Part shown: piece after piece, positions 1-26,662 of the stretch
How the letters are laid out: every line of letters starts with the position of its first letter
Position numbering within the stretch: the first letter of the stretch is position 1
Source: an uncultured archaeon
GTDB taxonomy: Archaea; Asgardarchaeota; Jordiarchaeia; Jordiarchaeales; Jordiarchaeaceae
Direction: 5' to 3'
DNA length: 26,662 nucleotides
NCBI GenBank assembly: GCA_964510585.1
Contig: CAZECW010000191.1
Location: 1 to 26,662 of the forward strand
Position numbers and translations under genes: made by a program
The notes under the pieces: model-generated
The model's database searches: none
What the model was told of the DNA's origin: nothing
Seen by the model: only the letters and a program-made list of their open reading frames with translations

Positions 1-972
1 CCTGTAGATCTCTTCTCAACCATAGCAGAAATATTTACAGAGGGAGCGAAAACTTTCATAAACACCGCATCTGATAAACCAGAATATGCAGAACTGCAAT
101 CAAAGGGGGGCGAGAAGGCGAGATTCTACTTGCTGCCATACGTTCACCCCATGAAGGCAGTTAAGGTTTTTGAGAAAAGTGAAGCAAAGGCCTCAATGGA
201 TTCTGAGTCGGTTAGAAAGATTTGGGAGGAGGTAATAACTGAACAAATTAATAGGTTTATTACCAGAGGAGCGAAACTAGGTAAAGCCGACGCCTCCATT
301 CTCTGTGGTCATCTTGCCACAAATAATGCTGTGATGGGTGAACTAGATTTACTGGTTTCTGCTTTTGAGGAGGCTCTCCCAATTTCTGCTCTGCAAAAAG
401 ATTCCTTCGACTACATAGCCTTGGGACACGCTCATAGACACCAGGTTGTGAGTAATTATCCTCCCGCAGTTTACAGCGGAGGTATACATCACGTCAGCTT
501 TAATGAGGAAGGAGAAGAAAAGGGATTCATAGATTTAACTATAGAGAATGGTGAAACCGCCTGGAAATTTGTAAAATTGGATGTTCGAGAATACACCACA
601 ATTCAGGTGGACACCGTTGGCTCCAAGGATCCCACAGCTAAAATAATTGAGGAAATTGAAAAAGTTAGAGCCCAAAATGAAAGAAAAATTACGGGGGCAG
701 TAATCCGGCTAATTGTAAAGGTAGAAGCCGAGTATCTAAAATATGTTAACTATAACAAGATATATGGAGCTTTAAAGGATGCAAGCTTCTGCTTAAAACC
801 AGACTTCAAAATTGTAGGGGATGGAATAAAGGATCCAGTCATTCCTCAAGAATTGGGTCCTATGCAGGCTCTAAAAGAGTATTTGGAGTCTAAAAACTTG
901 GATAAAGAGGAGGTTAAGGCCATTTTAGCTCTCGGAGAGGAAATAATAAGGGAAGTGGAGGAAAGAATGTGA
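1..972 (+). CDS. sbcD: SbcD/Mre11 metallophosphoesterase nuclease, 5' partial (frame is open from base 1; the track start at 130 is an internal TTG)
   Basis: Frame 1 reads PVDLFSTIAEIF... with no stop into the 130..972 ORF. Phosphoesterase motifs LCGHLA and FDYIALGHAHRHQ, then YSGG...SFNE. Stop overlaps the sbcC start (GTGA). Confidence 0.93.
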   Translation, partial: PVDLFSTIAEIFTEGAKTFINTASDKPEYAELQSKGGEKARFYLLPYVHPMKAVKVFEKSEAKASMDSESVRKIWEEVITEQINRFITRGAKLGKADASILCGHLATNNAVMGELDLLVSAFEEALPISALQKDSFDYIALGHAHRHQVVSNYPPAVYSGGIHHVSFNEEGEEKGFIDLTIENGETAWKFVKLDVREYTTIQVDTVGSKDPTAKIIEEIEKVRAQNERKITGAVIRLIVKVEAEYLKYVNYNKIYGALKDASFCLKPDFKIVGDGIKDPVIPQELGPMQALKEYLESKNLDKEEVKAILALGEEIIREVEERM

Positions 973-3512
973 ACATACAGACTGTTAGCCTGAGGAATTT
1001 TAGAAGCTACGGGGATACAGAACAAGTCTTTGACGTCTCCAGTTACCCAATGGTGGTCATCACTGGAGATAATGGAAGTGGAAAGTCATCAATCATAGAA
1101 GCGATACTGTTCTGCCTATACGGAGAAACAAGCATAACCAGGGGAAAGGGGGAGATGAAGAAAAGCGAGCTTCTCAACGACAAAACAAACAAGGACGCTG
1201 TTGTCTCACTCACCTTTGAGCTAAATGGCAATATTTACCGGGTGGAAAGAACACTGGATAGAAAAAAGGGCACAAGTGGCTACGCCCGAATCTTTGAGGT
1301 TGGTCCCAGTTCAGGAACAAGGGCTAAACAAGCTGTGGCTCCAAAGGAGGTTACAAAGAGCATAGAGAGTCTAATCGGGATGGATTATGATTCCTTCACC
1401 CATTCTGTGGTAATGACACAGGGAGAGTTCGAAGCCTTAACGGAAGCCAAACCCGCTAAAAGAAAAGAATTGTTCATGAAAATGTTCGGACTCACAAAAT
1501 ATGAAGATTACTTAAAAGAAGTAAAAAATAGAAAAACTAATTTGAACGCAGAGATGGAAAATATTTCAGGCCAAATAAAAATATTAGAAGCTGATGTCGA
1601 AAAGGAATCAGAAACAAGGAAAAGCTTGGAAGAAGCAGAAAAAGAATTTGAAAAGGTAGAATCCGAGGTCACTAAAACAGAGCTGAACAAAAGGAGGATT
1701 GAAGAAGATCTCAACAAGGCGAGTGGGGACAAGAAAGATTACGATAATCTTCTAGAAAGACTGGCAAGTCTTAAGGAAGAAATAGGCAGCAGGCAAAGTG
1801 AACTTGAAAGTAAACAAGAAGAATACAAGGAGATTCTGAGAGCCGAGGAAGAGTTAAAAGAGATTCAACCAAAAATTGAAAGGTATAATGAGCTAGAGCC
1901 AAAGTTAAAGGAACTCCAAGAAAAATATATACAGAACCTTGAACTAACGGGAAACATTGGTAAATTAGAAAAAACCATCGAAGAACGAAGAAAAAGTTAC
2001 CTGAACGAGATTGAAAGGTTAACCAGTGAAAAAGAGGAATCTATTAAGTTAATACAGGAGAACTCTAATCGTGTTAAGTCTCTGGAAGTGGAAATTGCTG
2101 AACTTGGAGACCCCGAATCGGAAATAGTAACTCTAGAGAAAAATAAGAAGCGTATCGAAAGTGAGAAAGATGCCGCTCTTAAGCGTTCGAGTGAGTTTGA
2201 AACAAAAATATCATCTATTAATGAAACACTGGAGACGCTGGAAAAAACCACCGAGCCGAAGTGTCCAGTTTGTGGCGGTGATTTGACAGAAGAGAAAAAA
2301 GAAGAGAGAGTTAAACACTTAGAGAACGAGAAATCTTCCCTCGAAGCAGAAAAAAAGAAAGTCGATGAAGAACTGAGGCGACTGAAGAAAGAATTAAAAT
2401 CCATCGAAGAAGAGATAAAACAAAAAGAAAAAGCGTCGAAAAACTTGACACAAAAGAGGACTGAACTTCAAAACCTTAAAAACAAAATCAGTGAACTGCA
2501 AACAAAAGTTGAAAAGCAGGAAAATGAGCTGAAAACAAAGCAGGAAACCTTTTCCGAAGAGCGATTCGTTGAAGAGGAAAAGAAGAAAATTAAACAGCTG
2601 GAGGAACAAATTAAATCTTTAAAATACGACCGAGAATTGCACTCTAGGTTAGAGGGGGAATTTGGAGAGCTTAAGGAGGCTCCCCAGAAAGCTGCAGCTC
2701 TTACTGAGAAGGTTTCGAGAAAAGAGAAAGTTGTAAAAGAAATAGAAAAATTGGAAAAAATAATAGAAGAGAAAAAGGGAGCGTACGAGGCTGACGAAAA
2801 AAGAAAAAGTAATCTTGAAGATGCTGTAAGAAGATGGGAAGAACTGGATAAGGAATTCCGAAAAATTGAAGCAAAACTCTCAGAATTGCAAACCCGTAAG
2901 GGCGAAGCGAAGCAAAATGTAGAAAATCTGAATCGTTCGCTCCAAGAAATAAAAGGTAAGAGAGAACAACTTGAAAAAATTCGAAAGGAGTACAATGAAA
3001 AACAAGTTGTCAGCAATAGACTCAGCATACTTGAAGAGGCTTTCAGCAAGGACGGAATACCCTTCAGGATGCTCAAAAAAATTGTGCCCCTAGTCGCAGC
3101 CAAATCCACAGAATTACTCCACAAACTCACAGAGGCCCAACTGGGAATAGAAATAAACATGGATGAAGATAAGATATACGTTAAGGTTCTTGAGGCAGGA
3201 AAATCAAACCATGTGGGAAGGTACAGCGGCGGGGAAAAAATGAGAATAAACTTCGCCCTGAGACTAGCAATCAGCGAGATTTTAACAAAAATGGGGGGCA
3301 AAAACGCTAAAATAGAATCCCTAATGATTGATGAAGGATTCGGAGCACTAGACGACGACGGAAGACAGGCAATAATCAACATCTTCAATTTACTAGGGGG
3401 CAGCTTCAAGAAAATAATCGCAATAACCCACATAAAAGAAGTTCAAGAAATGTTTCCAGTCCAAGTCCGAGTTGAGAAGGTGGGAGATTTTAGCAGAATA
3501 ATTGCGCCATAA
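969..3512 (+). CDS. sbcC: SbcC/Rad50 SMC-like ATPase with zinc hook
   Basis: Walker A GDNGSGKSS, Q-loop VMTQGEF, long E/K coiled coil, central zinc hook CPVCG, signature YSGGEKMR, Walker B/D-loop LMIDEGFGALD, H-loop ITH. Confidence 0.97.
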   Translation: MNIQTVSLRNFRSYGDTEQVFDVSSYPMVVITGDNGSGKSSIIEAILFCLYGETSITRGKGEMKKSELLNDKTNKDAVVSLTFELNGNIYRVERTLDRKKGTSGYARIFEVGPSSGTRAKQAVAPKEVTKSIESLIGMDYDSFTHSVVMTQGEFEALTEAKPAKRKELFMKMFGLTKYEDYLKEVKNRKTNLNAEMENISGQIKILEADVEKESETRKSLEEAEKEFEKVESEVTKTELNKRRIEEDLNKASGDKKDYDNLLERLASLKEEIGSRQSELESKQEEYKEILRAEEELKEIQPKIERYNELEPKLKELQEKYIQNLELTGNIGKLEKTIEERRKSYLNEIERLTSEKEESIKLIQENSNRVKSLEVEIAELGDPESEIVTLEKNKKRIESEKDAALKRSSEFETKISSINETLETLEKTTEPKCPVCGGDLTEEKKEERVKHLENEKSSLEAEKKKVDEELRRLKKELKSIEEEIKQKEKASKNLTQKRTELQNLKNKISELQTKVEKQENELKTKQETFSEERFVEEEKKKIKQLEEQIKSLKYDRELHSRLEGEFGELKEAPQKAAALTEKVSRKEKVVKEIEKLEKIIEEKKGAYEADEKRKSNLEDAVRRWEELDKEFRKIEAKLSELQTRKGEAKQNVENLNRSLQEIKGKREQLEKIRKEYNEKQVVSNRLSILEEAFSKDGIPFRMLKKIVPLVAAKSTELLHKLTEAQLGIEINMDEDKIYVKVLEAGKSNHVGRYSGGEKMRINFALRLAISEILTKMGGKNAKIESLMIDEGFGALDDDGRQAIINIFNLLGGSFKKIIAITHIKEVQEMFPVQVRVEKVGDFSRIIAP

Positions 3513-3537
3513 CCATAAAAAATGAGGTGGTGATAAA

Positions 3538-4083
3538 ATGTCAGGTGAGGAGAATGATGAGAAATTAGTAAAATTTGTTGTATTAGAGAAAAAAGAGAGT
3601 GAAGGAAAAGAGGTGGAGCAAGTTTTCGATTTACCAAAGCTCTTTCAACAATTAAAAGACAAAAACCCAGAAACCCGTGAAAAAGCTATACATACCCTTG
3701 CTGACTGCGCCTGGATACGTGGAATGTTTGTTAAAAGTTTATATAACATTTTGGACTGCCTGAAAGATGAAAACGAAAAGGTCCGGGGAGGCGCAGCTGA
3801 TGCCATTACTAAATACATCGAAGCAGGACTCACAGACCCACACATTTTATTTAAACTAGTGGAACAGTTAGAAGACAAAAGCGAGTATGTAAAAAAGAGA
3901 GTTGCAGATGCCATTATAAAGCACTGGGATAGTACACTTTGGCACATAAACAAGATCTATCTTGAAGTTTCTTTAAAAGATAGACTGCCAATAATAATTG
4001 AAAAAGCGAAAGCGTATCTACCTGAAAGAATCACAGATTATCTATTGCCAAAGAAAAATGGATCTAGTAGATGTTGTGTGTAA
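3538..4083 (+). CDS. HEAT-repeat protein (3 recognisable repeats)
   Basis: Repeats LKDKNPETREKAIHTL, LKDENEKVRGGAADAI, LEDKSEYVKKRVADAI. RBS GAGGTG at 3524-3529. Starts 25 nt after the sbcC stop. Confidence 0.85.
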   Translation: MSGEENDEKLVKFVVLEKKESEGKEVEQVFDLPKLFQQLKDKNPETREKAIHTLADCAWIRGMFVKSLYNILDCLKDENEKVRGGAADAITKYIEAGLTDPHILFKLVEQLEDKSEYVKKRVADAIIKHWDSTLWHINKIYLEVSLKDRLPIIIEKAKAYLPERITDYLLPKKNGSSRCCV

Positions 4084-4324
4084 AGAAAAAATGCGAAAAG
4101 CGAGAAAAAAAGTCTTCGATCACAGAAAATCCATTTGAAACTTTTTATTTCCAATAAATTTAACCTATTTTATGGTAGATTTTGAATTGTTGCGAATTTT
4201 TTAATAAGTTTAGTTATTTTACTAAAATTTTTTTAATTTATGTATCAAATTTTTGGAAATTTTTTGCTTTTTTGGTAAAATTTTAAGAAAAGACTTTCAT
4301 TAATAATTATTTAGGGTGCGGGTA

Positions 4325-4657
4325 ATGAGTGTTGATGTTGGTGGCAGTCTAAATATAGATGAACTTCTTAACCTTGTTGAAACGAATTTGGAAAGCAAGA
4401 AGGCAAATGCTATTTTATAATGGATGTTAATTTTAAAATCTGGGGTAAAAAGGGGGACTTCCCCGAGGAAGTGTTAATAGCTCTAGGAATATTCGGATTA
4501 AACGACAAATACGTGTTCAAAAACGTAAAAGGTACGCATTACCCTAAAAAACTAAGTGTTAAAACAAACTAATTTTCAAACATCTAAATTTGACAGCTTA
4601 AAAGAATCGGGGATGGTAGACTTCTTCGATTTCACCTCCAAAATGAGTGTTTGGTAA
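4325..4657 (+). pseudogene. Possible split small gene, Roadblock/profilin/longin-like architecture (fragments 4325-4420, 4420-4572, possibly 4556-4657)
   Basis: 31-aa ORF (MSVDVGGSLNIDELLNLVETNLESKKANAIL*) overlaps a 50-aa ORF (MDVNFKIWGKKGDF...) at TAATG. One extra T in the T4 run at 4413-4416 would fuse them as ...NAIFIMDVNFKIW. GGGTG RBS-like sequence upstream. Confidence 0.35.
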
Positions 4658-4750
4658 AGCTTCTTTCTCGATTTAGAACCCAAAAATAAGAACAGAACAA
4701 AGCATTTTTACACCGCCTAAAGGAACCCCTGAGGCTATTTCCTAAAATTA

Positions 4751-4767
4751 CTCAAAGCTTATATAAA
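4751..4767 (+). promoter_or_regulatory. Archaeal BRE+TATA promoter candidate for DUF6506 gene
   Basis: CTCAAAG followed by CTTATATAAA, about 60 nt upstream of the gene. Confidence 0.55.
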
Positions 4768-4828
4768 TGAGTGGGTAAAGACTTGTTAGTTTCGACATAA
4801 TTATTAGCTTTATAGGAGGATGGTTGGT

Positions 4829-5152
4829 TTGGCGTTTAAAGCAGCTTTTTTGGCCCATGCTCCGGATGCTGATCCGCAGAAGCATAGGTGTGTGATTGAG
4901 ACGGGTAAGTATAAACTTTTCGTGGTGGTGGTCAAGAGTCAGGATGAAGCACTCAAAGAGTGCAAGAATCTTGTGGAAAAAGAGGGTATCCACGCAATAA
5001 TGCTCTGCCCAGGATTCACACACAAAGCCATAGCAGAAATCGTGGAAACAGTTGGGGAAAAAGTCAGCGTTAACGTAGCCAGAGGAGACGGCCCAAGCAC
5101 CAGAATCGCAATCGAAGTAATGCAAAGAGAAGGCTGGTTCCCTGGAAGGTAA
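4829..5152 (+). CDS. DUF6506 family protein (TTG start at 4829 preferred; alternative ATG at 4820)
   Basis: MAFKAAFLAHAPDADP..H...IET, LCPGF and VARGDGP motifs match my recollection of DUF6506. RBS AGGAGG at 4814-4819 abuts ATG 4820 but is well spaced for TTG 4829. Confidence 0.8.
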   Translation: MAFKAAFLAHAPDADPQKHRCVIETGKYKLFVVVVKSQDEALKECKNLVEKEGIHAIMLCPGFTHKAIAEIVETVGEKVSVNVARGDGPSTRIAIEVMQREGWFPGR

Positions 5153-6037
5153 AAAAAAGGTAAAAGCAGTATTTATAGATTAGACTTCCACAAAAGGAGG
5201 GTGCAACCTTCTTTGAACATTGAAAAAAATTTGCCAATTTTACACATATTCTGAAAGCATTCACAGTGATAAATTCTTCCCAGTTTATTTCGTTTCTTTT
5301 AAATTTTCCTTTTTTGCCCTTTGTCTCATTTTTCGTTCTTTTTGGTGTGCCAAAAATAGTCTATTTTTGCAGAATAATTTAATGTAAGGGGAATGTTTAT
5401 GCTGGTTTTTCAAAGGCATTAAAAGTGTAGTTCTAATAACGGTTTTTTAATTTCCGTTAGAGCAAAACAGTTTAAGACTTTCAGGTATGCTGAAAAAGGT
5501 TTCAGTTCTCTTAGCAAATTTTAGTTTAGAATTTAATCTTTTTTGACTTTAAGGTAGGCAAATTTTGTGTCAAATAGAAATTCGTAATTCCAGATTTATA
5601 TCGAAATGGACTATTTGGGAACTCTTTAATTTGAACTAGTTTTGCAAGCTTCATTTTAAGGGTTGCTATTGATTTACATGAATTTTTTGTCCCCTACTAA
5701 TCCGCTCCATAGAACTATTATTTTGGGCGCACGGATTCGGAGGAACTATTAAGGGATGTTTACTTGAAGAGCCCAAACTATTGGTGAAAAATGGAAGCGA
5801 TACCGGGGCTCACCCTAATGCCTTTTCGTCATTTTCGACTTATCGGAACTCTCAGCAGTTCATCGCCCAGTATCTAACATCTTAAATTGCGACTACCTAT
5901 TTTAATGTGTCTAATTTCTAGTGGATGAGAGCACAGATAAAAAGCTAGGAAAACTAACTCTCAGCCAAGTACGACGATGTTCCCTTCATTGGCATCATCT
6001 TAAAGAGCGATAAGAATGCAGAAAGATCATACTTACT

Positions 6038-6080
6038 ATGAAAACATATTTTCATCCTTTGCTATGAAAAGTATTTTCAT
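6038..6080. promoter_or_regulatory. Two tandem palindromes ATGAAAA-N3/4-TTTTCAT (putative operator pair)
   Basis: ATGAAAA-CATA-TTTTCAT at 6038-6055 and ATGAAAA-GTA-TTTTCAT at 6064-6080. Both are preceded by CT. Confidence 0.45.
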
Positions 6081-6082
6081 AA

Positions 6083-6140
6083 TTTACCTGTAATGCGCAA
6101 GCATATGTGGGTTTATCTGTAACGCATAAGCGTGTGTAGG
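6083..6140. repeat. Imperfect 29-bp tandem repeat (2 copies)
   Basis: TTTACCTGTAATGCGCAAGCATATGTGGG vs TTTATCTGTAACGCATAAGCGTGTGTAGG: 22/29 identical, all 7 differences are transitions. Confidence 0.6.
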
Positions 6141-6331
6141 TTTATTCTAGAAATTTCCGAGCAAAGATTGAGAAGCGATGAATTCGAAATTACAGGGAAG
6201 ACTCCAATTCTACCATCCAGTTAGATTTATTATCCGTAAAATTGTGAGATTTCAAAAATTGGTGATTTGGACTGTAGCAAATTGTTAACTACCTTGAATT
6301 GCAAAGTGACTATTAGGGTATATTCTTTATG

Positions 6332-6438
6332 GGTGATGATTGTGAGTGTTTGGGTGGATGAAACTAGGCGAATCCTTGAGATAGTTTAAGGGGCAGAATC
6401 CCAGAGACTGGTTGGAGTGCGTTGGCTCCCTTGCTGGC
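6332..6438 (+). pseudogene. 5' fragment of a DUF2153 paralog, frameshifted and truncated
   Basis: Aligns to 7950-8055 with the first 30 nt identical, then 14 substitutions and 1 inserted T that gives a stop at 6387-6389. Upstream TGCAAAGTGACTATTA (6300-6315) matches TGCAAATGTGATTATTA (7915-7931). Confidence 0.88.
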
Positions 6439-6465
6439 TCTGTGCTTGTTTTGAAATTTTGTTGG

Positions 6466-7518
6466 TTATTTTTTTAGGGGGTTTAGGTGTTCGAGGCATA
6501 TCATTTCTTTTATGTATTCTAGGGAGTTTTCGTACAGGTTTTGGAGCATGTTATTGAATTTTTCCAAGTGTAGCCGTAGCTTGGGTTCTAGGGCTTTTTC
6601 CGCTGCCTTTTTTCTAACTTCTTCTATTATTTCTAGAAATTGTTGGATTTCCTGATAAACTAGGAGGTCAAAGTCTAAGCTTCTTTTATGGGAGGGTACA
6701 CTTTCTTGAAAGCGGGGGATTTCCCTGTCTGCGGGAAGCTTTTTATACATATCCAGAAGGTCGTCTGGTATCTTGAGTGAGTTGATTGTTTCTACCAGTT
6801 TAGCCATTTTAAACATGGTGGCCGTATTGCAGTTTAGGAGCCTTATGACGTTGCCCCAATGTATGGCATGAATATTACTTTCTAATTCAATTTTTAGGGC
6901 AATAGCCTTATTGCTTATTCCCTGATTTACTAGTCTTTGTGATAGAAGATTAAGCCGGTTAACCATCCTTTTTTTGGTTTCAATATTTTCAACAACGTTT
7001 GGATTCCTTGAAGTAAGGGATTCTAGTAAAATTACGATCATCTCATATGCGAGTCTAAACAACTGGTCGACAACCTTTTTCAAGTTGAACTCAGAAGGCT
7101 CCGATATATTTTGGATTATGATTGAATTCTTGGAGTCCGAGACAACCTCAAAACCTATGAGGTCTTGCAGGGTGTCCATAACCAACCTTTTTATTGAAGG
7201 ATCCATTTCCCCCTTCTCGGTTAACATTTCAATATTGTCGAAGCCGTCAATATAGGCCCCCTGAACTATTGCGGGTAACATCCCACTGGGAAAATTATCC
7301 ACAACAATTTTAGGAACCGGTTTTTCCCTCGCCTTTTTGCCCTTATGAACTTTAGATATTACTAAATCATCGCCTACATACTTTACAGAGATGACATCCC
7401 CCTTCTTAATCCCATTGCTCTCTACCCAATTTTTGGGCAGACAAAAGATATATGAAGCCTTACCTGAAGTTTGCACTTTGCGAAACTCCAAATTTTCATC
7501 TATTCGCCTAATATCCAT
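6466..7518 (-). CDS. Archaeal AbrB/MazE-type DNA-binding domain + PhoU-like regulator
   Basis: N-terminal RKVQTSGKASYIFCLPKNWVESNGIKKGD swapped-hairpin motif, middle AYIDGFDNIEM...LIGFEVV segment, helical C-terminal PhoU-like region. GGTGGG RBS upstream. Confidence 0.85.
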   Translation of the reverse strand: MDIRRIDENLEFRKVQTSGKASYIFCLPKNWVESNGIKKGDVISVKYVGDDLVISKVHKGKKAREKPVPKIVVDNFPSGMLPAIVQGAYIDGFDNIEMLTEKGEMDPSIKRLVMDTLQDLIGFEVVSDSKNSIIIQNISEPSEFNLKKVVDQLFRLAYEMIVILLESLTSRNPNVVENIETKKRMVNRLNLLSQRLVNQGISNKAIALKIELESNIHAIHWGNVIRLLNCNTATMFKMAKLVETINSLKIPDDLLDMYKKLPADREIPRFQESVPSHKRSLDFDLLVYQEIQQFLEIIEEVRKKAAEKALEPKLRLHLEKFNNMLQNLYENSLEYIKEMICLEHLNPLKK

Positions 7519-7947
7519 CCCACCAATTCAAACAGCATGATTAGTTTTCTGTAATAAAAAATTATGTTTTCACATAAATGTTATTATCAGAATTTTTAAG
7601 CATATCTTTAAACACGTAGCAATACATACACATACGTACCTAAATATGCATGCTAGGTAATGAATTTTAAATGCTCTAAGGGAAAACAAGGTAGATACTC
7701 TCAATTACGCAAAAATGTCTGAATGGCCGAAATTTTGTTCTGGTGTTTGATGGACAATTTTTTAAGCTCGTTTGTATAAGCGATGCATTTTGGTGTATCC
7801 ATAGGAGAGTTTAGTCTGATTCTCTTTTTTTCAGAAACTGTGAATGCAGTTTTCCCTCTATGGTGCCTGTTTTAAAGTGTCGAAATTTGGGGTATATAAA
7901 AAATATTAATTATGTGCAAATGTGATTATTAACTCATAGGACCCTTA

Positions 7948-8238
7948 GTGGTGATGATTGTGAGTGTTTGGGTGGATGAGACGAAACGAATCCTTGAGAT
8001 AATTAAGGAGCAGAAGCCCAGAGACCGGTTGGAGTATGTCGGCTCCCTCGCCGACTTGAACCTTGCCCTTGCCAGATCCGTGAATGGTTGGGATGAGTGG
8101 CTTAGAAACCCCCAAATTATGACCATACTTACAGAGGAAGAGCTGCGCCAGGTCTATGAAAGATTCAAACCAATAGTCATCAGCTTCCTTGAACTGGACA
8201 TATGGATTACAGAGAAAAAGATTTCTGAACAAAAATAA
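7948..8238 (+). CDS. DUF2153 family archaeal protein (true start may be ATG 7954 or GTG 7960)
   Basis: WV...KRIL...DRLE...ALARSVNGWDEWLRNP.IM...EEL...FLELD pattern typical of DUF2153. Confidence 0.8.
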   Translation: MVMIVSVWVDETKRILEIIKEQKPRDRLEYVGSLADLNLALARSVNGWDEWLRNPQIMTILTEEELRQVYERFKPIVISFLELDIWITEKKISEQK

Positions 8239-8701
8239 TACACGGAACCACGCACGCTCAATAAACCAGAGTAAAACAGTCTATGCATGTTTTCATAGGT
8301 ATTTCCACGTCTTGAGTGCAAAATGCTCTTCAAATCCTTCTCTTTCTCTTTTTCGGGAGTAACTCACACAAAACTGGATTTTTCGGTTCTAGATCCCTCC
8401 AACAATCTATACCATTCTCCAAGGGTCGTTTAGAAATAATTTGACACCATATTTAGGCTCCAATAAGGCCAGTCACTTCTCAACTTCTCTAATCCTAGCT
8501 TAATAGTCACCCAAAGATGGCAGTCATTTTGGAGAAATTTTCTAAAAGGAATTTTCAAAAATAGTCTTCTAAAAAGGATTAAAATGGTTTATTTCTTTAC
8601 GAGGGGCTGAACATTTAAAACAATTGGTTCGTTGAGCTCATTATTTTGGGGCATTAATTTGGGTTGTTTTGAGCCAAAAAAGGGATAGGAAAGGTTTTCG
8701 T

Positions 8702-9052
8702 TTATCGCCAGTTCGAGAAGAAGATTATGTAGGCTACCACTTCGTCCAGGTAGTTTTCTATGTTTTCATCTGTGTAGCCTATGGCTGAATTGTTGCTTGC
8801 CTTAATGGTTTTTCCATCAAGGTAGAACCTTGTTGAACCCGAAGAGGACATAATTCTATCGCGGGAGTATCTTCCTATGGTGCTTCTGCTGGAGTTCATA
8901 ATGTAACCGTTTTCAATGTATCCTATGGTGCTTCTGCTGGAGTTCATCACCCTACCGCTCTCAACATAGCCAAGAGTGCTTCCACTGCTTGTCATTATTC
9001 TACCCCTCTCTACACGGGCGATAGCGGACCTGCTACTATTCCTAATATACAA
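8702..9052 (-). CDS. 16-aa repeat protein, beta-flower-like (5 full + 1 partial repeats, C-terminal hydrophobic helix)
   Basis: Repeats start at I3, I19, V35, I51, I67, I83 with consensus (I/V)MNSSRSTIGY(I/V)ExGx. Ends with YLDEVVAYIIFF. RBS AGGAGG at 9060-9065 (minus strand) before a TTG start. Confidence 0.8.
   Translation of the reverse strand: MYIRNSSRSAIARVERGRIMTSSGSTLGYVESGRVMNSSRSTIGYIENGYIMNSSRSTIGRYSRDRIMSSSGSTRFYLDGKTIKASNNSAIGYTDENIENYLDEVVAYIIFFSNWR
8873..8947. repeat. 27-bp exact direct repeat at 48-bp period inside the repeat-protein gene
   Basis: TCCTATGGTGCTTCTGCTGGAGTTCAT at 8873-8899 and 8921-8947 (encodes MNSSRSTIG twice). Confidence 0.95.
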
Positions 9053-9152
9053 GGTTTAACCTCCTTATCTTTTTTGAAATTCGAAGCTCAAGAAGGGTGG
9101 AAAAAAGGGCACTCAAAGAATCAAGTCATATAATTTAAAGTTTCATTCACCG

Positions 9153-9335
9153 CTATATTTTGAAACCACTTTCCACCCTAAGAATCCTACAAGGATTCAC
9201 TTGATTTAAAGATAACAAAGACGACGAATATAAACGTTTTTGGCAACCTAAATAATACATCCCATAAGCCACAAAAGCCAAGATGGAAGGGACAAAGCAA
9301 GTCAGCCAAGCAGATGGAAGGGTAGCACTGCCCAT
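9153..9335 (-). CDS. Possible small membrane protein or gene remnant (60 aa)
   Basis: One hydrophobic stretch AWLTCFVPSILAFVAYGMYYLG. Co-oriented with its neighbours. No clear RBS. Confidence 0.25.
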   Translation of the reverse strand: MGSATLPSAWLTCFVPSILAFVAYGMYYLGCQKRLYSSSLLSLNQVNPCRILRVESGFKI

Positions 9336-9467
9336 AGCTAAATTCGTAAAAAGAGTATCAACATTCCTCTCACCGGAAATTTTTAACCTGATAACAGTGA
9401 AGCAAGAGGTTCAGAAAACCCATTACTAAGAATAGGAATGAAGCTCAAATAAAAAAAGGGTTAAAAA

Positions 9468-9944
9468 CTAATTTAACTTTATGATAGGGTAAATTGTTGT
9501 GTTTGGTAGGTAATTTTTGCATCTTATGCATGTGAATCCGAGGGGCTTTCCACACTCGCTTTTGGATAGCGCGTCACATTCACCGAGTTCTCCGTCACCG
9601 CAGAGGTGGAGAAATGTAATGTTTGACGTGTTTCCGCAAATGTAGCATTCATAATCGTATTCCACAGAAGACACCTTTTTGTTGCTGAGAGTTACCACAA
9701 ATTTTTCTATTAGGAGTCTTCTGCAAACTCCACAGGCGCAAACCACTTCGTCAGTAATTACTGTTGTGGGACAACCGCAACGGGGACAATTTTTGTAGGG
9801 TTTCTTAATGCTGACTCCAAAAAATGTTTTAACCACCAGCTTCTGATACCAAGCACACCACCTGCAGAGCTCAATTAGGACATAACCCTTGCCTGTTGAA
9901 ACAGCCTTTTTGCAGGCAGTTATAAGTTCACCTTTTTTAAGCAC
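9468..9944 (-). CDS. Cys-rich multi-zinc-ribbon-like hypothetical protein
   Basis: 16 Cys in 158 aa, including CRWC, CPRC, CACGVC, CYIC and CIRC. Fills an otherwise empty interval. Confidence 0.75.
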   Translation of the reverse strand: MLKKGELITACKKAVSTGKGYVLIELCRWCAWYQKLVVKTFFGVSIKKPYKNCPRCGCPTTVITDEVVCACGVCRRLLIEKFVVTLSNKKVSSVEYDYECYICGNTSNITFLHLCGDGELGECDALSKSECGKPLGFTCIRCKNYLPNTTIYPIIKLN

Positions 9945-10276
9945 CGCTTATCCCTTTCACATAGAAGATAAAGGATTAGTCTTCTAGACTTATCTTTTTT
10001 GCCTGTTTTGCCCTTATAAAGGCCACAACTAATTTCGCAAATTATCCCCTCCTTTTTGGAGGCGCAACAAAAATACGAAAAAACAGGGGAGAAGCTATAA
10101 TCGAAAAGCCACAAAAATTTGAATTTGCGGTACGCTTGTCAGAATACGCCGTGGAAAATTTGGTTTTTATTTACTATCAAGCTTTCAGGCATATGTTTGT
10201 TGCTATTAGAAATATTTTTTGTACAAGAAGAGCGGTTTATGAGTGTTTCTTGTGGGGGGGATTTAAAAAAAGGGGA

Positions 10277-10738
10277 TTATTGTTTGAAGATTTGGAATGA
10301 GCATTTATCGTTGCCCGCGCTTTTTAGGGAGGTTATTTTGATTATTACGTCTTTTCCGAATTTTTCTTCGACGACTCTTCCTATGAGGCTCTCTGTGTAT
10401 GTGCAATAGAATTTGTTTGAAATGTCGAATCCCATTTTTTCAAATGGGCAAACAGTGATGTCTATTTCGACTTTTTCGGGGAACTCCTTCAATTTTACGC
10501 CATCATTCCCGGTGACTGGGGATATAACTTCTTCAACAATGATTTTTGCAAATTCTCCAAGGGTGCAATCTGAAAAACCGTTTTTACTCTTTATTCTTTC
10601 AGCCGCTTTCTTTCCTAAATCCCTACCAACCAAGCGAAACACTGCCCTAATCGTACCAGCGCCCATCGTCTCTTCGAGGCGGGCAATCACATTCTTAAGA
10701 ACATTTCCCGAAAATTTATAAACACGCTCTTCTTCCAA
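10277..10738 (-). CDS. Stand-alone V4R (4-vinyl reductase / Bet3-like fold) domain protein
   Basis: TVCPF...FYCTY...G...DKCSFQI three-Cys V4R pattern after helical N-terminus with VGRDLGKK. RBS GAGGTG before a TTG start. Confidence 0.8.
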   Translation of the reverse strand: MEEERVYKFSGNVLKNVIARLEETMGAGTIRAVFRLVGRDLGKKAAERIKSKNGFSDCTLGEFAKIIVEEVISPVTGNDGVKLKEFPEKVEIDITVCPFEKMGFDISNKFYCTYTESLIGRVVEEKFGKDVIIKITSLKSAGNDKCSFQIFKQ

Positions 10739-11073
10739 TTAAAATACACCTCGTAGTTTTAGCGTTGCCTCGGGAACTATATATTAGAGAGGGCAATGGC
10801 AGATGGATCGCCTCAGGATAAAAATGTTTTGTTTAAAAAAGAATGGGCCCGATGTAAAGAGTATGTATTTTTGGTGTTTAGTATTGTGGAAGTGTTTTTC
10901 TTAACTCCTCTAATAAGTCTCAGAATTGGAAAAAAGGTTTATAGTGCCTCTTTTACAGGCAACCAACAAACAAAAATACTTACCCTCTTTGCAAAAAATA
11001 CACACTACATTGTCATCGGAGTTTGTAGAAATTTTTTTATTTGTATTATTTTATTGTATTTTGGTGATGTATA

Positions 11074-11340
11074 ATGTCTTTTCATAAATACAAAGTTAAG
11101 GTTTTAAGTGGTTACAGGATATCCATTCCACAAGAGGTCAGGTCAAGATTTAACGTTAAAGTTGGTGATGAACTAGACTTAGAAGTCAAGGGCGGAAGGC
11201 TAATCATCTCTCTTACGAAGGAGAGCCCCCTCATAATGCTTGCCAGTATAGCTGAGGAGGCCCCCTCAGACGTCGGTGGTGACGAACTCTTCCTCAAAGA
11301 GCTGAAGGGTAAGCTTGGTGGTTTAAGTGAGGTTCGTTGA
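11074..11340 (+). CDS. AbrB/MazE/SpoVT-family antitoxin (VapB-type)
   Basis: VLSGYRISIPQEVRSRFNVKVGDELDLEVKGGRLII motif. 14-nt overlap with the downstream PIN gene. Confidence 0.9.
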   Translation: MSFHKYKVKVLSGYRISIPQEVRSRFNVKVGDELDLEVKGGRLIISLTKESPLIMLASIAEEAPSDVGGDELFLKELKGKLGGLSEVR

Positions 11341-11800
11341 TGCTCCAGTCTTCATAAAGTGGATGTCTGCCTCTAGGAAAGGCTTGTCCTTGGAGGCAGC
11401 GATCAGCGGATACGTCCTCTACCGGATTGAGAACATGGAGCCAGCCGTCACAACAACGCTTGTTAAAGACGAGGTGTTAATCTGGCTCTCCCGCTACAGG
11501 GCTAGCGCACTTCCCACTTTCATTAAAGCCATCAGGTCTCTTTACTCCCTTGATATAATTGCGCCAACACTAGAAGATCAGGAGAACGCATGCAGCATGT
11601 ACGGGAAGCTTCCCATAGGTTTATCTGACATCATAAGCTTTACAGTAATGAAGCGTTTGAATATAACAGAAATATACACTCCAGATAAAGAGTTTGAGAA
11701 AAGCGGGGTTAAAACAGTTTTCTACGAGCTGGCGGAAAGAGAAGGGTTTAGAGAATTCACCGATTTCCTGAAAACCAAAAATTACAACCTTGCGTTCTAA
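11327..11800 (+). CDS. vapC: PIN-domain VapC-family toxin
   Basis: Four acidic catalytic positions in FVDAPVF, VKDEVL, LSDIIS and YTPDKEF. Overlaps the antitoxin gene; GGTGGT RBS at 11317-11322. Confidence 0.88.
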   Translation: MRFVDAPVFIKWMSASRKGLSLEAAISGYVLYRIENMEPAVTTTLVKDEVLIWLSRYRASALPTFIKAIRSLYSLDIIAPTLEDQENACSMYGKLPIGLSDIISFTVMKRLNITEIYTPDKEFEKSGVKTVFYELAEREGFREFTDFLKTKNYNLAF

Positions 11801-12049
11801 AATCGGCACCCATCCAAAGCAGGAGTCTCAAAAGATACTACTATCTAAAATCCTCAAGAATCTTAATAATTTTCTCTTCAGACATAAAAAACCCACTAAA
11901 AATTGTTGTCAAATGGATGGTTAACAATCCCAGGACTTACGTAGTTAAACCTTGAACAGGGATATACTATTATTGTTGTTAATTAAATTGTTAACAAAGC
12001 TTATTTTTAAATATTTAACTAATCTCTTAATATATTTGGGTGAAAAAGG

Positions 12050-12580
12050 GTGGAAGAAAAAGAGAGAGACAGGAAACGCGTAGCCATTCTAGTTGCTGGC
12101 GGAATATTGTTCGTTGTCATTTTGCCAATCCTTTGCATCTTCGTTTCGCAGCTGGTAGATTCTTGGTTCGGCTTCCCGAAGCTAGTTTCCCAACAATTCA
12201 ACTTCGCTGTTGCAGCAATATTTTTCGCGGTTGGATTTTTTTGGGCCATATGGTCAAATGTTGACCTATTCCAGAAGGGTGAGGGAACACCAGTGCCAAC
12301 CAGGATGACGCAGACGAGGAAGCTTGTGGTGGATGGAGCCTACAAATATACCCGAAACCCCATGATGTTTGGCTACTTACTTATCTTAATAGGCTTGGGC
12401 TTTCTCTTCAACTCTCTCTTCCTTACACTGGGTGTCACTTCAATTTTCACCGTAGTGCTCGTGGCATTTATTAAACTCTGGGAAGAGAAGAACTTGGAGG
12501 AGCGTTTCGGCGAATCCTACATAGAGTACAAAAAGAAAGTCTCCTTTATAATCCCCATGCCGCCCAAGAAACAAGAATAA
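12050..12580 (+). CDS. Isoprenylcysteine carboxyl methyltransferase (ICMT/Ste14)/PEMT-family membrane methyltransferase
   Basis: Several TM helices, LVVDGAYKYTRNPMMFG and EEKNLEERFGESYIEYKKKV...IP motifs. Confidence 0.9.
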   Translation: MEEKERDRKRVAILVAGGILFVVILPILCIFVSQLVDSWFGFPKLVSQQFNFAVAAIFFAVGFFWAIWSNVDLFQKGEGTPVPTRMTQTRKLVVDGAYKYTRNPMMFGYLLILIGLGFLFNSLFLTLGVTSIFTVVLVAFIKLWEEKNLEERFGESYIEYKKKVSFIIPMPPKKQE

Positions 12581-12666
12581 CCGCCCCTCAATATTTTTCA
12601 CATTTTGTTCTTGAGAAATTTATCCACCTGTCCTTGTGAAAAAATTGGATCTTGTGTTGATGGAAT

Positions 12667-13335
12667 ATGGTTGATTTGTGGGTTGTGCTTCAATGGGTTT
12701 TGGTTGCAATTCTACTTTACTTGGTGCACTTTTTATTTATCGCTAAAGTTGTTAGGCACTACTTCCATTTTCCAATTCCCGGTTTTTTAACCCAGCTTAT
12801 CGATAACCCCATTCGAAGGAGAATTCAAAGGCCTGAGGTGCTGGCTGAGCGGATGAAGCTTAAGCCGGGAATGATTGTTGTGGAGGTAGGTCCCGGCAAA
12901 GGAAACTACACTAAGGCCGTAGCTGAGAAAATTCTGCCCGGAGGAAAAGTGTATGCAATTGATATTCAGGAATCCGTTATTGAACGCTTAAAGAAGAGAA
13001 TCGAAAAATGGGGAATCACAAATATTATCCCAAAAATTGATGACGCATATAACCTATCATTCGCCAACCAAAGTGTAGACAGAATCCTAGCCATTTGCAC
13101 ACTAGCAGAAATTCCAGAACCAGTTAAAGTACTGCGCGAATTCCACCGAGTCCTGAAGCCAGATGGCTTAGTGTGCCTTAGTGAAATGTTCCTAGATCCA
13201 GATTACCCAAGGAGAATCACAGAGAAGCGATGGGCTTCCGAAGCAGGTTTCGAACTTAGGGAGGAATTCGGAAACTTTTTCATATACCAACTGAACCTCG
13301 GAAAAAAATCAAAAATAAACCAAATAAATGTCTAG
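12667..13335 (+). CDS. Class I SAM-dependent methyltransferase with N-terminal membrane anchor
   Basis: Motif I VVEVGPGKG, acidic AIDIQ, SVDRIL, LREFHRVLKPDG. Hydrophobic N-terminal 25 aa. Confidence 0.9.
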   Translation: MVDLWVVLQWVLVAILLYLVHFLFIAKVVRHYFHFPIPGFLTQLIDNPIRRRIQRPEVLAERMKLKPGMIVVEVGPGKGNYTKAVAEKILPGGKVYAIDIQESVIERLKKRIEKWGITNIIPKIDDAYNLSFANQSVDRILAICTLAEIPEPVKVLREFHRVLKPDGLVCLSEMFLDPDYPRRITEKRWASEAGFELREEFGNFFIYQLNLGKKSKINQINV

Positions 13336-13462
13336 AAGAGTTAAATTGTTTAAGCGTCTTGAAAGATTACCTCTTTTTACTCTTCCGGGGTTGTTTAAAT
13401 CGACTGCTTCGGCTTCGCATCACTAAATCTCCGATGGAAAAATTTACAGTGAAGGATTTTCT

Positions 13463-13775
13463 TTATCTACATCGCTTTACTTGTTTAAGCCCTCCTGGGC
13501 AATCATGTCCAAAAAATCGGGCAGCTTTTTTCTCCATAGGTTAACGGCATATTTTCAATACAATGCTCATACATACAAACTCCATTTTGCTCCTCCCATT
13601 TTGGATTAGGTTCAAAGCAACGGGAATAGCCACATCTAGCATATAAACACCTTTCGCAATCTTCCCACATATCAGGACTGACGTTACCTGGACGCGTACA
13701 CTTGAAGATTCTCTCACCCTTCTTGACGCTCAACCCAAAAACCTTCAAATACTCTATATGGCCAAGCCATCCCAA
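13463..13775 (-). pseudogene. Cys-rich small protein interrupted by a +1 frameshift near its C-terminus (or a sequencing indel)
   Basis: The track ORF ends ...SCPIFWT* at 13503. Removing one base from the A6 run at 13511-13516 gives ...SCPIFGHDCPGGLKQVKRCR* (103 aa, 10 Cys, stop at 13463-13465). Confidence 0.6.
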
Positions 13776-13977
13776 ATTAACTCAACTATATGATATATTA
13801 GGTTAGGCACCAATGTTTCTTAGACTCATTTGGTTTTATTTATTAATATATTTTTGTGTATTGTTATTATTTTGTTTTCCTTAACGTCTTTTGTATAGAT
13901 AATGGTTTGGGTTGGGGCGAAAAACTCGTATTTTATTAGTTCTCAAGCTGAAAACTTTCACTATTTGGAAATTTTGG

Positions 13978-13992
13978 CAAAAAGTTTATATT
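13978..13992 (+). promoter_or_regulatory. BRE+TATA promoter candidate for reductase/activator operon
   Basis: CAAAAAG-TTTATATT about 70 nt upstream of ATG 14062. RBS GAGGT at 14050-14054. Confidence 0.6.
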
Positions 13993-14061
13993 AGATTTAA
14001 TTATAGCTGTTATCAACAATTCTAATAATAGGGCGCTACCAAATAGAAAGAGGTAATATTC

Positions 14062-15345
14062 ATGGAGACTGATTATAGAAAAATGTGGGAAGATTTGGGT
14101 ATAAATATGAAAAAACATGACCAACTTTTAGCAGCTCTACCATTAGTGTATCAGGACATATACCTAACCCAGAAGAATAGGCCCAAGGCTATGGAGTACT
14201 ACGACTTTGTAATCTCCGGGGTGCATGGAATAAGGGTAAAGGAACTTTTGGATGCCAAAGAGGACGGTAAAAAGGTTGTGGCATATTTCTGCCTCTATGT
14301 TCCTGAGGAGCTAGTCATCGCTTCCAATGCAGTGTTGGTGGGGCTTTGTGGCGGTTCGAATTTTGTAGACCAAGAGGCAGAGGAAGTTTTACCCAGAAAC
14401 ATTTGTCCCCTGATTAAGGCTTCCTATGGATTTAAGGCTGCTAGGATTTGTCCATACTTCCAAGCTGCCGACATTTGTGTTGGAGAAACAACATGCGATG
14501 GAAAAAAGAAGATGTACGAACTACTAAACGAACTTTGCCCCACTTATACGGTAGAGGTGCCCCAGAAACCAGACACAGAACAAGCCAGAGAACTCTTCTA
14601 CAAGGAGATTATGACCCTGAAATCCAAGCTGGAAGAACTCACGGGCCACAAAATAACTGTCCAAGATTTAAAGAAATCAATTGAAATTGTTAACGCAAAG
14701 AGAGAAGTTCTCGACAAGCTTATCAGCACAAGAAAAGCGGTTCCTCCACCAATAAGCGGTAAGGATTCCCTGCTTGTTTCTCAAATAGCCTTCTACGATG
14801 ATCCCCAAAGATTCACCCAGAAAACGGCGGAGCTGGTAGAAGAGCTTCAGGAAAGGATCAAGAATAAGGTGGGCGTAGTAGACGCAAATGCTCCAAGGAT
14901 AATGGTTTCAGGGTGTCCCATGGCAATTCCCAACTGGAAACTCCACAACATAGTTGAGAGTAGCGGAGCAGTCATAGTGGTGGAAGAGTCCTGTGTGGGA
15001 ACAAGATACACAAGTATGGGCAAAATAAATAATTCTGCCAACACAGTTGAAGGACTCGTGAAGGCGATCTCAGACGCCTATCTAAACATTCACTGCTCCT
15101 GCTTCACACCGAACACCGGAAGAATAGAAGATAATGTTAGGCTGGCAAAGGAGTTTAAGGTGGATGGAGTTATCCATTACACTCTGCAGACTTGCCATGG
15201 CTACAATATTGAAGCGGCCAAAGTAGAAAAAGCTCTTAAGGAAATCAACGTGCCAATGCTAAGGATAGAAACTGACTATAGCACTGAGGATGTGGGTCAG
15301 ATAACCACCAGAGTGGAAGCTTTTCTGGAGATGCTCAAAAAGTAA
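14062..15345 (+). CDS. Double-cubane-cluster-containing anaerobic reductase (DCCP-type member of the 2-hydroxyacyl-CoA dehydratase/HgdB superfamily)
   Basis: N-terminal W..L...KHD..L...QKNRP..M.Y.D.V...HGIRV.EL extension. Cys motifs FCLYVPEE, LCGG, ICPLIK, TTCDGKKK, ESCVG, HCSCFTPN, QTCHGY. C-terminal ETDYS.ED.GQI.TRVEAFLEM. Confidence 0.9.
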   Translation: METDYRKMWEDLGINMKKHDQLLAALPLVYQDIYLTQKNRPKAMEYYDFVISGVHGIRVKELLDAKEDGKKVVAYFCLYVPEELVIASNAVLVGLCGGSNFVDQEAEEVLPRNICPLIKASYGFKAARICPYFQAADICVGETTCDGKKKMYELLNELCPTYTVEVPQKPDTEQARELFYKEIMTLKSKLEELTGHKITVQDLKKSIEIVNAKREVLDKLISTRKAVPPPISGKDSLLVSQIAFYDDPQRFTQKTAELVEELQERIKNKVGVVDANAPRIMVSGCPMAIPNWKLHNIVESSGAVIVVEESCVGTRYTSMGKINNSANTVEGLVKAISDAYLNIHCSCFTPNTGRIEDNVRLAKEFKVDGVIHYTLQTCHGYNIEAAKVEKALKEINVPMLRIETDYSTEDVGQITTRVEAFLEMLKK

Positions 15346-15357
15346 AAATTTTTTCCA

Positions 15358-16173
15358 GTGATTGCAATGAGTGCTGTTGTTGTGGGCCTTGATATGGGCT
15401 CAGTTTCAACCAAAGCTGCAGTGCTTGAAGATTCTCGAATTGTGGGGTATGCAATACTCCCCACAGGATTCAGCCCTCAAGATTCAGGCAGAAGCGCAAT
15501 TATTGAGGCCTGCAGGAGGGCGGGAATCAGCCCAAAAGATGTTGTATACATTGTGGCCACTGGTTACGGCAGGATAAATGCTCCCTTTGCAAACTCTCGA
15601 GTAACAGAAATAACCTGTCACGGTAAGGGAGCCTTCTATATGAACAATTGTGCTCGCACCGTGATTGATGTGGGGGGACAGGACAGCAAGGTCATCTCAA
15701 TTAATGAGAAGGGCCGAGTTGTGGATTTTCAAATGAATGATAGGTGTGCTGCGGGAACTGGGAGGTTTCTTGAGGTTATGATGAAAACACTAGGCATGAA
15801 CTATGAGGAAATGTCTCATGCTGCAATTAACTCAGAAAACCCCTCAAAAATATCTAATATGTGCACTGTATTTGCAGAGTCTGAAGTAATAACTCTATTA
15901 GCGAAGGGTGAAAGCAGGGGAAACATCGCAGCGGGACTGTGCAACTCCATTGCTGAAAGAATAGCAACAATGGTCAAAAGGATAGGGTTGAAGGAAGAAG
16001 TAATAATGACGGGGGGAGTCGCAAAAAACAGGGGTGTAGTTAAACTTCTGGAAAATAAACTAAACACAAAAATACTGGTGCCCGAAGAGCCACAAATAAT
16101 AGGTGCGCTGGGAGCAGCCTTAGAAGCAAGAGAAGCTATACTCGAAATCAAGCAAAACCAATTCATTAATTGA
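15358..16173 (+). CDS. ASKHA-type ATP-dependent [4Fe-4S] activator (HgdC/BadFG, DCCP-reductase-like); likely start ATG 15367
   Basis: GLDMGSVSTK, ATGYGR, EITCHGKGA, IDVGGQDSK, NDRCAAGTGRFLE, CTVFAESEVI, GGVAKN, GALGAA. Starts 12 nt after the reductase stop. Confidence 0.95.
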   Translation: MIAMSAVVVGLDMGSVSTKAAVLEDSRIVGYAILPTGFSPQDSGRSAIIEACRRAGISPKDVVYIVATGYGRINAPFANSRVTEITCHGKGAFYMNNCARTVIDVGGQDSKVISINEKGRVVDFQMNDRCAAGTGRFLEVMMKTLGMNYEEMSHAAINSENPSKISNMCTVFAESEVITLLAKGESRGNIAAGLCNSIAERIATMVKRIGLKEEVIMTGGVAKNRGVVKLLENKLNTKILVPEEPQIIGALGAALEAREAILEIKQNQFIN

Positions 16174-16416
16174 CAGAAAACTTGCAGTACCTGCTCCACC
16201 GCACAACTTTACCCTTTTTTCAAAAAAATTAGTCGAAAAATAAAAAATTTTGAAATCAACAATGTAAAGTTGCAAAAACTCACAGAAACGCATAAAAAAA
16301 TTAAAAAAAGGAGTTATACAAGACGGCAGTAGTATCTAAAAAATAAATCTTACTTTCAAAATTATTATAGTAACTGGTGCATTTTTTATCGTATTGAGCT
16401 TTGGGAGTTTGTCAAA

Positions 16417-16935
16417 ATGGGTTTATTTGACTATAGTTCTTATCTTGTTGAAGAAAAGTTGTTGACTCCCCGATACACTCTCATCATAAAGAATGAGAAG
16501 GGTGAAGAGCTGGGAAAAGCGGTCAGTAAATTTCTCTCTTTTAGGGGAAAAATTGAATTCATCGACAGCCAGGGACAAAAAGTGGGCTTTATTGAGGGAA
16601 AACTGTCTGCTAGGCCCACCTTCAAAATAGTGGATCGGCACCAGAAGCACATTGCCACAGTTAAGGAGAAGATGTTAACTATTCGCAGCGAGTGGTGGGT
16701 GGAGGATCCGGAGGGTGAAAAAATTCTATTTGTAAAGGGCGATGTTTGGGGTTTAGAGTATAAGATTGAGGACAAGTCTGGTCTAGTGGTTGCAGAGGTT
16801 TCAAAAAAGTTTTGGTCTATACGCGACCATTTCGGAGTTAAAATAAAATACGACTTCAACCCCTTCCTTGTACTATCCATTGTGGTGGCGTTGGGCTTCC
16901 AAAACCAAAGAGCTTCTGCCGCGGCTGCTTCCTAA
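16417..16935 (+). CDS. LURP-one/phospholipid scramblase-like (Tubby C-terminal fold) protein, paralog A
   Basis: Repeated hairpins (IKNEKGEELG, IDSQGQKVG, VEDPEGEKIL, IEDKSGLVVAEVSKK), SIRDHFGVKI and C-terminal hydrophobic helix PFLVLSIVVAL. Confidence 0.88.
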   Translation: MGLFDYSSYLVEEKLLTPRYTLIIKNEKGEELGKAVSKFLSFRGKIEFIDSQGQKVGFIEGKLSARPTFKIVDRHQKHIATVKEKMLTIRSEWWVEDPEGEKILFVKGDVWGLEYKIEDKSGLVVAEVSKKFWSIRDHFGVKIKYDFNPFLVLSIVVALGFQNQRASAAAAS

Positions 16936-17114
16936 AAAATTTTGGAAAAATTTTGGTCTGCTTACAATGCGTTTAGAGTTATTAAAATTTTTGTGGTGTT
17001 TTTATAGTAATATCTAAAGCATATATAGGAATAAAAGTTTCAAGCCTTTCCTATTTTAATGGACAAATCGGCACTAGTGAGGGTACTCTATCCGCGTTTT
17101 AGGGCTGATTCGGC

Positions 17115-17513
17115 ATGGATAAAAAAATTGACGAGTTAATGGGAAAAATTAAATCCTCAATTTCTGGGAAAAGTTATCTGGCTTTGATGGATGAGGAAGG
17201 GAACATTCTATATAACAATTTTTACCCTAACCTAAATGGTTACATTAAAAACTTTGCTCCGGCCATTAAAACAATGGATGTGGGGGATTACCAAGTTAAA
17301 AACTATGCCAAAAGCTGTTTAATAATCTACAAGGTCAGCGACAGGTTAGCCCTGGTTGCAGAAAGCTACGTTAAGGAAGGTTTACTCATTTTTACAATAA
17401 AAAACATAGCGGAAAAATTCAAAGACCAATTCTTCGAACTAGACATTCTACAAATGTTCTCACACATGGCAGAGGAAGAAGGGGAAGCCAAGATAACAGA
17501 GCAACTATTATGA
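17115..17513 (+). CDS. Small Roadblock/longin/profilin-like alpha-beta protein
   Basis: Helix, then YLALMDEEGNIL hairpin, helix, strands LIIYKVSDRLALVAES, and KEGLLIFTIKNIAEKF helix. This resembles MglB/Roadblock topology; the fold is inferred only. Confidence 0.6.
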   Translation: MDKKIDELMGKIKSSISGKSYLALMDEEGNILYNNFYPNLNGYIKNFAPAIKTMDVGDYQVKNYAKSCLIIYKVSDRLALVAESYVKEGLLIFTIKNIAEKFKDQFFELDILQMFSHMAEEEGEAKITEQLL

Positions 17514-17670
17514 GTATCTCTTAGCAGATTTTTCATTCTCTAGCTTTGTCCCTTCCAAAGAATCAGGGTGTCTATACAGATAAGGATGTTAATTGGTTTT
17601 CTTAATTTTTCAAAGGTAGAATAAAAAATTTAAGTCGTATATTGATTATTTTATATGTGAGGTTTTAGAT

Positions 17671-18177
17671 TTGGGTTTGTTTGACTATAGAACTTATCTT
17701 ATTGATGAGAAGTTGTTGTCTGTACGTGACACCCTGATTATTAAGGATGAGAAAAACCAGGAACTGGGTAGAGCTGTGAAAAAGCTTTTGGCGCTGAGAG
17801 AAGAAATAGAGTTCATCGATAGTCAGGGGAAGAAGGTTGGAGGAGTTAGGAGGAAAATGGTTGCCGCCAGGCCCGCCTTTGAAGTCTATAATCAGAACAA
17901 GAAATTGGTGGCAAACATTAAAAAGAAAATTGTGGCCATAGGTGATGACTGGTGGGTAGAGGAACCCAAGGGCGAAAAGGTACTAAACGTTGATGGAAAC
18001 ATTCTAGATTTGGAGTACAAAATAAAAGATAAGCTTGGTCAAGAAGTCGCCGTAGTGTTAAGGAAACTCTTTTCCATACGCGACCACTACGGTGTCAAAA
18101 TAGTTCGAGACGTTGACCCCCTACTGATCCTGGCCACAGTTGTATCTATAAATATGGAAAAAGAGAGAAAGGATTAA
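17671..18177 (+). CDS. LURP-one/phospholipid scramblase-like (Tubby C-terminal fold) protein, paralog B
   Basis: About 52% identical (88/168 by manual alignment) to 16417..16935, with the same MGLFDY start and SIRDH motif. TTG start with GAGG RBS. Confidence 0.88.
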   Translation: MGLFDYRTYLIDEKLLSVRDTLIIKDEKNQELGRAVKKLLALREEIEFIDSQGKKVGGVRRKMVAARPAFEVYNQNKKLVANIKKKIVAIGDDWWVEEPKGEKVLNVDGNILDLEYKIKDKLGQEVAVVLRKLFSIRDHYGVKIVRDVDPLLILATVVSINMEKERKD

Positions 18178-18377
18178 CTTCATGAAGAGGACTCTAACAG
18201 TTAAAAATTGAACGCAGAAAAAGGTCTCACTCTTTTCTTTTCGCTAAACACGAGGCGACGCACATTCCCTTTTCTTGACTCTATAGCACTCTCTCTCACA
18301 CAACGACCATATCAATCATTAATGGGATGTAAGACTACCATAAAGCGAACAATAATCCAAATCGTAGATTGGCTTCT

Positions 18378-18472
18378 CTAAAAGGCTCAAAGAGTATTTA
18401 AAGTTAACAAACTCTGTAAAACTCTTTTTCCATAGTTAACTAGGGGATTCTTCAATTTTTTGAGCCTTCTAG
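18378..18472. repeat. 14-bp imperfect inverted repeat bounding a 95-bp segment
   Basis: CTAAAAGGCTCAAA (18378-18391) vs TTTGAGCCTTCTAG (18459-18472), 13/14 complementary. Confidence 0.45.
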
Positions 18473-18569
18473 TGGAAATCTCCATTTATTTATTTCCCGT
18501 TTTGCCCCATTAAAAAGGCTTATTAGATTTTCCTAGCTTGAAGAATCAGTAAGAATGGGTGGAATTTAA

Positions 18570-20603
18570 ATGAGCTTAAAGCGAAGCTTACTCATTTTCA
18601 CCCTGCTAATGCTTCCCTTAACAGGATTAACGGTAAATGGGGTACTTTATTCGAGTAGTTCTTACCAATCCTGTTTGAGTTTTTCAGCCACTGGATATAC
18701 TTGTGGAGCAGGTCTTGTAGCTAAGGATGTAAATGTGATAGTCTTGAATTCTGATACAGACCATGATTTGCTTCAGTATCGCCCCCAAGATTGGAAGGTT
18801 TCTTCGGTAAACATAACTCTCTCAAATATAACTGCGCCAACCCACACCATGGAAATCGAAACCTACGGTCATCAGGCACTCCCCCTGTATCTGAAGGAGC
18901 TCAATATTCTTATTGTGGGCGTAATGTCCTTTAGTTTAACACCCGGGCAGAGAGTCTATTTTAATAAGCTAAGCGCGCTTCTCATCAAAGTTCCTTTTAA
19001 CGAGACTGCATTCGCAGATGTAGCAATTCTTAATGCCACAATTCACCCTACTTTCGGCCTAATTCCCAACGAAACACTTTTCAGCGCACAAAATGTGTCA
19101 GTTGAAGGCGGCCCCCTAGAGTTTAAAAACCTCACACTACTGCCTCCAGACCAATATATATTTCTAGATCCCAACATCAACCAAACCGCTCAAAATACTT
19201 ACTTTGTGGGGATAACCCAGAATATAAGCAGCCCACCAACTTCAACTTTATATTGGTTCTATGATGTAGACTCACATGTTCCCAACGGGAACGCTGGAAC
19301 CGCCATATTTGCGATGTACCATATTCCCAATGATGCGCCCTTTTTTGTTGGTGATAGGGATCCCACCGATAATGAGATGTTTGATTTTTGCCTGAAGCTT
19401 TACTTGAATGCTACTCTACCTTCTCAGCAATATCCGTTGCCAACTGATATTGGTTTGATGATAAATGGAACGCCTGTTATAAACATGGATCAGGGGATGG
19501 GATGGTGGTACACCACTGAGAATCTTTCTGGTGAATCGTTATTTTTTGATGTTTCTTCGACTTGGAATACTACGGTGAGCTTTACTGCAACCATTCTCAT
19601 AACTTATCAGTCAGCGCTTCTAAGCATTTTCTTCACAATGTTCACCTTTAGCATTTATTATCAGAATCAGGCAAGATATCATGAATATTTGTTTTTGCTT
19701 GCACTAGGTTCTGTTTTGGCTGGTGGTTTTGGTGGCTACAAGGTAAATAGGAGAAGAATGATTCCGAGAAACGCTTTGCGAAGTTTTGAACACATAATTG
19801 TGGATCACAAAGGTACAGGTGTTCTTCTCTGGGTTTTTGACTTCGTATCGATGGAACATGATGTGGCTTTGGTTTCGGGGTTCGTATCAGCCATTAAATC
19901 TTTCTTGGAAGAAATGAAGGTCGGGGGACTAAAAAGGCTGGGAACAGAGTTTGGAACCTTCATCAGAGAAGAGAGCGAACTTCTGACCGTAACCTGCATC
20001 ACCAGTGACATTGGAATAGACGAAGAACTCTGGATTAGAGGCAAACTACACAAGTTTCTCACCAGCATAGAGCAGCAGTATCATATGCAGATTGAAAACT
20101 GGAAGGGCGAAGTAGGCCAATTCAACGAAGCTTTCCCCCTAATTCTGGGTTCAGTAATAGACTTGGATAGAGTGAGGAAACTTCAAGAGCATAAGGTTGA
20201 GGACTTAAGACGAAAAAGAGAAAAACTGCAGAGAGAAGTGAACAGGTACGGAGCCATGCTTGAAGAATTAAAATCTAAGCACGACTCTGGTGAACTAAAC
20301 TACGATGAGTACAACAAAAAGCGGCTAAAAATCGAGCACAAGTACGACAAGGTTCAAAAGGACTACATATACGCAAGCCTATTCCTCTCCAAGGTTCCCC
20401 TGGAAACAGAGGTTTCACCCAAAGAGATGGAAAAGCTGAAAGAAATACAGGAACGCTTCTTTGAAATAAAGATGCAGATTCAAGAGCTGCGAAGAAAAGA
20501 GAGCGAAGGAACATTTAACGAGAGTGACAGGAAACAAAAGGAAAAGCTTCAAAAAGAACTAATGAAGCTGATAGAGAAACTAGACAAATACAAAAAGGAA
20601 TAA
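18570..20603 (+). CDS. Membrane protein: signal peptide, sequon-rich ectodomain, hydrophobic segment(s), longin-like domain, coiled-coil tail
   Basis: Hydrophobic N-terminus. 13 N-X-S/T sequons before aa ~345 by my count. Hydrophobic segments at aa ~349-364 and ~373-390, followed by RRR. HIIVDHKGTGVLLW...LVSGFVSAIKSFLEE longin-like motif at aa ~404-505. E/K coiled coil. Confidence 0.85.
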   Translation: MSLKRSLLIFTLLMLPLTGLTVNGVLYSSSSYQSCLSFSATGYTCGAGLVAKDVNVIVLNSDTDHDLLQYRPQDWKVSSVNITLSNITAPTHTMEIETYGHQALPLYLKELNILIVGVMSFSLTPGQRVYFNKLSALLIKVPFNETAFADVAILNATIHPTFGLIPNETLFSAQNVSVEGGPLEFKNLTLLPPDQYIFLDPNINQTAQNTYFVGITQNISSPPTSTLYWFYDVDSHVPNGNAGTAIFAMYHIPNDAPFFVGDRDPTDNEMFDFCLKLYLNATLPSQQYPLPTDIGLMINGTPVINMDQGMGWWYTTENLSGESLFFDVSSTWNTTVSFTATILITYQSALLSIFFTMFTFSIYYQNQARYHEYLFLLALGSVLAGGFGGYKVNRRRMIPRNALRSFEHIIVDHKGTGVLLWVFDFVSMEHDVALVSGFVSAIKSFLEEMKVGGLKRLGTEFGTFIREESELLTVTCITSDIGIDEELWIRGKLHKFLTSIEQQYHMQIENWKGEVGQFNEAFPLILGSVIDLDRVRKLQEHKVEDLRRKREKLQREVNRYGAMLEELKSKHDSGELNYDEYNKKRLKIEHKYDKVQKDYIYASLFLSKVPLETEVSPKEMEKLKEIQERFFEIKMQIQELRRKESEGTFNESDRKQKEKLQKELMKLIEKLDKYKKE

Positions 20604-20749
20604 AAAAGGAGACTTGGGAAACCTTTACACCGCTACTAAGCCTCTTCTTTTCCCTTTTATTCTGTAAAACCATATGTTTAACTATTCTTTTCACAAGTTC
20701 GACACAAAGTACCACAGAACTGTCTTTGCAATAATAGGTGTTTCATGTT

Positions 20750-21970
20750 TTACATCGATTTTGTTGTAAGGTCTATGGCTCTTTGGATCTCTTTTTCTAG
20801 GAATTCTGGTAAACCGAAGACTCTTATATCCATAAAGCCTCTTACTATTAGGGATGATGCTTCCTTTTCAGAGAAGCCTCTAGCCATGAGGTATAGTATT
20901 TGTTCCTCGGCGATTTTTCCCACCGCAGCTTCATGGGAGAGTTCTGCTCCACTTCTGGTGCCGATTAGTTCTGGAATTGCGTGGATGGTGGCTGTGTCTG
21001 AGAGCAGGAGCCCGTTGCATTCAAGGTGTGCTTTACTCTTTGAATTGTTTCCTACTAACATTCCTCTAGAGTAGACGTTGGCTTTATCTGTGGCAATTAC
21101 TCTGGAGCTTACTTCGGCTCGGGTTTCATCTCCGTCCAAGATAACCTTTGACCCCAAGTCTATGTTGGAGGAGCCGCTTGCATAGATGACTGAGTTGAAA
21201 ATTGCTGTGGACTTGTTCCCCTTACAGTAGGCTGTGGGGTAGCTCTGAATGCTTCTTACTGGTTTTAGGAGTATATAGTTGTTTATGTAGGTTGCCCCGT
21301 CTTCGAGAAGGACCGCTGTTCTTGGGCGGACATCAACCTCCTGCTTCCAGTTGTGAACCATGGTGAAGGTTAGTTTTGAGCCCTTCTTTAGGTAGAATTC
21401 AGAGATGCCCACATGGAGGCCCTTACGGAGGTTTGGGTGGGCAACGCAGCCTGTTATCAATTGGGCTTCTGAGTCTGGCTCCAGCACCACAATGTTGTGG
21501 ACGTTTTGGTCAATATTTTCACCCGCCAAATAGAGGCAAGACTGGAGGGGGAGGGTGATTTTTACTCCTTCAAAGACATGGATGAAGTATCCGTGGTCCC
21601 ATTCTAACTCGGCTAGAGCAGTGTACTTGTCGGTGTCTACTGGGATGAGGTTCCACCAATAATCTTTGAGCCAGTCGTACTTCTCGAATGCCTGCTTTGT
21701 GCTCATTATTTCCGCTTTATCTTTAAATGTGGTGTCTACGGCGCAGGAAACAATTGAGTGGTCTATTTGGAAAAATGTTCCTGCTCTCTCTTTGGTTTTG
21801 GGGGTAACACCGCAACTCATTGCTCCCTCCAGAATTGGTTCTGGAAGTTCTGATATTCCAGTTTCATTCCAATTGGGGGAGTTCCTTGAATACTCTTCTA
21901 GGTTGAGGTCTAACCCATAAGCGGCGGGTTTATTTATTGCTTCTAGGGCTCTTTTCCTATGCTCCGACAC
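20750..21970 (-). CDS. sufB: SufB/SufD-family Fe-S scaffold (archaeal SmsB type)
   Basis: LQSCL, HIGISEF-like HVGISEFY, LECNGLLL, PEL, HEAAVGKI, YLMARGFSE..A..LIVRGF motifs. Overlaps sufC by 28 nt; GGTGGTG RBS. Confidence 0.95.
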   Translation of the reverse strand: MSEHRKRALEAINKPAAYGLDLNLEEYSRNSPNWNETGISELPEPILEGAMSCGVTPKTKERAGTFFQIDHSIVSCAVDTTFKDKAEIMSTKQAFEKYDWLKDYWWNLIPVDTDKYTALAELEWDHGYFIHVFEGVKITLPLQSCLYLAGENIDQNVHNIVVLEPDSEAQLITGCVAHPNLRKGLHVGISEFYLKKGSKLTFTMVHNWKQEVDVRPRTAVLLEDGATYINNYILLKPVRSIQSYPTAYCKGNKSTAIFNSVIYASGSSNIDLGSKVILDGDETRAEVSSRVIATDKANVYSRGMLVGNNSKSKAHLECNGLLLSDTATIHAIPELIGTRSGAELSHEAAVGKIAEEQILYLMARGFSEKEASSLIVRGFMDIRVFGLPEFLEKEIQRAIDLTTKSM

Positions 21971-22689
21971 TTTTCACACCACCAATAACCTTCTCTGAGA
22001 ATATGGTCAAGTGTTTCGAGTGGCGCTCCCGAACAGGCTATGCAGCCCTCAATTATTACGTGGGCCTTGTCTGTTCTTACATAACGCAGGATGTATCCTT
22101 GATGTGTTATGAGGATTCCTGACCTTTGCTCTAGGAGTTCATTTATGATTTTTCCAATTAACTCCAAGTTTTCAACATCAACGCCTGAATCTGGCTCATC
22201 AAGCATAATGAATTCTGGTCTCTGGGCAAGTATCTGGAGAACTTCGGAACGCTTTACTTCGCCTCCAGAGAAGCCATAGTTCAGATCCCTGTCTAGGAAT
22301 GATGCTGGAAAGTTAACCTTCTTAGCTAGGCTCTTCTCTCTTCCAGCTAGATTGTGGCTTTTTTCACTTATCTTAGTTACAATGTCTCCTAATTTTACAC
22401 CCCTAATGGCGGGAGGATGCTGGAATGTGACTCCCATTCCCATTTTTATACGTTCATCGGTGGGCAGATTTGTTATATCCCTGCCTTTGAAATAGATTTT
22501 CCCGGATAAAACCCTATATTTTGGGAAGCCCAGCAATGTGAAGACAAGGGAGGATTTGCCGCTCCCATTTGGTCCAAATATGACATGAACTTCTCCTTCT
22601 GGGATTTCAAGATTAAGATTCTGGAGAACCCTTTTCCCATCCACAGCAACATTGAGGTCATGAATTTCTAATATGTTCAACTTCCTCAT
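21943..22689 (-). CDS. sufC: SufC-family ABC ATPase (SmsC type) with C-terminal CxxC
   Basis: Walker A GPNGSGKSS, signature FSGGEVKR, Walker B MLDEPDSGVD, ITHQG, C-terminal WCEKC. Confidence 0.95.
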   Translation of the reverse strand: MRKLNILEIHDLNVAVDGKRVLQNLNLEIPEGEVHVIFGPNGSGKSSLVFTLLGFPKYRVLSGKIYFKGRDITNLPTDERIKMGMGVTFQHPPAIRGVKLGDIVTKISEKSHNLAGREKSLAKKVNFPASFLDRDLNYGFSGGEVKRSEVLQILAQRPEFIMLDEPDSGVDVENLELIGKIINELLEQRSGILITHQGYILRYVRTDKAHVIIEGCIACSGAPLETLDHILREGYWWCEKCRSIGKEP

Positions 22690-22778
22690 CTCTCCGAAAA
22701 GTGACCTTATTTAATTTGGAAATTTGTGGGCGTACAAGCACTATTACGAATTCCACTTATGTGTTATTGGGATTACGT

Positions 22779-22794
22779 TAATATAAGTTTCTCT
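22779..22794 (-). promoter_or_regulatory. BRE+TATA promoter candidate for sufC-sufB
   Basis: Minus strand AGAGAAA-CTTATATTA about 90 nt upstream of the sufC ATG. Confidence 0.55.
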
Positions 22795-23013
22795 GCCGCA
22801 GCCAATCTTGATGATGTTTTTTAAATAGTTGAGTTGCACATTTCCAACTTTTAGGGAGCATTTTTGTGGAGAACGCCTCTTAACAATTGGTGTTTTCACA
22901 ACTTTTACCAAATTTTTGGTCGAAAAAGAATGGTGAGTTGTTATCATTATATTTTGTGAGGTTTTTTATGAAAGTGGGTTCTGCTACCTGCTGGGTTGTT
23001 TTTGGTTTCTGTT

Positions 23014-24162
23014 TTAGATATTGTTTTTGCTCAGAATTTTTATGAAATAGTCCAAGCCGTTGCCCATTTTTTTGAGCTCATTATTTCTATATGGTGATTC
23101 GTCCAACAGGTTTAATACGTCTTTTTCAAGGTTTTCAGCGATTTTGCCGTAGCCATATTTCTGGACCATAATAGCGTTTTTCCTCTTTTCCATGTGTCCC
23201 TTGGCGCAGAATAGTAGTAGGGGCACCCCATACATTATGGCTTCCGAAATTGTTCCGAATCCGCTCCGCGCAATAACCAGGTTTGAAGCGTTAATGTAGT
23301 TTTGAATGTCTGGGAGGAATCCGTTGAATCTCAGGTTTTCCTGTTGGAGTTCTCTGAAAATTGGAGTTTGAACGACAACATAGAAGTGGATGCTTGGGTG
23401 TTCCAGTGCAATCTTTTTGTAAATTTGAAAATCATAATTCTTCAAGGAGCAATTATTGTTGTAGGGTCTTCCCATCACGAGAACCAGTAGATCATTTTTT
23501 CCTAGTCCCAGTTGACTCCTTATTTCCGACTTGGTTTTAGTTAGGTCCCTGACTATGGGTGGAAAAACTTTTTCGCAGTCCACAACTTCTGGCCTAATAT
23601 CCATTACAAAATTCTCAGAAAGTCCAAAAAAGGAGCGTACACTCTCACCCCACATTATAGGTCTCTCAATTAGATACGAGTAAAAATTCATCCTAAAATC
23701 ACGCCACCCATATTTAAAAGGTAAATAGTGGGTAATGTTAATAGTTCTTATTCCGGGAAAACATGAGAGGTGTGGGTTGTAATCATTAACTAATATACGA
23801 TACTTAAAGCTCAAAAGTAGTGTTCTTAAAAAATCTATGGGGAAAAATAGGCTGTCAAACATTAGTTTCAATGCTGTGGGGAAAGTGTGGAGGTCTCCGT
23901 CTCTTCTATATACGTAGCTTATTCCGTGAAGCCCAGCATTATACTTTAAATTGGGTTGGGAGATAAAATTTATCCTTTTTTCATCGCTGAAGACTAGGCA
24001 TTCTGTATTCCTCATTTTCATTAGCCTTGATGCAATGGCCTGGGCTCTCTGGGCGTGGCCGTAGCCCTCATTTGTGGGAGCCAAGATAACTCGTAAAGAG
24101 GGACGCTCCAACCTGTAATCTGCCCTTTCTAACTGGGATATTGCGGATTTAGAAACTATCAC
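23014..24162 (-). CDS. GT-B fold glycosyltransferase (GT28/MurG-like, MJ1255-like)
   Basis: N-terminal EGYGHAQRA motif and C-terminal LVIARSGFGTISEAIMYGVPLL...EKRKNA nucleotide-sugar-binding motif. Confidence 0.85.
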   Translation of the reverse strand: MIVSKSAISQLERADYRLERPSLRVILAPTNEGYGHAQRAQAIASRLMKMRNTECLVFSDEKRINFISQPNLKYNAGLHGISYVYRRDGDLHTFPTALKLMFDSLFFPIDFLRTLLLSFKYRILVNDYNPHLSCFPGIRTINITHYLPFKYGWRDFRMNFYSYLIERPIMWGESVRSFFGLSENFVMDIRPEVVDCEKVFPPIVRDLTKTKSEIRSQLGLGKNDLLVLVMGRPYNNNCSLKNYDFQIYKKIALEHPSIHFYVVVQTPIFRELQQENLRFNGFLPDIQNYINASNLVIARSGFGTISEAIMYGVPLLLFCAKGHMEKRKNAIMVQKYGYGKIAENLEKDVLNLLDESPYRNNELKKMGNGLDYFIKILSKNNI

Positions 24163-24324
24163 CTTTCCTGTCCCAACCCTTATACTGAATGCAGCAGAGA
24201 ATCTCTCATAAACCTGCGCTAAATTTTTCTAGCAGCTCCCATCCCAAAAAAATGAAAAATGGGGAAGCATCTTTTAGAGTAGAGTATGAAACTGGTTTCT
24301 ATATGGCACATGATGATTAATATT

Positions 24325-25701
24325 TTATGCTAACAGTTTGGTGAGCTCGTTGATGTCGTCAACCTTTTCCAGCTTTTCAATCATAGATATTATTTCTTCA
24401 ATTTCCTCCCTGCTTTTCACTCCGGAGGCCATGTCGTAGAGTTTTTTCTTTACATCAAATCCTTCTTCGGGGTAGAAGAACTGATCATATTTGGAAAACT
24501 GGGTGTAGCTGGTTCCATCCTTCATAGTTATTGTCACCTCAGCCGATGACCCTATTGCTGGGTCGCCTTTAAGTTTGATTTTCTTTATTACTCCGTGCAC
24601 TTTGGGGTCTAGTATTTTTTCCAATTTTAATTGTCTGGGCGTATACTCCCTGTCAACTAAGGATATGGCCATAGGGTAATATCCATCTATTAGAAGTGCT
24701 TGGTACGTCCAGTCCCGGCGATTCTTTATTCTCTCATAGAAATCCGGGTAGCGTAGAGAATAGAATCCCGCGGTCAACATCATAATAAACGGACACCTTA
24801 TACTTATCTCTTTAACATTTTCCGGCTCAACTTTATTTCTGTTTACAATTTTGAGAATCGCATCAATTGGAGCATTATAGTAGGCTACCACTGGGAAGGG
24901 TTTGTTCACCAGTTTAAGTGTTCTCCACTCCACTCCCAAATCCCTTGTGATTATCTCCAGTCTAGACAAGTCAGGTATATTTGAAGCCATGTTGCAATAT
25001 CCAAGAGAGTGCTCCAGTATCTCGTGGCTCCCACTTAAACCCGCTTGAGCCAAACTTGCTGAAGTAACCCCTACAAGAGCAGGTATACCGGTAAGCATAC
25101 CTTTACAGTCCGCAGCCCAATTAATCATAGTGTTTCCCTGCACATGGGTGCATGCTATACCCATGGCATCCATTAACTGTTCCACATCAAGACCCATCAG
25201 TTTGCCCGCCACCAGTGGGACGTCAATCGCGTGATTTGGTGAGGCGTGCCCCACGTGGACTGGATCCACCAGCACTTCTCCTGTTCTTCCCCCAACCTCG
25301 TTACCAATAACTAGGGCGGTGATTATTTCTTTACCGCTGGAACCGTAACTTTCACCTACAGCCAAGGCTGTTGGAACACCCACGTCTCCCACGTGTGATT
25401 CTGGTAAGTAGTCCTCAAACTCCAGAATACATGCAAGGTAAGAGTTTACCATGGCGGCGTTTCTCATGGAGGTTTTGTAGCCACCGCTAATCACTGTGGA
25501 CTCTGGCTTGTCACCCCAATTTTTAACCGCTTTGATTATTCGTTGCCCGGGCTCCATAATCGAACCTGCATATATTGTGGCTATCATATTTACCAACTGG
25601 TTCTTTACACAAGCGACGACTTCCTTAGGTATGTGTTCGTATTTGAGGTTGTAAGCCCACTCCGCAACTTTTCTCGTGATGCCTTCCCTCATTTTCACCA
25701 C
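24325..25701 (-). CDS. MmgE/PrpD family protein
   Basis: AAMVNSYLACILEFEDY..SH.GDV.VPTALAVGE, SGKEIITALVIGNEV, GLSG...LE, LDPKV..V..KI, AEVTITMKDG motifs. Confidence 0.92.
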   Translation of the reverse strand: MVKMREGITRKVAEWAYNLKYEHIPKEVVACVKNQLVNMIATIYAGSIMEPGQRIIKAVKNWGDKPESTVISGGYKTSMRNAAMVNSYLACILEFEDYLPESHVGDVGVPTALAVGESYGSSGKEIITALVIGNEVGGRTGEVLVDPVHVGHASPNHAIDVPLVAGKLMGLDVEQLMDAMGIACTHVQGNTMINWAADCKGMLTGIPALVGVTSASLAQAGLSGSHEILEHSLGYCNMASNIPDLSRLEIITRDLGVEWRTLKLVNKPFPVVAYYNAPIDAILKIVNRNKVEPENVKEISIRCPFIMMLTAGFYSLRYPDFYERIKNRRDWTYQALLIDGYYPMAISLVDREYTPRQLKLEKILDPKVHGVIKKIKLKGDPAIGSSAEVTITMKDGTSYTQFSKYDQFFYPEEGFDVKKKLYDMASGVKSREEIEEIISMIEKLEKVDDINELTKLLA

Positions 25702-25709
25702 CTCTTTTT

Positions 25710-26069
25710 CTACTTTAATAGTGATAGTAGCTGCATGACCATTCCCAGTGCGAGAGCTGTGTTTTGTGCATCCTTGTTCACCACGAGTCTATCTGCTGCG
25801 GCCACGCTTGCAAAGTTTGCCTCACCACGAAAAACCGATTTCCAATCTTCTTCCTCCATCTCCACTGTGGCAGCCACCCACCCACTCTCGCCCTCTTCAA
25901 AATGGGCGGTTTCAGGCTCCACAGTTAAAACATAGCTCTTCTTACCCTTCACTTTCAAGTTATACATTTTATTCTTGATATAATTGTAGTACTGAGTGCC
26001 ACTAACTACCCGCCAGAGATATTCATAGGCCTTGCAAAAATGGTTCAAACCTTCCTCTATTTCCCTCAT
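25710..26069 (-). CDS. SCP2 sterol/lipid-binding-like protein
   Basis: ATVEMEEEDWKSVFRGEANFASVAAADRLVV matches the SCP2 C-terminal pattern. Gaps of 8 nt and 17 nt to neighbours. Confidence 0.65.
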   Translation of the reverse strand: MREIEEGLNHFCKAYEYLWRVVSGTQYYNYIKNKMYNLKVKGKKSYVLTVEPETAHFEEGESGWVAATVEMEEEDWKSVFRGEANFASVAAADRLVVNKDAQNTALALGMVMQLLSLLK

Positions 26070-26086
26070 AAAGACGCCCCCAAAAT

Positions 26087-26662
26087 TTACACTTCTCTTA
26101 TTAAGGGCTCCACAGGAGTCTTGGTGAGCTTTTCAGCACCCTTCTTTGTGATGAGTATGGGTATTTCAAGTCTAAGGCCGCCCACCCCTGGATGGTTCAA
26201 CTGTATGAAGAGTTCTTCCACCATGTTCTCTTTGAACTCCATACTTGCCCAGGGCTCGAAGCTGCTTATGGGAGGATACCACTCATGGCCAACTATTCCC
26301 AGCCCATGGCCAAAAACTGGTGGAACATGTGGAAGATATTCAGTCTGGAAGAGCTTCTTAGAAACTTCGTTGGCGATTTCTCCAATTTTCATTCCCGGCT
26401 GTATATTGTCAAGCATGAAGTGCACTATTTCATTGTAGGTGTCTATGAGTTTCTGCTGCTTGGGCGTCGGCTTGCCCATAACAACATTGTATGCAAGGTC
26501 TGAGTAGTAGAGTTCATAGGTGCAGTGGAGATCTATGCAGACCACCTCTCCCTTCCTCACCTTCTTGTTGCTGGGCGGTGTACAGGCACACTTACTCAGG
26601 GCTCCACGCTCCCCAGAATAGATTTCGTCTCCCCCAGTTACTGGCCAGTTCCACATAGAACC
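26087..26662 (-). CDS. M24-family (Xaa-Pro aminopeptidase/creatinase-like) metallopeptidase, 5' partial
   Basis: Metal ligands in IDLHCTYELYYSD, FGHGLGIVGHE, MVEELF and GLRLE. The frame stays open to the window edge, so ATG 26656 is probably internal. Confidence 0.92.
   Translation of the reverse strand, partial: GSMWNWPVTGGDEIYSGERGALSKCACTPPSNKKVRKGEVVCIDLHCTYELYYSDLAYNVVMGKPTPKQQKLIDTYNEIVHFMLDNIQPGMKIGEIANEVSKKLFQTEYLPHVPPVFGHGLGIVGHEWYPPISSFEPWASMEFKENMVEELFIQLNHPGVGGLRLEIPILITKKGAEKLTKTPVEPLIREV

Follow-up and report, generated by a model that had tools for sequence, protein, structure and literature searches.

We found that two adjacent genes in the genome of a Jordarchaeales archaeon very probably constitute an operon for a class-I double-cubane cluster protein (DCCP) system, in which the gene for DCCP is followed by that for its activator ATPase (DCCP-R). 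The genes lie in a 26.6-kb window (i.e., the whole stretch of DNA analyzed), and the features of the locus are listed in Table 1. Our reference for comparison was the DCCP/DCCP-R pair of C. hydrogenoformans (CHY_0487/CHY_0488; PDB 6ENO, 7YYL, 7YZM, and 7YZQ; hereafter DCCP_Ch and DCCP-R_Ch), which represents class I of Jeoung, Martins and Dobbek (2020) and has been characterized biochemically (PMC7317905; PMC9351452). The biological function of the family was still unassigned in the literature as of 2025. Both open reading frames were found where the earlier note had placed them on the plus strand (14062-15345, 427 aa from an ATG; 15358-16173, 271 aa from a GTG). The GTG at 15358 opens the longest activator reading frame, whereas the conserved start is the ATG at 15367 (268 aa); we adopted the latter because the upstream GTG is out of frame in a relative and the ATG is conserved.

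Table 1. Features of the DCCP/DCCP-R locus (coordinates refer to the window).
Feature	Coordinates	Strand	Remarks
Segment of 3.1 kb with a small Cys-rich ORF (13503-13775, minus strand), DCCP, and DCCP-R	13311..16413		Missing at the same site of the closed same-genus genome G038
BRE/TATA-like box CAAAAAGTTTATATT (= CAAAAAGTTTATAT)	13979..13992	+	About 70 nt before the DCCP ATG; conserved
Shine-Dalgarno-like GAGGT	14051..14055	+	Read from the sequence; 6 nt before the DCCP start codon
DCCP, predicted class-I double-cubane cluster protein, 427 aa	14062..15345	+	ATG start; NF040772, 6ENO/7YYL match, Cys set, AF2 model
A5-G-TAA-A5-T6 tract across the DCCP stop codon	15337..15354	+	Conserved in this genome (G000), G056, and G076
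DCCP-R, predicted archerase-type ASKHA ATPase with a predicted inter-subunit [4Fe-4S], 268 aa	15367..16173	+	TIGR00241, PDB matches, C130/C169

Profile searches place the product of the first gene in the DCCP family. It scored 488.8 bits (E = 1e-146, profile positions 10-372 of 372) against NCBIfam NF040772 ('double-cubane-cluster-containing anaerobic reductase'), for which the curated equivalog cut-off is 350 bits; a genome-wide run of this profile reproduced the value (488.7 bits), and Pfam HGD-D gave 394 bits. As in the C. hydrogenoformans pair, the DCCP gene precedes the ATPase gene, and the two DCCPs (427 vs. 421 aa) align end to end (residues 4-426 vs. 3-422 of 6ENO/7YYL; E = 2e-143). 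The alignment to DCCP_Ch that the earlier note had proposed as a check revealed that the complete cysteine set is kept: Cys 77, 96, 115, 130, 145, 311, 345, 347, and 378 all align to DCCP_Ch cysteines and are invariant among 12 Asgard homologs. These include the seven-Cys motif, namely, C77, C96 (Cys94 in DCCP_Ch), C115, C145, C311, C345, and C378. The spacings between the motif residues (18, 18, 29, 165, 33, and 32) are off by one or two residues from the published CX19CX18-19CX29CX166-170CX32-34CX32C, and a literal regular expression of the latter found no match in DCCP; because the aligned 6ENO chain departs from the printed motif too, we treated the printed spacing as approximate. Also invariant across the 12 Asgard homologs is N113, which corresponds to the docking-surface residue N111 of DCCP_Ch that hydrogen-bonds the DCCP-R cluster ligand. 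Unlike DCCP_Ch, the protein comes from an archaeal (Jordarchaeales) host, shares about 50-55% identity with its counterpart, and has extra, non-conserved cysteines at positions 139, 159, and 285.

The AF2 model of DCCP (pLDDT 83.6) matches 6ENO with a TM of 0.93-0.95 and an rmsd of 2.0 Å over 421 columns (421 of 421 residues), whereas the TM is lower to BzdN (0.78) and HadC (0.76). The long N-terminal extension described in the earlier note is present: the alignment of residues 4-75 to 3-74 of the 6ENO chain is free of gaps, and as in DCCP_Ch the extension is modeled as four helices (residues 3-11, 16-33, 42-53, and 59-67). YjiM/YjiL of E. coli, a class-II short form, belongs to the same NCBIfam family (E. 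coli was over the cut-off in the control set) and follows the same two-gene logic. However, YjiM is without the helices that close the channel at the N-terminus, and its substrate may be larger (PMC7317905), whereas DCCP here has these helices.

These comparisons make it very unlikely that the gene encodes a component of a 2-hydroxyacyl-CoA dehydratase or benzoyl-CoA reductase, even though those enzymes belong to the same Pfam HGD-D superfamily and BzdN likewise holds an [8Fe-9S] cluster. Scores against the corresponding equivalog profiles fall far below the cut-offs (BzdN, 111.4 vs. 453.8 bits; HadC, 109 vs. 700; BcrC, 55.6 vs. 421; HadB, 39.3 vs. 750; BzdO, 27.1 vs. 448.6), and the suggested comparison with HgdA/B or Bcr grouped the protein with DCCP by profile score (489 bits for NF040772 vs. 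111 for BzdN and 109 for HadC) as well as by the TM values above. In DCCP_Ch the CoA funnel is occluded by the N-terminal extension, and the protein here has an extension that aligns to it. The products of three Hgd/Bzd-like gene pairs elsewhere in the genome (contigs C90, C53, and C134) could in principle partner DCCP, but each of these pairs has its own activator. Finally, within the 26.6-kb window we found no second HGD-D gene and no CoA-transferase, which agrees with the earlier argument that a classic 2-hydroxyacyl-CoA dehydratase would have its second subunit and a CoA-transferase nearby.

The HGD-D fold is shared with BzdN of the class-I benzoyl-CoA reductase BzdNO(PQ) (PDB 8S02), whose [8Fe-9S] cluster is supplied by an archerase-type ATPase module. 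BzdN forms a heterodimer with the catalytic BzdO, and its double cubane is a relay rather than the active site; DCCP here differs in having only 94.6 bits to BzdN at a TM of 0.78 and in having no adjoining BzdO-like gene. DCCP could by analogy be a module for electron storage or relay that hands ATP-energised electrons to a separate, unlinked acceptor instead of acting as a catalyst. The use of the [8Fe-9S] cluster of BzdNO for electron transfer and storage is consistent with such a role, as is a second DCCP paralog on contig C167 of this genome, at 15786-17093, that has no activator of its own, which indicates that DCCPs need not be encoded beside their partners. However, acetylene is reduced by DCCP_Ch itself, with CO and cyanide acting as inhibitors at or near the cluster, and no candidate acceptor is conserved beside the cassette in its three genomic contexts; we regard a pure relay as improbable.

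For the second gene, TIGR00241 (289.8 bits) and PF01869 (222 bits) identify an ASKHA activator, and the best PDB matches are HadI (8e-66), MbdQ (3e-63), HgdC (4e-54), and DCCP-R_Ch (1.9e-52). The two Cys ligand motifs that had been read from the sequence were confirmed: C130 and C169 align to C115 and C152, which ligate the cluster in DCCP-R_Ch, and the motifs NDRC130AAGTG and NMC169TVFAESE align to HadI, HgdC, MbdQ, and DCCP-R. The nucleotide motifs GS.S.K and GGQD are also kept, as in DCCP-R_Ch. The ATPase exceeds DCCP-R_Ch by 25 residues in length. Its score is higher against HadI (225 bits) than against DCCP-R_Ch (182 bits), and it shares 44-50% identity with the Hgd/Bcr-type activators of its own genome. 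Because the activator is by sequence no closer to DCCP-R_Ch than to HadI or to these other activators, its assignment to DCCP depends on adjacency and co-variation: it starts 21 nt downstream of DCCP on the same strand, and the identities of activator and DCCP to their relatives run in parallel (92/95, 86/91, 63/64, and 53/55%). Taken with NF040772 membership, the Cys set, and the fold, the adjacent archerase supports by homology the earlier reading of an ATP-coupled low-potential reductase.

Cluster content, ATP coupling, small-molecule specificity, and electron donor of this system can be proposed by homology to the reference pair at about 50-55% identity. As in C. hydrogenoformans, DCCP-R would be a homodimer with one [4Fe-4S] cluster between the subunits, held by C130 and C169 of each, and would be reduced by a low-potential cellular donor, presumably ferredoxin. 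DCCP-R with MgATP would dock on the DCCP homodimer, where nucleotide hydrolysis and release would drive an 'energised' electron into the [8Fe-9S] double cubane. This double cubane is predicted to lie between two Rossmann-like domains, with six of the seven motif cysteines as ligands (C77, C115, C145, C311, C345, and C378) and C96 adjacent. The four N-terminal helices would shut the CoA funnel found in dehydratases, so that only small molecules would reach the cluster and be reduced there, at a potential lower than ordinary cellular donors reach.

Candidate expression signals accompany the genes. The BRE/TATA-like box upstream of DCCP is kept amid diverging sequence in the cassettes of the relatives G056 and G076, and judging from the archaeal TATA consensus it probably acts as the DCCP promoter. 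The Shine-Dalgarno-like site is GAGGT or GGGGT in the three cassettes. With these conserved elements, the intact reading frames, and the 95% protein identity between DCCP and its same-genus ortholog, both genes look functional. We could not confirm that the activator has its own TATA/BRE: the element in question is just the A5T6 part of the tract across the DCCP stop codon, which lies 12-24 nt ahead of the activator start and is not separable from an oligo-T terminator or from plain co-transcription. We consider the tract to be non-coding because G076 has a 23-nt insert within it; it is possibly a weak internal promoter or an oligo-T terminator/attenuator. No Shine-Dalgarno motif was found before the activator ATG.

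The DCCP/DCCP-R cassette is accessory in Asgard archaea. It is present in seven of the 11 genomes of the order, and 20 of the 301 sampled Asgard genomes have an NF040772 protein over the cut-off. In the closed same-genus genome G038, the methyltransferase gene that ends at window position 13310 and the LOR gene that begins at 16414 are only 113 bp apart. G056 shares the cassette from window position 13966 onward only (86% identity), with a different upstream flank. G076 holds a copy with 91% identity, but within its 19-kb stretch only the cassette and one 1.6-kb patch resemble this genome. The remainder being unlike this genome, simple mis-binning of the G076 copy is unlikely; transfer within the order is the likelier explanation. 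The small Cys-rich ORF within the segment was considered as an inverted DCCP relic and as a third cassette gene for a carrier protein. BLASTP found no similarity to support a relic (E = 0.24), and we accordingly attribute to chance the short, exact repeats shared by the upstream region with the DCCP/activator coding sequence. As for a carrier, the ORF occurs only in this genome and in a DCCP-negative same-genus genome, indicating that it is not inherited together with DCCP.

The best matches to the cassette beyond the order are bacterial (50-57% identity), and its GC content (43.5-44.3%) is slightly above the 37-42% usual in the window. These two points favor contamination of the bin with bacterial genes, or genes that are decaying remnants, but either origin is highly implausible. 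The flanks are syntenic with the closed genome of the same genus, the window encodes Rad50 with a zinc hook as well as HEAT-repeat and LURP-one-like proteins, the Jordarchaeales sequences form their own clade in the tree (SH-aLRT 97), and the two intact ORFs share 92-95% identity with their same-genus orthologs. The synteny, together with a contig of the sister family deposited as Candidatus Jordarchaeales, bears out the earlier suggestion of a probable Asgard archaeon and supports the placement of the host, a hot-spring archaeon, in the order Jordarchaeales. The neighbors in the window (a PIN/MazE toxin-antitoxin pair, a PEMT/ICMT-like and a SAM methyltransferase, LURP-one-like, SufBC, and Rad50) were considered as a clue to function, but none recurs beside DCCP at other loci.

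Selenium species are our leading guess for the natural substrate, although a tentative one. The pair may reduce elemental or thiol-bound selenium or organoselenium to selenide for the Sec-containing SelD of the host, or may need SelD for a Se-bridged cofactor; we hold this to be possible, but on balance unlikely. According to Haft and Gwadz (2022/2023), 955 of the 970 strong NF040772 proteins come from assemblies that contain SelD, and Lin et al. (2015, Table 1) list 'hydroxyglutaryl-CoA dehydratase subunit' and 'activase' as top partners of YedF and LysR_Se. We fetched 76 bacterial loci with DCCP; within 6 kb, SelD (361-369 bits) lies at 12 of them and YedF (120-217 bits) at 15, with a union of 20, mostly directly downstream of DCCP-R. 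In a second, Lokiarchaeial-type Asgard clade, DCCP sits between two Sec-SelD paralogs. SelD occurs in 18 of the 20 DCCP-positive Asgard genomes (the two without it being 73 and 82% complete), compared with 20 of the 37 DCCP-negative ones checked. The present genome likewise combines a protein of this family with a Sec-type SelD (contig C193).

However, SelD lies on another contig, and no SelD, YedF, DsrE, TusA, or LysR gene, nor any other selenium-handling gene, was found among the ORFs of the window. Unlike the 20 bacterial loci and the Lokiarchaeial-type Asgard loci, the cassette here has no adjoining SelD, YedF, DsrE/TusA, or LysR_Se. Across the genome no YedF was over the cut-off, with only partial hits of TusA-domain length below it. 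The link between DCCP and SelD holds here at the genome level, not at the locus level. SelD is nearly universal within the order (10 of 11 genomes, vs. 7 of 11 for DCCP) and fails as a discriminator there; three near-complete same-genus genomes have SelD without DCCP, which indicates that DCCP is not needed for selenocysteine synthesis in this group. The co-occurrence could also simply reflect a shared, strictly anaerobic lifestyle. It is doubtful, though conceivable, that this 'naked' cassette is an ATP-driven maker of selenide, or of another form of selenium usable by SelD, from elemental or thiol-bound selenium, forming an optional supplement to the Asgard selenocysteine system that would move laterally.

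The DCCP family comprises nitrogenase-like catalysts with an ATP-energised [8Fe-9S] cluster and has been put forward as the archetype for benzoyl-CoA reductase/dehydratase family members. The present locus is an ordinary member of this widespread and already named enzyme family, with at least 596 relatives in other genomes, most of them bacterial and usually with the same gene order (DCCP is followed directly by the activator at about 60 of 80 loci from other genomes). The novelty implied by the earlier note was overstated, given the existing curated NCBI equivalog model and the presence of the family in hundreds of genomes. The locus does not reveal the substrate of DCCP/DCCP-R. The selenium connection is the most useful lead, already published and better represented at other loci than here; if true, a selenide-making role would explain the position of DCCP between two puzzling selD copies in Lokiarchaeial-type genomes. 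For Asgard archaea, the system is an accessory, mobile two-gene cassette. Unlike C. hydrogenoformans, this genome has one DCCP-R ATPase gene and two DCCP paralogs, and one ATPase may serve both. The locus adds to the family an archaeal, thermophile-derived class-I pair that is open to expression and study.

In the window, two co-directional genes encode a double-cubane cluster protein (DCCP) and a downstream ATPase (DCCP-R), at the positions read in the earlier note. The DCCP product matches the HGD-D family of Pfam over its full length (394 bits) and scores 488.8 bits on NF040772 ("double-cubane-cluster-containing anaerobic reductase"), a curated NCBI equivalog model with a cut-off of 350 bits, whereas the scores on the models for BzdN (111 bits), HadC (109), BcrC (56), HadB (39), and BzdO (27) are far under their cut-offs of 421-750. 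Among solved structures, the top match is the DCCP of Carboxydothermus hydrogenoformans (DCCP_Ch; PDB 6ENO and 7YYL; E = 2e-143), with an alignment that spans both ends (residues 4-426 versus 3-422); the runners-up are BzdN (5e-26) and HadC (3e-16). An AlphaFold model with 12 Asgard homologues as input (pLDDT 83.6, pTM 0.87) superposes on 6ENO with a TM-score of 0.93-0.95 and an rmsd of 2.0 Å over 421 columns, versus TM-scores of 0.78 for BzdN and 0.76 for HadC. No feature of the Jordarchaeales pair departs from the C. hydrogenoformans prototype. These results support the earlier reading of a DCCP system, and the pair is a new archaeal member of an already known, curated family.

Coordinates of the DCCP/DCCP-R pair and of related features in the window, its genome (G000), and other loci fetched (L numbers).
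Feature	Location	Strand	Description
MazE/AbrB-type antitoxin ORF	window 11074-11340		overlaps PIN-domain ORF
PIN-domain ORF	window 11327-11800		overlapped by MazE/AbrB-type ORF
BRE/TATA-like box CAAAAAGTTTATAT	window 13979-13992		upstream of DCCP; conserved
DCCP ORF	window 14062-15345	+	427 aa, ATG start
DCCP-R longest ORF	window 15358-16173	+	271 aa, GTG start
Second DCCP paralogue	G000:C167:15786-17093 (L025)	-	435 aa, 69% identity, NF040772 476.6 bits
G000 selD	G000:C193:53368-54288 (L125 about 1500-2520)		in-frame TGA in YG-U-SCK loop (selenocysteine)
Bacterial DCCP-SelD-YedF operons	L048 6001-9679; L100 5938-9767; L052, L053, L061, L082, L087 and others		
DCCP between selD copies	L035 7617-11265; L040-L042; G176:C49:18143-21723		Promethearchaeota-type Asgard genomes, family f9

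Nine of the 12 cysteines in the DCCP protein (C77, C96, C115, C130, C145, C311, C345, C347, and C378) match cysteines of DCCP_Ch in the alignment and are invariant across 12 Asgard sequences. These nine include all seven cysteines of the published motif, as had been expected, among them C96, the equivalent of DCCP_Ch Cys94, a non-ligand that adjoins the cluster (PMC7317905, PMC9351452). The spacings of the seven (18, 18, 29, 165, 33, 32) do not literally fit the printed CX19CX18-19CX29CX166-170CX32-34CX32C, which we take as approximate because the aligned 6ENO chain itself misfits. In DCCP_Ch, the CoA funnel is closed by four N-terminal helices, the hallmark of "class I" (PMC7317905). The long N-terminal extension proposed for the archaeal protein is borne out, as its first 70 residues align gap-free with DCCP_Ch and form four helices in the model (3-11, 16-33, 42-53, and 59-67). 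Also invariant in the 12-sequence alignment is N113, which corresponds to the DCCP_Ch N111 that hydrogen-bonds a DCCP-R cluster ligand (PMC7317905, PMC9351452).

The DCCP-R product is an archerase-type ATPase (PF01869, 222 bits; TIGR00241, 289.8 bits) that can be aligned to HadI, MbdQ, HgdC, and DCCP-R_Ch, the C. hydrogenoformans counterpart. Its two predicted Cys ligand motifs are confirmed by C130 and C169, which align with the [4Fe-4S]-binding C115 and C152 of DCCP-R_Ch; the nucleotide loops GS.S.K and GGQD are retained as well. In sequence, the similarity of DCCP-R to DCCP-R_Ch (182 bits) does not exceed its similarity to HadI (225 bits) or to the Hgd/Bcr-type activators of its own genome (44-50% identity). 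The assignment of DCCP-R to DCCP is therefore based on adjacency and on identities to relatives that track those of DCCP (DCCP-R/DCCP: 92/95, 86/91, 63/64, and 53/55%).

The activator ORF lies where the earlier note placed it, but its start needs a small correction: among three cassettes (DCCP plus DCCP-R) compared, the conserved start is ATG 15367 rather than the upstream GTG, which is out of frame in the cassette of the sister-family genome G076, where a 23-nt insert interrupts the junction. At the place of the proposed "own TATA/BRE" of the activator, a conserved A5-G-TAA-A5-T6 tract spans the DCCP stop codon 13-30 nt upstream of ATG 15367; this tract may act as a weak internal promoter (giving a leaderless message) or as an oligo-T terminator/attenuator, or may have no function. 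No Shine-Dalgarno motif precedes the activator at this junction. Upstream of DCCP, a GAGGT ribosome-binding site is conserved, as is the BRE/TATA-like box.

At least 596 encoded relatives came to light when one genome per species was searched. Those among the matches listed are mostly from anaerobic bacteria (50-57% identity), including Thermodesulfobacteriota, Chloroflexota, Bacillota, Nitrospirota, and Actinomycetota, and an activator lies directly downstream of DCCP in approximately 60 of the 80 loci kept from these relatives. In a quick maximum-likelihood tree of 100 rows (SH-aLRT support only, with the HgdB-like proteins of G000 as the root), the Jordarchaeales DCCPs of both paralogues form a single clade (SH-aLRT 97). 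A second Asgard clade (SH-aLRT 100; Promethearchaeota and Hermodarchaeota records) is placed apart, among bacteria. Because the deep branches are weakly supported, we draw no conclusion on donors. Inside the second clade is the DCCP of a contig (L056, G296:C137) deposited under the bacterial name "Candidatus Deferrimicrobium sp."; genome classification puts G296 in the Asgard phylum, and the record may be mislabelled.

The C. hydrogenoformans pair reduces its double cubane, as well as acetylene, hydrazine, and azide, in an MgATP-dependent manner (PMC7317905, PMC9351452) and is inhibited by CO and cyanide (PMC7317905); its physiological role was still unassigned in the 2025 literature. The window offers no functional neighbour for DCCP, as its PIN/MazE pair, two methyltransferases, LURP-one-like/Roadblock genes, and SufBC are not recurrent next to DCCP in the other loci fetched. 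A selenium role is favored by published co-occurrence, with SelD in the assemblies of 955 of 970 strong NF040772 proteins (Haft and Gwadz) and "dehydratase subunit" and "activase" ranked among the leading partners of both YedF and LysR_Se (Lin et al., 2015, tables). Similarly, SelD (12 loci) and/or YedF (15 loci) were found within 6 kb of DCCP in 20 of the 76 bacterial loci fetched, typically in the order DCCP, DCCP-R, (DsrE-like), SelD, YedF, and LysR adjoins DCCP in 13. DCCP in the second Asgard clade has no adjacent activator and is flanked on both sides by paralogous SelD genes (TIGR00476, 155-197 bits), both of which contain an in-frame TGA; genes of the DsrE-like, LysR, and MoCF types often accompany them. 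Two or more selD genes were reported in 51 Loki/Thor genomes and left unexplained in a 2024 paper, in which the gene between the paired copies goes unmentioned (PMC11227280). Furthermore, SelD is present in 18 of 20 DCCP-positive Asgard genomes (the two that lack it are 73 and 82% complete) versus 20 of the 37 DCCP-negative ones checked, and G000 itself encodes a Sec-type SelD. However, for the pair at this locus a selenium role appears unlikely, given that the 26.6-kb window holds no selenium genes, no YedF is over the cut-off in G000, and SelD occurs without DCCP in three near-complete genomes from this genus. In the G000 selD, an insert of ~30 nt separates NDVY from A.GG within a conserved motif; it includes a TAA as well as a hairpin (ATGTAAATCAT / ATGATTTACAT). 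The pattern of one TGA and one TAA occurs in eight genomes of the order, and the insert looks like a further protein-gene case of a tRNA-type (bulge-helix-bulge) mini-intron.

The genome (3.78 Mb, 96% complete; the window is its contig C191) fits the probable Asgard host proposed from the sequence, as the window also encodes Rad50 with a zinc hook, HEAT repeats, and LURP-one-like proteins. The second DCCP paralogue, near the end of contig C167, has the full set of motif cysteines and no activator gene beside it; an orthologous orphan copy is found in G056, another genome compared. G000 further encodes three ordinary two-subunit Hgd/Bzd-like sets. Because each of these has its own activator and the C167 paralogue has none, the single DCCP-R gene probably serves both DCCPs. 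An HGD-D subunit encoded on contig C134 (G000:C134:6580-12031; L005, L007, L022, and L023) reaches 216 bits with the DCCP model and may therefore carry a double cubane in the manner of BzdN.

The spacer downstream of the activator gene contains an A-rich dispersed repeat of ~100 nt (16200-16310), which may be a MITE-like or regulatory element bordering the cassette; eight further copies (75-80% identity) occur in G000, and genomes of the genus hold dozens. Two genes before the cassette site, the PIN/MazE genes make up a VapBC-like toxin-antitoxin pair.

DCCP is over the cut-off in seven of the 11 genomes of the order and three of the six of the genus, and is present in 20 of 301 sampled genomes of the phylum. 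In G038, a closed genome from the same genus, the methyltransferase and LOR genes that flank the cassette site are separated by 113 bp, versus 3,103 bp in the window. G056 shares the cassette with the window from 13966 onward and differs in the upstream flank. The G076 copy (L029, G076:C4:2300-21300; 83% nucleotide and 91% protein identity) replaces the type of its own family in surroundings unrelated to G000 except for one 1.6-kb patch, a pattern that points to a chimeric contig or to transfer between members of the order. Based on the empty site in G038, the flank switch in G056, the patchy counts in the order and phylum, and the G076 copy, the DCCP/DCCP-R pair is therefore an accessory, laterally mobile two-gene cassette.

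Follow-up and report, generated by a model that had tools for sequence, protein, structure and literature searches.

The four co-oriented genes at positions 16417-20603 of a 26,662-nucleotide stretch of DNA (contig C191, hereafter the window) from a hot-spring Asgard archaeon appear to be two things and not one module: a lineage-specific set of two LURP-one-related genes (LOR1 and LOR2) with a Roadblock gene between them, and an independent receptor-like gene beside it. We hold this reading tentatively, with a probability of roughly 0.42. A preliminary description of the same DNA had taken the four genes for a single membrane-remodelling module of scramblase-like, Roadblock-like, scramblase-like and longin-domain proteins. 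The genes themselves, described there as consecutive and co-oriented, were all found in place, and the features of the locus are as follows:

12050-13335, plus strand: PEMT/ICMT-like membrane methyltransferase and SAM methyltransferase (context genes, Pfam matches).
16417-16935, plus strand: LOR1, 172 aa.
17115-17513, plus strand: Roadblock/LC7-fold gene, 132 aa.
17671-18177, plus strand: LOR2, 168 aa, TTG start.
18207-18399, minus strand: broken relic of a glycosyltransferase (GT) gene, its first ~67 codons, with one frameshift and one in-frame stop.
18400-18569, no strand: ancestral divergent intergenic region (putative promoter), continuing the same DNA match to L074 as the relic.
18570-20603, plus strand: receptor-like gene, 677 aa.
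23014-24162, minus strand: intact GT28/GT1-type glycosyltransferase gene (PF04101 and PF13528 matches).

The gaps between the four genes measure, in order, 179, 157 and 392 nt, and an AT-rich region lies upstream of each of them; separate promoters for the four genes are probable, as had been suspected earlier from gaps of 157-392 nt. A search for Ras-family matches found no small GTPase gene on contig C191, which bears out the earlier remark that the window holds none. That the four genes share an orientation is nothing unusual by itself.

Gene order was compared with that in seven related Freyarchaeia genomes or contigs (G002-G005, L070, L072 and L074). The order and orientation of LOR1, the Roadblock gene and LOR2 were retained in all seven, with insertions inside the trio in four of them: a TPR gene in G005 and L072, a 136-aa gene at the same place in L070, and a 234-aa ORF in G003. 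The genes flanking the trio (Hgd, Fer4/FAD, LplA, SufBD/C and PrpD) come and go among these relatives, and the methyltransferase pair upstream of LOR1 is also present in G005, L070, L072 and L074. The receptor-like gene adjoins the trio in this genome only. Elsewhere it lies further downstream, with opposite-strand Suf and GT genes between it and the trio, and forms a divergent pair with the GT gene (GT on the minus, receptor on the plus strand) in G002, G004, G005, L070, L072 and L074, a pairing kept also where the Suf genes are absent. In G003, which kept the trio and the GT gene, the receptor ortholog is reduced to a 46-codon remnant beside the latter. The neighbourhood check proposed in the preliminary description came out divided: the LOR1-Roadblock-LOR2 order holds in 7/7 relatives, receptor adjacency in none of them. 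The conserved order is limited to the trio, within one archaeal family-level group.

The history of the receptor-like gene is recorded in the 392-nt spacer, which consists of the 5' relic of a GT gene and the old GT/receptor intergenic region. A tblastn search with the GT orthologs of L074, L029 and L025 matched the relic in two frames, with a stop (E 4e-14 to 1e-7), and a 359-nt DNA match, 71% identical, joins the spacer to positions 12683-13036 of L074, that is, to the GT 5' end and the GT/receptor intergenic region. An AT-rich stretch and a GGTGG motif precede the receptor ATG, and the region 18400-18569 may function as a promoter. As the spacer holds both the GT relic and the old intergenic region, the receptor gene moved here together with its own putative control region; it was relocated recently beside LOR2 by rearrangement.

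We read the 677-aa gene as standing apart from the trio; it belongs to a multi-copy family that encodes receptor-like glycoproteins of type I. Its product has 13 matches within its own genome, where at least five paralogs, this gene included, are present in full-length or cut-off form; the paralogs have no recurrent neighbours, and no LOR, Roadblock, GTPase or GT gene adjoins them. The protein is divided as follows:

18570-18650, plus strand: predicted signal peptide, aa 1-27, a basic N-terminus and then a hydrophobic stretch.
18651-19685, plus strand: extracellular domain, aa 28-372, acidic, with 13 sequons.
19686-19745, plus strand: single Gly-rich TM helix, aa 373-392, with K/R-rich residues after it.
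19767-20159, plus strand: cytosolic longin-like domain, aa ~400-530, from AlphaFold and Foldseek.
20160-20603, plus strand: basic helical coiled-coil tail, aa 531-677, two weakly similar halves with SHOCT-like motifs.

The predicted signal peptide exceeds a Kyte-Doolittle value of 1.6 at aa 6-27 and is conserved in the family alignment, as are the TM segment and the KRRxIP motif downstream of it. Another hydrophobic stretch, aa 339-364, was rejected as a membrane span because of charged residues in the paralogs. Pfam, PDB-profile and Atlas searches gave no match for the ectodomain. Its richness in sequons, noted earlier, was confirmed: 13 N-x-S/T sequons compare with 4.3 +/- 1.8 in shuffles, and in the family alignment N155 and N299 are invariant and N81 nearly so. 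For the cytosolic part, an AlphaFold model of aa 396-540 (pLDDT 86, order beta-beta-alpha-beta-beta-beta-alpha-alpha) gave Foldseek matches to zeta-COP, sigma-adaptin, Fuzzy, TRAPP and Mon1 (E 3.5e-5 to 1e-3), in agreement with the longin domain originally placed at aa ~404-505. Roadblock structures also score against this model, and we describe the modelled domain as longin-like within the Roadblock/longin superfamily. None of the Pfam longin models reached its cut-off for it; a paralog on contig C65 scored 24.1 bits with Fuz_longin_1 (cut-off 26.1), other longin-domain relatives gave weak Longin, Sybindin or Clat_adaptor_s matches, and a relative on C113 passed Robl_LC7 instead (23.3 bits). 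For the tail, SHOCT stayed below threshold (15-16 bits against a cut-off of 27, in three paralogs), and searches otherwise returned SMC-like coiled-coil noise matches only. No SNARE Pfam match was found in the protein.

A longin-like profile search of the genome, which encodes at least 24 small GTPases, returned 31 ORFs, four of them fused to Ras-like GTPases and three adjoining one; longin-GTPase fusions have likewise been reported in other Asgard archaea (PMC10933270). The association with GTPases thus holds for members of the longin family in this genome, not for the protein encoded at 18570.

Both LOR proteins passed the 24.5-bit cut-off of PF04525 (LURP-one-related, DUF567), LOR1 with 46.6 bits (E 4e-12) and LOR2 with 54.7 bits (E 1.3e-14), the matches spanning model positions 27-186 of 187, and a profile of LOR2 orthologs matched PDB 1zxu (At5g01750) at E about 1e-11 over residues 11-166. 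These matches uphold the assignment of the genes at 16417 and 17671 to the Tubby/LOR fold; the Tubby Pfam model itself matched neither protein. By PF04525 they are the only LOR genes in the genome. Identity between the two is 50-55%, with N-termini that run in parallel, and does not exceed 34% with other LORs from Asgard archaea; LOR1 orthologs with 62-88% identity occur in four congeners. Both proteins are basic (pI 9.1 for LOR1, 9.2 for LOR2) and contain zero Cys. Each ends in a short hydrophobic stretch; no 19-residue window reaches Kyte-Doolittle 1.6, and no TM-grade segment was found. Judged from their sequences, LOR1 and LOR2 are predicted to be soluble Tubby-like barrel proteins from one duplicated gene. 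The lipid scrambling that had been proposed for them found no support, as LOR1 (13.3 bits) and LOR2 (17.2 bits) both stay under the 25.4-bit cut-off of Scramblase (PF03803), have no Cys and have no TM-grade hydrophobic segment. By these scores they resemble scramblases but stand outside PF03803 membership.

The 132-aa protein encoded between them is acidic (pI 5.1) and has no Pfam match at E <= 1, PF03259 included; its profile gave only a match at E 0.13, to 8yqk, in the PDB. Its AlphaFold model (pLDDT 86.7, order alpha-beta-beta-alpha-beta-beta-beta-alpha) found its best Foldseek matches in MglB (6hjm), an Asgard Roadblock (8yql) and LAMTOR2 (probability 1.0, E 5e-6 to 1e-4, TM 0.6-0.75), which supports the Roadblock-like call made at first for 17115. 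According to this model, the product is a divergent stand-alone Roadblock/LC7-fold protein. An invariant G-D-Y-Q motif lies on strand beta3 of its subfamily, a small one with 16 clusters among 1.8 billion representatives. Most members form the N-terminus of winged-helix proteins, and among 41 relatives surveyed the stand-alone form occurs only in this genus.

In the reading that we prefer, the trio would be a Freyarchaeia-specific set in which the LOR gene was duplicated and a stand-alone divergent Roadblock copy lies between the LOR copies. The interactions and functions that we infer are the following. LOR1, the Roadblock protein and LOR2 may work as one set. The Roadblock protein, which is acidic and probably dimeric, as other Roadblock proteins are, could offer a platform for docking or regulation, and the LOR barrels could be peripheral lipid- or ligand-binding subunits. 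A small GTPase partner, if any, would be encoded elsewhere among those of the genome. The longin platform of the receptor, for its part, would most likely recruit or regulate a small GTPase at the membrane.

It is also quite possible that no functional coupling exists and that the four genes, together with the PEMT, methyltransferase and GT genes, are an inherited block with the Roadblock gene between the LORs by chance. Retention of the trio can be explained by descent alone, because its synteny is confined to one family-level group in which the unrelated PEMT and methyltransferase genes are equally syntenic. The 157-179 nt gaps and the foreign genes inserted in some relatives argue against an operon, and the separate AT-rich upstream regions also fit uncoupled genes. 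Within +/-6 kb of LOR genes in other Asgard genomes, a GTPase, Roadblock or longin neighbour was present at 14/40 loci, with ~10 expected from gene density; such neighbours are not clearly enriched, and an A1-type Roadblock gene adjoining a LOR was found only in this genus. Against chance, however, stands the invariant order of the trio despite gene gain and loss on both flanks, and this duplication of the LOR gene and a Roadblock protein that stands alone are both found in this lineage only. Elsewhere among Asgard archaea, moreover, two lineages have tandem LOR pairs beside a Roadblock gene (L088) or beside a GTPase and a longin gene (L094, L104).

We consider it unlikely that the GT and the receptor are the functional pair, with a GT28/Alg13-like enzyme that helps to build the ectodomain glycan and a trio that is unrelated. 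The divergent arrangement conserved in six relatives, even without Suf genes, the abundant and partly invariant sequons and the PF04101 match of the GT would fit such a role; however, the pair is split in this genome with both genes still intact, and the paralogous receptors have no GT neighbour.

The four-gene membrane-remodelling module, in which the ectodomain senses a cue and, through longin/Roadblock adaptors, Tubby-like proteins scramble or bind lipids, is unlikely. All four fold calls behind it are correct, the LORs and the Roadblock protein differ in pI (basic and acidic, respectively), and a longin-family gene lies within 5.5 kb of three of the five members of this Roadblock subfamily in the genome (rough chance ~0.006). 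Since every relative with a receptor gene has it no more than ~5 kb downstream of the trio, a loose functional link between the two is conceivable. Yet the GT relic shows their adjacency to be secondary and unique to this genome, opposite-strand genes separate them elsewhere, G003 has the trio without a receptor ortholog, and the neighbours of the receptor paralogs are unrelated. To the low Scramblase scores and the missing Cys and TM helix it may be added that the C-terminal helix has been modelled as buried inside the barrel (PMC2639001), and that doubt has been cast even on whether proteins of the PLSCR family scramble lipids physiologically (PMC3590573).

We also regard as improbable an undescribed Freyarchaeia membrane-proximal signalling set in which a Roadblock dimer bridges two LOR barrels to the receptor longin platform; if true, such a set would let an external cue act on lipid binding or on the recruitment of GTPases, and the look-alike LOR loci in other Asgard lineages would point to an older LOR-GTPase-platform partnership.

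Among known systems, MglB, LAMTOR2 and Asgard Roadblock proteins (6hjm, 8yql, 9jue, 7f8m) have the same alpha-beta-beta-alpha-beta-beta-beta(+alpha) fold as the modelled Roadblock protein, at ~130 aa. Unlike MglA/MglB, the gene at 17115 has no adjoining GTPase gene; canonical Roadblock-GTPase pairs are found elsewhere in the genome, on contigs C60, C196, C54 and C117. It differs from the canonical Roadblock family in having no PF03259 match and in belonging to the small GDYQ subfamily, in which the other members have a winged-helix domain at the C-terminus.

LOR1 and LOR2 belong to the same size class as the LURP-one-related family and end in a short hydrophobic stretch, the putative counterpart of the C-terminal helix that occupies the barrel interior in 1zxu; they differ in being archaeal and in forming a tandem pair that flanks a Roadblock gene. 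Neither LOR1 nor LOR2 has extra domains, such as the N-terminal zinc ribbons present in some of the other Asgard LORs. We know of no LURP-one-related protein with a defined biochemical function. Phospholipid scramblases (PLSCR, PF03803) and Tubby C-terminal domains are remotely related to them: all share one superfamily, whose barrel has 12 strands and encloses a central helix (PMC2639001). In contrast to PLSCR, LOR1 and LOR2 have neither a palmitoylation Cys motif nor a proline-rich N-terminus.

The receptor was rejected as a longin SNARE (VAMP7/Sec22/Ykt6), since its order is signal peptide, ectodomain, TM, longin and coiled coil, the reverse of VAMP7 and Sec22, in which the longin domain comes first and the TM last. 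Its modelled longin domain has the same secondary-structure order as the longin platforms zeta-COP, sigma-adaptin, Fuzzy/Mon1 and TRAPP Bet5/Trs23, its top structural matches, but differs from them in its setting: it lies between the TM and the coiled coil, on the cytosolic side of a type-I membrane glycoprotein.

Four ORFs follow each other in the window, and their coordinates in the preliminary description proved exact:

16417-16935, +, LOR1, the first LURP-one-related (LOR) protein
17115-17513, +, the Roadblock-fold protein
17671-18177, +, LOR2, the second LOR protein (TTG start)
18570-20603, +, the receptor-like protein (677 aa)

The intergenic gaps in this row are 179, 157, and 392 nt. 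The genome containing the contig is 3.78 Mb in size and 96% complete, and the source names of close homologs assign it to the Asgard class Freyarchaeia/Jordarchaeia. DNA of the window was matched in nine sequencing runs, all of hot-spring metagenome DNA and none of RNA. At least 24 Ras-superfamily matches and 17 Robl_LC7 matches were found in the genome, several canonical GTPase-Roadblock pairs included; none of them falls on this contig, and the window indeed lacks a GTPase gene, as had been remarked. Scanned against NCBIfam and PADLOC, the four proteins gave coiled-coil noise only (for example SMC, LmuB) and no sign of a defence system, and an Rfam scan of the window and of the corresponding congener locus L027 revealed no RNA family. 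An antisense ORF of 146 aa (16440-16880, -) lies entirely within LOR1 and is most likely a shadow ORF rather than a gene.

Gene order was compared with four congener genomes (G002-G005) and three further related contigs (L070, L072, L074); G005, a complete genome, belongs to Ca. Freyarchaeum deiterrae (PMC11291895). The order LOR1-Roadblock-LOR2 on a single strand was kept in all seven relatives, among which identity of the Roadblock protein falls to about 51% and Hgd, Fer4/FAD, LplA, SufBD/SufC, and PrpD were gained or lost in the flanks. The trio is not tight, as genes are inserted in some relatives:

L026 6274-6702 (G005), +, TPR gene between LOR1 and the Roadblock gene, Pfam-confirmed
L072 9559-9771, +, TPR gene between LOR1 and the Roadblock gene, TPR on record
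L070 9351-9761, +, unnamed 136-aa gene between LOR1 and the Roadblock gene

Unlike in these three, no gene separates LOR1 from the Roadblock gene in the window, and in G003 the Roadblock gene and LOR2 are separated by an oppositely oriented 234-aa ORF. Upstream of the trio, the window encodes a membrane methyltransferase of PEMT/ICMT-like type together with a SAM methyltransferase (12050-13335, +). The pair is present upstream in every relative with a long enough contig, and in G005 it directly adjoins LOR1. In eukaryotes, prenylated GTPases are substrates of ICMT-type methyltransferases.

The receptor gene directly follows LOR2 in the window only. It lies after a divergent glycosyltransferase (GT) gene in G002, G004, G005, L070, L072, and L074, with sufBD-sufC between LOR2 and the GT gene in some relatives and not in others, and G003 keeps only its last ~46 codons. 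In the receptor's place, L027 (G003:C84) carries at 7750-8521 about 600 nt of non-coding DNA and then the ~46-codon remnant; the non-coding stretch contains a GUGCG-like string and has no Rfam match. By sequence comparison, the 392-nt gap in front of the window's receptor gene consists of a putative promoter region and a GT pseudogene fragment:

18207-18399, -, GT28-type pseudogene fragment, first ~67 codons, broken by a single frameshift and a single stop (tblastn, three GT orthologs as queries, E 4e-14)

This relic is closer to the GT of L074 than to the intact GT of the window (23014-24162), and window positions 18217-18565 share 71% identity over 359 nt with the 5' end of the L074 GT gene and the adjacent GT/receptor intergenic region. 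Relic and intergenic match together show that the receptor gene moved to this place and brought its own, putative divergent promoter region along.

Both LOR proteins matched the Pfam LOR family (formerly DUF567), LOR1 with 46.6 and LOR2 with 54.7 bits (cut-off 24.5), and a profile of LOR2 orthologs matched At5g01750 (1zxu), a solved member of the family, with E 1e-11. LOR genes occurred in 80 of 201 Asgard genomes sampled, and also in Bacillus, Corynebacterium, and Methanosarcina; many LORs elsewhere in Asgard archaea carry N-terminal zinc ribbons. LOR1 and LOR2 are 50-55% identical to each other, are the only LORs of the genome, with no third gene, and share at most 34% identity with LORs from other Asgard lineages; the duplication is therefore the lineage's own. 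The label "scramblase-like" previously given to them is weak, as their scores with the Scramblase model, 13.3 and 17.2 bits, stay below its cut-off of 25.4. Both proteins are basic (pI about 9.1-9.2) and, because they contain no cysteine, lack a palmitoylation motif; no hydrophobic window of transmembrane grade was found in either. In the paper linking DUF567, PLSCR, and Tubby, the C-terminal helix is argued to be buried in the barrel and not membrane-spanning (PMC2639001), and another paper doubts that PLSCRs scramble lipids physiologically (PMC3590573).

The Roadblock-fold protein had no match in Pfam, NCBIfam, or PADLOC. Its AlphaFold model (21-sequence alignment, pLDDT 86.7) has the order alpha-beta-beta-alpha-beta-beta-beta-alpha, and the best Foldseek PDB matches were Myxococcus MglB, a Lokiarchaeal Roadblock domain, LAMTOR2, and further Asgard Roadblock structures (E about 5e-6, probability 1.0, TM 0.6-0.75). 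Model and matches confirm the designation "Roadblock-like" at the level of the predicted fold; the alignment profile gave nothing significant against PDB sequences, and fold comparison alone made the identification. A G-D-Y-Q motif in strand beta3 is invariant across the subfamily. Only 16 related clusters came up when 1.8 billion representatives were searched exhaustively with HMMER, and in most of these clusters the domain forms the N-terminus of proteins of 180-430 aa, several ending in a winged-helix domain; a 252-aa paralog of this long kind is encoded on contig C8 of the same genome. C-terminal HTH_47-like winged-helix domains are fused to both Roadblock domains of this type and longin-like domains in the genome (C8 4975-5733, -; C98 13396-14010, +; C76 44088-44948, -), which suggests that some members are transcription-linked sensors. 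On C113 and C65 the Roadblock subfamily is co-located with longin genes, a weak lead only, because several unrelated genes intervene.

The receptor-like protein is composed of the following parts:

N-terminal, signal peptide
310-340 aa, acidic ectodomain with 13 sequons
aa 373-392, single, Gly-rich, conserved TM helix, followed by KRRxIP
C-terminal part, cytosolic domain, then basic helical coiled-coil tail

The ectodomain is sequon-rich as described before: it has 13 sequons, where shuffled sequences average 4.3 ± 1.8. Of these sites, N155 and N299 never vary across the family, and N81 hardly does. Its profile gave nothing significant against PDB sequences, and in a protein atlas the best scores (0.89) belonged to unnamed clusters. 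A two-TM hairpin topology was rejected: in paralogs, the hydrophobic segment immediately ahead of the TM helix (aa 339-364) varies and bears charges, and the protein is thus read as single-pass type I. The model of aa 396-540 (26 sequences, pLDDT 86) has the longin order beta-beta-alpha-beta-beta-beta-alpha-alpha, and its top fold matches were zeta-COP, sigma-adaptins, Fuzzy, TRAPP Bet5/Trs23, and Mon1, with Roadblock structures ranking slightly below longins. Order and top matches support the predicted longin domain. All Pfam longin models stayed below cut-off for this domain and its alignment profile gave nothing significant against PDB sequences, so that fold comparison alone identified it; paralogs showed near-threshold matches to Fuz_longin_1, Longin, Sybindin, and Clat_adaptor_s, and a relative on C113 narrowly passes Robl_LC7.

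The profile of the longin-like domain matched 31 ORFs in the genome. Three longin-like ORFs adjoin a Ras-like GTPase gene (C117, C188, C193), and four are fused to a Ras-like small GTPase:

C118 13147-14145, -, longin-like/GTPase fusion
C27 843-1874, +, longin-like/GTPase fusion
C27 6335-7249, +, longin-like/GTPase fusion
C81 258-1169, +, longin-like/GTPase fusion

Because members of the same genome are fused to or adjoin Ras-like GTPases, which is the best evidence, the domain may be read as a GTPase platform; the fusions are in line with Asgard longin/Roadblock-GTPase fusions already reported (PMC10933270). The tail (window 20160-20600, +) and the paralog tails carry two G-x-[IL]-[ST/N]-x-x-[ED]-[YF]-like motifs, and SHOCT (PF09851) matches in tails of the family were sub-threshold only, recurring in three paralogs. 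The paralog family has 13 matches in the genome and similar numbers in congeners. Four paralogs examined have an integrase, a radical-SAM enzyme, Fe-S proteins, PIG-L, a PFL-like enzyme, and DUF2961 as neighbours, and no LOR, Roadblock, GTPase, or GT gene lies beside them. On C79, a 1294-aa signal-peptide protein with no Pfam match (L115 7424-11305, -) is encoded between two paralogs, adjoined by a phage-type integrase gene.

In other Asgard genomes, 14 of 40 LOR loci had a GTPase, Roadblock, or longin match within ±6 kb. Gene densities in five of these genomes set the chance level at about 20-30% of windows, or about 10 loci; as the loci are moreover not independent, an enrichment was judged unconvincing. 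Two look-alikes stand out, a row longin-GTPase-LOR-LOR within 1.5-3.5 kb in genus g19 (L094, L104), and a row LOR-LOR-Roadblock in another Asgard genome (G065, L088), with the Roadblock gene directly beside the tandem LORs. Through them a broader LOR/GTPase-platform link stays alive as a lead, not a finding.

With a rough probability of about 0.4, we favour the reading that LOR1, the Roadblock protein, and LOR2 are a lineage-specific, probably cooperating set that would function jointly, beside a receptor-like longin protein, one of a family, that would be regulated on its own and whose gene arrived there recently. Nearly as likely is that functional coupling is absent and gene order reflects shared descent only; the inserted genes and the lack of linkage between such Roadblock domains and LOR genes outside the genus speak for this, the order kept in all seven relatives against it. 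That all four genes form one full membrane-remodelling or scrambling module, as the preliminary description proposed, is improbable and not supported, given that the receptor gene adjoins LOR2 in the window only, and the claim should not be carried forward on present evidence.

Roadblock and longin platforms with small GTPases are central to ideas on the Asgard origin of eukaryotic membrane trafficking. Their genes are rarely neighbours in Asgard genomes (PMC10933270), so partners are hard to assign. A fixed LOR-Roadblock-LOR set, if true, would give an orphan Roadblock protein a concrete candidate partner that can be tested, and would open a first way into the function of prokaryotic LOR/DUF567 proteins. 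In the receptor-like family a variable glycosylated ectodomain is combined with a constant TM-longin-coiled-coil part, which would place a longin platform directly beneath the cell surface. In the papers searched, neither this architecture nor the fixed trio is described.
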